Of a DNA stretch of 64,000 nucleotides, positions 1 to 64,000 are shown piece by piece. Below the pieces are notes generated by a model, which did not search any database, was not told where the DNA came from, and saw only the letters and a program-made list of their open reading frames with translations. The stretch lies in the sequence record PV785814.1; one strand, given 5' to 3'. Position 1 is the first letter of the stretch, and each line of letters begins with the position of its first letter. The position numbers and the translations under genes were made by a program.

Positions 1-90
1 TCTTCAATGTCCAAGGCAAATAGGACTATGAATACTAGTGCGAGAAGATAGACAATCAAATTGCTCACCTCGCTTTGTTAGTGAGAGTAC
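1..90 (-). ncRNA. Putative structured RNA: H-type pseudoknot plus hairpin, probably truncated at the window edge
   Basis: Minus strand CUCAC(L1)GCGAG-GUGAG(L3 with CAAU/AUUG hairpin)CUCGC, followed by a UUCA/GUCC...GGAC/UGAA hairpin; no ORF here. Confidence 0.45.
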
Positions 91-92
91 AT

Positions 93-215
93 TGGTCGAG
101 TGTAACAGAATCGAACTGTTCCCACGATCTCCCTATGATATGCGTAAATTGGTTGCTGAATATAATCATGTCTGATTACAGTATGCTACGTGTGCTGCCA
201 CTACACCAACACTCG
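93..215 (-). ncRNA. tRNA-like stable RNA (123 nt): acceptor stem, D arm, T arm and encoded CCA, anticodon arm replaced by an insert
   Basis: CGAGUGU/ACACUCG acceptor stem + A + CCA; D stem GUGU/GCAC with AGUGGCA loop; T arm AACAG-UUCGAUU-CUGUU; enclosed by a 21-bp perfect inverted repeat (83-103/209-229). Confidence 0.75.
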
Positions 216-230
216 ACCAATGTACTCTCG

Positions 231-380
231 ATATTTTAAATGTGCGCTACTTGCACGCCGACTGAGCGAATTTTAACTCAGCTAGTTTTGTTCGTGAGTT
301 AGTCCGCTAAGACTTCTCGCTGCTCGGCAGAACTTAACTGCCCCTATGTATTCATTGCGGCTAGCGCACATTTAAAATAT
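231..380 (-). ncRNA. Putative multi-hairpin RNA closed by a 19-bp perfect duplex
   Basis: Inverted repeat atattttaaatgtgcgcta (231-249)/tagcgcacatttaaaatat (362-380); internal hairpins GGCAG/CUGCC, UUAG-CGGA-CUAA, CUGAG/CUCAG. Confidence 0.6.
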
Positions 381-381
381 T

Positions 382-487
382 ACTCATCTTCAGCAAAGAG
401 ACAGAAACGATGAGTCTAGTCTGTTTAATCAAGTTGTTCATCTTCAATGAAGAGGCGAGAACGATGAACTCTAGCTCGCTTAATCAA
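382..487 (-). repeat. Two tandem 54-55 nt units, each folding into the same H-type pseudoknot
   Basis: Units share UUGAUUAA leader, CUAG loop, GUU linker; stems covary (ACAGA/UCUGU vs GCGAG/CUCGC; ACUCAUC/GAUGAGU vs GUUCAUC/GAUGAAC). Confidence 0.75.
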
Positions 488-495
488 CTGTGTTA

Positions 496-523
496 ATCTT
501 ATCAGCTTTTCAGCGAAAGTCAA
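496..523 (-). promoter_or_regulatory. Sigma70-type promoter P2 of the ncRNA array
   Basis: TTGACT-16 nt-TAAGAT on minus strand with upstream A-tract. Confidence 0.6.
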
Positions 524-588
524 CATCTTTTTTCAAGTATTTCATCGAGTTAAGATTTTGTTTTCTGTCTCTCGACTCGATGAAATAC

Positions 589-616
589 ATTCTACATCCT
601 TTTCAGATGAAGTCAA
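589..616 (-). promoter_or_regulatory. Sigma70-type promoter P1 of the ncRNA array
   Basis: TTGACT-16 nt-TAGAAT on minus strand; spacer similar to P2; 14-bp inverted repeat (537-550/575-588) lies between P1 and P2. Confidence 0.6.
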
Positions 617-633
617 CAACTTTTTTAAAGTTT

Positions 634-888
634 TTAAGCGGAGATGATAATACCGCTTTCAGTCTCGCCTCGTTCAAGCGCAGCGTGCTTGATTTGAAGT
701 TGCGAAACTGCTTGCTGAAGTTCAAGAATAGCTTTGTCGTAAAGTTTGTTGTTCTCTTTAAGCAAAGTAATCTGATCGGTCTGCAAACCAACTACGTACG
801 TCAATAGAACGACGTTTTCATCAGAGTTCAGTGATTCAGGGTCTTCTTGATACTTTCGCAGCACTGCTTCAGTAGATAAGTCAGTCAT
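634..888 (-). CDS. Hypothetical coiled-coil protein
   Basis: ORF overlapping the 57B stop; ATG at 888; heptad-like C-terminal half. Confidence 0.6.
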   Translation of the reverse strand: MTDLSTEAVLRKYQEDPESLNSDENVVLLTYVVGLQTDQITLLKENNKLYDKAILELQQAVSQLQIKHAALERGETESGIIISA

Positions 889-1336
889 TATTTTCAACCC
901 AATCTAGGTCTAGTGGTTCGAGATATTCATTAACAAGACGAACTTCAGTGTTAACGGACATCGGTGTGATAGCGTCGTCATACGATAACGTGACGTGCGG
1001 TTGATAGTCAGGGTAGTCGTGAGTACCACCGATAGAGATAAGGTCTTCGTGACGCGCTACAAGAGCAGGACATGACATCTTAGCAACGACAGCGTGCTTA
1101 CCGTCTTGCGTTTTCCAACAGTCAATTTGTTCGACAGTGGCAACGAAAGTGGTATCTACTACAGGCACATCAATTTGCTTACGACTATAAAGCACAGTCA
1201 CGTGAAATTTATCTGGATCTAACGGATTTTTTAAACGAAGCGTTTGTTGCAATCGAACAAGTTCTTGCTTACTCGCTTCGTCTAATCTGATACCAACGTA
1301 AGTTCCCTGACTCTCAAGGAACTTAGATAGTTTCAT
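881..1336 (-). CDS. 57B: gp57B / Acb1 anti-CBASS 2H phosphoesterase
   Basis: Two HxT motifs (FHVT, PHVT); WKTQDG, HDYPDYQPHVTLSY and EPLDLDW match T4 gp57B; position next to 57A. Confidence 0.92.
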   Translation of the reverse strand: MKLSKFLESQGTYVGIRLDEASKQELVRLQQTLRLKNPLDPDKFHVTVLYSRKQIDVPVVDTTFVATVEQIDCWKTQDGKHAVVAKMSCPALVARHEDLISIGGTHDYPDYQPHVTLSYDDAITPMSVNTEVRLVNEYLEPLDLDWVENND

Positions 1337-1599
1337 TATTCAGCTTCTTCTTCTACAGCTTCGACCTCAACAGGTCGTTCAGCTTTGCCAGTTAGGTAAG
1401 CGATTTCGTCAACGTAGTTCTGAAGAGAACTTGCTTTTTCTTGATCGAAATCTAGTAGTTGCGCTAGTACACCTACGAATTGACCGAATGAGTTACGTTC
1501 AGCTTGAAGAGCTTCTTGTAGGTCAAAGGTACGAACTTTAAGATCTTTGATTACTGCTTCTTTCTGCTCGATTACTTGTTCTGGAGTTTGTTGTGACAT
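1336..1599 (-). CDS. 57A: gp57A tail fibre assembly chaperone
   Basis: Short acidic coiled-coil, MSQQT...LKVRTFDLQ resembles T4 57A; synteny 1-57A-57B. Confidence 0.8.
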   Translation of the reverse strand: MSQQTPEQVIEQKEAVIKDLKVRTFDLQEALQAERNSFGQFVGVLAQLLDFDQEKASSLQNYVDEIAYLTGKAERPVEVEAVEEEAE

Positions 1600-1608
1600 T
1601 TCTTCACC

Positions 1609-2247
1609 TTAAAATAAATTGTTGATTTTTTCATGCAGTTCTTCAAGAGAACCGTTATTGTCTATTTGAATTGCGTCGCTAATATGACCCAACTCAGTAT
1701 CGCTAATGTGATTAGATGCAAGCGAACCGTTTCTGGTTACTTGAAGCATCGTGCCACCAAGCTCTTGTACTAAATGCAATTCGTTTTCAAAACGAACATC
1801 CGTTATTATAAACACCAATTCGGGATTGTTAAACACTAGCTCATTGTATTTATTGCGTGCATAATTGATCCAGTGCTGATCATCAAGCGAACGAGCAACA
1901 TCAGTGCCAGTCATTTGTAGTAAGTCACGGATGCTGAAAAGTGTCGTGTGAGGCAGCAGAGAGTAGTAGACATAATCATAATCAGCGTCTACGTTTGCAT
2001 ATTCACAGCAGGTTAATACAAGTTCTACAGCTTCATCGAAAGTGAATGTCGGGATTTCTCTATCAAAGTCATTCTGCCCGTCGATGTCTGCGTACTCATA
2101 GCCGTATTCTTTTAGTCCAATGTACAATCCCTCTTTAATCGGGTCTGCAAATTTGTAAACATAAGCATTATCACTATGAGATTCTTTCAGGATGTCAGCG
2201 ACTGTATCTTTGCCAGATCGCTTCTGCCCATTGATTCCTATTATCAT
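1609..2247 (-). CDS. 1: gp1 deoxynucleoside monophosphate kinase
   Basis: IIGINGQKRSGKDT P-loop, FADPIK, RDLLQMTGTD, ITDVRFENE motifs. Confidence 0.93.
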   Translation of the reverse strand: MIIGINGQKRSGKDTVADILKESHSDNAYVYKFADPIKEGLYIGLKEYGYEYADIDGQNDFDREIPTFTFDEAVELVLTCCEYANVDADYDYVYYSLLPHTTLFSIRDLLQMTGTDVARSLDDQHWINYARNKYNELVFNNPELVFIITDVRFENELHLVQELGGTMLQVTRNGSLASNHISDTELGHISDAIQIDNNGSLEELHEKINNLF

Positions 2248-2282
2248 AATGAGTTACCAGTCAATAGTTGTTTCGTATCTCG

Positions 2283-2467
2283 ATTATACGATGAAAATGG
2301 CGTATTCTAAACAAGTGGGGATTACACTAGTTTCTCTAATTTTTCTAATATCTCTAAGTTCACTAAAACTACTAATACTACTAAGATGAGACGGAATTTT
2401 TCCGCCTCAGATCCAATCCTGCCGCTTCGCTCTAGATTCAGATACAAAAAAAGCCCCGAAGGGGCTT
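2283..2467 (-). repeat. Dispersed element copy 1: terminator + GCTTCGC + CGGAA-TTT-TTCCG palindrome + 9-bp CTAA iterons + promoter
   Basis: CTAG/CTAA at 2327, 2336, 2345, 2354, 2363, 2372, 2381; promoter TTTAGA(2306-2311)-17-TATAAT(2283-2288) toward gene 1; terminator hairpin 2452-2467. Confidence 0.8.
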
Positions 2468-2470
2468 AAT

Positions 2471-3001
2471 TTAGGTGATGGGTGTGATTGTTACTTCTTT
2501 GCCATCTACTTTATGAACCATTTCAAAGTAAGCGTATTCAAACTCAACATCACATGTAACTGTTTCAACGTCACCTGATTCTGTGTAGTTCCATTCGATT
2601 GCACTTAATGACTTTGGGAACGCATTGATAAAGCGATACGTAGCAACAGTCTTTTCTTTGTTATTGTCTAGAACATGTAGCAATAGAGTTACTGGAACTT
2701 TACCATCACTGTTACTGGGACCAATAGGGTTATTCATGGTGATTAACCACTTGTATAACTCAGCGTAAGTCCTCATTTCTTCATCGACTAGAAACTGAAT
2801 TGATAAGTCATCGTACGAAGTGCCTGAACCTGCTATGTTGTTGTTAGCTAGTTTGGCGTACTTTGAACCACGACTTATACTTGCAATTTCCATATTAACA
2901 CCCGGGATAGTGGCAGTTTGAATCTGCCACTGAAACGTTTCCGTTGCCCCGTTGTCTGGTATGTCGATTCGGAAGTTATTCTTCATCGTCAAGTTTTTCA
3001 T
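2471..3001 (-). CDS. 3: gp3 tail tube terminator
   Basis: NNFRIDIPD...FQWQIQTATIPGV, YDDLSIQFLVDEEMRTYAELYKWL, F-x-NAFP motifs. Confidence 0.88.
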   Translation of the reverse strand: MKNLTMKNNFRIDIPDNGATETFQWQIQTATIPGVNMEIASISRGSKYAKLANNNIAGSGTSYDDLSIQFLVDEEMRTYAELYKWLITMNNPIGPSNSDGKVPVTLLLHVLDNNKEKTVATYRFINAFPKSLSAIEWNYTESGDVETVTCDVEFEYAYFEMVHKVDGKEVTITPIT

Positions 3002-4959
3002 TAGTTGAACGTACCTCTTGTAGTTGGCATCTTAGCTTCGCCACCTGTAGTTAATGGTCTGGTGAAGTTCGTTGTATTCTGAACTGTGCTTACAGCGTTG
3101 TTAACAAAGTTCGAACCGACTTCTTTCGATTGCTGTGCTGCTCTGAATGCTGCTTCACGCGCTGCGACTGCTTCTAAGATTACTGAACGCTTGATCTCTT
3201 GGAATGGCTTGATAATCCCTTCGTCGATCATACGTTGTCTCTCAGCAGCAACAATGGCGTCTTCTTCCATTTGCTTCTTCTCAACTTCAGCAGCTAAGAA
3301 TCTGTCAAGTGTTTCGGCAGATGATGCAAGACGTTTAGCTGGATCTTTAACTGCATCCATCACACCCTTAGCACCGTCTACAACGCTCTGTGCTGCGTTC
3401 TTAGCACCGTCTGCGATTGCATCCCCAGCTTTCCCTAGGTAGTTAGTTTGATAGCGTTCAGTCAGTCTAGCGTTAACTTCTGACTTGTCGGCATCTAGCT
3501 TCCCTCGTTCAGCCGATAGCTTGTCTTTGCCTAGCATTTCTGGTCTATCAACACCTGGGATCCAGTCGATAATGCTACCAGCCATTTCTTTGATGTTTAA
3601 CATCAAGTTCTGAATTGATAACATAAGCAATCTGAACGAGTCAGGGATAGACAAGAAACTTGCAATCACGCTGTTAATCGCGTTCACGTACATATTGAAT
3701 GCTTTCTGAACAAACGAAGTTAGCTTCTGGAAGCCAGCAACTACGCCTTCGACTGCACCTTCAGGTATTGCTTCTTCAATACTCTCACCGACACCACCAA
3801 ACCAGTTCGAAATGCTCTGAATTACGCCATTAAACCAGTTCGAGACCATTGCAAACAATGCGGCTCGTTTTTCAGGGTCTGAGAATATGCTTTTCAGTGC
3901 TACGAAAATTCGGTCAATTTCTTCTTCGAATAGCTTGTAAATACCATAACCTGCAAGCATACCAATCAACGCAACTGGGTTTAGCATAATGCCAATCATT
4001 CGACCTAGACCTAAGAACAGTCTTTTCACGACGAACATCATCCAGCCTTTAACAGTACCTGACATGTCAGTTGCTAGAGCTTGAATTATGTTACCCGTCC
4101 CTTTACCGAATTTACCAAATCCGAGCAAGATCGTTGATGCTATACGTCCTAGTGCGCCGAATTTTGATGCTGCCATAGAAGCATTGGCTAACGATGTTGA
4201 TAGAAGTATTGCTTGTCCGCCTAAGAATCCCACAAATGCACCAAACAGTTTGAATACTTTAGCAATCCACCCTAGTTTCTGACCGATCAGGTGTGTGGCA
4301 ATTCGCTTCAAGTCTTTTGCTTGGTTTCGTTGAACTTTCATGTTCTCTTTGTAACGATGAAGTTCAGTTTTTCGATTTCGAGTTTCGGTTACTACTTGAT
4401 ACGCAAATATCTTCTTGTACAACGCGCTTATAAAGCCCACAGTAAGCGGTGAGTTATTACCCGCACCATTCGTCAAGAAACTATTCAAATCATCAGCAGC
4501 CGTCTTCTGAAGCCCGATAACGCGCTTCATGTCGTTGACTCTGAAAATCAGACGTTCAAACCAACGAGTAAACCCCTCCTGCATACGTGCGAACTGCATT
4601 TTTGCAGTCAAGTGCATTTCTTGAATGCCACGGTTGATTCTATTCAGATGTCCTTTAAAGTCTAACGTCGTTTTGATAACATCAGTAAGTGATATAATCG
4701 CAGCACGAACTTTATTAGATGTCTGATCAAAGTTTTCAATAACACGCTGAAACAGACCTTTTTGCTGTGCTACTGCTTTTTCATTTGTTTTAAACACCGA
4801 CTGCATAGTTTCGAGCATCGACGTGGTTGTAATATCAATGTTACTGATATGACGAGCCACGCGCTGCATCGTATAAACTTCAGGTCGGTCTTCTTGTTGA
4901 AGAATGATATGGTCTAATCTTCCGATTATCTCATTCATCTTCTTGTCGTCAGCCGCCAT
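3001..4959 (-). CDS. 29: gp29-like baseplate hub / tape measure protein
   Basis: 652 aa, helical and Ala/Gly-rich with hydrophobic stretches; directly downstream of 26/51. Confidence 0.7.
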   Translation of the reverse strand: MAADDKKMNEIIGRLDHIILQQEDRPEVYTMQRVARHISNIDITTTSMLETMQSVFKTNEKAVAQQKGLFQRVIENFDQTSNKVRAAIISLTDVIKTTLDFKGHLNRINRGIQEMHLTAKMQFARMQEGFTRWFERLIFRVNDMKRVIGLQKTAADDLNSFLTNGAGNNSPLTVGFISALYKKIFAYQVVTETRNRKTELHRYKENMKVQRNQAKDLKRIATHLIGQKLGWIAKVFKLFGAFVGFLGGQAILLSTSLANASMAASKFGALGRIASTILLGFGKFGKGTGNIIQALATDMSGTVKGWMMFVVKRLFLGLGRMIGIMLNPVALIGMLAGYGIYKLFEEEIDRIFVALKSIFSDPEKRAALFAMVSNWFNGVIQSISNWFGGVGESIEEAIPEGAVEGVVAGFQKLTSFVQKAFNMYVNAINSVIASFLSIPDSFRLLMLSIQNLMLNIKEMAGSIIDWIPGVDRPEMLGKDKLSAERGKLDADKSEVNARLTERYQTNYLGKAGDAIADGAKNAAQSVVDGAKGVMDAVKDPAKRLASSAETLDRFLAAEVEKKQMEEDAIVAAERQRMIDEGIIKPFQEIKRSVILEAVAAREAAFRAAQQSKEVGSNFVNNAVSTVQNTTNFTRPLTTGGEAKMPTTRGTFN

Positions 4960-5126
4960 TATTGTTGTTCCTTATTCTTTTCTTGGATGTAATGTATAAG
5001 CTGTGCGGCATAGATTTCACGCTCGAATAGAACCATTGTTTCTAAATCGTGAAGAGAGAAATTGCCATGAGTGATCATGGCAAAGTTTTCTTTGTAATAC
5101 TCTTCAAGTGAGTATCTACCGAGCAT
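4959..5126 (-). CDS. 51: gp51-like hub assembly protein (55 aa; possibly also the C-terminus of a gp26 frameshift product)
   Basis: SLEEYYKENF..HGNFSLHDLETMVLFEREIY motif; ATG overlaps gp26 stop (TAATG). Confidence 0.75.
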   Translation of the reverse strand: MLGRYSLEEYYKENFAMITHGNFSLHDLETMVLFEREIYAAQLIHYIQEKNKEQQ

Positions 5127-5974
5127 TATACGAAAAAATCTTCGATGCCTCGTAGGGTTACTTTCTCGTGGTTGCCACACTTCGGACATTTAACGTCAAT
5201 GTGTGATGTCACACGTGGTACAGAATCAACAAACGTTTGTACTTTCTTGAATGCTGCCGTGTCAAGTTCGCCCATGATGTTGACTAGCTGATTCTGGGCT
5301 TCTAGTTCTTCTTTGGTGTATACAGTATCACCAACGTGAACTTCTTTGATCGCAGCAACTGCAATGTTGAACAACCCTTGTGGTGTATTTGGGTCGTTGT
5401 TCTCGTACACGCGAATAGTTGGGTGTTGCAACTTAATCACAACGCGAGGGTTGACTTTAACAAAGTCTTCGCCTTTATATTCTGGTACGAATGCAGATTT
5501 CAAGTCGATGTTTGTTGTAATTCGTTCACCACACAGATGTTTTTCTGGTGCAAATACAGATTCGATTGCTTCTTCGTCTGATTGATTCATGATCTCAGCG
5601 AAGATGTCATCGGCAGATTTTTCAAGCTCTGCTTCTTCCTCTTGAGAAAGTTTCTGAAGCTCTTCTTCTGGCTTATCTGCACAGCAGTTGTATTCAGCTT
5701 GAATGCTAGTTACACCATTGCTGTTCATGTACATGTGCAAGAACAGATATTCAGCATCACCAACAGTCAGTTCGTCCATGTTGATGTCAGAAACAATACA
5801 GTTTTCAAGACATTGTTCGATTGCGTCTATCTTTTCATCGGATTCATTTGCGATTAGCAATGCCTTGTGTTCTTTTGCAAGCATTGCACGCAGTTTAATT
5901 TCTTCACCAGTTGATGGTAATTTTACAGTATATTGTGGCGCAGCTAGTACGCTAATATCAAATGTTTTGGTCAT
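5126..5974 (-). CDS. 26: gp26 baseplate hub assembly protein
   Basis: PQYTVKLPSTGEEIKLRAMLAKEHK; LTVGDAEYLFL; C-terminal CPKC...LRGIEDFF. Confidence 0.85.
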   Translation of the reverse strand: MTKTFDISVLAAPQYTVKLPSTGEEIKLRAMLAKEHKALLIANESDEKIDAIEQCLENCIVSDINMDELTVGDAEYLFLHMYMNSNGVTSIQAEYNCCADKPEEELQKLSQEEEAELEKSADDIFAEIMNQSDEEAIESVFAPEKHLCGERITTNIDLKSAFVPEYKGEDFVKVNPRVVIKLQHPTIRVYENNDPNTPQGLFNIAVAAIKEVHVGDTVYTKEELEAQNQLVNIMGELDTAAFKKVQTFVDSVPRVTSHIDVKCPKCGNHEKVTLRGIEDFFV

Positions 5975-5984
5975 GATGTTTACC

Positions 5985-6731
5985 TTAGAATAGACCTGAA
6001 ATCAATTCAGTGCCTGTATTGAAAAAGCTGTTATATGTTTTCTCGAATTTCTGAGTAATACCCAAAGCATCCGAGACTGTGCTTGATAAATCTTCAGTCA
6101 TATATGATGCACTTTCATACACAAATTCAACTTCAAATTCAGCGACCGCGTTGTTGTTTTCGTAACCTAATTGAACCCCACCAACACGAATCGGAAACGC
6201 ATTTTTAAGACTGGTCATTGTTACCATGTCAGCGTTTCGGTCGTACGTGTAGATCTCGATTGTACGAGCATAGTTAGAGAAGAATCCGACTTGTGCTGAA
6301 TCATTCGCGTAGATCTGTTTAAACCAACCTAGAAGCATCTTACGCTCTGGGTGAGTTGGTGACAAATACAACGACATTGTAACCGTCTCATCGGTCTTTG
6401 CTTTGACTACGTGATGCGGTCTGCGACGTGTCTTATCAACGTCTGTTTCGTACGACGAACCTGGGATGTTGACTGATTTAACCATCATCCCTATATTTCG
6501 TTCAAACTCAAACCCAGATCCGAATAGCGAAGCAGTTGAAGCAAGGGCATCTTGCACACCGACACCCTTAATGTCACTGAAATCGGCGTTCAAGAATGAT
6601 TCGCCGGTATTCATGACTTGCTTTGCTGTATCTTGCAGCGATGCAAATCGCACCGCATACAAGTTTTGTCTTGCTAAGTCGTTCTTCGTGATGTGAGATA
6701 AGAACTTCTTAACATCTATTCCGATTGCCAT
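5985..6731 (-). CDS. 54: gp54 baseplate tail tube initiator
   Basis: DLARQNLYAVRF start; gp19-like tube fold motifs (LKNAFPIRVG, AEFEVEF). Confidence 0.82.
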   Translation of the reverse strand: MAIGIDVKKFLSHITKNDLARQNLYAVRFASLQDTAKQVMNTGESFLNADFSDIKGVGVQDALASTASLFGSGFEFERNIGMMVKSVNIPGSSYETDVDKTRRRPHHVVKAKTDETVTMSLYLSPTHPERKMLLGWFKQIYANDSAQVGFFSNYARTIEIYTYDRNADMVTMTSLKNAFPIRVGGVQLGYENNNAVAEFEVEFVYESASYMTEDLSSTVSDALGITQKFEKTYNSFFNTGTELISGLF

Positions 6732-6734
6732 TCG

Positions 6735-7331
6735 TTATCTCCTTCTATAACGATCATCGTACGCACGAACAGCAGAAATGTTGCGACCATTTTTGGCAAC
6801 GAATTGTTGCAATGGCATGTGAATAACGTTGTACCAGTCATGTGGTTTAACTTCTTCAAGCGAACCTTTGATGCGCTTTAGAATGTACAATTTCACCATA
6901 TGTTTACTGAATTTAATGTTTTTCACTCGACCCCAGTCAATCATAAGCTTCGTGGAGTTGCTAACTGTTTTCGTGTTTGCGAATCTTAGTAATGTAGTTA
7001 AAAATTTCTCGCGATCTTTGGGCGGGATGTAATGCAAGTTCAAACCAAGCATATATCCCTTTTGTTGCCCCAAGCATATGATACATGGGAACTTATCCCA
7101 ATACGGTAACTGGTGCTTAGTCTTTGCGTCGTACGCGAAAACATACATGTTGCCTTTATGCGGAACTTGCACTTTTCGACTACGAATTGCGTCATGAACT
7201 CGCTTTTTAAACCACGCTAGTGATTTTCGCTGATTCTTTGCAATTGGAGTACGACCAAGCTCATGAGTTTGAGCTTGAAAGCTGGCAAGAAGACTCTCTT
7301 TTTTCTTCGGTGATCTATCTGTTCTAGCCAT
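6735..7331 (-). CDS. 2: gp2 DNA end protector protein
   Basis: YDAKTKHQLPYWDKFP, GLNLHYIPPK, VKLYI motifs. Confidence 0.92.
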   Translation of the reverse strand: MARTDRSPKKKESLLASFQAQTHELGRTPIAKNQRKSLAWFKKRVHDAIRSRKVQVPHKGNMYVFAYDAKTKHQLPYWDKFPCIICLGQQKGYMLGLNLHYIPPKDREKFLTTLLRFANTKTVSNSTKLMIDWGRVKNIKFSKHMVKLYILKRIKGSLEEVKPHDWYNVIHMPLQQFVAKNGRNISAVRAYDDRYRRR

Positions 7332-7786
7332 TACACTCTCAATCCTATTAGTTTTCTAAGCCCGACTTCAGTCAGAACTTTGAAATGCCACCCTTTTTGT
7401 TTAGCGAACTTAATCGCAGCAGCCCACTTATCTTGGTTCACTTGAAACGTATATATCTCTTTCAATAAACGCTTCTTTGACTTTTCAGTAAGTCTTTGTG
7501 GCTTCTCGGGTGGCATCGTTTCTTTGTTTGGTTTGATCTCGAAAATGAATTCTCGACCGTCACTGAACTTCACATAAAAGTCCATGAAATATCTACGTTT
7601 TTTACCACCATCAGCCGAGCTAACGTAAGGTATAACGATTTCTTCAGAATTCCAACGAACAACATGCGGGTTGTTGTCACACCAGCGCATGAAAGACAAT
7701 TCCCATGAGCTTCTGTACTCGATCTTCTGATAATTGCCTTTGTACTTCGATTTGTTTGCTGGAACGTATTTGCCAGAATATGCCAT
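7331..7786 (-). CDS. 4: gp4 head completion nuclease
   Basis: AYSGKY.P.NKSKYKG, YRSSWE, RRYFMDF, EIKP motifs. Confidence 0.95.
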   Translation of the reverse strand: MAYSGKYVPANKSKYKGNYQKIEYRSSWELSFMRWCDNNPHVVRWNSEEIVIPYVSSADGGKKRRYFMDFYVKFSDGREFIFEIKPNKETMPPEKPQRLTEKSKKRLLKEIYTFQVNQDKWAAAIKFAKQKGWHFKVLTEVGLRKLIGLRV

Positions 7787-7803
7787 AAACGCCTCCTTTC
7801 TTA

Positions 7804-7825
7804 TATTTAGTATCGCGTCTAAATA
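7804..7825. promoter_or_regulatory. Divergent late promoters for the gene 4 and gene 48 operons
   Basis: ACTAAATA (minus, 7804-7811) and TCTAAATA (plus, 7818-7825); variants of T4 TATAAATA. Confidence 0.55.
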
Positions 7826-7851
7826 CAGATATATTTTAAGGAGAAACTAAC

Positions 7852-8997
7852 ATGGGACTATTTGGTTACATAGGTCTTAGCGGCAAACAGAGTGATACGC
7901 TTGACCGTGTGTTGGCTGTTACTGATAGTGGCGGCGTAGAAAGCAGCACATCAGAAATCACTCAGGAAACCGACCAAGGGCGAGTAAGCACGTCTAATAT
8001 TGTGGCATTGACATACCCGCCAAATTTAGGCGCACGTTCTGGTCACTCGAACTTCTTCATATTTCGTGCATATGACTTGGCGAGTACAACTAAGCAACAT
8101 TACACGGATATGCGACAGTCATTCACTGCTTCGTCGAAAGAATCAAAGCAAGCGGCTGAGATCCCGAGCGAGTTGATGGCAACTATGGCATTGTATGCTC
8201 CTAACCTAATTGAAGAAGTTTCACACGAATACGACAAAACACCAACGTCTGTTCTTAATGATTTCTTAGCGGCAGCAGCTACAGCGGCAGGCGCAGATAC
8301 TGTATCGCAAGGAGTTGAAGCGGGTAAGAAAGCAGTTGCTACAGCGGCAGGCGCTACGTTGGCACAGATTAAACGTTCGTTCATTCAATCGAATGCAGCC
8401 GGTCAGCTTGAGAAAAACAGCAGTGTCGTTACTGATAACGTTACTGTCACAGCGTACAAGGGTACCGCGCAACGTCAACAAACTTTGATGTATCAATTTC
8501 ACCCAAAATCACTAGATGAGTTGAAGATTGTTGGTGAGATTATCAAGACGTTTTATCGCTTGTCGCTGCCAGTTAAAGGTCAGATTTCATCACAGCTATT
8601 AGATACTGGCACTGCAAATCTAGGCTCTGGCTTTGCGAATGGCTTTGCGAAATATGCAACGTTGTTGAAAACGCCACCTGTGTGGATGATTGAAGAAGTG
8701 TCAGATGTTGACGCAGCAAGATACACGCCACGATTCGTTTTCGGTCCCGCGGGTATCACTTCAGTTAAATTGAACAGAACGCCAGATCAATATTGGCGAA
8801 CTTTCAGAGGCACAGCAGGTGACCCAGCGGGCATCGAGCTTGAGATTACATTCAGCGAACTTATCCCTATGGATCGTGCAATGTACGAGCGAGATCAAGC
8901 AAGTAGCGTTCGTGGTTACGATAACGGTACGACTACTGCAAGCGGCAACAGCAATGATTCGGGTTCATTCTTTGGTGATATTGGGAGCTTATTCTAA
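7852..8997 (+). CDS. 48: gp48 baseplate tail tube cap
   Basis: LTYPPNL, FFIFRAYD, ALYAPNL, FHPKSLDE, ELEITFSE motifs; upstream of 53. Confidence 0.82.
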   Translation: MGLFGYIGLSGKQSDTLDRVLAVTDSGGVESSTSEITQETDQGRVSTSNIVALTYPPNLGARSGHSNFFIFRAYDLASTTKQHYTDMRQSFTASSKESKQAAEIPSELMATMALYAPNLIEEVSHEYDKTPTSVLNDFLAAAATAAGADTVSQGVEAGKKAVATAAGATLAQIKRSFIQSNAAGQLEKNSSVVTDNVTVTAYKGTAQRQQTLMYQFHPKSLDELKIVGEIIKTFYRLSLPVKGQISSQLLDTGTANLGSGFANGFAKYATLLKTPPVWMIEEVSDVDAARYTPRFVFGPAGITSVKLNRTPDQYWRTFRGTAGDPAGIELEITFSELIPMDRAMYERDQASSVRGYDNGTTTASGNSNDSGSFFGDIGSLF

Positions 8998-9575
8998 TGA
9001 TTTTCGCGATATTTGACAAGACTGAATATCAAGGTGTTGAGACGGCTAACATATTCAAAAATTTGAATTACTATCACAAGCAGATCATCCCGTCTTACAC
9101 GCTGATTCAGTATAAAATTAGGGGCGACTATCGCCCCGAACAGATTGCATATGAACTGTACGGTGATACGTCGCTGTACTGGATGATTATGCTTTTAAAT
9201 CAAAGAGTTGACCCGTTTTATGATTGGGTTCAGCCCAACGAAACCGTTTCTGAGAACGCTATTTATCGTTATCAATATATCGGTGGCAATGAGCAAGTTC
9301 ATCACCATGTAGATGAGCAAGGTCGTTGGTGGTTTGATATGGTCGAAGACCCAGAAAACCCACGAAACTGGTACAACGAATTTGATTGGAACAATAACGC
9401 GCCTGAAGAAGGTCAAGAAGATTATCGAGAAATTCTTTATCATGGCGTAATGATTCCAGTTTCAGTTGATGAATATGAGTTCAACCGAAACGAAGAAAGT
9501 CGAGTGATTAATGTATTGTCTACCGATGATGTAAGTACATACATTAGCACATTTATGAAATTAGCAGGGGTATAA
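8997..9575 (+). CDS. 53: gp53 baseplate wedge subunit
   Basis: YKIRGDYRPEQIAYELYGDTSLYWMIMLLN LysM-like motif; DPFYDW. Confidence 0.92.
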   Translation: MIFAIFDKTEYQGVETANIFKNLNYYHKQIIPSYTLIQYKIRGDYRPEQIAYELYGDTSLYWMIMLLNQRVDPFYDWVQPNETVSENAIYRYQYIGGNEQVHHHVDEQGRWWFDMVEDPENPRNWYNEFDWNNNAPEEGQEDYREILYHGVMIPVSVDEYEFNRNEESRVINVLSTDDVSTYISTFMKLAGV

Positions 9576-9576
9576 A

Positions 9577-10848
9577 ATGTTTGAAATGCGCTCCGCTAAC
9601 CCAGTTGAGAACTTCGTGGTTAGCAAGATTCATATTCGTGGTCTAGATTTCTCCGCGACTGTGGAGAATGAAATCACTCACATGGAAATTTATGAATCAC
9701 TTAATGGGTTGGTTTCTGGCATGTTCATGTTCAAAGATTCGATTGGTGTCGTTGACACGATTCGCATGACGGGATTTGAAGCTATCGACGTTGAGTTTGC
9801 GTCGTATGTCGGGGAGCAAGCAAATCGAGTATACCAAAAATCGTTTCGTGCTACAGGCATATCAAGAATGCCAGCTAGAACAGGTGGATTTGAATCTGTA
9901 TTGGTACGTTTCACAAACAACTTGATTACGTTGAACGATTATGTTAAGCGCCCGTACGTGTTTAACAAAACTAGTATATCGAACATCATCAAGTCAATTC
10001 TTGATAATTTAGGCGATGAAGCTCCCGTGTACGACATCGAAACATCGTTGTATCAAAGAGATTTCGTCACAAAAATCGGCAAGCCTTATGACATCATTAA
10101 GAGCATTGTCGATCACGCAAGCACAGACGTGAACAATAGCTGTAAATTCTTGTTCTACGAAGACCGAGATTCAGTTAAGTTCGCGTCTCTTGGTACAATT
10201 CGTTCAAAAGAGTACGAATACATAATTCGCAAGGGTGCTGATACTGGTGATGGTAAATGGACATCAGGCAACACAAACACAATCACAGCATTGCGAGTTG
10301 TGGTGAAAGAACAATCTAACATGCATGAGATTTCTAGTGGATTATTTGGGTCTAGGACATATTCTCATAGTTTAATTCGAAAGAAATTGACAACAAAAGA
10401 CGTTCGTCGAAGCGACTACATAGCTCAAGTTGGCATACTCAATGAACGTGCTCATATGTATACCGATAATCTTGAATTTGCAAGTGAAGTACCTGAGACT
10501 GAACAGCCATTGAATAGCATTCAGTTATTGCCAAACGATGGGTTTTACGAGCATGATAATAAACACCCGCTTGGGTCTATTCATGGCGTATCTCTAATGG
10601 AAGAGACTTATCTAAAAGCGAAGCAGATCATTGTCGAAATCCCGGGAAATACGAATATAACCGTGGGTGATGTAGTGTTCATGGACTATCATGCTGTAAC
10701 AGGTGAGAATCATTCTAGTTTAGATGCGTCGGGTCGTTGGATTGTTCATGAGCTTAAACATCGTGTAGAGCCGAATGCATTCATAACGACTCTTGAGCTT
10801 TCGAGTGATTCATCGGTGAATATCGCAATTGCGGGGAGCAACAAATAA
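9577..10848 (+). CDS. 27: gp27-like baseplate hub protein
   Basis: Between 53 and 5; FLFYEDRDSVKF and EIPGNTNITVGD...SGRWIVHELKHRV motifs of the hub/GPD family. Confidence 0.72.
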   Translation: MFEMRSANPVENFVVSKIHIRGLDFSATVENEITHMEIYESLNGLVSGMFMFKDSIGVVDTIRMTGFEAIDVEFASYVGEQANRVYQKSFRATGISRMPARTGGFESVLVRFTNNLITLNDYVKRPYVFNKTSISNIIKSILDNLGDEAPVYDIETSLYQRDFVTKIGKPYDIIKSIVDHASTDVNNSCKFLFYEDRDSVKFASLGTIRSKEYEYIIRKGADTGDGKWTSGNTNTITALRVVVKEQSNMHEISSGLFGSRTYSHSLIRKKLTTKDVRRSDYIAQVGILNERAHMYTDNLEFASEVPETEQPLNSIQLLPNDGFYEHDNKHPLGSIHGVSLMEETYLKAKQIIVEIPGNTNITVGDVVFMDYHAVTGENHSSLDASGRWIVHELKHRVEPNAFITTLELSSDSSVNIAIAGSNK

Positions 10849-12065
10849 TGTTTATGGGATTAGATGGGTTTGAGTGGTGGACTGGCGTAGTTGAAGATCG
10901 AACTACTGACCCACTCAAATTAGGCAGAATTAAAGTTCGCATGATAGGTCTGCACCCTGATAAGAAAAGTTCAGATCAGGGTATTCGAACTGAAGAACTG
11001 CTTTGGGTTCATCCCATGCAGTCTCTTGATAATGCAGCAATGAATGGCATTGGCAACGCGCCGATTGGTGTCGTTGAAGGCACATGGGTTTTTGGATTCT
11101 TTCGTGACAAATTGCGTCAAGATGCAGTTGCCATGGGAGTATTGCCTGGCATACCAGAAGAAGTAGCGAATGGTAGTATTGGGTTTAATGACCCGAATGA
11201 AAAATATCCGTTAGCAGATAAGCTCAATGAGCCAGATACAAACCGTCTAGCTCGTAATGACGTTGACCCCGATGTGTACGACGAATCACAGTCTCAGCAA
11301 GCTTTTGATAGTGGCGACGCGCCATACGTTTATCGACCTCACTCCATCATAGGTCTTAAACGAAATGCCGAAGAGAAGCAAATCCCGCTTGCTGGGTATG
11401 ATGCAGAGGGTGTGAAATACGATGAGAAGCCAACACCGTATGCTGCTCAATACCCATTCAATCACGTTCGTGAATCTGAATCGGGGCATGTGCATGAAAT
11501 AGATGACACGGCAGGTTCTGAACGTCTTCACACGTATCACAGAACGGGTACATTTGAAGAGATTCACCCCGACGGCAGTCGAGTTACGAAAATCGTTGGT
11601 GATGATTTTGAAATTGTCCAAATGAATCAGAACGTGTACATCAAAGGCAACTTGAATATTACAGTTGTTGGTGATGCTACGTTCTACTGTCAACAAAACG
11701 TAACTCAACAGATCGACGGCGACTTGAAGCAACATGTCAAAGGGAATGTGGATCAACACGTCGAAATGAATGTAACTCAGACAGTCGATCAAGATGTCAC
11801 GCAAACAGTGCATCAGAACGTCACACAGACGGTCGACGGTAATGTTCAACAAAGTGTGGGCGGAAACGTTCAAAGCACTGTTACGGGCGATTACACGCAG
11901 CATATCAGCGGTAATTACACTCTTACAGTCGGTGGTTCAGTTTCCGAAAGCGTTAGCTCATCATATACACGTTCAGCAGCTTCGATTAGTGATGATGGTG
12001 GCGGTGCAACGTTGAACTTAGCTGGCGCGGCTGCACTAGATGGCTCAACAGTAAGCCTAGGGTAA
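10848..12065 (+). CDS. 5: gp5 baseplate spike (OB fold + beta-helix; no lysozyme domain)
   Basis: WWTGVVEDR.DPLKLGRIKVR, YPFNHVRESESGHVHEIDDT, 8-residue beta-helix repeats. Confidence 0.93.
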   Translation: MFMGLDGFEWWTGVVEDRTTDPLKLGRIKVRMIGLHPDKKSSDQGIRTEELLWVHPMQSLDNAAMNGIGNAPIGVVEGTWVFGFFRDKLRQDAVAMGVLPGIPEEVANGSIGFNDPNEKYPLADKLNEPDTNRLARNDVDPDVYDESQSQQAFDSGDAPYVYRPHSIIGLKRNAEEKQIPLAGYDAEGVKYDEKPTPYAAQYPFNHVRESESGHVHEIDDTAGSERLHTYHRTGTFEEIHPDGSRVTKIVGDDFEIVQMNQNVYIKGNLNITVVGDATFYCQQNVTQQIDGDLKQHVKGNVDQHVEMNVTQTVDQDVTQTVHQNVTQTVDGNVQQSVGGNVQSTVTGDYTQHISGNYTLTVGGSVSESVSSSYTRSAASISDDGGGATLNLAGAAALDGSTVSLG

Positions 12066-12069
12066 TTGA

Positions 12070-12552
12070 ATGGCTAGTATTCTACCAATTGAGTTAGAAG
12101 AGATAGCAGAAGGTGAGAACGTCGATGTGACGTTCTCTGCCGTTCTTGATCTCGGAGAAACTCTTGTTGACATCAACATAACAGATTATCGAGTTAATAA
12201 CGGCATCACAGTTGTTGGTGCTCGTTATCACGGGCAGTATCAAGACTCGTTTGATTTGGGACCAAGTGGTTTAAAATATCGCGATACACGAGACAATAGT
12301 TATCATGAGGTGAGCAGGTTTGAAGACTTGCCTGCCAATCCGATTCATGGTCATGTGTATCGTTTCGAAGCGCCGAGCCCGTTGTCTACTGATTATTTCT
12401 ACGAAGTTACTGTGAATTATCAGTATGAAGACCCTTTATTGCCAGGTGTGATTGAAGATCGGCAGATTGTCGAGACGTTCACGCAGACAGTTAAAGGTAA
12501 GTGGGATACGTGGGCGCAGCAACTTAGAGATTACATAGCAGCAGGAGCATAA
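12070..12552 (+). CDS. 5.1: gp5.1-like conserved protein
   Basis: Position between 5 and 5.4; C-terminal WDTWAQQLRDYI. Confidence 0.65.
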   Translation: MASILPIELEEIAEGENVDVTFSAVLDLGETLVDINITDYRVNNGITVVGARYHGQYQDSFDLGPSGLKYRDTRDNSYHEVSRFEDLPANPIHGHVYRFEAPSPLSTDYFYEVTVNYQYEDPLLPGVIEDRQIVETFTQTVKGKWDTWAQQLRDYIAAGA

Positions 12553-12553
12553 T

Positions 12554-12850
12554 ATGCCAGCATTAGCAGGTGCAGATGAACCGACAACAGGTCATGGCAC
12601 ATATCCACCAACTATCGTGACAGGCGGCAGTGGGAAAGTATCAGTACAAGGGAAACCAGCGTTATCAGTAGCGAACTTAGTTCATGTGACGCACTGTAAC
12701 ACAGTAAAACCGTATGATTGCCACGCAGGTAGCGCAGCAACATACAGTCCGAAAGTGTTTATCGAGGGGAGTAATGCAATCCGTATCGGTGACACGCTAA
12801 CATGTGGCGATACGGTTGCAGGTGGTGCAGGGAAGGTTGTTAGTTCGTAA
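12554..12850 (+). CDS. 5.4: gp5.4 PAAR spike-tip protein
   Basis: GHGTYPP...H.HC...CH...RIGDTLTCGD PAAR motifs. Confidence 0.92.
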   Translation: MPALAGADEPTTGHGTYPPTIVTGGSGKVSVQGKPALSVANLVHVTHCNTVKPYDCHAGSAATYSPKVFIEGSNAIRIGDTLTCGDTVAGGAGKVVSS

Positions 12851-13208
12851 CTGAATTTGCAGCATGTTCTTTGATTTTAGCTTCGCTTTTCAGAGTTGTT
12901 ACGTCAACTTCTTCAGATTTGAATGAATTGTCGTTTGCTTTTGGCGCTTCGAGTTTAATCATCGGATCGACTTCATATCGTGCAGTGTCGTTCACAGCTC
13001 CGTTTACAGTCGGGCGTGTAATTGGCGAAGTGAAGACTTTGTAGCCACTTACAATCGTAGTCAGAACTAGCGTAGCTAGAATGATTTTGCCGTATGGTAG
13101 TTTCACATCATACTTGAAGATCTTTGACATGATGAAAACAATTAGTAGAGCAAGTAATACAATAACGAAGATGCCTACTACAGGTGCGATAGCTAATAAA
13201 AATTCCAT
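12840..13208 (-). CDS. Hypothetical membrane protein
   Basis: Two N-terminal hydrophobic helices; downstream of the SPFH gene. Confidence 0.7.
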   Translation of the reverse strand: MEFLLAIAPVVGIFVIVLLALLIVFIMSKIFKYDVKLPYGKIILATLVLTTIVSGYKVFTSPITRPTVNGAVNDTARYEVDPMIKLEAPKANDNSFKSEEVDVTTLKSEAKIKEHAANSVTN

Positions 13209-13261
13209 GTATTTTTCCTTTTAAAAAAGGGCAGCACTATGCTGCCCTAATGTTTGTTGTA

Positions 13262-14137
13262 TTACTTAATCGGAGTTTGTACTGCGATTTTGTCAAGCAT
13301 TTCAGTTGGTACGAACACTTTGTTGTTTGATTTCGCAAGCTCACGTAGAGTTTTTTGCTCTTCAAGGAATCGTACGTTGTTGTTCATCAGCTTGTCAGCT
13401 ACTAGCTTTTTAGTTTCAGCTTCGTAAAGCTCGATTTCACGCTCACGTTTTGAAACTTCTTCACGTGTTGAAATCTGTAGTAAGTCTAGCTTACGTTGTG
13501 CTTTAACAGTGTCTTCTTGTTGACGACGCTCTGCCGATGCTTCTTGTGCTTTAGTGATTGTTGGTGGGTACACAACATCAGTGATACCTACGACTTTAAG
13601 CACGAACGGTGTATCTGACAGTTCTTGGTTCAGACGCTGCATTACGAACGTGTTCAGTTTTTCACGAGTCGATGCCACTTCTGAAATGCTGTATTCAGCA
13701 AGAATTGATGGGATGACTGTGTTTAACTTAGCACGTGCATATCGAGAGAACACGTCTTGTTGTGAAATCACGCCTAGCTGATCAGTCTGCGATTTGAATG
13801 GAACTTTCGCAAACACGAAGTTGTATTTCGCCGGATCGACTGTCATTGTCATTTCGACGTTGTACTTCAGCATCAGTTCATCTTTTGGCATGAACGTGTC
13901 GAACTTCATGGTGTAGAAGCTGTCTGATACGTCAAGAAGTACTAGACGATCAGGGTAGCGCCATGCCCAATCAAGACGGAACTTAGATGGTTGACGAGGT
14001 TCTTGTTTCAAATTGAAGCCGTCTTTCGTCTGAATCTTACCAACGAAGCCAGTCGGGATTTCAGCAGGAGTACCACAACCAGTTAGTGCGAAGCCCAGTG
14101 CTGCTACTGAAAGAAGTTTAGCGATATTTTTAAACAT
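13262..14137 (-). CDS. SPFH/band-7 domain lipoprotein
   Basis: Lipobox LTGC; IPTGFVGK; ITDVVYPPTITKAQE; C-terminal coiled coil. Confidence 0.8.
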   Translation of the reverse strand: MFKNIAKLLSVAALGFALTGCGTPAEIPTGFVGKIQTKDGFNLKQEPRQPSKFRLDWAWRYPDRLVLLDVSDSFYTMKFDTFMPKDELMLKYNVEMTMTVDPAKYNFVFAKVPFKSQTDQLGVISQQDVFSRYARAKLNTVIPSILAEYSISEVASTREKLNTFVMQRLNQELSDTPFVLKVVGITDVVYPPTITKAQEASAERRQQEDTVKAQRKLDLLQISTREEVSKREREIELYEAETKKLVADKLMNNNVRFLEEQKTLRELAKSNNKVFVPTEMLDKIAVQTPIK

Positions 14138-14169
14138 GTTTTGCTCTCTTAGTTAAGTTGACGAAGTAG

Positions 14170-14282
14170 ATGATACGTTATGTTCTTCAGTTCGTCAAGT
14201 TGTTTTCACAAATTTCTCATTTTGTTTGTGCGCTTCGTTGCGCTGAGGAGTACATAATAGGCAAAACGCACACCCCTGTCAA
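14170..14282 (-). promoter_or_regulatory. Two tandem early sigma70 promoters for the SPFH operon
   Basis: TTGACA(14277-82)-17-TATTAT(14254-59) and TTGACG(14193-98)-17-TATCAT(14170-75). Confidence 0.75.
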
Positions 14283-14290
14283 CACTTTTC

Positions 14291-14298
14291 TATAAATA
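14291..14298 (+). promoter_or_regulatory. T4-type late promoter
   Basis: TATAAATA upstream of gene 25. Confidence 0.8.
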
Positions 14299-14320
14299 AA
14301 TTTAAAATTCGGAGAAAACT

Positions 14321-14740
14321 ATGGCAATTGCAGAGTTGAACACTCTAAAGCCAGGGAGTTACTACTACAGCGACATCCCAGCAAATTTCAGCAAGAGTGT
14401 TGTTAACAATGACTTGAGCGCATCATACGACTTAAAGGCAATACAAGAATCAATCATCGGGATTGTTAGTACAAAGAAAGGTGAACGACCTTTCAACCCA
14501 GAGTTTGGGTGTGATATAAGCAATCAGTTGTTTGAGAATATTTCGCCTGCAAGTGCGTTTGCTATCAAATACAGTATTGAGAACGCGATTTCAAAATGGG
14601 AGCCGCGTGTTGTGATTCAAAAGATTGAGGTCTTACCGCTCTATGACCGAAACACATATGAAATTGTGGTTCAGTATCATTTAAGAACGAACTTCGACCG
14701 CTTGTTTGCATTAAAAACGAGTCTAGTGAATCGTTTATAA
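14321..14740 (+). CDS. 25: gp25 baseplate wedge subunit
   Basis: AIQESIIGIVSTKKGERPFNPEFGC...WEPRV. Confidence 0.95.
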   Translation: MAIAELNTLKPGSYYYSDIPANFSKSVVNNDLSASYDLKAIQESIIGIVSTKKGERPFNPEFGCDISNQLFENISPASAFAIKYSIENAISKWEPRVVIQKIEVLPLYDRNTYEIVVQYHLRTNFDRLFALKTSLVNRL

Positions 14741-14742
14741 CA

Positions 14743-14770
14743 TCAGCCCGCCATTGAGCGGGCTTTTTTG
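14743..14770 (+). terminator. Intrinsic terminator
   Basis: AGCCCGC-cattga-GCGGGCT + T-tract. Confidence 0.75.
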
Positions 14771-14823
14771 TGCATTAAATATAAGAAACGAAATTTACAT
14801 AATTTTACCAACAGGGGAATAAC

Positions 14824-16782
14824 ATGGCAACTAACTCGAATTTACCTGTTAGTTCTGGCTCGTTTGAAACAATCAAGCAAGACCTTATTCAGTATTTGAA
14901 AGGTCAAGACGAGTTCAAGGATTACGATTTCAAAGGAAGTCGTCTGAACGTACTAACAGATTTGCTTGCATACAATACAATGTATCTTCAGCACTACTCG
15001 AATGCAGCACTATTCGAGGGATTTATTCGCACTGCTCAAAAACATAGCAGTGTGGTTCAGCACGCGCAAGATATGGGTTATGCACCAAGCTCTCTTTCAG
15101 CAGCAACGCACACAATCGGAATCAAAGCGTATCACGCTGAAAACCCAGTTGAGATTACTCTAGGTACGGGTACTCGATTCAGTGCTGACGTTGACGGCGT
15201 TTATTACTACAGCTACATCGTGTGGGAACCTCACATCTTGATCGGTGCGAAGCAAGACCCACTAAACCCAGCTAGTCCGCTTGTATATCAAGATCAGATT
15301 GACTTGGTGCAAGGTACTCTAGGTCGTTATGAGACGCTTTTCAGCGAATCAGAAGCGATTACTATCAAAGACCCAGATTTAGACCGCAACTATGTGCGTG
15401 TGTTCGTAGATAACGCTGAATGGACAAACTGGACAGACAAATCAATTGTAAACGTGACAGGTGGTTCGAATGTGTTCTACTTGCGCGAAACAGTAGACGG
15501 CTACACCGAAGTGTATTTCGGTGAGGGTGAATTGACTGACTTTACTGAAAACGCAGGTGCGTATAACCCGGGTTACATCGGTGGTCTACGCCCAATCGAA
15601 GGTCAGCGCATTCGTGTTCAATACGTCAAGACATCGGGACCAGTAGCCAACGGCTCACAGCGTTTCACATGGGCAGATGACATCCCTAACTTCCAGTTAG
15701 ACGATAAGAACATCGACGACAACCCGAATGACGATGAAAACTTCGTCGGTTCGATTGGCGGTGGTTATGCTGAAGGCACAGAGCGTATTCGCGAACTAGC
15801 ACCGATTTTCCGTGAATCGCAACGTCGTTGTGTCACCAAGCTAGACTATGAAACTTTCGTGTCTCAGAAGTTCGGTAATATCGTGCAAGCAGTTCAGGCA
15901 TTTGGTAGTTCAGATAAACCGGGGTATGTGTTCATTTCAATCAAGCCAAAGCTAGGGTTGACACTGCCGCAAGTCGCACGAAACGACATTGAAGAATATC
16001 TGAAAGAATTCAACATCGTTACGGTTACGCCTAAAGTAGTTGACCCAGAATACTTGTACGTTAAACACAATCTACGTGTTAACTACCGTACTGGTTCATT
16101 GGCAGAAGGTGCGGACTATCTGAAAGCTCAGATCATCAACGCGATTTCTGATTACTACTACAACGAAGTTGAAATTTTCAACGCATCGTTCCACGTTTCG
16201 AAGATGTTGAGCTACGTTGATGGCGCGCACGCATCAATTCTAGGCTCACGCTGTGACATCAGTTTGATTCGCGAATTGACGAACTTTGCACAGACACCAA
16301 TGAGCGGTTACAGTTTCTTGAACCCGATTTCACCAGCTTCTGTTAAATCAGACGACATAACATTCACGCCGAAAGGTTATACGGTTCAGATTCGAACTAC
16401 AGAAGCGCGTACTGCCCCGACTCAAGAAGACATCGGTACTGTTCTTTTGGGTCCATTTGCGGCAGGTGATATTACAGCACCGATTGACCCAGAAACTGGT
16501 CTACCGACTGGTGCATATACTGCAAACGACTTTGATCGCGAGATCATTGGCAGCCGTAGTTTATACTACCGCGTTGGTACAATCAATTATGCATCAGGGT
16601 TGATGGACTATGACTTCATCAACTTGGGCATCAACTCGGCAGATTGGGATGTCACTGGCAATTTGATTCTTTCATCAACACCGACACGTGCGAATATATA
16701 CACAGACGACGGTAGCTTGATTGTATATGAGAACGAGCTACGTCCTGAATATACTGACATCGTTCTAGAGGGTATTTCTTAA
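14824..16782 (+). CDS. 6: gp6 baseplate wedge subunit
   Basis: FKDYDFKGSRLNVLTDLLAYNT, QRRCVTKLDYE, YENELRP motifs. Confidence 0.95.
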   Translation: MATNSNLPVSSGSFETIKQDLIQYLKGQDEFKDYDFKGSRLNVLTDLLAYNTMYLQHYSNAALFEGFIRTAQKHSSVVQHAQDMGYAPSSLSAATHTIGIKAYHAENPVEITLGTGTRFSADVDGVYYYSYIVWEPHILIGAKQDPLNPASPLVYQDQIDLVQGTLGRYETLFSESEAITIKDPDLDRNYVRVFVDNAEWTNWTDKSIVNVTGGSNVFYLRETVDGYTEVYFGEGELTDFTENAGAYNPGYIGGLRPIEGQRIRVQYVKTSGPVANGSQRFTWADDIPNFQLDDKNIDDNPNDDENFVGSIGGGYAEGTERIRELAPIFRESQRRCVTKLDYETFVSQKFGNIVQAVQAFGSSDKPGYVFISIKPKLGLTLPQVARNDIEEYLKEFNIVTVTPKVVDPEYLYVKHNLRVNYRTGSLAEGADYLKAQIINAISDYYYNEVEIFNASFHVSKMLSYVDGAHASILGSRCDISLIRELTNFAQTPMSGYSFLNPISPASVKSDDITFTPKGYTVQIRTTEARTAPTQEDIGTVLLGPFAAGDITAPIDPETGLPTGAYTANDFDREIIGSRSLYYRVGTINYASGLMDYDFINLGINSADWDVTGNLILSSTPTRANIYTDDGSLIVYENELRPEYTDIVLEGIS

Positions 16783-19700
16783 TGGCAAATAATTTACAGG
16801 CACCTCCGATTATGGAGGTGTCAATCGACAAATTGACGCGAAACTATGCTGAACTTTCGTGGACGACCGTGGGTGAAAACTTCCGCTACGAAATTCATGT
16901 TCGTTCGGCGGTCAATGTATCGTTCTTGCCGTTTCAGTCATATCAACCGCTATACCCAAACCCGTTTACGGCTGAAACAAGACTGTTCACTGGCATTAAC
17001 GAATCAGTGCGTTACTATCAATGGCGCGTTCGCTCAGTATACAAAGGGTTTGAGCCAAGCGAATGGATTGAATCTGACGTTGGTTACACATCAGAAACGA
17101 ATGATTACGATATAACAACTCAGTCTGAATTCACACCTGCGTCTTCATTCATCGAAGCGCGTTTGAATAATGACAACGACCAGTATCTTAACAGCCGTAA
17201 CCAGCTTCAAGCAACCTTAGTACGCCCAGGTTTTGAATTTGACCCTAATATGTTCAACGCAGATTCTGCCGCATATTGGTTTGTAACTAACCCAGGATTC
17301 AGTGCGAACTACGGGAAAGTGCCGTCTGTGTGTCAGAGTAACAGTCGCGTAATCCCATCGGTTATTGATGACGTGATTTATGCGTTCGAGCGTTGGCAGG
17401 AAGTTTGTAAAGTGTCGAATGACGGCGGTCAAACTTGGCAGACATACAGAGCAACAAACTCACGTCTTGGTAGCCCTGTGTATGATTGTATCTGTAAGCA
17501 GTCTAACACGTTCAGTTACTTGCTAGGGTACGATTACCTTATTCAAGGCGTTGCGTCTACTGACGTTGATTACTCGCACGATAACGGTACAGAATACAGC
17601 CATGCCTCAGTTGACTTGACGTTCGATAAACTAGACTTCGATTTAGGATTCGGATTTGATGTTGAGCGTTTCAAAGATCTTGCTATTCTACCACCACAAG
17701 TGCGTCACAAAGCAGATGCATTTGGTGTAGATGACGTGATGACTGTGGTTACTCATGGTAACACATACGTATGGCACAACAATAGAATCCCACGAATCTT
17801 CGATGAAGTTCTATCAGATCTTTACGGCGAACGTATATTCGAAACTACGGCTATTGTAGATAACGAGCCAGTATATTTTGCCGAACCGATTGTATTGAAC
17901 GATGTTAGCCGACCTGCGTTTGATGAAAACACAGCCGACGTGTGTGTTAAGAAAATTCAGTACTTCGATGACCCAGAACAAGGTATCGAATATCAAGACG
18001 GTAACATGTATGCTCTAGTTATCGGTGAGTGGGAACACGACGGCAATGGTAAACGAATCGGCACATCAGACCCAAATGAAATTCGTGGCGTATATCGTCT
18101 GAATCGTGTTCCGATTATGGACGGTGCGATTGTAGTTGGGTATGAGAACTTAGAGTGGGAACGTGTATACGGAAACATTCCAGAAGAACGTGAACTATTG
18201 AATGAGCGTTCGGTTATTTCTCGCGATAATACTCACTTGATTGTAGGTCATGACTTGACTAAAAACTATGGTGAAGAAGGCAACCCTGCTTATGACAATC
18301 GCCAAGAGTCAAGCGGTGCACCGGGCAACTATCACTCACAACCGGGTGATCGTTACGGTACAATTGACGACCCGTACTTAGTTGCAGACAACGACGAAGT
18401 TGACGAAGCTGTTCGCATGTTCACCAAGCCGTTCTTTACGACTTACGTTAAGCCAATGACTCAAATCATTGCAACAAAAGACGGTGATACATGGGATTAC
18501 AAGCCACAAGATTACTACGGTGCAGCGCATTTTAACTGGATGCAGCGTGCAGAAACACGCGACTGGAAATCGTGGGCAAACGAAATCATGTACTACAAGA
18601 AAGAGTCAATCTTCCGTCATGATTTTGCAGATCTTGAAGCAGTTCGTTGGAAAGAAACATTCAACGAAGGCGAATACATGTTTGAAGCGCCAAATCTGAC
18701 TATTTTCGGATTTAACGGCTATTCAGCAGGTGCGATTATTCACACCAAGAACGACAACAAAGTGGTTGGGTACTATAGATTCCCGTATCGCGTAGACATC
18801 ACAGCACCGATTCGTTGGTCGCCAGAACGTCGCGTAATCACAGCAAGTCTTTCTAACTATACGCCTGTTATCATTGAGCCGCCAGCAGAAGATCCAACAA
18901 CTATGTTAGATCCAACGTTGACACCATTGGTTTACAAAATGATGCCAGAAAACTACTTAGACGCAGACGGATTCTACAAGAGTTTCGCGAAGCACTACTT
19001 AGATTTCATCAGTAAAGGCGACGGCACAGCATACAACAACGTATACAACTTGCTAAACAGCAAAAACCCGCTTGATGATCATTACACTGAGTATCTTCAC
19101 AAGCTAGTATACGAGCGTAACCGAATTCTAGAGCCAGAGAAGCGTGATGCAGTTGTTAAGTTCTTCTTAGCAAGACGCGCAGACTTCTACAGCACGAAAG
19201 GTATTCTTGATTCGTACAAATTCTTGTTTAAGTTGCTGTACAATGAACAAGTCGATATTGAAATTGAATCCCTGAACACATTCGAATACGCGATTGTTGT
19301 AAACTCTAATGATGTAACAGATGATATTGTTGGTCGTCGTATATACTCAGAAACGGGTAACGCAGACGTGACATACATCGACCGTTACTACATTGAGGGT
19401 AAGCGTTACTGGAAATTGACTCTAAACAACCTAATCGGTGAGCTTAATATCGGTGATGCATTGTCTATTGACGGCATTGAATTTGCAGCAACTGCAATCA
19501 CTCGCGTACAAGGTGAGCGAATCGACTATGACTCGAACGAGTTCTTAGATCGAAGCAAAACTTACTACGTTATGAAATTGCGTTCTGAATTGCAATTGAG
19601 CCAGTACAAAGACGACGTAATCCGTTTTGTACATCCAATCGGCTTCGGCTTCTTGGGAATCACGTTGCTAACAGTTCTGATCAATCATGGTATCTCAGTT

Positions 19701-20279
19701 GAGCACCATGAAACAATCGTAGATTCGTTCAGATTGGTTCGTTACGACAACGGCATTGGTTTGAATTTCACCGAAGAAACATCATTGTTGAATTTCAGTG
19801 ATGAGCGTGTTTATAACTCGTTTGGTGAGATTCAATTGAAACCACACCCATTAGCACTAGAAGACCCGCTTGATCACGTGATTCATGACAGAATCAACAA
19901 CACTCAAGGGGTTACAGTAACCGAATACAACGATTACTGGAGCAATGAGCGTGTGATTGCACTCGATGAATCAGTCGTGATTGATGAGCAACGATATATA
20001 GAGACAGACACGGGTGATATTAACGACATTTGGGGCGGGAAACAGCGCGTGCTTAACCCAGATTACAACCCAACTGCGAAAGTTCAACCGGCAGATGCAA
20101 ATGGTTCAATTCAGTGGAGCATGACTCCATACGAACGTGCACCATCATTCATGTTCGACTGGTCGACTGCCGCAATGAGTATTTCAGACATGTACGAAGA
20201 TGTTGAGTACAGACTGAAAGACAATGTTGGTAACCCATATGACCCAGAAACGCCGACTCAAAAACAAATAGGTGAATAA
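16782..20279 (+). CDS. 7: gp7 baseplate wedge initiator
   Basis: N-terminal Fn3-like segment, FYSTKGILDSYKFLFKLLY, FVHPIGFGF, YRLKDNVGNPYDP. Confidence 0.93.
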   Translation: MANNLQAPPIMEVSIDKLTRNYAELSWTTVGENFRYEIHVRSAVNVSFLPFQSYQPLYPNPFTAETRLFTGINESVRYYQWRVRSVYKGFEPSEWIESDVGYTSETNDYDITTQSEFTPASSFIEARLNNDNDQYLNSRNQLQATLVRPGFEFDPNMFNADSAAYWFVTNPGFSANYGKVPSVCQSNSRVIPSVIDDVIYAFERWQEVCKVSNDGGQTWQTYRATNSRLGSPVYDCICKQSNTFSYLLGYDYLIQGVASTDVDYSHDNGTEYSHASVDLTFDKLDFDLGFGFDVERFKDLAILPPQVRHKADAFGVDDVMTVVTHGNTYVWHNNRIPRIFDEVLSDLYGERIFETTAIVDNEPVYFAEPIVLNDVSRPAFDENTADVCVKKIQYFDDPEQGIEYQDGNMYALVIGEWEHDGNGKRIGTSDPNEIRGVYRLNRVPIMDGAIVVGYENLEWERVYGNIPEERELLNERSVISRDNTHLIVGHDLTKNYGEEGNPAYDNRQESSGAPGNYHSQPGDRYGTIDDPYLVADNDEVDEAVRMFTKPFFTTYVKPMTQIIATKDGDTWDYKPQDYYGAAHFNWMQRAETRDWKSWANEIMYYKKESIFRHDFADLEAVRWKETFNEGEYMFEAPNLTIFGFNGYSAGAIIHTKNDNKVVGYYRFPYRVDITAPIRWSPERRVITASLSNYTPVIIEPPAEDPTTMLDPTLTPLVYKMMPENYLDADGFYKSFAKHYLDFISKGDGTAYNNVYNLLNSKNPLDDHYTEYLHKLVYERNRILEPEKRDAVVKFFLARRADFYSTKGILDSYKFLFKLLYNEQVDIEIESLNTFEYAIVVNSNDVTDDIVGRRIYSETGNADVTYIDRYYIEGKRYWKLTLNNLIGELNIGDALSIDGIEFAATAITRVQGERIDYDSNEFLDRSKTYYVMKLRSELQLSQYKDDVIRFVHPIGFGFLGITLLTVLINHGISVEHHETIVDSFRLVRYDNGIGLNFTEETSLLNFSDERVYNSFGEIQLKPHPLALEDPLDHVIHDRINNTQGVTVTEYNDYWSNERVIALDESVVIDEQRYIETDTGDINDIWGGKQRVLNPDYNPTAKVQPADANGSIQWSMTPYERAPSFMFDWSTAAMSISDMYEDVEYRLKDNVGNPYDPETPTQKQIGE

Positions 20280-21303
20280 AGTGGCAAAAATTTACAGATC
20301 AACAATCACAACAGAATATCGAGTTAATAACTTGATGAACTTCTACGAAAACGTAGGTGATGAAGACGACAAGAACACGATTTACCTTATGTTCGGTCGT
20401 AATGAACCATGGTCAGATCGCGAAGATGAAATAAACTTCGCGCCACCTTACCCGAACGATAGCCCAGACGGCAAAGCCGACGTTTGGGCTCGTGCGCTAG
20501 GTCTGATCAAGATTCCAAAAGCACAGCTTCGCCCTGTAATCCCTCGTAAGGATTGGGGCGACCCTGATTTGAACAACTCGCTTCGTTTTACGTTCGGTGA
20601 CATCGTAACAGTTAACACAATGTCTGTCAACAGTCACCCGAGCGCGTTGAACGGCTACATGGTTTATCGCTGTATTGACATCCCTGAAACAGACCCGAAT
20701 AACACTAATATTCGAGGTACATGTTCGATTGCAACGGTGACAAACAAAGACGACTGTGTGGCAGTTGGCGGTGAATGGCTAGCGCCTTCATCACCTGGCA
20801 ACCAAGAGAACATCCCTCACGGTACAGGTAACGCGATTGAAACAGGCGACGGCTACATTTGGGAATACTTGTACACGATTCCGCCGAACGAAGTTCTGAC
20901 TAACGTAACGCAAGAATACATCGTATGTCCGTTCCCAGAAGACATCATTGAAAATCGCGTGGCATGGGGTCTTGATCAGAACATCGTTTTCAATGAAAAC
21001 TATGACGAGACGATTTTCAGTGTTGGTGCAGTTCAGCTTCGATTCAGAGCAAAACTAGCAGGTTCTGACTTCATTCATTTGTTCGGACCCGGTAATCAGG
21101 GCTATCGTCAAATTTCGATAGTTCAAAACCCGTTACTAGTTCGAGAAGAAGGTGCGACTGAAGACACTAAAGCGACTGCAACACGTTATGACCCATATCA
21201 GATTCAAGCCGGTACAGGTCAGGTAATCTACATGGAAAACCGACAGCCGATTCGTAAGACGCTCGACCAAGTAGAAGAGTTCAACTTGATCTACAACTTC
21301 TAA
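20272..21303 (+). CDS. 8: gp8 baseplate wedge subunit
   Basis: IYRSTITTEYR, FAPPYPND, PRKDWGDP, GDGYIWEYLYTIP, YMENRQPI. Confidence 0.95.
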   Translation: MNKVAKIYRSTITTEYRVNNLMNFYENVGDEDDKNTIYLMFGRNEPWSDREDEINFAPPYPNDSPDGKADVWARALGLIKIPKAQLRPVIPRKDWGDPDLNNSLRFTFGDIVTVNTMSVNSHPSALNGYMVYRCIDIPETDPNNTNIRGTCSIATVTNKDDCVAVGGEWLAPSSPGNQENIPHGTGNAIETGDGYIWEYLYTIPPNEVLTNVTQEYIVCPFPEDIIENRVAWGLDQNIVFNENYDETIFSVGAVQLRFRAKLAGSDFIHLFGPGNQGYRQISIVQNPLLVREEGATEDTKATATRYDPYQIQAGTGQVIYMENRQPIRKTLDQVEEFNLIYNF

Positions 21304-21359
21304 TAAATACAGTAAATAACTCATTAGGCGCGAAGATCGCGCCTTTCTTGGAGATTAAG

Positions 21360-22316
21360 ATGGGACGACAAAGATTAGAAACTGGTACTGCGGGTTCGGT
21401 TGGTACTGGTGACACAATTCACAACGGTGGTAACAAGCTGCGTGATAACTCAGACGAGTTCTACCACATCAATTCAGACTTTGAATTGACTGAAGCAGGC
21501 GAAAACTATATCCCTGCATACAATGACAACGCGCCTCGACCACACGCAGGTGGTTATTGGAACAGAATTCCGCCAAGTTCAACTGCGGGTGGTTCAGGTG
21601 GTCCGAACAACACAAACTTGCTTACGTCTATCGTGACGGGTGGGAAATACGACATTGACACATCAGCACTAGGTGGCGGTGCATCAATGACGCTGAACTT
21701 GCCTAAAATCGGCACGACTGCGGGTATGGCAAAGCGCGGTGAGCGAATTGAATTTCAAAACACAACTGCGACGTTAGACACAAACCCGATTGTAATTTCA
21801 CCATCGGCTGGTGATGCTATCGTAGGCGCTTCTGAGTTAAACGGAACACAAATCGTTCGTACGAATCGCTGCCATATTGTTTGTACAGTAATCGACGACG
21901 GTACTGGTCTAGCAGGTACGCCACAATGGGGAATTAAGATAAACCCATTAGTAGGTGACTTTGGCGCGCCAGTAAACGACACGATTTACTCAATCCCAGA
22001 TACAGTGACAGTTACAATGCCGCTATTTGACGTACTATCATATGCAGCATGTAAATTGATGGTATATGCAGAGAACAGCGACCCACTACAAGGTGGCGCG
22101 GTTACTCGTCGTATGTCTTCGGAATTGTTGCTGCTAAATAATGTAACAGACGTTTATATTGATGAATACTCAGTAATCAATACAGACAAAGATTTTGGTA
22201 ACTTGATTCTGATTGAACCTAGAGTTGACAGCGGTGTTATTGTACTGGACATCACTTCTAATGATGACAACGTTTCAATTGCTATCAAATCTATCGAAAC
22301 AATCAGACTATCGTAA
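21360..22316 (+). CDS. 9: gp9 baseplate long tail fibre connector
   Basis: GTGDTIHNGGNKLRDN; C-terminal VSIAIKSIETI; ATG after GGAG at 21360. Confidence 0.88.
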   Translation: MGRQRLETGTAGSVGTGDTIHNGGNKLRDNSDEFYHINSDFELTEAGENYIPAYNDNAPRPHAGGYWNRIPPSSTAGGSGGPNNTNLLTSIVTGGKYDIDTSALGGGASMTLNLPKIGTTAGMAKRGERIEFQNTTATLDTNPIVISPSAGDAIVGASELNGTQIVRTNRCHIVCTVIDDGTGLAGTPQWGIKINPLVGDFGAPVNDTIYSIPDTVTVTMPLFDVLSYAACKLMVYAENSDPLQGGAVTRRMSSELLLLNNVTDVYIDEYSVINTDKDFGNLILIEPRVDSGVIVLDITSNDDNVSIAIKSIETIRLS

Positions 22317-22325
22317 GGGACAATA

Positions 22326-24572
22326 ATGAAACAGACGATCAACGTCGGGCAAATTGTTGACGACGGTACTGGTGATTACCTAAGACAAGGTGGCATCAAG
22401 ACTCGTGACAATTTCGACGAAATATACAGTCATTTAGGCGACGGTAGCAGACTATATGCTGCCGGTGCTTGGCGCACTTGGAAATTTGCTTCTACATATC
22501 TGAACGGTGATTCATCGTACAACCCTGCTAACGCTGAACTGTATTTCGACGAGAACGGCGATGGTCAGGGCCCTGAGCTATATGCAAGCTTCGGTGAGTC
22601 ATGGACGGTCGACACGTCTCTTGGTTCAGTGAACGTATATCTACCATCAGGGGTAGAAGAAGCAGACTACGGCAAAGCTATTCGAGTTCGTGACGTTAAA
22701 GGCACATGGGATAAACAGCTTGTTACAATCTACCCAGACCCTAAAGACTCAATTAAGCGTGTGGCTGGTGCAGCACAAAACGAATTAGGTTCGGGTGCAG
22801 AATTCAGCAATGCGTATCAAGACTTAGAGCTAGTTTTCACACCACCACGCCACTGGGAATATGTTGCTCAGAAATACGTAAACGGCTTGACATTTGGTGA
22901 TGTTCCTAGTGTTTTACGTCGTGCATTAATTTCACGTCAAGATCAGCGTGACTTTAACATGTCACTTGAGCTAAACGGTGGTATATACAACCAAGCAGCG
23001 GTTGAAGTTTATCGTCGCGGTAACTTGCTGTACTTCGGTACAGATTTAAACGACTTCAGCGACTACGGTTCAGTTCCGTTGCATACAGTTGATGCGTGGG
23101 TTGCTAACAACCCTGAAACGTACTATGTTGGTGATTTAGTTCGAGGTGATGCAGTTACAGGTCGTGACGACCGCGTGTGGCAATGTATTGTCGAGCACAA
23201 CAGCATCGGTACATGGCAAGAGAACAACTGGGCTGAATTCGCAGATTTCCCAGATTACGTAGACCATACAGGCTCAACGGCATATGCAGTCGGCGATATT
23301 GTAACTCAAGATCATGGTGGGTTCTCTCAAACGTTCGAATGTTTGATTTCTCACACTTCAGCAGCGGGCTATACAGACCTGACAGCCGATAGTCGTTGGA
23401 AACAATTGACAAACGATGACTTAGCACCATTAGACGGCAGAACTATTCGCTTGCGTCTACCTGCTAACGAAAACGACCCGATTGCAATGGTCACCTACTT
23501 GAGTGACGTATCGAGCTTCCGTAGCAGCTATGTTTTGAAATCGATCAGATTAATTGACGAAAACAACTATGGTGTCGAAGAGTCGCCGGGTGCTATTGTC
23601 AAGAAAGAATTTGTTCCTGACATGACAGTTGAACTAGTAGACTTTGGTTTCCCAGAGTATACACAATTCAACACAGAAACGCTAGAAGTTCTTGTGAACG
23701 GTACTCAGTTGACACGTGCTAACACAGCCGGTAACGGTGATAGTCAGAGTGGCGGTGATTACGATTTCGACTACATTCAAGATGCTCAAGGTCGATGGAA
23801 TACGCTAGTTTTTGCTGAAGCACTAAGCGATAGCGACATCGTGACAGTTCGTTGGTACGATAACGTAATCGGCACGCTCCTTTCATGGGATGAAGGCGAC
23901 GATAACCTGCAAGAAAGAACTCGTGAGATCTTCGTATCTCGTGATGACTGGGCAGACGTTCGACGCTTCAACAAAATTCTGTACACTGACCCACTAAACC
24001 CAAGTGCGGCAGTTACTGAAGTACTACCAGACCCAGAAACATTCGCACCTGGCGGTACGTTGATTTCATTGTTTGAAAGTATCTTCCCGATTGGTTCAGT
24101 TTACACGAATGCAAACAACCCGAATAACCCAGCCGATTACATGGGATTCGGTACTTGGGTTCGTTACGGTCCCGGTCGTACAATCGTTGGATGGAACCCG
24201 AATGATGACGGTAAATTCCATCGAAACAATAACAACGAAAACATTGTTCAAGCGGGTGGTACTGGTGGTTCAATTGGCGTTACGCTTACACAAGCTAACA
24301 TCCCAGAACTAATAAGTACAACAAACCCTAACTACAACAATGAAGCAGAGCGCGACATCGGTAACACGACTGAGCAATATAGCTTAGTTGCGCGTTCAGC
24401 AACAGCGGGTGGTGATATTAACTTGAATGGCTGTCTAGGTGACCCAGAGAACACCGTTCCTCTAGCTTACTACAAAGAAGAGCCAATCAAAGTAAACCAC
24501 GGTCAGGTAGCACAAGCAGTTGACGTAACTCAACCGTACATCACTGCATACACTTGGTTAAGGACTGCATAA
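22326..24572 (+). CDS. 10: gp10 baseplate wedge subunit with inserted CBM5/12-like modules
   Basis: KQTINVGQIVDDGTGDYLRQGG, FESIFPIGSVY..NPNNPADYMGFGTW, QPYITAYTWLRTA. Confidence 0.93.
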   Translation: MKQTINVGQIVDDGTGDYLRQGGIKTRDNFDEIYSHLGDGSRLYAAGAWRTWKFASTYLNGDSSYNPANAELYFDENGDGQGPELYASFGESWTVDTSLGSVNVYLPSGVEEADYGKAIRVRDVKGTWDKQLVTIYPDPKDSIKRVAGAAQNELGSGAEFSNAYQDLELVFTPPRHWEYVAQKYVNGLTFGDVPSVLRRALISRQDQRDFNMSLELNGGIYNQAAVEVYRRGNLLYFGTDLNDFSDYGSVPLHTVDAWVANNPETYYVGDLVRGDAVTGRDDRVWQCIVEHNSIGTWQENNWAEFADFPDYVDHTGSTAYAVGDIVTQDHGGFSQTFECLISHTSAAGYTDLTADSRWKQLTNDDLAPLDGRTIRLRLPANENDPIAMVTYLSDVSSFRSSYVLKSIRLIDENNYGVEESPGAIVKKEFVPDMTVELVDFGFPEYTQFNTETLEVLVNGTQLTRANTAGNGDSQSGGDYDFDYIQDAQGRWNTLVFAEALSDSDIVTVRWYDNVIGTLLSWDEGDDNLQERTREIFVSRDDWADVRRFNKILYTDPLNPSAAVTEVLPDPETFAPGGTLISLFESIFPIGSVYTNANNPNNPADYMGFGTWVRYGPGRTIVGWNPNDDGKFHRNNNNENIVQAGGTGGSIGVTLTQANIPELISTTNPNYNNEAERDIGNTTEQYSLVARSATAGGDINLNGCLGDPENTVPLAYYKEEPIKVNHGQVAQAVDVTQPYITAYTWLRTA

Positions 24573-25258
24573 TGACAACTAAAGCAAGACATGCGTCACG
24601 AGTGTGGAGCAATGATTCTCGCATGAAAATCTTCGATCAAACGGCAATTGATGACTCGGGCTTGTTCCCGGGTGATCGCTTCAACTTCCGCGGTGCGGTA
24701 TTAGGCGATTCAACAATTGATGAGATTCAAGAGGGTGCGTGGGATCCAAACGTTCAAGCTGCTATCATGCAGCTTGCAATGGCAGCAATCATGCCAGTAG
24801 GCACGATTATTGCTTCATCAGACGCAACGAACCCGTTCAACACGAACCAGTTCAATGAAACAATCACGTATAGCGGAACATCAGGCGTAGATAACATCAG
24901 CTTGTATGGTGTATCAGTTCAACTTAACGTCGGTGATTCAGACAACGACATTGCAGAAAAAGTCTTCACGGCTCTTCACGCATCGGCATTGTTTGATACT
25001 GTACCAACAGACCACGTTGCACCGTCGAATACGTTTCTTTTGAAACACCGTAGTTCAAGACCGCACAATACAGCGTACACAACGACGCTCACAGACATTT
25101 TAGACCCTGAGGGTAGTCCAACAGGGATTCAAGCTCAAAGTGTCGTGACGGGTACTTCAGACGGTCAGAAGAGCTTAGGTTACGGTGAGTGGGAACTGTA
25201 TTACACAGACACGCTAACATTCCCAGATACAGTTTATTACTATAGAAGGATTGCATAA
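24572..25258 (+). CDS. 11: gp11 short tail fibre connector
   Basis: Synteny; GAVLGDSTI...IMPVGTII; GYGEWE; YYYRRIA end. Confidence 0.85.
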   Translation: MTTKARHASRVWSNDSRMKIFDQTAIDDSGLFPGDRFNFRGAVLGDSTIDEIQEGAWDPNVQAAIMQLAMAAIMPVGTIIASSDATNPFNTNQFNETITYSGTSGVDNISLYGVSVQLNVGDSDNDIAEKVFTALHASALFDTVPTDHVAPSNTFLLKHRSSRPHNTAYTTTLTDILDPEGSPTGIQAQSVVTGTSDGQKSLGYGEWELYYTDTLTFPDTVYYYRRIA

Positions 25259-26796
25259 TGTCAGGAACAAACATATTCACGCACGTTAGTGACGAGGCAC
25301 AATATGTTTACCTGCAACCGTTCGTATCGCCTGGCGCAGCTTTTGAGTCAGGCGGTGACGTACAGAGTATCTTAGAGCAAATCGACCCAAGTGCGTTAGC
25401 TGAATTGCCACCACTCCCTTATGCGACTTCAACTGAGCTAGGGGCGGTTGAATATTCAACTCAAGCCGAGGCAAACGCACTAGACGATCTGCTAACTGTG
25501 CTTACACCTGAGACTCTTGACGGGGTTGACCAGTTTGTATCGCCAGCAACGGATACTCAGTTAGGTAACTTACAAGAACTACGCACAATTGATTTGACTC
25601 GAACTTATGCATCATCGGACGCAAGTCGCTTGCTATCATATCGTCGATTAGAAGAAATGATGACAGTCAGAAATGCTCTTGACGATGACACAACTGATCA
25701 GTCTCGTGGATTTTCGCAATTTGCAACGCTTGCTGAATCACTGTCATATGCGCCAAACCGATTTATTTCACCGATGAGAACGTGGAACTTAATCAAAACT
25801 GAGATTCCAAACCCATGGTCTCAAGCCACTGAAGCATTGAAAGGCGTCGTTAGAACAGTAGGTCCCGGTGATGCTAACAAATCAGATGCATCAATCGCAA
25901 TCAGTGTGAAAGGCTTGAACTACGTATCGGCTGCTAAAGCAAAACGCGGTGCGTTTAAGCTAACTCAAAACAACTATGATAGAAACGCAAGTGATGCCAA
26001 TGAATACGCAATCACGCCAAACACAATAGACAATTTGTTGGGCACGTCTGACAAACACGGCTTCTTTCAATTACCTGCTACGTACGTGAATGATAGCACG
26101 CAAGTAACAAGCGCAGCACTAGGGTATGATTTAGCAGATAAGTTGGGACCGACTGGCGGTACAATCACAGGAACACTTCAGTGTGACAATATCATCAGTA
26201 AACTAGTTACTAGACAAAAACAAACGAACTATAACGGGACGTATTATGTCAATGTAACTGAGAACAGAGAAATGTTCCCAAATGATCAGTTAGACGGTAA
26301 GATCGGTCTAGCAGGTCGCCCAATAGGCAGTATTTTCCACTGCACTGCAAACGTTGACCCGAATACGTTGTTCGGTGGTGTTTGGTATAGAATCACGGGC
26401 GGTCAGACTATGATGGGGCAGGGAACGGGCAATGACGGTCTTCGTAAGCGATTTTTCTCAGCCGGTTCTACTAGAAATGATAGCAGAGTGACACTATCTG
26501 AATCACAATTGCCGAAACACAGTCATAAAAGTTGGGGTGAAGCATACACGGGTTCTAAATCACAGTGTATAAAATACGATGAAATTCGCAACCCATACGG
26601 CGTGACTTACAAATGTACTCAATATAGCTATGTTGACTACTGGCCATTTGGCTACACCGGTTCAAGAAATAATGTGGGCATGGGTGCTACTGACCATGAT
26701 AACTACATGTACTACACATCACCAGTCGGTGGGAATCAGGCTCATGAAAATATGATGCCATTCTACGCCGTTTATATTTGGAGACGAGTTAAATGA
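25258..26796 (+). CDS. 12: gp12-like short tail fibre, paralogue A (512 aa)
   Basis: NIFTHVSDEAQYV start, ASE/AT..G repeats, collar motif PIGSIF, HSH metal motif, YAVYIWRRV. Confidence 0.85.
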   Translation: MSGTNIFTHVSDEAQYVYLQPFVSPGAAFESGGDVQSILEQIDPSALAELPPLPYATSTELGAVEYSTQAEANALDDLLTVLTPETLDGVDQFVSPATDTQLGNLQELRTIDLTRTYASSDASRLLSYRRLEEMMTVRNALDDDTTDQSRGFSQFATLAESLSYAPNRFISPMRTWNLIKTEIPNPWSQATEALKGVVRTVGPGDANKSDASIAISVKGLNYVSAAKAKRGAFKLTQNNYDRNASDANEYAITPNTIDNLLGTSDKHGFFQLPATYVNDSTQVTSAALGYDLADKLGPTGGTITGTLQCDNIISKLVTRQKQTNYNGTYYVNVTENREMFPNDQLDGKIGLAGRPIGSIFHCTANVDPNTLFGGVWYRITGGQTMMGQGTGNDGLRKRFFSAGSTRNDSRVTLSESQLPKHSHKSWGEAYTGSKSQCIKYDEIRNPYGVTYKCTQYSYVDYWPFGYTGSRNNVGMGATDHDNYMYYTSPVGGNQAHENMMPFYAVYIWRRVK

Positions 26797-28214
26797 GTAA
26801 AGGAACTCAAATTTTCAACCACGTGATTGATGATGCGGGTACGGTTACAGTCGAAGTTGCTGGTACTGCCTTTGAAGGGCAGACTGGCGGCAATGATGAT
26901 CTTCAGACGTGTCTTGAATTGATCCAAGAACATGCGCTGTCACCTATCCCAGATTATCCAGTCGCATCGACTACAGTCGCGGGTATTACATTACTAAGCG
27001 ACGAAACAGCAGTGTCAAACCCAGCCAATGATACGAGCGCGGTAACTCCGTATGCGCTTAATTACTGGATGGAAAATCACTCGACTGCAACTGAAGTTCA
27101 GTATGGTTTCGTTAAAATCATCACCGAAACTACGATTGATACAGTTTCGCCGTCTGCGCCAGTTGAAGCAGCACAGAGTCACGCATTCACACTGAAGACG
27201 CTGAACTATGCATTGAACAACCGCTTCCATGCGACTGAATCTGCACCGGGTGCAGTGCGTCTAGCGACATCAGCACAAGCTACCACTACAGGTTCGTTAT
27301 CGTCAACTGTAGCAATGACTCCTCAGCGAGTCAAGCAAATGCTCGACGTATGGGCTAACACTACAGCATCAGACGCTTCGGAATCTACAAAGGGTTTGAT
27401 TCGTTTAGCAAACGGGACAGAAGTTAACAGCACTTCAGCTAGTGAAGATAATCTTGCAATCTCGCCGTATCGTTTTAACTTCAGAACAGCAACGACAACT
27501 AGAAAAGCGGGTTTTTATCTACCAGACGCGACAGTTGCGAATGCTCGTTCATCGAACGATCACGCTGTGACAGTCGGTACGTTGAGTTTATTCAGCGCGA
27601 ATAGTTCACGTGTGGGTGTAGCAAAGGTTGCAAACAACTTAACAACAAATGACCCGTTGCAAGCACTTAGTGCAGCTATGGGATATAAGCTGAATAATGA
27701 AAAGATTGGTGCACCTGGCGGTACAATAAACGGAACGCTGAAAGTAAATAACATTCAGTCAGTTTCTGGCACTCAATTAATGCAGAATGGTTTGATTGCG
27801 TCTAGAGCTATGCTGAACATGTATCCAGTCGGTGCAGTTTACATGTCTCTAGTGTCAACATCACCTGCAACATTATTTGGTGGCACATGGACTCGTTTAG
27901 CACAAGGTCGCGTTCTTGTTTCAGAAGGGTCATATGGTGGCAGAACATTCAACATCCGTCAAACTGGCGGTGAATATGAAGTTACTCTAACCGAAGCAAC
28001 AATCCCGTCTCACAAACACGCGGGTTGGGGTGAACATCACGACGGAAACGGTGTAGGATTTGGTGTAGCTTATCAGTACGGGCGTAATAACCCGGGTTCT
28101 CGTAAGACTGACCGAGACAACTACTTGTACTACACATCACCAGTTGGTGGTAACCAAGCGCACAACAACATTCAGCCGTATTACACTGTTTACATGTGGG
28201 AAAGAACTGCATAA
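26793..28214 (+). CDS. 12: gp12-like short tail fibre, paralogue B (473 aa)
   Basis: QIFNHVIDDAGTV start, repeats, MYPVGAVYMS collar, HKH motif, QPYYTVYMWERTA. Confidence 0.88.
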   Translation: MSKGTQIFNHVIDDAGTVTVEVAGTAFEGQTGGNDDLQTCLELIQEHALSPIPDYPVASTTVAGITLLSDETAVSNPANDTSAVTPYALNYWMENHSTATEVQYGFVKIITETTIDTVSPSAPVEAAQSHAFTLKTLNYALNNRFHATESAPGAVRLATSAQATTTGSLSSTVAMTPQRVKQMLDVWANTTASDASESTKGLIRLANGTEVNSTSASEDNLAISPYRFNFRTATTTRKAGFYLPDATVANARSSNDHAVTVGTLSLFSANSSRVGVAKVANNLTTNDPLQALSAAMGYKLNNEKIGAPGGTINGTLKVNNIQSVSGTQLMQNGLIASRAMLNMYPVGAVYMSLVSTSPATLFGGTWTRLAQGRVLVSEGSYGGRTFNIRQTGGEYEVTLTEATIPSHKHAGWGEHHDGNGVGFGVAYQYGRNNPGSRKTDRDNYLYYTSPVGGNQAHNNIQPYYTVYMWERTA

Positions 28215-28252
28215 AGACAAGCATAGTATAGCTTGAAAGTCAATATGATTAA

Positions 28253-28423
28253 ACGGGTGAGATTCATTTCTCACCCTTTTTTGTATGAGCGAAGCGGCAG
28301 AATGGAAAGAGGCGGAAAAATTCCGCATCATCTTAGTAGTATTAGGGGTTTTAGTGAACTTAGAGATATTAGTATTATTAGTATTAAATACTTGTTTAAA
28401 CCCGTGAATGTAACTGCTATTAT
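28253..28423 (+). repeat. Dispersed element copy 2 (opposite orientation)
   Basis: Terminator GGGTGAGA...TCTCACCC-T6; GCGAAGC; GCGGAAAAATTCCGC; TTAG at 28333, 28342, 28351, 28360, 28369, 28378; TTTAAA(28395-400)-17-TATTAT(28418-23). Confidence 0.8.
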
Positions 28424-28463
28424 TAACGCATAAAGACAATCCCTCCTTGATCCTTTGTATTGC

Positions 28464-28471
28464 TATAAATA
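28464..28471 (+). promoter_or_regulatory. T4-type late promoter
   Basis: TATAAATA upstream of wac. Confidence 0.8.
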
Positions 28472-28510
28472 GTAGTAAGCTATGTTCATTTACAATACAA
28501 GGGAACAAAA

Positions 28511-30193
28511 ATGACAATTCAAAAGCCTATCATAACAGAGCTTAGATATGTAAATGGTCAACCAGATCCTTCTCAACGTCCCGATCAAACTCGAATTAAC
28601 TGGGCTAAGAATGGCGAAAGCATCAACGGTGCTTCTGGTGACACTGTTTCTGACGGTGTGTTAAACCGCGCAGGAGTACAGATTCAAGAAAACGTTCTAA
28701 ACTCTCATAACAACACAAAATCACAACAAGCAGCTATTGAAGAACTAGTTGATACTGTTAACGAATTAACAGGTGGCGGTGACGCTAACCTTGGTGCTCG
28801 TGTAACCCAAAATGAGTTCGATATTGACGTTCTTGAGAATCAGTTTAGCGATATTCAAGCAAACGTTGGTGTAGCTAGTACAGTTGATGTTATCGCTACT
28901 GGTCTACATCGTACAGTAGAAGACATCGAAGCTGATCTTGGTACTCGAAATGTCAACGACATTCCCAACGACGTTGAGAACAACGATACAATTCGAAAAG
29001 ATTTGTATTTCATCAAGCGCCGTATCGGTAATGATCGTAACTATGATGTGAATGGCAACTTGTCGCCAAGTACAAACCCGACTGGTATGAAATATCAAAT
29101 CGAAGATCTGTACAACAAGACTGCTACTATCAATGCTGAAATTGGTGAGAACGCAATCCCGTTGACTATTAACGGTCGTTTGTATGATCTTGAGCAGAAT
29201 TCACAAGTTGGTGCGATTGCAGATATTCGTGATGAAATTGGTGATGCAGTTGACGCAGACCCAGGTCGTTCGATTTACTTGCGTCTTGACGACGCTGAAA
29301 GCGCAGTTAGTGATAATACTTCAGACATTGCATTGCTGCAACAAGAAGTTGAGGCACCTACAACTGGTCTGATCGACCGTGTTACTGCGAATGAGCAATC
29401 AATTTCAGATACAAACACTCAAGTTGGTATCAACGTCCAAGCGACGACTGATATTTCAGCCGATATTGGTTCTTACTCAGTAGGTGATGTGTACGCAGGT
29501 ACGATTAAAGCTCGTCTATCGACGTTTAACACCGATATTTCTAACTTGTGGAGTCGTCTTGGGGCTACTGACGCAGAGACCGGCACAATCTCATACAGAG
29601 TCACTTCGCTTGAAGCGAGTCTAGGTGATCGTGATAGTCCAGTTGAATTTACAGCGTGGTATAGCATTCAAGAAAACCGTGGGTTGATTGATTCTGCTCA
29701 ATCAGATGTTGATGGTCTATTGACTGTAGTTGGTCAATCGGATACTGAAGTGGGTACGTTGCGTGCTCGTGTTCTTGAGCTAGAAGCTCGTGCAGACTAC
29801 GCCCTGATCACATCAGACACGCCAGCAACCGTTGTTATGCCAACTACGCCTACTGACGTATTCAGTCTGTTCAACTCAGTTTCTGACACAACTGGTTTCA
29901 CGTTCACGGGTGGTGTGATTACTCGCGAAGGTCTTGACTTCAAGAAGCCTCTTGTTATCAACTGGATTATGGTTTCACCGACTGCTACGACTGTGACTAT
30001 TCGTATTGATATTCTTCACGATGACATGAGCAACGAGTCGTTTGAATCAACACGTACACTACGTGCGGGCGTTGTTACACCAGTTACAATCCCTGCTATC
30101 GCAGATTTACATGATTTATCTGAGATTCGTATCTACGCTCACACGAATGATGCAGTGACTATTGAACACGAATCATTCATGTTGAAACTTTAA
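28511..30193 (+). CDS. wac: Fibritin (neck whisker), C-terminal foldon replaced
   Basis: ELRYVNGQP...RINWAKNGE..GVLNRAGVQIQEN N-terminus; segmented coiled coil. Confidence 0.9.
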   Translation: MTIQKPIITELRYVNGQPDPSQRPDQTRINWAKNGESINGASGDTVSDGVLNRAGVQIQENVLNSHNNTKSQQAAIEELVDTVNELTGGGDANLGARVTQNEFDIDVLENQFSDIQANVGVASTVDVIATGLHRTVEDIEADLGTRNVNDIPNDVENNDTIRKDLYFIKRRIGNDRNYDVNGNLSPSTNPTGMKYQIEDLYNKTATINAEIGENAIPLTINGRLYDLEQNSQVGAIADIRDEIGDAVDADPGRSIYLRLDDAESAVSDNTSDIALLQQEVEAPTTGLIDRVTANEQSISDTNTQVGINVQATTDISADIGSYSVGDVYAGTIKARLSTFNTDISNLWSRLGATDAETGTISYRVTSLEASLGDRDSPVEFTAWYSIQENRGLIDSAQSDVDGLLTVVGQSDTEVGTLRARVLELEARADYALITSDTPATVVMPTTPTDVFSLFNSVSDTTGFTFTGGVITREGLDFKKPLVINWIMVSPTATTVTIRIDILHDDMSNESFESTRTLRAGVVTPVTIPAIADLHDLSEIRIYAHTNDAVTIEHESFMLKL

Positions 30194-30205
30194 TAGGGGG
30201 CAACT

Positions 30206-31129
30206 ATGCAAGCGTATAACGCTACATCGCCTCGTGAAATGAAAGACTTGATTTTAAGGCGCCTTGGTGCGCCTATTGTCAACGTCGAAGTATCTGAAGA
30301 TCAGGTATACGACTGTATTTCACGTGCGCTAGAACTTTACATTGAATATCATCCTGACGGCGTGAATAAGACATATTCTATCATTTCGTTGACTGAAGAA
30401 CAAGCACAGACTGGTATCATAGATTTAGATATTCCAGCCACTGCAATCACTAAAATTTTGCGTGCAGAAAGTACGTTTTTCACTTTAGATGGTAATGCGA
30501 CATACTCTTGGTTTAGTGACTTCTTGCAAGGTCTTGCAGGTGGCCCGGGTGCGGGTTCTTGTAACTCATATCATCAAGGTATGCTAGGTCAGGGTAGTCT
30601 TAGCGACTACTGGAATTTGATGTCATATAAGAACATGTTGAGCGATTTACTTTCGCCTGAATATGACTATTGGTACAATGGCGTCAATAAGCAATTGCGC
30701 GTTAATGCAAACTTGAGAGTTGGAGATTTGATCGTAGTTGAAGCATTTGTCCCGAGTGCATTGCTAGTATCTGAATCAGCGACTGGTATCATCGGTAACA
30801 AAGCAGCGACAATCGGTTCGTATGAAGATACGACTGCTCAAGAACGATGGGATGACCCGTATAGCATACTGCGCCAGAACAACACAATCGGTAACCCTAA
30901 CCAGTTTGCCGAGCAGAATGCATATTCTGTGCGTTGGGTTAAAGACATGGCAACTGCTATGACTAAACAAATGAACGGCGTGATCTTGAAGAAACACCAA
31001 GGTCTACAATTGCCAGGTGGTATAACAGTTGACGGCAAAGAGATCTACGACGAAGCTACTCAAGAAATGGAGAGGTTACGCGAAGAGCTAATGTCATTGA
31101 CTGTTCCGCTTGGTGTATTCATGGGGTGA
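30206..31129 (+). CDS. 13: gp13 neck protein
   Basis: KDLILRRLGAPIVNVEV...RWVKD...QLPGGITVDG. Confidence 0.95.
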   Translation: MQAYNATSPREMKDLILRRLGAPIVNVEVSEDQVYDCISRALELYIEYHPDGVNKTYSIISLTEEQAQTGIIDLDIPATAITKILRAESTFFTLDGNATYSWFSDFLQGLAGGPGAGSCNSYHQGMLGQGSLSDYWNLMSYKNMLSDLLSPEYDYWYNGVNKQLRVNANLRVGDLIVVEAFVPSALLVSESATGIIGNKAATIGSYEDTTAQERWDDPYSILRQNNTIGNPNQFAEQNAYSVRWVKDMATAMTKQMNGVILKKHQGLQLPGGITVDGKEIYDEATQEMERLREELMSLTVPLGVFMG

Positions 31130-31132
31130 TTT

Positions 31133-31969
31133 ATGAGCGCATACGACACTAACTCAGGTGGTATGTTCGCTAAATTGGAAAGTCAAAAGGGTTTTGACAA
31201 GATCTATGATGAACATCTTGTCAACCCGTACTTCAATTGGGTGAAGCATACAAATGAGCAGAATCTAACTGACATGCTTGTTGCAGAGGCAATCATCAAC
31301 CGTGGTGTTGAGTGTGTGTATCTGCGTAGAGAAATGGAAAAGGTCGATCTTGTATTCGGCGAAGATCCTTTGAGTAAATTTACTCAAAACTTCAGAATGG
31401 CTCTTTACGTTGAGTCTTTCGAGGGTTGGGACGGTGATGGTGATTGGTACAGCAAATTCGGATTTCAAGTTAACGATGAAATGAATGTTTGTATCAACCC
31501 GAAATTATTCGCGCAGCAAGGTGACGGGAAACAGCCGTTAATGGGTGATTTGATTTACTTCCCGCTTGCTAATTCTCTATTTGAGATTAGCTGGATTGAG
31601 AGAGAAGACCCGTGGTATATGAATGGCGTCTTGCCAATGCGCAAGATGAAAATGACTAAATTCGTGTACTCAGGTGAAGAAATCAATCTTGAGAAACCAG
31701 ACGCGGTTATTGATTCAATCGACGACTTATTAAACTTTGGTTCAGACACTGACGAAATGATTGATATTGACAGAATCAATGCACTTGACGGTCGATGGGA
31801 TATTGGCATCGAGCAAGGCGAGGAAATCACTCAAATCGAAGATGAAGTTGATAAATTCTACGAAGGTGAGCAAGTTGTTCCTCACGGTAGTGATATTCAA
31901 CCGACTGACCCACGTCAAGCGACGATTGGATTTAATGTAAATAACAGTAATCCATTCGACAGTTTTTAA
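31133..31969 (+). CDS. 14: gp14 neck protein
   Basis: LVNPYFNW, EQNL.DMLVAEAII, GDLIYFPLANSLFEISWIE. Confidence 0.95.
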   Translation: MSAYDTNSGGMFAKLESQKGFDKIYDEHLVNPYFNWVKHTNEQNLTDMLVAEAIINRGVECVYLRREMEKVDLVFGEDPLSKFTQNFRMALYVESFEGWDGDGDWYSKFGFQVNDEMNVCINPKLFAQQGDGKQPLMGDLIYFPLANSLFEISWIEREDPWYMNGVLPMRKMKMTKFVYSGEEINLEKPDAVIDSIDDLLNFGSDTDEMIDIDRINALDGRWDIGIEQGEEITQIEDEVDKFYEGEQVVPHGSDIQPTDPRQATIGFNVNNSNPFDSF

Positions 31970-31978
31970 GGGGGCATC

Positions 31979-33289
31979 GTGAAAGGGTATTTCTATCACA
32001 GATCGATACGAAAATACGTTCTCTTGATGGGAAACTTGTTCTCTAACATATACGTGTCTCGCGGAGACGGGTATAGAAAGGTGCCAATAACAGTTTCATC
32101 AAAGGAGCACTTTGTTGCTTCTTTGAATAGTCAAGAGCTTAACGGCGACGGCAGTGTGGCTAACGTAGCTACAATGCTACCAAGAATTGGCTTGGACATG
32201 GTCTCGTGTACGTATGACGCCACGAGAAAAACTAACATTGCAAATCGTAAGCTGACACGAGACTATACGGGCGACCGACCAAAGTCGAACAAGTTATTCA
32301 ACCCTGTCCCTTACGACTTCGAATTTGAAGTGAGCGTGTATACGCGACATCAAGACGATGCATTTCAGATTATAGAACAGATACTGCCATACTTTCAACC
32401 TCAATTCAACACAATGATCAAAGAACTTGATGAGAATGAGGTTGTAGTAGATCAGCGTGACATTCCGATTATCTTAGAATCAGCAACGCCAGAGACAACG
32501 TTCGAAGGCGCTGCGGGTGATATGAGACACATAGAATGGACGCTGAACTTGCGCATGAAGGGTTGGTTATACCCGCCTACAAATGCTCAATTTGGTGAAA
32601 TTAGAACAATTTACTTGAATTTCAATGATGAAGAGCAAGTTATCATTCATGCAGAGCGTGAGCCGGTTACAAGTACGCACGATATTCTTTGGAATGTTCG
32701 TTCAGAAGTTGAATCGCTTACTACGTTCGGATGGCGATACAGCGTTGATAGTCTATACGGTATCACTTGGAATACTCGTGAGATCATCACAGATGAGCTT
32801 GATATTAATTGGAATCGTCGATTCAGCATTACAGATACATTGATGATCGATTGGGCAACACGTTCATTGATTGATTCTGATTTGTCAATTGATTGGTCAG
32901 TTCGTGATTTTGCTGCGAATGAAAATGCATTAGCATGGGATGTTCGTAGTGATATTGATGCGACGTATGTAGCCGAATGGGGCACTACGCCAATTGCATC
33001 GAATGAGCTTGATATTGACTGGCTAGTTCGTAGTTCAGTTGAGACAATCAACGACATTGACTGGAGTTCCGGAATATATGTTGAAAGCGTAAATTCAATT
33101 GATTGGTCAGTTCGTTCAGAAACATCAGGTGCGCTTGATGTAGATTGGTCAGTTCGTTCAGACCTATCGGCAACAACTGATATTAACTACAACATGTCTT
33201 CAGAAGTGACAAGTACTTACGAGATCTACTACGCTCCAGGTGCGATAACATGGAACTTCAACGACATATCGTACAACATTGAAAACTAA
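31979..33289 (+). CDS. 15: gp15 tail sheath terminator with Trp-repeat C-terminal extension
   Basis: YFYHRSIRKYVLLMGNLFS, QIIEQILPYFQP; about 13 repeats of 14 aa after residue ~235. Confidence 0.92.
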   Translation: MKGYFYHRSIRKYVLLMGNLFSNIYVSRGDGYRKVPITVSSKEHFVASLNSQELNGDGSVANVATMLPRIGLDMVSCTYDATRKTNIANRKLTRDYTGDRPKSNKLFNPVPYDFEFEVSVYTRHQDDAFQIIEQILPYFQPQFNTMIKELDENEVVVDQRDIPIILESATPETTFEGAAGDMRHIEWTLNLRMKGWLYPPTNAQFGEIRTIYLNFNDEEQVIIHAEREPVTSTHDILWNVRSEVESLTTFGWRYSVDSLYGITWNTREIITDELDINWNRRFSITDTLMIDWATRSLIDSDLSIDWSVRDFAANENALAWDVRSDIDATYVAEWGTTPIASNELDIDWLVRSSVETINDIDWSSGIYVESVNSIDWSVRSETSGALDVDWSVRSDLSATTDINYNMSSEVTSTYEIYYAPGAITWNFNDISYNIEN

Positions 33290-33343
33290 TATGAATGGTC
33301 TTCTAAATATGAAGACCATCCTTATCTTTTTGGAGAGATAACA

Positions 33344-33892
33344 ATGCCTATCGTAACAGGTGATTTAAAATTTAACAAAAGTCTGCACGTTGTTGCAGCA
33401 GGACCGGGTAATGGCAACACGCACGATCTTGGAATTGATTCACTAGGTGGCGGCATTAGCTCTACCGAGTTGGTTTCCGGCGCATTACACGATCTTTTTG
33501 ATGCGGTACCATCAGCGGAAGCGGCTTCTGGTCGTGTTGAGTATCGTTTGATTTACGTACAAAACACTCATGCAACGTTGACATTATACGACGCGAAGAT
33601 TTTCATGTTTGCGAATACGGCATCGCCAGATTCGTTGATTGAAATTGGTCTAGATCCGGTTGCTGGAAACGGCGTTGATTCATTGATTTTACTTGATGAT
33701 GAAGTCGATTCGGGTGCCGAACTATCAGCGGTTGTATTCGGTGCGCATTCTGATTTTGCAAACGGTCTTGACATCGGCAACTTAGCAGCCGGCGAACAGC
33801 GTGCAGTTTGGATTCGTCGTACAATCGAAGCAGGTGCAGCGGCAGCAAATGAGACAGCATCGATCTCATTGCGCGGTGACACTGACGCTTAA
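33344..33892 (+). CDS. Conserved hypothetical virion-associated protein
   Basis: Clean ORF with GGAG RBS, behind TCTAAATA at 33302, between 15 and 16. Confidence 0.75.
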   Translation: MPIVTGDLKFNKSLHVVAAGPGNGNTHDLGIDSLGGGISSTELVSGALHDLFDAVPSAEAASGRVEYRLIYVQNTHATLTLYDAKIFMFANTASPDSLIEIGLDPVAGNGVDSLILLDDEVDSGAELSAVVFGAHSDFANGLDIGNLAAGEQRAVWIRRTIEAGAAAANETASISLRGDTDA

Positions 33893-34002
33893 TTGCTTAT
33901 TGAACGCTGTGTGCAGTGCGTACACAGCGTTTGTCTATTGTATTGAGTGTTTGTACTCATATTATTGTAAAGACGCTTACAGAGCGTTTTAGAGAGGAAC
34001 GT

Positions 34003-36307
<2,305 letters not shown>

Positions 36308-36308
36308 T

Positions 36309-36316
36309 TATAAATA
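36309..36316 (+). promoter_or_regulatory. T4-type late promoter
   Basis: TATAAATA upstream of 18. Confidence 0.8.
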
Positions 36317-36353
36317 TTGAATGAACAAACAACTTAATGGTAAGGAAAAATAA

Positions 36354-38369
36354 ATGACTCTTTTATCTCCGGGCATCGAAAATAAAGAGATTAACCTTGC
36401 AAGTGCTATTGGTCGTGCGGCAACGGGTCGTGCAGCAATGGTGGGGAAATTTGAGTGGGGTCCAGCTTACAGCATCACTCAGGTAACTTCAGAGTCTGAC
36501 TTGGTTACTATTTTCGGTCGTCCAAACGACTATACCGCAGCTTCATTCATGACTGCAAACAACTTCTTGAAGTACGGTAACGACCTGCGTTTGGTTCGTA
36601 TCTGTGATGAATCTTCTGCACAGAACGCGACTCCGCTTTACAACGCAGTAGAATACACGATTGGTGCTTCAAACGGTTGTGTTGTTGGTGATGAAATCAC
36701 TATCACTTACTCAGGCGTGGGTCCACTTACTGAGAAAGGCGTGGTTCTTGAAGTTGACGCAGGAAACAACAACGCTGCATCGAAGATTTTCTTGCCATCG
36801 GCTGAGATCGTTGCTGCTGCAAAAGCTGACGGTAACTACCCAGGTGTAGGTACAGTGACGCTTCAACCAACACAAGGTGACATTGCTCTAACGAACATTG
36901 AAATCATCGACAAGGGTTCAGTTTACTTCCCTAATATCGAGCTTGCTTTTGATGCGCTAACAGCAATCGAAACTGAAGGCGGCGACTTGAAATATGCTGA
37001 TCTTATTGAGAAGCAAGCTTTCCCTCGTCTGTCTGCTCGTTACGTAGGTGACTTTGGTGATGCAATCTCTGTAGAGATCATCAACTACGCTGACTACCAA
37101 ACTGCATTCGCATTTGCAGCGGGACATACACTAGGCGACGTTGAACTGCCAATCTACCCAGATGGTGGCACACGTTCAATCAACTTGAATAGTTACTTCA
37201 CATTCGGTCCGGCAAACAGCAATCAATACGCTGTAGTTGTTCGCGTATCTGGTGAAGTTGAAGAAGCGTTCATCGTTTCAACTAGCGCAGGTGATAAAGA
37301 CGTTAACGGTCAATCTATCTTCATCGACGAGTTCTTTGAAAATAGCGGTTCTGCTTACATCACTGCAATCGCAGAGGGTTGGAAGGCTGAATCAGGCGCA
37401 TACAACTTCGGTGGTGGTTACGACGCTAACGCGGGCGCTGACGACTGGCTATTTGGTCTAGACATGCTATCTGACCCAGAAGTTCTTTACGCGAACTTGA
37501 TCATTGCGGGTAACGCTGCGGCTGAAGAAGTTTCAATCGCTTCGACTGTTCAGAAATACGCAATCGACTCAGTTGGTAACGTTCGTCAAGACTGTGTGGT
37601 ATTCGTATCTCCGCCTCAGTCAATGATCGTTAACAAGCAAGCACACGTTGCAGTTGCTAACATTCAGGGATGGCGTACAGGTATTGACCCAACTAACGGT
37701 CAGCCAGTAGTAGACAACTTGAACGTAAGCACAACTTACGCAGTAATCGACGGCAACTATAAGTATCAATACGACAAGTACAACGACCGAAATCGTTGGG
37801 TACCACTAGCGGGTGATATTGCTGGTCTATGTGCGTACACTGACCAAGTATCTCAACCTTGGATGTCGCCTGCGGGCTTCAACCGTGGTCAGATCAAGGG
37901 TGTGAATCGTCTTGCAGTTGACCTACGTCGTGCTCATCGTGACGCGCTATACCAAATCGGTATTAACCCAGTAGTGGGCTTTGCAGGACAAGGCTTCGTA
38001 CTGTACGGTGATAAGACTGCTACACAACAAGCAAGTGCATTTGACCGCATTAACGTGCGTCGTCTGTTTAACTTGCTGAAGAAAGCGATCTCTGATTCTG
38101 CTAAGTACCGTCTATTTGAATTGAACGATGAGTTCACACGCTCAAGCTTCAAATCAGAAATCGACGCATACTTGACTAACATTCAAGATCTAGGCGGCGT
38201 GTATGACTTCCGCGTTGTGTGTGATGAGACTAACAACCCAGGTTCTGTCATCGACAGAAACGAGTTTGTAGCAAGTATCTACGTGAAACCTGCTAAGTCA
38301 ATCAACTTCATTACGCTGAACTTCGTAGCAACGTCAACTGACGCTGACTTCGCAGAAATCATCGGCTAA
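36354..38369 (+). CDS. 18: gp18 tail sheath protein
   Basis: MTLLSPGIENKE, WMSPAG.NRG, FDRINVRRLF. Confidence 0.97.
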   Translation: MTLLSPGIENKEINLASAIGRAATGRAAMVGKFEWGPAYSITQVTSESDLVTIFGRPNDYTAASFMTANNFLKYGNDLRLVRICDESSAQNATPLYNAVEYTIGASNGCVVGDEITITYSGVGPLTEKGVVLEVDAGNNNAASKIFLPSAEIVAAAKADGNYPGVGTVTLQPTQGDIALTNIEIIDKGSVYFPNIELAFDALTAIETEGGDLKYADLIEKQAFPRLSARYVGDFGDAISVEIINYADYQTAFAFAAGHTLGDVELPIYPDGGTRSINLNSYFTFGPANSNQYAVVVRVSGEVEEAFIVSTSAGDKDVNGQSIFIDEFFENSGSAYITAIAEGWKAESGAYNFGGGYDANAGADDWLFGLDMLSDPEVLYANLIIAGNAAAEEVSIASTVQKYAIDSVGNVRQDCVVFVSPPQSMIVNKQAHVAVANIQGWRTGIDPTNGQPVVDNLNVSTTYAVIDGNYKYQYDKYNDRNRWVPLAGDIAGLCAYTDQVSQPWMSPAGFNRGQIKGVNRLAVDLRRAHRDALYQIGINPVVGFAGQGFVLYGDKTATQQASAFDRINVRRLFNLLKKAISDSAKYRLFELNDEFTRSSFKSEIDAYLTNIQDLGGVYDFRVVCDETNNPGSVIDRNEFVASIYVKPAKSINFITLNFVATSTDADFAEIIG

Positions 38370-38398
38370 GAGCAATCACAAAAGGGGCTGAAAGCCCC

Positions 38399-38406
38399 TA
38401 TAAATA
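38399..38406 (+). promoter_or_regulatory. T4-type late promoter
   Basis: TATAAATA upstream of 19, immediately after a GGGGC/GCCCC hairpin. Confidence 0.75.
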
Positions 38407-38421
38407 AAAGGTAAGAAGAAA

Positions 38422-38922
38422 ATGGCACTTAATGTAGACAACATTAAAAGAGCTTTCAGTAACGGTGATTTCGCTCGTCCAAACTTGTTCGAAGTTGAGA
38501 TTCCGTATCTGGGACAGAACTTTAAGTTTCAATGTCGCGCCTCTTCAATGCCACCGGGCAGTGTTGAGAAGCTAGAAGTTTCATACCAAAACCGTAAGTA
38601 CAACATTGCGGGCGACCGTACGTTCGACGATTGGAACGTGACTGTGTACAACGATGAAACTCATGACATTCGTAAAGCAATTATGGCATGGCAAGCTCGT
38701 GCTGTAGGCTTAGGCAAAGACATTTCTGGTGAGACGCCAGATCAGTACAAACGTACTGGTACAATCACTCAGTTAGACCGTAACGGCGATCCGACGACTA
38801 CGGCGACTGTTTACGGGATTTTCCCGACTGTGGTAGGCGAAATTGCGCTTGATTGGGACTCAAACAACGAAATCGAAACGTTTGAAGTTACATTCAGCCT
38901 AGACTACTTCACATTAGATTAA
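38422..38922 (+). CDS. 19: gp19 tail tube protein
   Basis: DFARPNLFEV, AGDRTFDDW.VTVYND, WDSNNEIETFEVTF. Confidence 0.97.
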   Translation: MALNVDNIKRAFSNGDFARPNLFEVEIPYLGQNFKFQCRASSMPPGSVEKLEVSYQNRKYNIAGDRTFDDWNVTVYNDETHDIRKAIMAWQARAVGLGKDISGETPDQYKRTGTITQLDRNGDPTTTATVYGIFPTVVGEIALDWDSNNEIETFEVTFSLDYFTLD

Positions 38923-38960
38923 GAACTTTAGGGGCGCAAGCCCCTTTATTGAGGTAAAAT

Positions 38961-40508
38961 ATGTTAGAATTTATGAAGTTCTGGACAAAAGAAGAAGAGC
39001 AGGACATCCAACAGATTGAGAAAAATCCAGTTCGTTCGTTCTCTGCGCCAGATAACGTAGATGGTGCTAAAGAGATTCATACTAACTTATTAGCACCTCA
39101 ACTTGGTCATGCTGCGATTCCCTCAGACATTCAAGGTGAAGGTACTGTTTCAGTTAAAGAACTGATTAAGGGATACCGCGCACTAGCAGAATATCACGAA
39201 GTCGATGATGCTATTCAAGAAATCGTCGATGAAGCAATCGTTTATGAAAACGATAAAGAAGTTGTATGGCTTAACTTAGATAATACAGACTTCTCCGAAA
39301 ATATCAAGACAAAGATCAATGAAGAATTCGACCGCGTTGTTGGCTTGCTTCAAATGCGTAAGCACGGTTATAAGTGGTTCAGAAAGTGGTATGTTGACTC
39401 TCGAATCTACTTTCACAAGATCTTAGATAAAGATAACAACATTATTGAATTGCGCCCACTCAACCCGATGAAAATGGAGTTGGTTCGCGAGATTCAGAAA
39501 GAAACAATTGAAGGCGTTGAAGTCGTAAAGGGCACGCTTGAATACTACGTGTATAAGCAGTCTGACTACAAAATGCCGTCATGGATGAGCGCAACAAACC
39601 GTGCTCAGACATCATTTCGAATTCCTAAAGATGCAATCGTATTTGCTCACAGTGGGTTAATGCGTGGTTGTGCAGACGATCCGTATATCATCGGCTATCT
39701 TGATCGTGCGATCAAGCCTGCAAACCAGTTGAAGATGCTAGAAGATGCATTGGTAATCTATCGCCTAGCTCGTGCGCCAGAACGTCGTGTATTCTATGTT
39801 GACGTTGGTAACTTGCCTACTCAAAAAGCGCAGCAATACGTAAATGGCATCATGCAAAACGTTAAAAACCGTGTAGTTTACGATACGACTACTGGTCAAG
39901 TTAAGAACACGACTAACGCAATGTCGATGCTTGAAGACTACTACCTACCGCGTCGTGAAGGCTCGAAAGGTACTGAAGTAAGCACGCTGCCAGGCGGTCA
40001 ATCGCTAGGCGATATTGAAGACGTTCTGTACTTCAACCGTAAGCTGTATAAAGCAATGCGTATTCCGACCTCACGTGCGGCGTCTGAAGATCAGACGGGT
40101 GGTATTAACTTCGGTCAAGGCGCTGAAATTACTCGTGATGAATTGAAGTTTACTAAATTCGTAAAACGTTTGCAAACTAAATTTGAAACTGTAATTACTG
40201 ACCCTCTTAAACACCAGTTGATTGTTAATAACATCATTACTGAGGAAGAGTGGGATGCTAACTACGAAAAAATCTATGTAGTATTCAACCAAGATTCGTA
40301 TTTTGAGGAATCGAAAGAATTAGAGATACTAAATAGTCGTATGAATGCAATGCGAGACCTGCAAGAATATGCTGGTAAATATTACAGTCATAAATACATT
40401 CAGAAGAACATTTTACGTTTGTCTGACGATCAAATCACTGCAATGCAGAATGAAATTGATGAAGAAGAGACAAACCCACGATTCCAACAAGACGATCACG
40501 GATTTTAA
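38961..40508 (+). CDS. 20: gp20 portal protein
   Basis: LVIYRLARAPERRVFYVDVGN, MLEDYYLPRREG.KGTEV. Confidence 0.97.
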   Translation: MLEFMKFWTKEEEQDIQQIEKNPVRSFSAPDNVDGAKEIHTNLLAPQLGHAAIPSDIQGEGTVSVKELIKGYRALAEYHEVDDAIQEIVDEAIVYENDKEVVWLNLDNTDFSENIKTKINEEFDRVVGLLQMRKHGYKWFRKWYVDSRIYFHKILDKDNNIIELRPLNPMKMELVREIQKETIEGVEVVKGTLEYYVYKQSDYKMPSWMSATNRAQTSFRIPKDAIVFAHSGLMRGCADDPYIIGYLDRAIKPANQLKMLEDALVIYRLARAPERRVFYVDVGNLPTQKAQQYVNGIMQNVKNRVVYDTTTGQVKNTTNAMSMLEDYYLPRREGSKGTEVSTLPGGQSLGDIEDVLYFNRKLYKAMRIPTSRAASEDQTGGINFGQGAEITRDELKFTKFVKRLQTKFETVITDPLKHQLIVNNIITEEEWDANYEKIYVVFNQDSYFEESKELEILNSRMNAMRDLQEYAGKYYSHKYIQKNILRLSDDQITAMQNEIDEEETNPRFQQDDHGF

Positions 40509-40521
40509 GAGGTAGCACATT

Positions 40522-40689
40522 ATGGGCTTAGAAACAATGGTAGCAGCGGCACGCGACGGTAAACTAGCAGATTTTGAAGCGCAATTCCGCCAAGAAATCG
40601 GGCAACGTGTAGCGGCTCGCATTGACGACATGAAGCAAGAACTTGGTCGTTCAATCAAAGTAGACGGTGAAATCAATCAGGAGGACTAA
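40522..40689 (+). CDS. 67: gp67 prohead core protein (55 aa; absent from the ORF track)
   Basis: Manual translation MGLETMVAAARDGKLADFEAQFRQEIGQRVAARIDDMKQELGRSIKVDGE..., T4 gp67-like; synteny. Confidence 0.85.
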   Translation: MGLETMVAAARDGKLADFEAQFRQEIGQRVAARIDDMKQELGRSIKVDGEINQED

Positions 40690-41174
40690 TGAAGTTCATT
40701 TCCGAAGCCGTTCAAGATAAGATGGTAGAAGACTTGGTTGAAGCAGTACTTGACGGTCACTTAGATCGTCAAGATATTAGCGACACGATCAAGGCATTTG
40801 CCGAAGCTGAAGACATTGGGGTTCATAGCAACGCTGAGATTACAAACTCGGTGAATGTTGTACTTGATGCGATTAGTTCTCTTGAAGACGGATTATCATT
40901 TGAAGAAGTTTGCGAAAAGTTCAATCTTAACGAACGCATGGTTAAAAGCGTATCGGTGGGTCGTCAAAAAATGGGCGGGCCGCTGATTAAACGCCAAAAA
41001 GACCGCGAGACGCGCAAACGAAAAGCAACACAAACAACAGGTCTAAGTAAGTCGAAGCGTGTTAAAACTGCTCGTAAAGCAGCTAAGACTCGCAAGCGCG
41101 ACGTTTCAGGTAAACGCATTGCGAATAAGAAGCGTAAAAAATCGCTTAAAAAACGCAAACAACTAGGGCTTTAA
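40689..41174 (+). CDS. 68: gp68 prohead core protein
   Basis: Basic C-terminus RETRKRKATQTTGLSKS.R...ARKAAKT. Confidence 0.9.
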   Translation: MKFISEAVQDKMVEDLVEAVLDGHLDRQDISDTIKAFAEAEDIGVHSNAEITNSVNVVLDAISSLEDGLSFEEVCEKFNLNERMVKSVSVGRQKMGGPLIKRQKDRETRKRKATQTTGLSKSKRVKTARKAAKTRKRDVSGKRIANKKRKKSLKKRKQLGL

Positions 41175-41176
41175 TT

Positions 41177-41818
41177 ATGGAATTACAACTATTAATTGAA
41201 GACTGGGGCGTATCGAGTTTTGCTACTTCCGAAACGGGCGAAAAACCTCTTGTTGAAGCTAAAATGCCTGCCGAAAAAGGCGGCGACTTGTATATTGAAG
41301 GGATTTTCATGCAATCGAATGTCGTGAACCGCAATGGTCGCAGATATCCGAAAAAAGTCATGGAAAATGCCGTATCTAAATACATTCAAGAGCAAGTCAA
41401 GACGAATCAAGCGTTAGGCGAGCTTAATCACCCTAGCCGTTCAAACGTCGATCCTGCTGAAGCTGCAATTCGAATTACTGAGTTGTGGTGGGATGGCGAT
41501 AACGTAATGGGTAAAGCAATCGTACTAAATACTCCGAAGGGACAAATCGTTCGCGGTCTAATCGAAGGCGGTTGGGTACCGGGTGTGAGTTCACGAGGTC
41601 TTGGTTCAGTTAAACAAGTTGACGGGATCAACGAAGTACAAGACTTTCGTCTTACAGTTGGTGTAGATGTAGTGTGGGGTCCAAGTGCGCCTGCTGCATA
41701 CGTTAAACCAGTAACTGAGTCAAATGAAGCTGCTAAACCAGTAAAAACAGAAGAAATTACCGAAAGTAATGACGCTGAGTTTGCGAAACTAGCGGAAACG
41801 TTAAAAACTCTCTTATAA
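41177..41818 (+). CDS. 21: gp21 prohead protease
   Basis: IEGIFMQS.VVNRNGRRYP, GELNHP, GVSSRGLGS, DVVWGPSAP. Confidence 0.97.
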   Translation: MELQLLIEDWGVSSFATSETGEKPLVEAKMPAEKGGDLYIEGIFMQSNVVNRNGRRYPKKVMENAVSKYIQEQVKTNQALGELNHPSRSNVDPAEAAIRITELWWDGDNVMGKAIVLNTPKGQIVRGLIEGGWVPGVSSRGLGSVKQVDGINEVQDFRLTVGVDVVWGPSAPAAYVKPVTESNEAAKPVKTEEITESNDAEFAKLAETLKTLL

Positions 41819-41850
41819 ATATATAAAACATATTTAAGGAATTGAAGAAG

Positions 41851-42693
41851 ATGCAAATCAAAGAGCAACTACTTGAAGCGGTATCGAAAGACGATACTAA
41901 AATCACTACTGCTTTGGATGGCATTTTTGAATCGGTTGAACTTTCCGAAGATGTTCGTAATAAGTTCAGCACTGTTTTCGAAAGTGTAATTAAAACTAAA
42001 GCCGTTGAGCTTGCGGAAGCACATATTGCTGAAGCTGCTGAAAAGGCTGAAGCAGTAATCAACGAACACAAAGAAGAGCTAAATGAAGCTGCTGAAAAAT
42101 ACGGCGAACATCTAGCAGAACAAATGGCGAACAAACTTGATTCGTATCTTGACCACGTTGTTGAAGCTTGGATGGCTGAAAACAAACTGGCGGTTGAAAA
42201 CGGTCTTAAAGTTTCTATGTTCGACGGCTTGATGGAAGGCATGAAAAATGTATTCATCGAGAACAACGTTCACTGCCCAGACGACAAGATCGACATGATC
42301 GAAGCTCTTGAAGAAAACATTCAAGATCTTGAAGGTCGCCTAGACGCAGTTGTTGTCGAAAATCGCCAACACAAAGAATACGCTAACTACGTAGAAAAAA
42401 ATATCATCATCGAACGTGTAACTGCGGGCATGGCTGAATCTCAAAAAGAGAAAGTTTCTGACCTAGCAGAATCAATTCGATTCGATGAGCACTTTGAAGA
42501 CAATCTAAATAGTGTTATCAAGTTCGCTGCTGGTATCAAACTTGCTGAAAAAGAAGATATGCCAGACGACAAGAAGCCGGCTGATAAAAAAGACGGTGAA
42601 GAAGACGCTGAGAAGAAAGACGACAAAGAAATGAAAGAATCCGCAGTACCTTCAATGGCTGCATATCTAAACGCTGCTCGTTCTACTCGATAA
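41851..42693 (+). CDS. 22: gp22 prohead scaffold protein
   Basis: FESVELSEDV..KF.TVFE, YLDHVVE.WM.EN; late promoter TATAAATA at 41814-41821. Confidence 0.93.
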   Translation: MQIKEQLLEAVSKDDTKITTALDGIFESVELSEDVRNKFSTVFESVIKTKAVELAEAHIAEAAEKAEAVINEHKEELNEAAEKYGEHLAEQMANKLDSYLDHVVEAWMAENKLAVENGLKVSMFDGLMEGMKNVFIENNVHCPDDKIDMIEALEENIQDLEGRLDAVVVENRQHKEYANYVEKNIIIERVTAGMAESQKEKVSDLAESIRFDEHFEDNLNSVIKFAAGIKLAEKEDMPDDKKPADKKDGEEDAEKKDDKEMKESAVPSMAAYLNAARSTR

Positions 42694-42763
42694 GCAATAA
42701 AACGCAATTTCGCGTTGTATAAATACTTTTGTAAATTTTAGAATTAATTAAGGAATCATTCAA

Positions 42764-44311
42764 ATGAACCTAACTGAAAAATGGAAAGACTTGCTTGAAG
42801 CAGAAGGCGCAGACATGCCAGAGATTGCAACTGCAACTAAGCAAAAAATCATGTCGAAAATCTTTGAAAACCAAGATCGCGACATCAACAACGACCCAAT
42901 GTATCGTGACCCACAGCTAGTTGAAGCATTCAACTCTGGTCTTAACGAAGCTGTAGTTAACGGTGACCACGGTTACGATCCTGCGAATATCGCTCAAGGC
43001 GTTACTTCAGGTGCAGTAACTAACATCGGTCCTACCGTAATGGGTATGGTTCGTCGTGCTATTCCACAGCTTATCGCATTCGATATTGCTGGTGTTCAGC
43101 CAATGACTGGCCCTACTAGCCAAGTGTTTACACTTCGCTCAATCTACGGCAAAGATCCGCTAACTGGCGTTGAAGCATTCCACCCAACTCGTCAAGCTGA
43201 CACTTCATTCTCTGGTCAAGCTGCTGCAAGCACTATCGCAGACCTACCAGACACTGGCGCAGCAACTGACGGTACTCCATACAAAGCTGTAGTAGCTTCT
43301 GTAGGTGGCGACGCTGACACTGTACGTTACTTCCTAGCACTTGGTGCTGTGACTGTAGCTGTAGCGGGTGCAATGACAGTTGATGAATACACTACTCTAG
43401 TGTCAAGCGGTCTGATTGTTGAAATCGACGCAGGTATGGCAACTTCACAAGCTGAACTACAAGAATCATTCAATGGTTCAAGTAACAACGAGTGGAACGA
43501 AATGTCATTCCGCATCGACAAACAGGTTGTTGAAGCGAAATCTCGTCAATTGAAAGCTCAATACTCAATCGAGCTTGCACAAGACCTACGTGCTGTACAC
43601 GGTCTAGACGCTGACGCTGAACTGAGCGGCATTCTTGCTAACGAAGTTATGGTTGAGCTTAACCGCGAAATCGTTAACCTAGTTAACTCTCAAGCTCAAA
43701 TCGGTAAGTCTGGCTGGACTAAAGGCGCTGGTGCTGCTGGTGTGTTTGACTTCTCAGACGCAGTAGACGTGAAAGGTGCTCGTTGGGCGGGTGAAGCTTA
43801 CAAAGCTCTATTGATCCAAATCGAAAAAGAAGCGAACGAAATCGGTCGTCAAACTGGTCGTGGTAACGGTAACTTCATCATTGCATCACGCAACGTAGTT
43901 TCTGCACTATCAATGACTGATACTCTTGTTGGCCCTGCTGCACAAGGTATGCAAAACGGCTCAATGAACACTGACACAAATCAAACTGTGTTCGCGGGTG
44001 TTCTAGGTGGTCGCTTCAAAGTGTACATCGACCAATACGCAGTGAACGATTACTTCACAGTTGGTTTCAAAGGTAGCACTGAAATGGACGCAGGTGTGTT
44101 CTACTCACCATACGTACCGCTGACTCCACTACGTGGTTCAGACAGCCGCAACTTCCAACCAGTAATCGGGTTCAAGACTCGTTACGGTGTGCAAGTTAAC
44201 CCATTCGCAGATCCGAACGCAACTCACACTAAAGTGGGTAACGGCGCTCCAGTTGCTGCTTCAATGGGCAAAAACGCTTACTTCCGTCGCGTATTCGTTA
44301 AAGGTCTATAA
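42764..44311 (+). CDS. 23: gp23 major capsid protein
   Basis: LVRRAIP/IAFDIAGVQPMTGPT, SRQLKAQYSIELAQDLRAVHG, FQPVIGFKTRYG; TATAAATA at 42718-42725. Confidence 0.98.
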   Translation: MNLTEKWKDLLEAEGADMPEIATATKQKIMSKIFENQDRDINNDPMYRDPQLVEAFNSGLNEAVVNGDHGYDPANIAQGVTSGAVTNIGPTVMGMVRRAIPQLIAFDIAGVQPMTGPTSQVFTLRSIYGKDPLTGVEAFHPTRQADTSFSGQAAASTIADLPDTGAATDGTPYKAVVASVGGDADTVRYFLALGAVTVAVAGAMTVDEYTTLVSSGLIVEIDAGMATSQAELQESFNGSSNNEWNEMSFRIDKQVVEAKSRQLKAQYSIELAQDLRAVHGLDADAELSGILANEVMVELNREIVNLVNSQAQIGKSGWTKGAGAAGVFDFSDAVDVKGARWAGEAYKALLIQIEKEANEIGRQTGRGNGNFIIASRNVVSALSMTDTLVGPAAQGMQNGSMNTDTNQTVFAGVLGGRFKVYIDQYAVNDYFTVGFKGSTEMDAGVFYSPYVPLTPLRGSDSRNFQPVIGFKTRYGVQVNPFADPNATHTKVGNGAPVAASMGKNAYFRRVFVKGL

Positions 44312-44330
44312 GACTAGCGAAACAGACAAA

Positions 44331-44358
44331 CAAAAGGGACTCTTCGGAGTCCCTTTTT
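44331..44358. terminator. Bidirectional terminator with UUCG tetraloop
   Basis: AAAAGGGACTC-TTCG-GAGTCCCTTTTT between convergent 23 and cca. Confidence 0.88.
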
Positions 44359-44362
44359 GCGT

Positions 44363-45451
44363 TTATAGACTATGCAAATAATCGTATGCGATAGCCACTC
44401 GCGCATCATGTAACGCAGCACCATATGCAGGTCCCGGCTCAACATCGACTTTAATGTTTCGTGTCAGTAAGATCAGTTCTGTCATTACTTTACGCGATAA
44501 CTCATCACTGACTTGTGTCAGTGCGACTCTGAACGGCAAACCTTGCTTATATGCACCTAGATACTCAAGCGTTGTAATGATTGATTCGTCGAGTGCGTGT
44601 GAGTTATTGAGGGAAAGCAAAATCTCAGACGTTTTATCAAACTGCTTAGTTGCACCGAATTTGGCAGTGTAGCGATTGCGATGGTCAAACGCTGCCCATT
44701 TAGCCATTAACAGCACGTCTTTCTCAACTTCAAACGGCAATGTTTTGAAGTGTTTCAAACTCATCAACTCACGAATACTAGGTACAGAACAGAACCCCAC
44801 GCGACCTAAGAATGCAAAATACATGTAGGCGTCTTTTTCTGTCAGTGCTTTTTGAGTCTCTAACCAAACACGTTCTTTCGGTAGATTATCAAGCATACCA
44901 TCAGCTACCATTTTCTTGCAAAGCTCGAAAGTTTCTTCGGCGACTTTGAATCCCATACTGTAGTAACGAGCAAAGAAACGTGCAACTCGTAGAACACGTA
45001 ATGGGTCTTCAGCAAATGCTTCAGTCGTGTGTCGAAGAATCTTGTTTCTCAAGTCGTCTAGACCGCCGTACGGGTCGATGACATCTTCAGTCGAACCCCA
45101 CATAAACAAGCTGTTTGGCGTCATGTCTGGGATTGCCATTGAGTTGATAGTCAGATCTCGACGAGATAAATCATCTTCTAATGTCACACCATCGGTTGTG
45201 AACGTAAAGTCAGTTGTTTTGCCACCCGTGCTTCTCTCAACACGTGCGAGTGCAACTTCATTGCCTTGTTGGTCCAACCACACGGGAAAATCTGCGCCGA
45301 TAGGTTCACCGTACATCATTTTCATTTGTTCGTGTGTGCAGTTTGTCACGACATAATCAATGTCGTTCGGGAACTGAGCCCAACCATCAACATGTTTTAG
45401 AATTGAGTCGCGAACTGCACCGCCAACGATATATTTCTTCATTTCGAACAT
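44363..45451 (-). CDS. cca: tRNA nucleotidyltransferase (CCA-adding enzyme, class II)
   Basis: YIVGGAVRD, DIDY, DLSRRDLTINSMA, EDPLRVLRVARF, ERVWLE; ATG at 45451 after GGAG; promoter TTGACT(45499-504)-17-TATTGT(45476-81). Confidence 0.93.
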   Translation of the reverse strand: MFEMKKYIVGGAVRDSILKHVDGWAQFPNDIDYVVTNCTHEQMKMMYGEPIGADFPVWLDQQGNEVALARVERSTGGKTTDFTFTTDGVTLEDDLSRRDLTINSMAIPDMTPNSLFMWGSTEDVIDPYGGLDDLRNKILRHTTEAFAEDPLRVLRVARFFARYYSMGFKVAEETFELCKKMVADGMLDNLPKERVWLETQKALTEKDAYMYFAFLGRVGFCSVPSIRELMSLKHFKTLPFEVEKDVLLMAKWAAFDHRNRYTAKFGATKQFDKTSEILLSLNNSHALDESIITTLEYLGAYKQGLPFRVALTQVSDELSRKVMTELILLTRNIKVDVEPGPAYGAALHDARVAIAYDYLHSL

Positions 45452-45523
45452 TTTAAATCTCCTTTGTAGACCTACACAATACAAGACTAAATAATATAAG
45501 TCAACCAGATATATGGGAAGATT

Positions 45524-45865
45524 ATGGAATATACGAAATACGAAATAGAAAAGTATCGAAGTCGCCGTAGTCATGGTATCAATCTACCTGATTACAAAGG
45601 GGCGATTTACATCGACTTGCAAAGCAGCCCATGCGGATCAGACAGCAATTATTTCGCTGTGCTTAATAGCGAAGAGCAAGTTGCAGTCGAGATAGCTTTC
45701 GGAGGGTATTATAACGAAACTGAGCCAGACCGTGACCCGATACCAGAAGATACAGATTTTCATTTGATTGGCTCTCAAGGACATTACGAAGTTCAAGGGA
45801 GAATGTTTAACAGCAACATGCGAGTTTGGCTGCGTGGTGTAGGTAGAATAACAGTAATTTACTAA
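45524..45865 (+). CDS. Hypothetical protein (113 aa)
   Basis: ORF downstream of ACTAAATA (45486-45493), directly before the foldon fibre gene. Confidence 0.7.
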   Translation: MEYTKYEIEKYRSRRSHGINLPDYKGAIYIDLQSSPCGSDSNYFAVLNSEEQVAVEIAFGGYYNETEPDRDPIPEDTDFHLIGSQGHYEVQGRMFNSNMRVWLRGVGRITVIY

Positions 45866-45874
45866 GGAAATATT

Positions 45875-47335
45875 ATGTCAAGTATTAATATACCGGGCTT
45901 CGGGTTTACTGCTATCCCTGAAGCACCAAACGACGGTCAGCTTTACGCTCGTCGTGATGCTACATGGGAGCTTGTAGCTCTATCAGATGGTGTATTAGAA
46001 GCACCAGCCGATGGTACTGAGTACGTAAGAAAAGATTTTCAATGGGTAAACCCAACATATCCGATGTATTCAGCCGTTGAGATTTCATTTACGGCAACCG
46101 ACTCTGGTATTCAGGCAATAAACGTTGCAGATGCTATTGAAGAGCTTTATGAAAAATACCCAGAAAATATGGTATTCGTTCGAAGTTCTGCCGACTTGCC
46201 AACACCGCAATTACTAAACGGTGTCCTGACTCACAAACTTGAGGCATATGAATATGTAATTGATGGGGATGTGTCAATAGCCGCAGCAATAGCATTCCCG
46301 GGTCCCGGTCTAAATGCTACGATTCGTGCAGTGAACCGTTCTATTTTGACTTACACTGGAACAGCGGCAATGTTTCATGACTTGAACGCACAAGGTGCAA
46401 TCGAAATTGGTGGTCAAACTGAGTTTCAAGCGCCAAATGGGGATATGTTCAACTTACTATCAGGCGCAGCCGGATTTTCGTTTCAGTCGTCTAAAGCTGA
46501 CCGTTTTACAAATTGTGATTCGCTAGGTGAAGTGTATTGTAGTGGTCTATCGACGTTTGTATTGAACAATGGTACATTTAGAAACTTCAATCAGGGACTA
46601 ATTGTTCATGACCCGGGTTTCTTTGAAATCAATACGTTCTTTGCATTCGGTAACAACCAAGTCGGGTGTACATATTTCACAGTTGAGGGAACATCGTCTT
46701 CTGGCTCAGTGAACATGGATACATTGACTGTTTCAGTCGGATCAAACGAAACAGTATTCAACTTCAACCCTAATATTCAGAACACAATTGATACGATTAA
46801 TGTCAGAGATTGCACACTGAGAGGTCCATTGAATGGTCAAGTATTCGCGCCGGGTAGTTTAACACCACGTGACCGCAAATTTGAAGCATCAGGCAATACT
46901 CTTATCGGTAACACTGTTCATGGTGGCTTGATTTATCTGAGCGGTAATACGACACAAACACCAGTTGCAGCAATCAATACGCCGACTAAGGCACTTGGCA
47001 CGTGGACAACTGCTGATATATCTCACTTCAATCACACAGTCAACGGTGCATTACAATCGGAAGTCATACGCAATATATCGAGTAGCGTTGATTTGTCTGT
47101 AAGTGTTCAACCGGCTTCTGGTAACGGTGTTGTAATCCGATGCTATCTAGCTAAGAATGGCGTTCCGATTGCAGGTAGTGCAAAAACAACAACTGCTGAT
47201 AACGGAAAAACGGCAAACTTGTCTATTTCATGGCATGTTGATATAGCACAGAACGATTATTTTGAATTGTTTGTAGAGAACAGAACTGGTACAACACCAA
47301 TCATCGTCACGGACGCGACATTGCGCATACCGTAA
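45875..47335 (+). CDS. Putative trimeric virion fibre: two N-terminal foldons, beta-rich shaft, C1q/TNF-like tip
   Basis: IPEAPNDGQLYARRDATW and VLEAPADGTEYVRKDFQW resemble the T4 foldon [20 protein letters not shown]. Confidence 0.7.
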   Translation: MSSINIPGFGFTAIPEAPNDGQLYARRDATWELVALSDGVLEAPADGTEYVRKDFQWVNPTYPMYSAVEISFTATDSGIQAINVADAIEELYEKYPENMVFVRSSADLPTPQLLNGVLTHKLEAYEYVIDGDVSIAAAIAFPGPGLNATIRAVNRSILTYTGTAAMFHDLNAQGAIEIGGQTEFQAPNGDMFNLLSGAAGFSFQSSKADRFTNCDSLGEVYCSGLSTFVLNNGTFRNFNQGLIVHDPGFFEINTFFAFGNNQVGCTYFTVEGTSSSGSVNMDTLTVSVGSNETVFNFNPNIQNTIDTINVRDCTLRGPLNGQVFAPGSLTPRDRKFEASGNTLIGNTVHGGLIYLSGNTTQTPVAAINTPTKALGTWTTADISHFNHTVNGALQSEVIRNISSSVDLSVSVQPASGNGVVIRCYLAKNGVPIAGSAKTTTADNGKTANLSISWHVDIAQNDYFELFVENRTGTTPIIVTDATLRIP

Positions 47336-47370
47336 TAAATAGAACTGAATGAATTAATTTGGAGATTCAA

Positions 47371-47871
47371 ATGAGTCAATTGAAAACACATGCAGATTCA
47401 CTAACAAAAGCTGAACTAGATGAATTCGCACAAGAATATTTCGGCATCGACTTAGATCGTCGTAAATCAAAAGGCGCAATGACTAAAGCACTGCTAGAAG
47501 CTGCTGAAGACAAAACGCCACTTAAACAACTGCCATGGGAAGAGCTTCTTTTAGAAGAAACGCCTGAGCCAGAAGCTGTAGTTGTCCCGGAACCAGTAGC
47601 TGAAGTGAAAGAAACGCCAGTAGTCGAACTACCGAAAGATGAATCATTCTCGCCTATCAAGCTTGCATTCAAGCGCGGTGCTGAACAATTCATGATTGCG
47701 TCTGCTTCTGCCGTTGACTCTGCAACTGCAATTTTATCAGGCAAAGATACGCTTGAAAGTGTATTGGCGTCTGATCTGCGTGTCGTGAAATCAATTTTAC
47801 ATTACGTCGAACGTGATGGTAAAGTGTTAGTTCGCGAGACTCGAAACAGTCAATTTATCACAATCAAATAA
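47371..47871 (+). CDS. inh: Inh-like prohead protease inhibitor, copy 1
   Basis: ELDEFAQEYFGIDLDRRKSKGAM resembles T4 Inh LAEYAEQFGIKVKKNKS; C-terminal VLVRETRNSQF. Confidence 0.7.
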   Translation: MSQLKTHADSLTKAELDEFAQEYFGIDLDRRKSKGAMTKALLEAAEDKTPLKQLPWEELLLEETPEPEAVVVPEPVAEVKETPVVELPKDESFSPIKLAFKRGAEQFMIASASAVDSATAILSGKDTLESVLASDLRVVKSILHYVERDGKVLVRETRNSQFITIK

Positions 47872-47880
47872 GGTAACGAA

Positions 47881-48210
47881 ATGACAACACCAATCAACAC
47901 AGAACTGAACTTGACTGTTACTACAGATCAAACCGTAGTTGATGCTGCTATTCTAGCAAAAAGCGGCTACGATGATGCTGATCAGTCACCGCTAAACCAC
48001 AACGGTGAAACGTACATCATCGTTGACAAGCAAACTTATGCTGAACTAGAAGCTGCAATCGCATCAGGTGCAGTTGGTTCAATCGACGGTCTATCTCAAG
48101 AATGCGTTGACATTCTAGCAGGTGCCGAAGATGGTATCACTCTATTGTGTCGCGAACATACGAATAGTCGATTCTTCAGAATTGAATTCGTTGTTGCTGT
48201 AGCACCATAA
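47881..48210 (+). CDS. Hypothetical protein, possibly virion-associated
   Basis: ORF with RBS in the late operon; terminator at 48211-48240. Confidence 0.7.
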   Translation: MTTPINTELNLTVTTDQTVVDAAILAKSGYDDADQSPLNHNGETYIIVDKQTYAELEAAIASGAVGSIDGLSQECVDILAGAEDGITLLCREHTNSRFFRIEFVVAVAP

Positions 48211-48268
48211 CAAAAAGCCCGCTAAATGCGGGCTTTTTTTAGGTCTGTGCGACGCTCTGTATGCGATT

Positions 48269-49447
48269 CTAAGCGACGAACGCTACACGCTGTACGATTG
48301 TCTGTTTTTCGTCACGAAACTCGCTGTGCTCTTTTACAGTAGCTTTAATCGTAACAGTCTCGCCAGCTTCAATCTTGTCGTTGTCATTGTTGCGTAGACG
48401 TTTAGTTCCGAACCAGATAATTAGGTTGTTTTTCTCATCACGGAAGCGGTGAATGAATGTGTCGCCGTAGTAACCTTCAGTAACGATTGTTTTCTCAAGA
48501 GTCACCGTGAAGTTTTCACGCTTCTTAACTGTACCAACGTGCTCAGACTCTGGTAGGTCAGCTTTACGCTCTGCTTCTAGTTTCGCTAGAATCTCACGCT
48601 CTTTTGCTTTGTTGAAAGCAACGATTGCCGCTGTGATAAAGCCAGTTTGTTTGTATTCTGCATATGGTGCAGCACATGACGCGATTACATTGTGCATGAA
48701 ATCGTTAGTTGCTTCTTGAACAGCAACCCATTCTAAGATTTCTTTTGCTTGCTCTTCACACTTGTCATAGTTGTATTCAGCAAGCATTGCATCACGCTCT
48801 TCGCGCATTTCTTTTGTATGTGCGTTGATCATGTTCATTACCCACTGACGAGTGATGCCGCCACCGTGGTATGAACCGTTATGCTCAACATACATAGCAG
48901 CCCAAGAAACAATCTGAAGTGCATTGTATACTGGTTTCGCTGAGCCACGACCCCATGAATCTTCCTCGCCGAACTCTGAAATTGCAACGTAGAATGTAGC
49001 TAGTGAGTCGATTGATTTAGTAGGCAGGTAGTATTTCAGGCATGAACCACCCACGCGAATCTCTTCTTTTGTTTCTTCGTTTTGAATAACGTAAGTCACG
49101 TTACGCTGACGATTTGAGTTGCAGTGATCGCATGTAGTATCGCCAAGAAGATGACGGTGATTTGTTTCGTTGTTTGAACGAACAAGATTTGTTGCGTGAT
49201 CAAGTTGAGTCAAGAATGACCAACCTTTGTTTGATGGGTATTCGCCGCGAATTGTAACGTCAACGTAGTATTCACGCTCTTTTTGACCGTTTACTACGCG
49301 AACTACTGAGTAAACTTCACCAAATTCAGATTCGATTTCAGCAACGTTTAGACGCTTTGCAATTTTGTTAGTAGATGCAACACGAGCTTCGAACTCGCTC
49401 ATGAAGATAGAACGGATTGTGTAAGTGTTTTCGAATTGGTTAGTCAT
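48269..49447 (-). CDS. Conserved phage protein with CxxC...C Zn site and C-terminal OB-fold-like domain
   Basis: CDHC...VGGSC; C-terminal GETVTIKATVKEH.EFRDEKQT; early promoter TTGACA(49512-17)-17-TATTAT(49489-94). Confidence 0.65.
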   Translation of the reverse strand: MTNQFENTYTIRSIFMSEFEARVASTNKIAKRLNVAEIESEFGEVYSVVRVVNGQKEREYYVDVTIRGEYPSNKGWSFLTQLDHATNLVRSNNETNHRHLLGDTTCDHCNSNRQRNVTYVIQNEETKEEIRVGGSCLKYYLPTKSIDSLATFYVAISEFGEEDSWGRGSAKPVYNALQIVSWAAMYVEHNGSYHGGGITRQWVMNMINAHTKEMREERDAMLAEYNYDKCEEQAKEILEWVAVQEATNDFMHNVIASCAAPYAEYKQTGFITAAIVAFNKAKEREILAKLEAERKADLPESEHVGTVKKRENFTVTLEKTIVTEGYYGDTFIHRFRDEKNNLIIWFGTKRLRNNDNDKIEAGETVTIKATVKEHSEFRDEKQTIVQRVAFVA

Positions 49448-49556
49448 AATATTCTCTCTCAGTTAGTCGATGTCGTTTCGATGTAGAGATAATACGACTA
49501 TATGGTGAAAGTGTCAATAGGTAAAAACAAAAAAGCGCAAATTAATGCGCTTTTGT

Positions 49557-50537
49557 TTATTTGTTGAGTGTGAACATAGTTACATCGCCTTGAGTTTCAA
49601 ACGAAGGCTTGTACCCATGCTTGCCGCCATATCGCTGAAATAGACGCTTGTACAATCTAACTCGCTTCTCATTTCCATCTTTGATTGATGTCGCGATTGT
49701 ATTACAGTCATATGTCGTTGCAAATTTAACCGTTTCATTAACTACAGTCGCAAATACTTGAAGTGGGTTTTCTGACGCGGTTAAATCATTCGTCCAACTT
49801 CCCATGTGTCGAACTTGGAAATGCACTTCAACGCCGCCAACTGACTCTGGTGGATTGAAATTGAACAACTCGCCATTATCACCCCAATTAATATCATGCG
49901 GGACTAGAATGACACGATATGTTTGTTGACCAATCTGAAACAGAGCTTCAATTGGCTTTTTATCACCCTTCGGGTCATCGCCTTTTGGATACATGACTTT
50001 AGCGGGCTTGTCCATAGATTCAGAGAACAGACTAGATTCACTCAAGTTTACCGATGTTAGCCATTCAGACCACGTCTTCTTATTGCCGATTTTAGCAAAC
50101 GGAATATCGTCATGATCTAGCCATTGAGCCGAACGGTCATAAGACTGAGTAGTGTTGAACCCACGATAATCATCGCCAACCCACAGCCATTTGTGGTGCC
50201 AGATTTGATTTACTTGACGTGACTTAGAAACAGCACCGTCTTTGTAAGTAACCATTAAACCAGCCGCAGGTTCTTGAACAGTATCAAATTCAACTGAGTC
50301 ATAGAACGCGACCCCGCCTTTCTTGTAGTCAATGCGAACTATATTCGGTGTGAATTGTGGATTGGCAATAGAAACTTGAGTACGAGCATCAGCAACCATT
50401 TGCTTGAACTCGTCTGGTACATAGTCAACGTGAACATATAATGAACCACCGATGTCTTTACCCACGCCCCATTTGCTGCGTTTAATCGCGCTACCTTTGC
50501 GAGTTTTCAACGTCGCACGTTCAAAAATCATGTTCAT
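49557..50537 (-). CDS. Two-domain putative internal head protein; N-domain resembles a domain of phosphorothioation-associated methyltransferases
   Basis: GK.IGGSLYVH...FDT..EP...HHKW.WV.DDY...IGNKKTW.EWL; linker LSE..FSE; late operon. Confidence 0.55.
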   Translation of the reverse strand: MNMIFERATLKTRKGSAIKRSKWGVGKDIGGSLYVHVDYVPDEFKQMVADARTQVSIANPQFTPNIVRIDYKKGGVAFYDSVEFDTVQEPAAGLMVTYKDGAVSKSRQVNQIWHHKWLWVGDDYRGFNTTQSYDRSAQWLDHDDIPFAKIGNKKTWSEWLTSVNLSESSLFSESMDKPAKVMYPKGDDPKGDKKPIEALFQIGQQTYRVILVPHDINWGDNGELFNFNPPESVGGVEVHFQVRHMGSWTNDLTASENPLQVFATVVNETVKFATTYDCNTIATSIKDGNEKRVRLYKRLFQRYGGKHGYKPSFETQGDVTMFTLNK

Positions 50538-51127
50538 CGTCTTGCCTCGTTAGTAATGTTTCTGATCATGCGTACTGCGAATTGAGTATCGCCGGTCATT
50601 GCTGCTGAAGCTGCTTTGTCAACGTAAAACGTGCTGTCTTCAATCATGTTCAAGTGATGATAGATTTCGCGAAAATCATGACGGTCGTACTCGCGAGCAT
50701 TGAATCGTAGTGCACCTGCTTTCTTGTCATCATCGTGAACACGCTTGTACTCATCAACGACACGAATCATTTCAGCGGCGTATTTCTTCATTGTCATGTT
50801 GTCAAGCTTCAGCCTCTTAGCTGCTGCCATGACTTCTTCACGCGGTCTATCAAGTTCAATCGCATCTTTTAGAATGTTCAAGCTGTGAATTGTATCAACG
50901 GCTGACTTTTCCATTCTTAGTTTATGCTCTTCGAGAGAACGATTGTGCTTTTTCAATTCACCCGAAGCAGTTGCACCAGCAATTAAGCCAGCAAATGTAC
51001 CCCAGAAACCACCTTTTCGTTGCAGACGTTTTTTAACCTCTCCCTTTGAACCGGCAGTCATTGCTTGAAATTGCGCCCATCGTCCGCTTTTTTTCGCTTT
51101 GTCCATTTCTGTTAAAAATTCAATCAT
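50534..51127 (-). CDS. Putative internal head protein with capsid-targeting leader
   Basis: N-terminus MIEFLTE resembles T4 IP leader MKTYQEFIAE; TCTAAATA promoter at 51153-51160. Confidence 0.6.
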   Translation of the reverse strand: MIEFLTEMDKAKKSGRWAQFQAMTAGSKGEVKKRLQRKGGFWGTFAGLIAGATASGELKKHNRSLEEHKLRMEKSAVDTIHSLNILKDAIELDRPREEVMAAAKRLKLDNMTMKKYAAEMIRVVDEYKRVHDDDKKAGALRFNAREYDRHDFREIYHHLNMIEDSTFYVDKAASAAMTGDTQFAVRMIRNITNEARR

Positions 51128-51208
51128 AGTTTTAACCCCTTATTGTTTATTATATTTAGACAGAAACGAAAAAAGGGCGACCGAAGTCACCCTTTTAATG
51201 TGGTTAAA

Positions 51209-51835
51209 TTAACCGTAGATTGCTTTGATGTTGTTGAAAAATGCACTTGATTTGTTCACCTTGGCAATCACATATGTTGCATTATCACGAACCAATTTAG
51301 TAACATTGATTTTCTCAAGCTCTTCTTTTGGTAGATTTGCTTTGCTGACAATATCTAGAATCTCACTAGCATTGTCACGTAGAGCAATAGAAGTCAAGTA
51401 ACGAATTTGCTGTTTTGTTTCTAGAGCTTTAAACGCATCAATGGCTTGCTGACCTGCAACGGCAACCGATAGACCGAGACCACGATTCAACGAACGAGTC
51501 AGTAGCTTCTCAAAACCTTGAATAGGCTTGCGAGGTGATTTGCGTTTCGGGATGTCGATTGCTAGACGACCTTTAGTGTCTAGTGTGTAAACGTAAACTT
51601 CGCGACTGCCGAATTTCTCAAATCGACAAACGATAACCTTATCTGAGCTTTGTACGTTTGCTTGAACTCGACGACGTAGAGTTTCATTGAATTCGCCGCC
51701 GTTCAGTGCGTACACGATTTCAGCTACTGTCAGTTCTCGCTTCTCTAGAAGTTCGTGAACAGCTTCGCGGAATACACTGCGTTTTAGTGTTTCATTGTTT
51801 GCAAGTGCTTTACGTACGATTTCGATATTAGTCAT
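51209..51835 (-). CDS. Hypothetical basic protein, possible winged-helix DNA-binding domain
   Basis: ELTVAEIVYAL...VRRVQ-like helix and VYVYTL wing-like strand; terminator at 51169-51196. Confidence 0.5.
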   Translation of the reverse strand: MTNIEIVRKALANNETLKRSVFREAVHELLEKRELTVAEIVYALNGGEFNETLRRRVQANVQSSDKVIVCRFEKFGSREVYVYTLDTKGRLAIDIPKRKSPRKPIQGFEKLLTRSLNRGLGLSVAVAGQQAIDAFKALETKQQIRYLTSIALRDNASEILDIVSKANLPKEELEKINVTKLVRDNATYVIAKVNKSSAFFNNIKAIYG

Positions 51836-51851
51836 GATATATTTCTCTCAA

Positions 51852-52127
51852 TTAAAGTGGTTTTTCAACGGGAACTTGTAGTTCAGTGAACTGCTCATTA
51901 CAATATTGTACATAAGCTTCGTGAAAGCTGTCAAGTTCATCGTCAACAATAATCTGTTCGCCGGTGTCGAATACATACATAATGCAATCGTGCATACCAG
52001 TGGCAGTATTATACATTGGTTCAGTTGTGAATCTCACACCGCAAGGCGTGAAAAGCTCAGTTCTGACTTCAGGCACAGAAACTTGTTCTGCGTTGTATTC
52101 AGCAAATGCTTTTTCAAGAATAGTCAT
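51852..52127 (-). CDS. Hypothetical acidic protein
   Basis: ATG at 52127; early promoter TTGACA(52183-88)-17-TAAACT(52160-65). Confidence 0.65.
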   Translation of the reverse strand: MTILEKAFAEYNAEQVSVPEVRTELFTPCGVRFTTEPMYNTATGMHDCIMYVFDTGEQIIVDDELDSFHEAYVQYCNEQFTELQVPVEKPL

Positions 52128-52188
52128 AATGTGCTCTCTATATTGTCTCAACGAAAACAAGTTTAGGCTAAGACAATATCAATGTCAA

Positions 52189-52677
52189 TTACTTTTTGCG
52201 CCATTTTGCAAGTTTTTCATCATATTCGCTGTGCTTCCACAAATCAAACACGATTGTCCCACTCTGAAACCACCACACTAGTGCGATTGTATCATTTAGC
52301 TTCGGATCTTTCGGGTTTTTGCCAGTGTAAAGCTCAGTACTCGGGTGTGAGTGATAGATAGCTTTCTTGACCGCAAACTTATACCCCGTCTCTGGCTTAC
52401 CGACTTCTTTCGGTGGGTGAATGTTACCTAGATACGCAACTTGATAAACTGTGTTTTTGAACACAATACGACTAGAGTCGATGTTGAAAAGCAACGTCTG
52501 ATACTTAGCAGCATTCGGTGCAATTTTCCATTTATGCTTCGGTTTAGTCTCAAGTAGCTTGTCAATCTCAGGTTCAGGTATCATCTTGCCTAGATTGTGA
52601 TTACCCCATTCCTCATCAATTGAAAGACTGATATGAACACCGTATAGAGTGTTCTCATATTCGTTGAATCGAAACAT
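52189..52677 (-). CDS. Hypothetical protein with weak HigB/RelE-like C-terminal motif
   Basis: Ends IALVWWFQSGTIVFDLWKHSEYDEK. Confidence 0.55.
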   Translation of the reverse strand: MFRFNEYENTLYGVHISLSIDEEWGNHNLGKMIPEPEIDKLLETKPKHKWKIAPNAAKYQTLLFNIDSSRIVFKNTVYQVAYLGNIHPPKEVGKPETGYKFAVKKAIYHSHPSTELYTGKNPKDPKLNDTIALVWWFQSGTIVFDLWKHSEYDEKLAKWRKK

Positions 52678-52681
52678 GTTA

Positions 52682-53194
52682 TTACCTCAGATAAGTAAAG
52701 CTGTTTGATTGGCGTTCATGGACTAGTAGTTGACCGCGAAGTTTAACCCAGTGTTCAATAGTTTTCAGATCATGCGAATCGCGACGACCGATATGCCAGT
52801 CATGAATAATATCAGCCGAAAGCGGTTGATACATTTCATCACCTCGACGATAAGTAGGCATCCACTTAGGCTTGAACTCGTCTTCGATTACAATCACTAA
52901 ATCTTCTTCGCCTAGCGGGCAATCTAGTTTAATAGTGGTTAAATCGACTTCAGCCGCAATCTCAGCGTCTTTAATTGGAATCGCGTCTGATTCATCGACT
53001 AGATCGCATGTAGTCTTAGACTCGATTACAGTGCATTCTAGCGGCACATCAGATTTGCTAACGATTTCGTTAGACAATAGCTCTTCGATCATCTTGCTTT
53101 TAGTAAGTGCATTGTCGAGTTCAATGTCGTAGTGCTTCAACGCGAATTCAGCTACGCCACGTTTGGTTTGTTTCTTCAGATATTCAGTAATCAT
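52682..53194 (-). CDS. inh: Inh-like prohead protease inhibitor, copy 2
   Basis: VAEFALKHYDIELDNALTKSKMIEEL; C-terminal GQLLVHERQSNSF parallels copy 1. Confidence 0.62.
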   Translation of the reverse strand: MITEYLKKQTKRGVAEFALKHYDIELDNALTKSKMIEELLSNEIVSKSDVPLECTVIESKTTCDLVDESDAIPIKDAEIAAEVDLTTIKLDCPLGEEDLVIVIEDEFKPKWMPTYRRGDEMYQPLSADIIHDWHIGRRDSHDLKTIEHWVKLRGQLLVHERQSNSFTYLR

Positions 53195-53202
53195 AATTTC
53201 CC

Positions 53203-53409
53203 TTAGACCTTAATCGTTACCCATACATTTTCGTTCAAGTCGAAGAAAGTCACCGTGTCGGTAGACTTTTCATTTTTTCGCATTTCCTCGCGATTTGTTT
53301 CTAGTACAGGTAAATAATGTTTACACAATGTTCCGTGATATGCTCGACCGTCGCGTTCGAATTTCAGACAACCCTTGTCCATTTGCGACATCATTTCGGC
53401 TCGTGTCAT
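53203..53409 (-). CDS. WYL_2 / DUF2693-like small SH3-fold protein
   Basis: F.RDGR...GTL...LP...TFFDLNENVW pattern; TCTAAATA at 53441-53448. Confidence 0.6.
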   Translation of the reverse strand: MTRAEMMSQMDKGCLKFERDGRAYHGTLCKHYLPVLETNREEMRKNEKSTDTVTFFDLNENVWVTIKV

Positions 53410-53472
53410 GTTTTTAGACCCCTATAAATACAGTTATACATATTTAGACAAAACTCGCATAGAGAGAAAAAC

Positions 53473-55002
53473 ATGGCAGATATTAAAATTGAGTACTTCG
53501 ATGAGAGTTATGCGAGAGTCGTAGCAGAGCCAAGCATTACTCATGAAATGATTGACTACTTTTCATTTCTGACTGACGGGTACAAATTCAACCCTAAATT
53601 TAAAATGGGCATATGGGATGGTAAGATTCGACTAATGACTTATCAAGGTTTCTTGCCATATGGTCTAGTCGGACAAGCTAGAGCGTTCGCATCAAACATG
53701 ATGTATTCGATTGAAACTGACTCGATGATTGATCCAGTCGAGAAAATCACTCGCGGAGATTTTGAAGCATGGGTTGCGTCGCTTGATATTTACGGCGGTG
53801 GCAATAAAATCGACCCGTATTGGTATCAAATGGACTCAGTGTTTCATGGCATCAACCATCAGCATAGTCTATTAAATCTACCAACATCAGCCGGTAAATC
53901 ATTGATTCAGTCGTTAATAACTCGCTGGTTCTTAGAGCAAGAAGAACACGAAGAAGAAAAAGTTCTAATCATCGTACCGACTACTGCGTTGGTTCAGCAA
54001 ATGCGTGATGACTTTTTAGACTATCGTCTATTCGAACACAGTGACATCTATCAGATTCGAGGTGGTGTTGACCGTGATGCAATCGGTGATTGTAGAATCG
54101 TTGTTTCGACGTGGCAATCTGCTGTTAAGCAAGACAAGTCATGGTTCGACCAGTTCGGTATGCTTCTAGTCGATGAGTGTCACTTAGCAACTGGTAAATC
54201 TCTTGATGGTATCATTAAGAAGATGACAAACTGTAAATTTAAAATCGGTCTTACTGGATCACTACGAGATGGTAAAGCGAATATTCTACAGTACGTGGGT
54301 TCATTCGGTGATATTTTCAGACCTGTTTCAACTGCACAGCTAATGGAAGAAGGGCAAGTAACTGATCTGAAGATCAACTGCTTAATGCTCGAATATCCAC
54401 AGCCACTGCGTGATGAAATGAAAGGCAGTTCATATCAAGAAGAAATGAAATTCATTCTTGAGAACAAGCAGCGAAATCGTTATTTGATCAAGCTTGCGCA
54501 TCATCTAAGTGCCAAGAAAGGCGAAAACACGCTATTGCTGTTTAAGAACATCAAGCATGGTAAGTTGCTGTACGAAGCATTGAAGAAAGTTTATGACCCT
54601 GAGAAAGTGTTCTACGTATCAGGTGAGACTAAAACCGATGACCGCACGCATGTGAAGAAGATTGCAGAAGACATTGATGGTGCGATTATCGTCGCGTCGT
54701 ATGGTGTATTCTCGACTGGTATCAGTATCAAGAAACTTCACAACGTAATCTTCGCTCACCCAACGAAGAGTAAGATCATCAACTTGCAGTCGATTGGTCG
54801 TATTCTACGTAAACACGGTTCGAAAGTTACTGCGAAGCTGTTTGACATCATAGACAACTTAGCAATCAAGCCGAAACGTGCGAACGCTAAGAAGCCGTAC
54901 ACTCACGTAAATTATACAATGCGGCATGGGATGCAGCGTATTGAGCTTTACAACCAAGAAGAGTTCAAATATGCAGTTAAGAAAGTAGACCTTGCCGCAT
55001 AG
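53473..55002 (+). CDS. uvsW: UvsW SF2 DNA helicase
   Basis: LPTSAGKSLI, VDECH, GLTGSL, QSIGRILRK; TATAAATA at 53423-53430. Confidence 0.97.
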   Translation: MADIKIEYFDESYARVVAEPSITHEMIDYFSFLTDGYKFNPKFKMGIWDGKIRLMTYQGFLPYGLVGQARAFASNMMYSIETDSMIDPVEKITRGDFEAWVASLDIYGGGNKIDPYWYQMDSVFHGINHQHSLLNLPTSAGKSLIQSLITRWFLEQEEHEEEKVLIIVPTTALVQQMRDDFLDYRLFEHSDIYQIRGGVDRDAIGDCRIVVSTWQSAVKQDKSWFDQFGMLLVDECHLATGKSLDGIIKKMTNCKFKIGLTGSLRDGKANILQYVGSFGDIFRPVSTAQLMEEGQVTDLKINCLMLEYPQPLRDEMKGSSYQEEMKFILENKQRNRYLIKLAHHLSAKKGENTLLLFKNIKHGKLLYEALKKVYDPEKVFYVSGETKTDDRTHVKKIAEDIDGAIIVASYGVFSTGISIKKLHNVIFAHPTKSKIINLQSIGRILRKHGSKVTAKLFDIIDNLAIKPKRANAKKPYTHVNYTMRHGMQRIELYNQEEFKYAVKKVDLAA

Positions 55003-55007
55003 ACACG

Positions 55008-55036
55008 AAAAAGGGAGCAAATTGCTCCCTTTTTTA
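55008..55036. terminator. Bidirectional terminator
   Basis: AAAAAGGGAGC-aaatt-GCTCCCTTTTTT between convergent genes. Confidence 0.8.
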
Positions 55037-55147
55037 TTAGTCAGAAAAGATTGCCGAGAGAATCGCGCCGATTACCTCAAACAATAATTCAATTGGATAA
55101 AATAACCAATCGAAGAACCCTCGATCTCGTTTGCGATCTCTGCTCAT
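55037..55147 (-). CDS. Small membrane peptide (36 aa; absent from the ORF track)
   Basis: Manual translation MSRDRKRDRGFFDWLFYPIELLFEVIGAILSAIFSD; fills the gap before the terminator. Confidence 0.55.
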   Translation of the reverse strand: MSRDRKRDRGFFDWLFYPIELLFEVIGAILSAIFSD

Positions 55148-55151
55148 ATCT

Positions 55152-55322
55152 TTACCCGTTTAGAAGTTGTGTTTCAACTAGCTGCTGATCACCGCCAGAT
55201 TCAGACATCGCCATTTCGGCAAGATGTTGCTGACATTGACCTGCGTGTACAGTGCCTTGTGGCGTGTCGATAGTGACATCGCCTTCTTTAATTGGCTGTT
55301 TACATACAACACAATGTGCCAT
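55152..55322 (-). CDS. uvsY.-2: UvsY.-2-like Zn-binding protein
   Basis: CVVCKQPI...HAGQC...SE...VETQLL matches T4 UvsY.-2; ATG at 55322. Confidence 0.85.
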   Translation of the reverse strand: MAHCVVCKQPIKEGDVTIDTPQGTVHAGQCQQHLAEMAMSESGGDQQLVETQLLNG

Positions 55323-55486
55323 TAGTCTAACCCCGTTTTTGTTAGTGATTGGTAGAGGTAGAACTGGTCGACTTGTAAAGAGCCATGTAGTTCCCATCCC
55401 TCGTTAAGTAGTTTCTGCACTTCTTCTTCAAAAGTTTTTGAATTGTTATGCGTCACTACTTTGTATTTAATGTAATCAGTCTGCAT
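55322..55486 (-). CDS. DUF1737-like small protein (54 aa; absent from the ORF track)
   Basis: Manual translation MQTDYIKYKVVTHNNSKTFEEEVQKLLNEGWELHGSLQVDQFYLYQSLTKTGLD. Confidence 0.7.
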   Translation of the reverse strand: MQTDYIKYKVVTHNNSKTFEEEVQKLLNEGWELHGSLQVDQFYLYQSLTKTGLD

Positions 55487-55487
55487 A

Positions 55488-55901
55488 TTACAGACCGATT
55501 GCTAGTTTGAATAGAGCAGACGCCTTGCCACCATCGAAAACTTTACCAGTTGCTTTCAAAGCACCCATCAGTTTACCCATGTCACGCATAGAGTCAGCAC
55601 CAGATTCAAGAACGAATTCAGAAACGAACGTATCTAGTTCAGAGTCTGAGATTTTCGCAGGTAATAGAGACTCAAGCACAGCGTTTTCTTTGTTAAGAAT
55701 GTCAACGTGGTCGCCTTGGGCGTGCTCAAGTGCTAGTTTGTTGTTGTCAATCGCGCTAGAGATTACTTTGATACAAGATTCGTCATCGTGATTCTGACGA
55801 CGGTCAAGTTCACCCATGATAACACCCAGAACGGATGCCACTGCGTTGTTACGGTCTTTACGTGCTTGTAGACGTGTTGCTTTGATAGTTTCGATGATCA
55901 T
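55488..55901 (-). CDS. GatB/YqeY domain protein
   Basis: QARKDRN...ENAVLESLLPAKISDSEL...MRDMGKLMGAL...DGGKAS. Confidence 0.88.
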   Translation of the reverse strand: MIIETIKATRLQARKDRNNAVASVLGVIMGELDRRQNHDDESCIKVISSAIDNNKLALEHAQGDHVDILNKENAVLESLLPAKISDSELDTFVSEFVLESGADSMRDMGKLMGALKATGKVFDGGKASALFKLAIGL

Positions 55902-56311
55902 ACTATGCCACTCTCAATTTTTCTGTTATCAATAATGTGTTTAATTGTGAAGCCCATTTGGCTAATGCCTTTTAAAGCCTCTTCGATGAAAGACAACGTA
56001 TCTTTCATGTGTTGGAAACGAGCAATCGCAACTTGTAGATATTCATCACCTGCAAGTGCGTACTTCATTTCACTCTTCTCAACGATGAAATCACAAACTT
56101 CATCATCGTGTTTGCCGCTATAAAAGAGCCAGCGGTCTTTTCTCACAGCTTCCATTTTCATTTCAGCTTTAATAAGAAGTTGTCTTGCATCGGCTCGATA
56201 TGCAAGCCACTTTGCATGAAGAACAGGGATGCGTACGGCTGCTGTTTCTAGTGCAGTCGTATCGATCTTAACGTCTTCATGGTATTGTGCTTTTAAATCT
56301 TGTAGCTTCAT
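55898..56311 (-). CDS. uvsY: UvsY recombination mediator
   Basis: MKLQDLKAQYHEDVKIDTT.L..AAVRIP.LHAKWL; RWLFYSGK; GFTIKHIID.RKIESG. Confidence 0.95.
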   Translation of the reverse strand: MKLQDLKAQYHEDVKIDTTALETAAVRIPVLHAKWLAYRADARQLLIKAEMKMEAVRKDRWLFYSGKHDDEVCDFIVEKSEMKYALAGDEYLQVAIARFQHMKDTLSFIEEALKGISQMGFTIKHIIDNRKIESGIV

Positions 56312-56331
56312 ATAATACCCTCGCTTCATCA

Positions 56332-56480
56332 AGTATACATATCATTCGAGTGTCTGTAAACAAGAATCTCACTAATACTTCTAATATCACTAAAAGTACT
56401 AATTCTACTAAGATGATGCGGAATTTTTCCGCCTCTTACCTTTTTTGCTTCGCATACAAAAAAAGCCCCGAAGGGCTTTC
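56332..56480 (-). repeat. Dispersed element copy 3, upstream of uvsY
   Basis: CTAA at 56372, 56381, 56390, 56399, 56408; GCGGAATTTTTCCGC; GCTTCGC; terminator AAAAAAAGCCCCGAAGGGCTTT; promoter TTTACA(56355-60)-17-TATACT(56332-37). Confidence 0.8.
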
Positions 56481-59159
56481 TTATTTCATTGAATAGTCAA
56501 TGGCTGTTAGCGTGTTCTCATAGAAACAAGCAACTTTCACTTCAGACACGATAGGCAATGCCCACATTGTTTGACTTTCAGTTATTGACGCTGTATCTCT
56601 GAATCTCAGATTAAACTTAGCATGTTCTGATTTCCATCTTAGTACGCTAGTAGCTGTAGTGTAATAACCGATGCCTTTCGCTGTTTTCAACGTAATATCA
56701 TCTTCAGGGTTGTGAACACCGAAGTAGTTCTCGAACTTATCTTCGAATTCTTGGTGTTGTTCATCAGTCCAATCATGTGGTAGTATGAACGTCTGAAGAA
56801 GAATCCATTTTCCGTTGTCAGCCGGGAAGTTGTCTACGACTTGAGTAGTCGGAAACAATACAGCATCAGTTCCATCACTCTTGACTAGAGAAGTTGTCGA
56901 GTCAAGTGCAGTTTTTACCTCACAGCCGAATGTCAGTGAACCGTTATCTTTGTCAATTGAGTTAACCCACATTGAAGCAAAGTATGGTCTAGACGGATCA
57001 ATGTCAACTTCATCCAATTCAATCCAAGAAGTTGCGCCAGTTGAACGAGTGAAAACTTTTTCGCCATTTGATAAAACATAGTTACCCCAATGAACGTTGT
57101 CACTTTCTAGAACAGGCATTGTAACACCGTCATACAGATTCGAATCTGAATTGTATGCATTAAGCCAACTTGTGTCATCAACTGCATTTCCTGAGATTGG
57201 CGAGTTGATTACGTCTTGAGCAGCCATACCATTGATGTTCGAGATCATATGAGGCACGCCGTCTGGCGTAGAAAATCCGCCTTTGAACAATAGAGCATAG
57301 TCAAAATACTCTTGATCTAAGTCAGACCATACACCAAATGTAACTGCGCCTGTTGGTACAGTTACAAAGTACTCTTGAGTTTCGAACATTTCAGACGAAC
57401 CAAATATAGCATTCTGACGACCTATTTCAGCATTGATAGCGTTGTAGAATCTCAAGTTGCAAGATTTAGTTCCGTTACCGATTGCAGTTGTTCGGTCAAT
57501 ACAAGCTCTGACTTTGTAAATCAAATTTTGACCCTCGACTATTCCGAAATCAGCAATGTTCTGGCGTTGATCGACTGGCACAATATCACGCGCTAATAAA
57601 GCGTTGCCGTAACCCGCTGAACCGATTCCATCTTTGTCTTCGAATGCAGTATCTACAATGCTATCACCCTCAGCGAGGTGAATACAACGGTCATATACAA
57701 TTCCCAGATCAGCGCGACCAAATGCAGCGTAGCTATACGGATAATTTCCGAAATACGAAGCACCTCGATACTCAACTGGTCGGTATTGATTGATTGCAGT
57801 ATCTACCGCAGTATCTGCATACATTGACCCGTTCGATATGATAAGGAATATCTCATTTGTCAAGTTATTCAGCGCATTGATAAAGTTACTTCTCTGCGTC
57901 GAGTTGTTTAACAGATATTTGCTGTTTGTCTTCACTGTCATGTTATCATTGAAAATGATGATTCTGATTTGTGAAGTTGATCTTGCTTCTGGTGTGAATA
58001 CGCTAACGTCATTCAAATAACATGATGCTAGATTTGAGCTTCCGTTTGCTACGCCTGTTGCTACTAGTCTAAAATTGTTGTTTGAAAACTCTCTTAGATG
58101 TCGCGTTGCAAGCCCATACTCGCCTATCATCGAACCAACTGGTGCATAAATCCACAGTTCGGTAATGTTTACTGTTTGACCGGGACCTGGCGTTGTATTT
58201 CCAGTGTATGCTTCTTGTTGACCAATTGCATACCACCACGATGTGCTATCAACCGAACCATCTGCAAGTGACTGAGGTCCCGTATTGAACTCTAAGCCAC
58301 CCCAACTACTAGCTGTAGACTGAATCGAGATTGCTTCATATCCGCGAACCCCACCTGCATACGCATCGTAATCGCCCGTGTAGTTTTTGATCAATGGTGC
58401 ATCTGACATCATGAAGTTGGTAATCCAACGTTTTCCAGACGGAACTTGACCACTTGTGTTCGTATAGCCGACAAACCACGACATATTTGACGTGTTTAGA
58501 GACGATGGTGTTGTGATTCTAGCATAGTGTCGTTTCCACACGATGCCGTCAATTGTTACTTCATTTCCCGCTGCTTCGAAAACATCACCGGGAGTTGGGC
58601 TTAGTGAAGACGCTGTACCTGACGCATTGAACCATTGCGCATGAAAAATTGCCGCGGTATCATGGTCTGATTCGTTTTCATATCCCACCCAACAAGACAG
58701 TGTATATGTTCTGTTTGGAAGTAAACGTGTTTGAGGTATATCAAATCTTAGCTGATTGTTTATTGCAGGCGTTGGCTGTTCTATTGTATACTTCGACGAC
58801 CCGGGATTCGATTTCTCGATGATATTCCACGTGCCTGTTGTCGATGTCTGCTCAGTTACAGATACGCCACCTGCTAAGTTACCGTTTGTTAGAAATTGAC
58901 CAACGCTGTTTGCTGCAAAGTTGTTACTCTGCTTCCAAATGTTAGTTACACCGAGTTCAGGGTAGTGTAGCTTGAATTGGAATTTGCCGTCTTCACGGCG
59001 AAATTCCTCAAGTCCATTTAACGCACTGAATTTAGCTTCAATGTCGGGATCAGTCCCGACACTTCTAGCCTCAGCGTTGGAGGTGAAATAAACACCTCCC
59101 GTAGAGTCGTGGCGAAAGACAAGAAGCCAATCGCCATCACGTTTAAGTCTTTCGTACAT
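56481..59159 (-). CDS. 35: gp35 long tail fibre hinge, enlarged (892 aa)
   Basis: Central segment resembles T4 gp35 (LATRHLREF..., SYAAF); downstream of 34; extra N- and C-terminal domains. Confidence 0.75.
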   Translation of the reverse strand: MYERLKRDGDWLLVFRHDSTGGVYFTSNAEARSVGTDPDIEAKFSALNGLEEFRREDGKFQFKLHYPELGVTNIWKQSNNFAANSVGQFLTNGNLAGGVSVTEQTSTTGTWNIIEKSNPGSSKYTIEQPTPAINNQLRFDIPQTRLLPNRTYTLSCWVGYENESDHDTAAIFHAQWFNASGTASSLSPTPGDVFEAAGNEVTIDGIVWKRHYARITTPSSLNTSNMSWFVGYTNTSGQVPSGKRWITNFMMSDAPLIKNYTGDYDAYAGGVRGYEAISIQSTASSWGGLEFNTGPQSLADGSVDSTSWWYAIGQQEAYTGNTTPGPGQTVNITELWIYAPVGSMIGEYGLATRHLREFSNNNFRLVATGVANGSSNLASCYLNDVSVFTPEARSTSQIRIIIFNDNMTVKTNSKYLLNNSTQRSNFINALNNLTNEIFLIISNGSMYADTAVDTAINQYRPVEYRGASYFGNYPYSYAAFGRADLGIVYDRCIHLAEGDSIVDTAFEDKDGIGSAGYGNALLARDIVPVDQRQNIADFGIVEGQNLIYKVRACIDRTTAIGNGTKSCNLRFYNAINAEIGRQNAIFGSSEMFETQEYFVTVPTGAVTFGVWSDLDQEYFDYALLFKGGFSTPDGVPHMISNINGMAAQDVINSPISGNAVDDTSWLNAYNSDSNLYDGVTMPVLESDNVHWGNYVLSNGEKVFTRSTGATSWIELDEVDIDPSRPYFASMWVNSIDKDNGSLTFGCEVKTALDSTTSLVKSDGTDAVLFPTTQVVDNFPADNGKWILLQTFILPHDWTDEQHQEFEDKFENYFGVHNPEDDITLKTAKGIGYYTTATSVLRWKSEHAKFNLRFRDTASITESQTMWALPIVSEVKVACFYENTLTAIDYSMK

Positions 59160-59167
59160 AAGTCACC

Positions 59168-62100
59168 TTATATCGCGTGACCGAAAGTGAACTCCAGCAC
59201 GCCTTGATTGTTTGTTGACATTCTTACAGAGCCAACTTGAATATAGTCTCTGTATTTAACACTGTCACCTGTACCGCCGTCTGGTGTGAACAAGTCGATA
59301 CGCTCAGAAAGCGTCTTACCTGCACCTGCCGATAGAGCTTGGTGTGGGTCTGAAGCATTCACTGGATCGGCTGTACGAACGTCACTTGTTACTTGAACGA
59401 TACCTTGACTTGTACGACTTGACTTGATTAGTCGAGCGTTTGCAATTGTACCGCTAGTGATGTTCTCACCAGAGTGATTGTGGCTATTGTCGTTAACTTG
59501 CACGTTTGTTGAAACGTTTCCGCTTCCGTCAATTGTGAAGTTACCAGTCAAGTCGCCAGTTAGTGTCACTGTACGCGCTGTAACCCACTTCTCAGCCGCT
59601 TTAGCTACGTTATTAATACCCAAGTACTTCTGACGTAGTGTTCCTGCTGCTGGGCTGCTGTAAGTCGCGTATGTACCATCGACGTTTGCAGTGCTTTGAG
59701 TCTCAGTAACCGCACCAGTAACGAATAGTCGAGAAGCATCAGTTGCCGAAGCACCGTCATTCACTCGAACAATACCCGAACCGTTTTGGAACGAAGTATC
59801 ACCGTTCGCAGCAAACAATTGGCGAACAGTTGCTGATCCGTCTTCTCGAATGCTCAATCCCGAAAGACTTACAAGAACATTCCATTCTTTATTAGATTGA
59901 TCTGTTTCAATCAGTGTTAAACGCGGCGAGTCCCCACGAACAATCAAATCATTCTGTGTGAATGTGTAAACGCCGTCAATCACATCTGATTCGTCACTAC
60001 GTGCAAACTGCGTGCTGTCGATACCATCTAGCAATTCTGAATCATCAGCTTTTGCATGTAATGGTAAGTAGTTACGCAATGCGTAATGCAAACCGTACGG
60101 GGTTACTGCATATGTGTTACGCAAGTAAGACGTATATGGCTGTGTTGAACCAACTGTGTCGTTACCAACGAACGTTTCTGCAATAGTCGCGTTATGAACT
60201 GTACCCCATTGAGATTCAGTCGCACGTGAGTTTGTACTGTTACGAGTCCAGTGCAGCAATTTAGCAGGCGTAACAATAGTTACATCATCTGTACCTGTAT
60301 CAATCTCGCCAGTTGTTGCAAGTTCAGCGATACCCGCTAGTGATTCTGTTGCACGACGTGCATTCAGTTTCGCAGGCGTGATGATCTTCGTATCTGACGG
60401 TACTAGCTGTGCGTTTGCTTCAGATTGCGTTGCAACTTCAAGCGTACCACGTTGAGTCTCAGTCGCTAGTGCAATCTCAAGATTGATGCCATTCCAAATA
60501 TCGCCTGTATGAGAGATACCAGAAACGCCGTAACCTGCACCTTGCAACACACCGTCACTTGTAAAGTGATCGTAAGCAAGCCACGTTTGTAGTTTCAGTG
60601 GGCTAACGATATGCGTATCAAGAGCACCAGCATCAACTTCAGCTTGTGTAGCAATCTCTGCAACACCGCGACGTGTTTCAGTAGCTGAACGGTTATGCAA
60701 TGTTTCTGGTGTGATGAACACAGTAGTCCATGATTCACCTGAGCCAGTAATTGCATTAGCTTCAGTTTGTGTCGCTGAACGAGCAATACCGCGAATTGTT
60801 GCACTTGCTTTCCACGCTGCTAATTTCTTAGGCGTGATGATTGCGTCATCTACTGTAGAATCGTTAACGCGAAGTTCACTTGATTTAGCAACCCACAATG
60901 TACCCGGTTGGTTCTCCGTAGCGCGATATTCATTAAGCATCTTCGGTGTTACGATACGAACATGATCATTGATGTCGTATACTGTATCAACTAGACCGTT
61001 AACTGTTCTGTCAGAACGCATATTTGCAGTAGAACCTAGCGTTCCGTTTGCATTTATGTTGTTAGAAGCCTTGACAAGCTCTGCTACACCTGTTAAATTC
61101 TCTTCCGCTTGAGCAGCATGAAACTTCTTCGGTGTCAGTACTTGTACATCGTTAGTTGTGCTTCGAGTTTCAGTCTGTGTTGCGATTTCAACAACACCAC
61201 GACGTGTCTCTGTAGCAGTTCTTGCGTTCAAGCTTCGAGGCGTGATAATAATATCATGTCTGAATGCTGAATCTGGGTAACGAACAAGCGTACCTGAACG
61301 TGATTCTTCAAGTGCTTCATCAGTATCGAGTGTAGCAATACGCGCAATACCGACTTGATCTTCTGCTGCACGACGTGCATCTAGAGTTTCAACCGTGATT
61401 ACGTGATCTTTCAGAGGACTTTGATCAGCCCATGGCTGTGCTGCGTCTTCTGAGTGTGCGTACTCAATGCCGTGTGCAAGTGCTTCAGTAGGGTCCGCTA
61501 ACGGAACAATACCTGGGCGTTTACGATGTAGTTCATCTGCAACGTCGATACGAGTTGCAATGTTACCGAACGACCATACTTTACGTGTGCCGTCGTAGTA
61601 CAGAACAAACGAGTAACCGCTGTCATAGTCGCTAATATCGAACGATTCAACGAAGAATGGTACGAAATCGACGTAATGACGATATTTCTGGTAGCGATAC
61701 GTTTCAAAGTCTAAGAATACTTTGTATTCATCGACGCCATGACCCGGGTCGTTATCACCGAAGTTTGGGTGTACTTGAACTGTTACTGTTTTATGTGCTG
61801 TTTTGTTATGCGAAATCTCAATCCAGTCACCATCAACTGGTTTTTCTGGTAGAGTGATCGTCATTGACGGTACAGCATCTGCGATTTCAATCGCGTAACG
61901 AGTACGTGGTTTAAGCGTTACTGAGCTTGATTCACCTACGTAGTTCCACAAGTGTGGGTTGTTCGCAAGTGTAATAATCCATACGCCTGTGCCGTTGTCA
62001 TCAATGAATGTGATGTCAGCCGCACCGATTGTATCTAAGCTGATCGTACTACTACGAACACCTGAGAATGGGTCTTGAACAATTTGACCAGTTGATACTG

Positions 62101-62908
62101 TTCGCACGCCAATTTGAATTGACGTTTGATTTTCAAGATACGCAACATCTTTAAGATGAATTGTGTCGCCCACGTTCGGGTTAAGCGGTAGCGAGATCGC
62201 AATTTTCTTCACTGAGCCGTCAAACGTAACAGTTTCACCGACGTTAGTGAAGTAACCACCTGTTGTCAGATACGCGCCTTGTTGGCTTGCGTGACTGTCA
62301 TCTAGGTATGTATGGTATGGTTGTTGGTTGATCTGATACGTCCATGCAATCCCGTTGTACACAAGATAAATTGTGCTTGAAGGGCGATTGAATGAAATAC
62401 TTGTGTCAGATTGTACGCCACCATTGATACCGTAATGCTGAATAGTTTTACCGCCAGCCGCAACAATAGAACATGGGTATGTTGAAATAACGCCACGCCC
62501 GTCTTTGATTGTTACTGTGTCGCCAGTAAGTGGCGATGCTGGTAGTGTAACTGTGATTGCTGAACTAGCAGTCAACAATAAGAAGTCACCGACGTTAGCA
62601 CCAACTGAAGAGTCTGTATCTTCCCATTCTGGGTCGTTACGCATCTTCTTCCACTTTTGTGGATCGAATGCTTCGGGCGCGTTGACTTCAATAATATTTT
62701 TGTAGAGACGTTGGTTAAATTCAACGATGAAATCTACTTTGTAGTGCGCTCGTGTTGAATCATACTCTTGAACGGTGTTTTCATCAATAAAGTAACCTTG
62801 GTTAATACCGTCGAACAGTTCATCAGTTCTTGGGTTAGCTACGTTGATTACGTTTTGATTACTTGCATCAAGACCTGACGCACGAAATGCTCTGCGGAAT
62901 TCCGACAT
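59168..62908 (-). CDS. 34: gp34 long tail fibre proximal subunit
   Basis: FRASGLDASNQNVINVA, repeated ATETRRGVAEIATQAE..., ELLDGIDSTQFARSD; ATG at 62908; TCTAAATA at 62949-62956. Confidence 0.95.
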   Translation of the reverse strand: MSEFRRAFRASGLDASNQNVINVANPRTDELFDGINQGYFIDENTVQEYDSTRAHYKVDFIVEFNQRLYKNIIEVNAPEAFDPQKWKKMRNDPEWEDTDSSVGANVGDFLLLTASSAITVTLPASPLTGDTVTIKDGRGVISTYPCSIVAAGGKTIQHYGINGGVQSDTSISFNRPSSTIYLVYNGIAWTYQINQQPYHTYLDDSHASQQGAYLTTGGYFTNVGETVTFDGSVKKIAISLPLNPNVGDTIHLKDVAYLENQTSIQIGVRTVSTGQIVQDPFSGVRSSTISLDTIGAADITFIDDNGTGVWIITLANNPHLWNYVGESSSVTLKPRTRYAIEIADAVPSMTITLPEKPVDGDWIEISHNKTAHKTVTVQVHPNFGDNDPGHGVDEYKVFLDFETYRYQKYRHYVDFVPFFVESFDISDYDSGYSFVLYYDGTRKVWSFGNIATRIDVADELHRKRPGIVPLADPTEALAHGIEYAHSEDAAQPWADQSPLKDHVITVETLDARRAAEDQVGIARIATLDTDEALEESRSGTLVRYPDSAFRHDIIITPRSLNARTATETRRGVVEIATQTETRSTTNDVQVLTPKKFHAAQAEENLTGVAELVKASNNINANGTLGSTANMRSDRTVNGLVDTVYDINDHVRIVTPKMLNEYRATENQPGTLWVAKSSELRVNDSTVDDAIITPKKLAAWKASATIRGIARSATQTEANAITGSGESWTTVFITPETLHNRSATETRRGVAEIATQAEVDAGALDTHIVSPLKLQTWLAYDHFTSDGVLQGAGYGVSGISHTGDIWNGINLEIALATETQRGTLEVATQSEANAQLVPSDTKIITPAKLNARRATESLAGIAELATTGEIDTGTDDVTIVTPAKLLHWTRNSTNSRATESQWGTVHNATIAETFVGNDTVGSTQPYTSYLRNTYAVTPYGLHYALRNYLPLHAKADDSELLDGIDSTQFARSDESDVIDGVYTFTQNDLIVRGDSPRLTLIETDQSNKEWNVLVSLSGLSIREDGSATVRQLFAANGDTSFQNGSGIVRVNDGASATDASRLFVTGAVTETQSTANVDGTYATYSSPAAGTLRQKYLGINNVAKAAEKWVTARTVTLTGDLTGNFTIDGSGNVSTNVQVNDNSHNHSGENITSGTIANARLIKSSRTSQGIVQVTSDVRTADPVNASDPHQALSAGAGKTLSERIDLFTPDGGTGDSVKYRDYIQVGSVRMSTNNQGVLEFTFGHAI

Positions 62909-62986
62909 TTCATTGCTCCTTTGTTTAGATATGCAATTCGCTATGTTATATTTAGACACACGATATAAACACATAGGAAACGGCAC

Positions 62987-63919
62987 ATGAGTTTAGAGGG
63001 TTTCTTCAAACGAAAGACAAAATCGTTTGACGGCTTACCAGCGGGGGTTAATCTCGTTGACTTTAGTCAGATTGTTTTGAGTACAATCATGGCGACGTAT
63101 AAGCCGACTGATTTACTTACCGTCGATTTGATTCGACACATCGTTCTGAACACGTTGCGTAGTAACGTATTAAAGAACAAGATTAAATACCCGCGTATTA
63201 TCTTGTGTATTGATAACGGCAAAGGCGGTTATTGGCGTAAGAAAGAAGCGTGGTATTACAAATACAAGCGTAGTGAGCAGCGGGACGAATCTGGGTGGGA
63301 TTTTGACACCATTTTCGAAGCAATGGCAACAATCAAAGAAGAAATTAAGCAGAATATGCCGTATTTCGTTATGGACATTGAAGGCGTAGAAGCCGATGAC
63401 CATATTGGTGTGTTGACTAACTATTACGTAAGTAAAAACGTACCTGTTTTAATCACGTCTTCAGACGGTGACTTTACTCAGTTGCACACGAGCAAGCTTG
63501 TGTCACAGTGGTCGCCAATTCAGAAGAAGTGGGTAAAACCAAAACATGGTTCGCCAGAAATGGACATCATGTTCAAGTGCATCAAAGGCGATAAGAAAGA
63601 TGGCGTTGCACCGATGAAAGCGCCAAATGATCACTATACACATGGTGATGGTCGTCGTGCGCCGTCTGTTCGTAAAGAAGAGCTTCGCACGCTTATGACT
63701 TCTACGCCAGAAGAGCTTAAAACTCTTCTTACTGACGAGCAATTTGCTCGTTACGAAGAAAACAGAAAATTGTTAGATTTCGCGTTTATTCCTAAGAATA
63801 TCAGTGATAGTATTATCGAACAATTTGAAACGCAAAAGCCTGCACCGCGCAGTAAAATCATGATGTATTTCGCTTCTAAGAAGTTAGATAAACTGATTGA
63901 GAGCATGAGCGAATTTTAA
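62987..63919 (+). CDS. rnh: T4-type RNase H (5'-3' flap exonuclease)
   Basis: LVDFSQIVLST, GYWRK, EADDHIGVL, SSDGDFTQL, KGDKKDGVA. Confidence 0.97.
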   Translation: MSLEGFFKRKTKSFDGLPAGVNLVDFSQIVLSTIMATYKPTDLLTVDLIRHIVLNTLRSNVLKNKIKYPRIILCIDNGKGGYWRKKEAWYYKYKRSEQRDESGWDFDTIFEAMATIKEEIKQNMPYFVMDIEGVEADDHIGVLTNYYVSKNVPVLITSSDGDFTQLHTSKLVSQWSPIQKKWVKPKHGSPEMDIMFKCIKGDKKDGVAPMKAPNDHYTHGDGRRAPSVRKEELRTLMTSTPEELKTLLTDEQFARYEENRKLLDFAFIPKNISDSIIEQFETQKPAPRSKIMMYFASKKLDKLIESMSEF

Positions 63920-63926
63920 AAAACTG

Positions 63927-63954
63927 TTTAGAACAACTCGTGCTGCTGTATAAT
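63927..63954 (+). promoter_or_regulatory. Early-type promoter for the next gene (outside the window)
   Basis: GTTTAGA-16/17-TATAAT followed by GAGG RBS at the window end. Confidence 0.6.
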
Positions 63955-64000
63955 GAGCAGCACGAAACAACGACATTGAACAAAACATATTGAGGTAACG

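What the first reader, a model, noticed from the sequence alone, without database searches (positions are those of the whole stretch)
49557..50537. Late, probably packaged protein carrying a phosphorothioation-system-associated domain
Seen: the N-terminal ~165 aa contain, in order, GK...LYVH, (I/V)R.D..K..VAF....FDT...P, H(H)K..V..DY and IG....W...L. From memory this is the motif series of the C-terminal domain of the DNA phosphorothioation-associated putative methyltransferase (TIGR04096), here without the methyltransferase. A linker with LSE/FSE (gp21-type cleavage sites) joins it to a second phage domain (VFATV...R.RLYKRL). The gene is translationally coupled to a CTS-bearing gene under a late promoter. 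Established: Dnd phosphorothioation defence is widespread in Vibrio, and T4 internal proteins are injected inhibitors. Inference: a polyprotein processed in the head and ejected to counter PT-based restriction.
Basis: inference. Interest (0 to 1): 0.74.

Follow-up and report, generated by a model that had tools for sequence, protein, structure and literature searches.

The report
Virion-packaged phage protein with Dnd-methylase-partner domain
A late gene of a T4-like Vibrio phage encodes a two-domain protein whose orthologue is found in purified virions; its front half belongs to a large uncharacterised domain family that in bacteria partners a phosphorothioation-linked DNA methyltransferase, making it a testable candidate for a new injected counter-defence protein.

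Summary
The ORF is real: window 49557-50537, minus strand, 326 aa, identical to QD01_405 and orthologous to KVP40.0371.

**Homology.** The recalled link to TIGR04096 holds, but only indirectly. The protein itself gives no hit. Of 92 family members, 39 hit the TIGR04096 C-terminal region. HHalign against genuine TIGR04096 proteins gives 91.9% probability (E 7e-7), and a pLDDT-94.6 model matches AFDB entries of that name.

**Distribution.** The family is large (964 cluster representatives) and absent from Pfam and the PDB. It occurs as:
- a standalone gene next to, or fused with, TIGR04096 in cellular defence islands (once beside dndBCDE);
- a module of phage polyvalent proteins;
- small proteins with capsid-targeting-like leaders on T4-like contigs, often fused to a CCA-adding enzyme.

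**Packaging.** The two-gene unit has a conserved late-promoter variant (TCTAAATA). Published virion mass spectrometry of phage 6E35.1a detected the orthologue (9 and 14 counts) and its upstream partner (21 and 34).

**C-terminal half.** It is GNAT-like.

**Untested.** gp21 cleavage, at conserved L/I-x-E sites ending at E6 and E167, and any action against phosphorothioate-based restriction.

The parts
51171..51196 (-). Intrinsic-terminator-like hairpin that closes the upstream gene (QD01_407) and isolates the two-gene unit
   Evidence: 11-bp stem, T-run. The stem is conserved with compensatory changes in four phages.
51153..51160 (-). Late-promoter variant TCTAAATA (7/8 of T4 TATAAATA), 25 nt upstream of the ATG of the 197-aa gene
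   Evidence: Invariant in QD01, KVP40, nt-1 and 6E35.1a, while the overlapping TATAAT is not. TMTAAATA occurs 14 times against 4.3 expected, and 12 of 14 sites lie 15-42 nt upstream of gene starts, including gp22, gp23, gp48, uvsW and the 1246-aa tail-fibre gene.
50534..51127 (-). Upstream partner gene (QD01_406, 197 aa) with invariant CTS-like leader MIEFLTE and a hydrophobic Gly/Ala-rich segment. Its stop overlaps the target's start (ATGA).
   Evidence: PHROG 16422, function unknown. The 6E35.1a orthologue VP6E351A_0019 was detected in virions with 21 and 34 counts.
49557..50537 (-). Target ORF, 326 aa (QD01_405; KVP40.0371 orthologue), including the stop codon
   Evidence: PHROG 16075. The 6E35.1a orthologue VP6E351A_0018 was detected in virions with 9 and 14 counts.
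50520..50537 (-). Six-residue leader MNMIFE ending in I-x-E (candidate gp21 site / short CTS)
   Evidence: M1, I4, F5, E6 and R7 are invariant in 8 orthologues. This is one of only two [LI]xE motifs in the protein. Analogous leaders occur in 20 of 36 non-orthologous members with a 5-16 aa leader, against 0 of 24 cellular copies.
50043..50513 (-). N-terminal 'H-x-K' domain (residues ~9-165). W113-H114-H115-K116 is encoded at 50190-50201.
   Evidence: 964 cluster representatives at E<=1e-3. AF2 pLDDT 94.6. No PDB counterpart. AFDB matches named TIGR04096. HHalign 91.9%.
50013..50045 (-). Inter-domain linker (residues 165-175) with L-S-E (conserved) and F-S-E (not conserved)
   Evidence: pLDDT below 50 at 160-174 in the full-length model. 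L165 and the E at 167/169 are conserved in all orthologues.
49560..50009 (-). C-terminal GNAT-like domain (residues 177-326)
   Evidence: pLDDT about 85-90. Top Foldseek PDB hits are all GNATs at E about 1e-3. VIA Z up to 7.3 over 177-326 against about 45 GNAT entries. Pfam gives only DUF6934 at E 0.025. The architecture is confined to the KVP40-like group.
49531..49554 (.). Bidirectional terminator-like hairpin immediately after the stop codon
41177..41818 (+). gp21 prohead protease gene of the same phage (the trans-acting enzyme required by the processing hypothesis)
   Evidence: QD01_396 annotation. Its own N-terminus is MELQLLIE, comparable to T4 gp21 'LIE-9' (PMC9026906).

Best explanation
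QD01_405 is a late-expressed, virion-packaged accessory protein of a KVP40-like (T4-type) vibriophage. It is made together with a CTS-bearing partner (QD01_406) from a two-gene late operon.

Its N-terminal module belongs to a large, unnamed 'K...H...D...H-x-K...DY' domain family. In cells, this family is the obligate partner of the phosphorothioation-linked methyltransferase TIGR04096: it is encoded by an adjacent gene, or fused at either end of the methyltransferase, inside defence islands. Phages and other mobile elements deliver the same module along with their DNA, in giant polyvalent proteins or as CTS-tagged head proteins. Its C-terminal module has a GNAT-like fold.

The most likely mode of action is that of a T4 internal protein. 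It is targeted to the prohead core, probably trimmed by gp21 after E6 and possibly split after E167. It is then ejected with the DNA to act in the first moments of infection on nucleic acid or on a host restriction/modification complex.

Shown: homology, distribution, promoter and operon anatomy, and virion presence of the orthologue.
Inferred: cleavage, ejection, and the counter-defence role.
For: Homology:
- 39 of 92 family members hit TIGR04096 at profile positions about 321-466 of 478.
- HHalign of A3 against 10 genuine TIGR04096 proteins gives 91.9% probability, E 6.9e-7, over 144 columns.
- The AF2 model (pLDDT 94.6) matches at least 7 AFDB clusters named TIGR04096-type, with TM 0.57-0.73.

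Cellular coupling:
- 14 genuine TIGR04096 ORFs (best E 3.7e-184) lie within 3.5 kb of the standalone copies, in 12 of 25 loci.
- Fusions occur at the N-terminus (Synechocystis, Pseudoalteromonas) and at the C-terminus (L032-34, L040).
- dndBCDE is adjacent in CP076682.
- TIGR04095 (7 ORFs), PT-DNA restriction endonuclease (4) and DGQHR (3) occur among the neighbours.

Mobile-element deployment:
- The giant carriers hold LPD38, LPD3, DarA_C, ART-PolyVal, MPTase-PolyVal, SNF2/ResIII and DNA methylase domains. LPD38 is reported to be restricted to phage-type polyvalent proteins, which are predicted to be packaged (PMC5512222).
- CTS-like leaders ending in [LI]xE occur in 20 of 36 members with a 5-16 aa leader, against 0 of 24 cellular copies and a 17% background in this window.
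- CTS-bearing carriers lie on T4-like contigs next to gp4, gp13, gp20, gp21 and gp23.

This gene:
- A conserved TCTAAATA late-promoter variant, flanking terminators and an ATGA overlap.
- gp21 is present in the window.
- There are exactly two [LI]xE motifs, ending at E6 and E167, both conserved.

Experiment: the orthologue and its partner were detected in purified 6E35.1a virions in both replicates, and the flanking genes were not (PMC12028318).
Against: - No direct data exist for QD01 itself. The virion counts are modest (9 and 14), and the same data set lists a few non-structural proteins at 2-7 counts.
- The leader is only 6 residues, against 10-20 in T4 (PMC5694885), with Arg at P1'.
- Two [LI]xE motifs is no more than composition predicts (1.4 expected).
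- No evidence of cleavage or ejection.
- The biochemical activity of the N-domain is unknown. No solved fold matches it, and Pfam, PHROGs and NCBIfam give no function.
- The GNAT assignment rests on borderline scores (Z below 8) and no GNAT HMM hit.
- Fusion partners are heterogeneous (MTase, GNAT, ART, CCA-adding enzyme, NFACT-R), so the target could be RNA rather than DNA.
Confidence: 0.6

Rival explanations
1. One reading: the ejected N-domain specifically counters phosphorothioate-dependent restriction (DndFGH, SspE, or PT-sensing type IV enzymes). It would do so by binding PT sites or the restriction complex, as a mimic of the host's own TIGR04096-associated module.
For: - TIGR04096 lies immediately upstream of dndBCDE in a marine gammaproteobacterial replicon.
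- TIGR04095 'DNA phosphorothioation system restriction enzyme', NF045808 'phosphorothioated DNA-binding restriction endonuclease' and DGQHR proteins are enriched next to cellular copies.
- Dnd_ABCDEFGH is listed among the defence systems of V. crassostreae strains susceptible to the related phage 6E35.1a (Table S9 of PMC12028318).
- The orthologue is in virions.
Against: - No dndC/D/E family reached 3 or more of the 125 neighbour ORFs.
- Three Vibrionaceae replicon contexts of standalone copies lack dnd genes.
- The Synechocystis and Methylibium contexts are not canonical dnd operons.
- The domain is mostly found in contexts unrelated to PT, such as polyvalent proteins and CCA-adding enzyme fusions.
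- The PT label on TIGR04095/04096 is a neighbourhood-derived name, not a tested function.
Confidence: 0.17
2. The domain acts on RNA, particularly tRNA 3' ends. The packaged protein would be part of an injected tRNA repair or protection kit against host anticodon or CCA-targeting nucleases. The link to the methyltransferase would then reflect RNA or nucleotide chemistry rather than DNA marking.
For: - In at least 7 T4-like viral loci, and in P0042, the domain is fused N-terminally to a CCA-adding enzyme plus HD domain: L079-L081, L085, L107, L124 and L131. Five of these loci (L079, L080, L085, L124, L131) and P0042 begin with an [LI]xE-terminated leader.
- It is adjacent to a CCA gene in L126 and L128, and within a few kb of one in L060 and L062-66.
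- QD01's own CCA gene is about 4 kb away, at 44363-45451.
- There is an NFACT-R RNA-binding fusion in P0023.
- RloC is among the host defences listed in Table S9.
Against: - The cellular partners are DNA-oriented: SF2 restriction-type helicases, PT-DNA endonuclease, DGQHR, dndBCDE.
- Polyvalent proteins concatenate functionally unrelated domains (PMC5512222), so fusion alone is weak evidence.
- No RNA-binding fold was recognised.
Confidence: 0.15
3. It is a minor structural or assembly component of the head (scaffold- or core-associated) with no role after ejection, or a late cytoplasmic enzyme that is carried into particles incidentally.
For: - The gene sits in a late block with two Inh-like genes and other virion-detected small proteins (orthologues VP6E351A_0013, 0014, 0016 and 0022).
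- Its abundance is similar to protease and scaffold remnants.
- It is a core gene (BBH_group_size 18) in the 18 Schizotequatrovirus genomes compared (Table S8).
Against: - The N-domain is shared with cellular defence-island proteins and with polyvalent proteins that have no capsid role.
- An invariant polar constellation (K27, H36, D85, H114, K116) across phage, plasmid and cellular copies argues for a conserved biochemical activity.
- The C-domain is swapped between lineages (nt-1/ValKK3 versus KVP40) while the N-domain stays above 90% identical. That pattern is typical of accessory effectors.
Confidence: 0.12

Closest known systems
TIGR04096 (NCBIfam 'DNA phosphorothioation-associated putative methyltransferase')
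   Same: The N-terminal domain is homologous to the non-methyltransferase domain(s) of this family. It is closest to the N-terminal copy present in long (~680-690 aa) members, which retains K27, H36, D85, H114, K116 and DY.
   Different: - No methyltransferase domain and no score against the model.
- It carries the W-H-H-K-W signature, which the modelled C-terminal copy has lost (L-F-R-K-D there).
- It is encoded by a lytic phage and fused to a GNAT-like domain.
T4 internal proteins and other CTS-targeted head proteins (IPI/IPII/IPIII, Alt)
   Same: Late expression, a short N-terminal leader ending in L/I-x-E, gp21 in the same genome, presence of the orthologue in virions, and an accessory, lineage-variable nature (PMC9026906).
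   Different: The leader is 6 rather than 10 residues. There is no sequence similarity to any T4 IP. Cleavage and ejection are not demonstrated. The protein has two domains with a second candidate site in the linker.
Phage-type polyvalent proteins and their solo 'LPD' domains (Iyer et al. 2017, PMC5512222)
   Same: The same N-domain is embedded in 2,800-4,900-aa proteins carrying LPD38, LPD3, DarA_C, ART-PolyVal, MPTase-PolyVal, SNF2 and DNA methylase domains. In the 12-protein alignment it is their most conserved segment. The paper describes solo versions near structural genes as acting in early invasion.
   Different: This domain is not among the Pfam LPD families: no Pfam hit for any of 92 members. 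I did not find it named in that paper. QD01_405 is small, and would rely on a T4-type leader and gp21 rather than an MPTase.
P1 DarB-type packaged methylase and other injected anti-restriction proteins
   Same: The concept of a virion-delivered enzyme that protects incoming DNA. MTase-plus-domain dyads of this family occur in polyvalent proteins (P0025), in viral carriers (P0050, L101, L103, L106) and with a CTS-like leader (P0055).
   Different: QD01_405 lacks the methylase. The methylase type is a class I Methyltransf_23/TIGR04096-like enzyme, not the DarB N6A-methylase-helicase dyad.
GNAT acetyltransferases (C-terminal domain)
   Same: Full-length structural alignment of residues 177-326 to many GNATs (Z 5-7.3). 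A canonical GNAT also sits next to this N-domain in P0057.
   Different: No GNAT HMM hit, only DUF6934 at E 0.025. The acetyl-CoA loop is non-canonical (…KDGNEKR…). Activity is unknown.

Membership tests
TIGR04096 (dnd_rel_methyl) | Whole-protein score at or above the curated cut-off (150 bits) | tested here: not met
   No NCBIfam hit at E<=1 for the protein or for its N-domain alone.
TIGR04096 (dnd_rel_methyl) | Class I SAM-dependent methyltransferase domain (profile positions ~44-153) | tested here: not met
   No methyltransferase hit in Pfam or NCBIfam. The local TIGR04096-MTase HMM hits other carriers but not this protein.
TIGR04096 (dnd_rel_methyl) | Non-catalytic domain homologous to profile positions ~321-466 | tested here: met
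   39 of 92 family members hit that region. HHalign gives 91.9%, E 6.9e-7. Foldseek AFDB gives TM 0.57-0.73 to named members.
TIGR04096 (dnd_rel_methyl) | Genomic neighbourhood with dnd or PT-restriction genes | tested here: inconclusive
   In the phage no gene in the annotated part of the window is named as a dnd gene, but I did not scan the window's ORFs for dnd families. For cellular relatives the link holds in some loci and not in others.
T4-type CTS-targeted, gp21-processed head proteins | Late promoter | tested here: met
   A conserved TCTAAATA lies 25 nt upstream of the operon's first ATG. The same variant precedes gp48 and the 1246-aa tail-fibre gene. This is consensus-based; no transcript data.
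T4-type CTS-targeted, gp21-processed head proteins | N-terminal ~10-20-residue propeptide ending in L/I-x-E | tested here: inconclusive
   The leader MNMIFE is only 6 residues but is invariant in orthologues. Clear 9-12-residue CTS-like leaders occur in many family members.
T4-type CTS-targeted, gp21-processed head proteins | Presence in purified virions | tested here: met
   Published MS of the syntenic, 58%-identical 6E35.1a orthologue: 9 and 14 counts (PMC12028318, Table S4). Not tested for QD01 itself.
T4-type CTS-targeted, gp21-processed head proteins | Cleavage by gp21 and ejection into the host | not testable with these tools
   gp21 is encoded in the window. No peptide-level MS data were available.
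Polyvalent-protein-associated domains | Recurrent occurrence inside giant multidomain proteins with MPTase, ART, LPD and methylase-helicase modules, plus solo versions near virion genes | tested here: met
GNAT acetyltransferase superfamily (C-domain) | GNAT fold | tested here: inconclusive
   Consistent GNAT-only top hits over the whole domain, but with Foldseek E about 1e-3 and VIA Z at most 7.3.
GNAT acetyltransferase superfamily (C-domain) | Sequence-profile membership and a canonical acetyl-CoA motif | tested here: not met
   No GNAT Pfam hit, only DUF6934 at E 0.025 against a 27-bit cut-off.

The most novel reading that the evidence does not exclude
The 'H-x-K' module is an uncharacterised catalytic or modification-reading domain that works as an obligate dyad with a Dnd-linked methyltransferase in a widespread bacterial self-marking/restriction system. 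T4-like phages and polyvalent-protein-bearing elements have captured it and inject it, via capsid-targeting leaders, to mark or shield their DNA or to jam the cognate restriction enzyme. That would define a new family of injected anti-restriction effectors. A parallel branch fused to CCA-adding enzymes would deliver tRNA repair at the moment of infection.
Probability: 0.28. Interest if true: 0.85.

Novelty: new variant of a known kind. Interest (0 to 1): 0.7.

Why it matters
Injected phage proteins that disarm host immunity are known from only a handful of examples, such as T4 IPI*, P1 Dar and T4 Alt.

This work links four things that had not been connected in the literature I could search:
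- a Dnd-neighbourhood methyltransferase family of unknown role;
- a standalone partner gene in defence islands;
- a hub-like conserved module of phage polyvalent proteins;
- CTS-tagged head proteins of T4-like phages.

All four share one domain, which has no Pfam entry and no solved structure. Published virion proteomics already places the orthologue in particles.

That makes several questions directly testable in tractable Vibrio natriegens / KVP40-type systems: what TIGR04096 and its partner domain do, whether phages counter PT-linked restriction by molecular mimicry, and whether tRNA-repair enzymes are injected. The family is also a good structural-genomics target, given a confident model and an invariant K/H/D/H-x-K constellation.

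Tried and rejected
- **Direct profile scans.** Scans of the protein against Pfam, NCBIfam and PHROGs gave no function. A negative verdict based on these alone would have been wrong.
- **ESM-Atlas feature search.** The N-domain scored 0.66 or less, which is uninformative.
- **First AF2 model.** With 9 sequences it failed on the N-domain (pLDDT below 50). It succeeded only after the exhaustive profile search supplied 92 diverse sequences.
- **Solved structures.** Foldseek PDB gave best E above 1, VIA-wide best Z 3.6, and PDB sequence search and BFVD gave no informative match.
- **PLD/HKD nuclease idea.** I considered it because of the H-x-K...D pattern and rejected it. The K-to-D spacing differs (6 residues, not 4), and no fold search returned a phospholipase D/HKD-family structure.
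- **Sigma-70 promoter reading.** I rejected a sigma-70 reading of the TATAAT upstream of the operon because it is not conserved in KVP40, while TCTAAATA is.
- **Metagenomic contigs.** Contigs for P0050, P0029, P0019, P0133 and P0042 were too short for context.
- **Search with P0050.** It found no named TIGR04096 relatives.
- **TIGR04096 against the PDB.** A profile of genuine TIGR04096 found no PDB relative, so DNA versus RNA methylase could not be decided.
- **Literature.** Searches for TIGR04096 or its product name found nothing functional. The KVP40 genome paper could not be read under the PMC id I tried.
Full report
**What is there.**
- The window is part of a KVP40-like T4-type vibriophage and is 100% identical to Vibrio phage QD01.
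- It carries the full T4 morphogenesis module, including the gp21 prohead protease, gp22 and gp23.
- The finding is a real 326-aa ORF on the minus strand (49557-50537). It is QD01_405, orthologous to KVP40.0371, and annotated 'hypothetical' in every annotated record seen.
- It lies between inh and uvsW, in a block transcribed opposite to gp23.
- An alignment of 9 orthologues shows two halves of very different conservation. Residues 1-165 are almost invariant. Residues 176-326 are variable and are replaced by a divergent version in nt-1 and ValKK3.
- Several relatives stop at, or diverge after, residue ~170. The two-domain reading is therefore correct.

**The N-terminal domain.**
- Direct scans find nothing: no Pfam or NCBIfam hit, including no TIGR04096 hit at E<=1.
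- An exhaustive profile search of 1.84 billion cluster representatives found 964 relatives at E<=1e-3 and 735 at E<=1e-10. These are solo ~160-aa proteins, mid-size fusions and 2,000-6,400-aa giants.
- When 92 isolated domain segments were scanned, 39 hit TIGR04096 (best E 2.4e-9), always at profile positions ~321-466 of 478. No Pfam family recurred.
- With the deep alignment, AlphaFold gave pLDDT 94.6. That model matches AFDB clusters named 'DNA phosphorothioation-associated putative methyltransferase' (TM 0.57-0.73, E 1e-6 to 3e-4). It has no counterpart among solved structures.
- Genuine TIGR04096 proteins recovered later gave HHalign probability 91.9% and E 6.9e-7 over 144 columns.
The protein is nonetheless not a TIGR04096 member: it has no methyltransferase and no score.

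**What the domain does in cells.**
- The 41 genome loci recovered by the pattern-based scan for the domain are almost all from Planctomycetota, and there it is mostly a solo 155-220-aa protein.
- I scanned 125 neighbouring ORFs from 25 of these loci. Among them, 14 are genuine TIGR04096 (best E 3.7e-184), 7 match TIGR04095 ('DNA phosphorothioation system restriction enzyme'), 4 match the PT-DNA-binding restriction endonuclease family, and 3 are DGQHR proteins.
- Gene maps show the solo gene directly beside the methyltransferase gene in 12 of 25 loci. Other neighbours are restriction-type SF2 helicases, BrxL-like Lon-kinase fusions and AddA/GajB-like helicases.
- Elsewhere the same pair is fused:
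  - at the N-terminus of ~680-690-aa TIGR04096 proteins of Synechocystis and Pseudoalteromonas;
  - at the C-terminus in Pirellula proteins.
- In the Pseudoalteromonas replicon the methyltransferase is immediately upstream of dndB-C-D-E. The PT association of the curated family is therefore real, at least in part.
- Across all classes, G26, K27, H36, F84, D85, P90, H114, K116, V120, Y124 and W156 are invariant. This pattern suggests a conserved active or ligand-binding site. That is an inference; no activity is known.

**What it does in mobile elements.**
- The giant carriers are bona fide polyvalent proteins with LPD38, LPD3, DarA_C, ART-PolyVal, MPTase-PolyVal, SNF2/ResIII and DNA methylase domains. 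The module is their most conserved segment.
- LPD38 is reported only from phage-type polyvalent proteins, which are predicted to be packaged and injected (PMC5512222).
- A Methyltransf_23/TIGR04096-like methylase often sits immediately upstream of the module (P0025, P0100, P0050, L101, L103, L106).
- Many proteins with the module at the N-terminus begin with 5-12-residue leaders that closely resemble the T4 capsid-targeting sequence and end in [LI]-x-E just before the domain.
  - This holds for 20 of 36 non-orthologous members with a 5-16 aa leader.
  - It holds for 0 of 24 cellular copies.
  - The background in this window is 17%, and that background itself includes gp21, gp22, gp23 and gp68.
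- Such carriers lie on T4-like contigs next to gp4, gp13, gp20, gp21 and gp23.
- The literature supports each premise: CTS propeptides of 10-20 residues, cleavage after Glu, and CTS-like leaders as a general way for T4 relatives to load varied proteins (PMC9026906, PMC5694885).
- An unexpected recurring partner is the CCA-adding tRNA nucleotidyltransferase. It is fused in at least 7 viral loci and in P0042, and is adjacent or nearby in others.

**This gene's expression and packaging.**
- The 197-aa upstream gene and the target form a unit bounded by terminator-like hairpins.
- The stop and start codons overlap as ATGA.
- A TCTAAATA element lies 25 nt upstream of the first ATG. It is invariant in QD01, KVP40, nt-1 and 6E35.1a.
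- TMTAAATA is enriched in the window: 14 matches against 4.3 expected. Twelve of the 14 sites sit 15-42 nt upstream of gene starts, including gp22, gp23, gp48, uvsW and the 1246-aa tail-fibre gene.
- The partner protein starts with an invariant MIEFLTE.
- The target has exactly two [LI]-x-E motifs. One ends at E6 (MNMIFE). The other ends at E167, in the low-confidence linker. Both are conserved in all orthologues.
- Published tandem MS of purified 6E35.1a particles detected the syntenic orthologue VP6E351A_0018 (9 and 14 counts) and the partner VP6E351A_0019 (21 and 34). Genes 0017, 0020 and 0021 were not detected. For comparison, the head protease gave 17 and 28 counts (PMC12028318, Tables S4 and S8).
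- The authors tagged the gene 'Defense?' but did not discuss it.

**The C-terminal domain.** It is well modelled (pLDDT ~85-90) and aligns over its whole length to many GNAT acetyltransferases, but at borderline scores. No GNAT HMM matches. The architecture of N-domain plus this C-domain is confined to the KVP40-like group.

**Verdict.**
  - 'late, packaged, PT-system-associated domain' holds;
  - 'processed polyprotein' is plausible but untested;
  - 'counters PT restriction' is one of several open possibilities.
- Vibrio hosts of the related phage do include Dnd_ABCDEFGH-positive strains.
- However, the domain's contexts are far broader than PT.
- I rate the gene as a new variant of a known kind: a CTS-type packaged accessory protein that carries an uncharacterised conflict-system domain.

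Noticed in passing
window 7818, 33302, 51153(-), 53441(-), 62949(-); also 41375 and 42504 (intragenic): TCTAAATA appears to serve as a second late-promoter form beside TATAAATA. Five of its seven copies lie 25-40 nt upstream of gene starts (gp48, QD01_388, QD01_406, QD01_411 and the 1246-aa tail-fibre gene). Divergent late-type elements at 53423(+) and 53441(-) flank the uvsW / QD01_411 intergenic region.
   Followed up: partly
window 50534-51127 (-): QD01_406 (197 aa) has an invariant CTS-like leader MIEFLTE, a Gly/Ala-rich hydrophobic stretch (…GGFWGTFAGLIAGATASG…) and no family assignment (PHROG 16422). Its 6E35.1a orthologue is more abundant in virions (21 and 34 counts) than the target. 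Its function is unexplored.
   Followed up: partly
L079, L080, L081, L085, L107, L124, L131 (viral contigs) and P0042; window 44363-45451 (-): On T4-like contigs the domain is fused N-terminally to a CCA-adding enzyme plus HD domain; most of these fusions (L079, L080, L085, L124, L131, P0042) begin with a CTS-like leader. This suggests a tRNA 3'-end repair enzyme packaged into heads. QD01 has a separate CCA-adding enzyme gene right after gp23.
   Followed up: partly
window 48269-49447 (-) with promoter-like site 49517-49489 (-): The next gene downstream (QD01_404, 392 aa, PHROG 2319) has a near-consensus sigma-70-type promoter (TTGACA-17-TATTAT). Its 6E35.1a orthologue was not detected in virions. 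Yet a homologue follows the domain carrier in two other T4-like contigs (L130, L132), so there is conserved linkage despite different timing signals.
   Followed up: no
window 52189-52677 (-), 47881-48210 (+), 45875-47335 (+), 45524-45865 (+): By synteny with the published 6E35.1a virion MS table, several neighbouring 'hypothetical' genes correspond to virion proteins. These are VP6E351A_0022 (17 and 14 counts), 0016 (24 and 40), the very abundant 0014 (414 and 637) and 0013 (10 and 13). Together with two Inh-like genes (47371-47871 and 52682-53194), this makes the block a head-accessory region.
   Followed up: no
L015 10878-12334 and L020 7735-9189 (Planctomycetota genome loci): The TIGR04096 methyltransferase gene next to the standalone domain gene is split into 2-3 ORF fragments in these two loci. 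This may reflect pseudogenisation or assembly error.
   Followed up: no
L023 5944-8151 and L038 1751-3958: A 736-aa fusion of a BrxL-like Lon-related domain (PDB 8emc, E 2e-49) with a Ser/Thr kinase sits beside the TIGR04096 + standalone-domain pair. It is an unusual defence-island architecture.
   Followed up: no
L001 7001-7963 (KVP40.0371 annotation): The RefSeq note for KVP40.0371 says 'identified by match to PFAM PF05480'.
   Followed up: partly
L054 (Vibrio sp. THAF64 plasmid pTHAF64_c) 11998-12450: A standalone H-H-K-type copy of the domain lies in a 95-kb 'plasmid' that also encodes baseplate, tail and terminase proteins. That makes it a likely phage-plasmid. Other copies sit in 0.6-0.9-Mb Vibrio and Photobacterium replicons, without dnd genes nearby.
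   Followed up: partly
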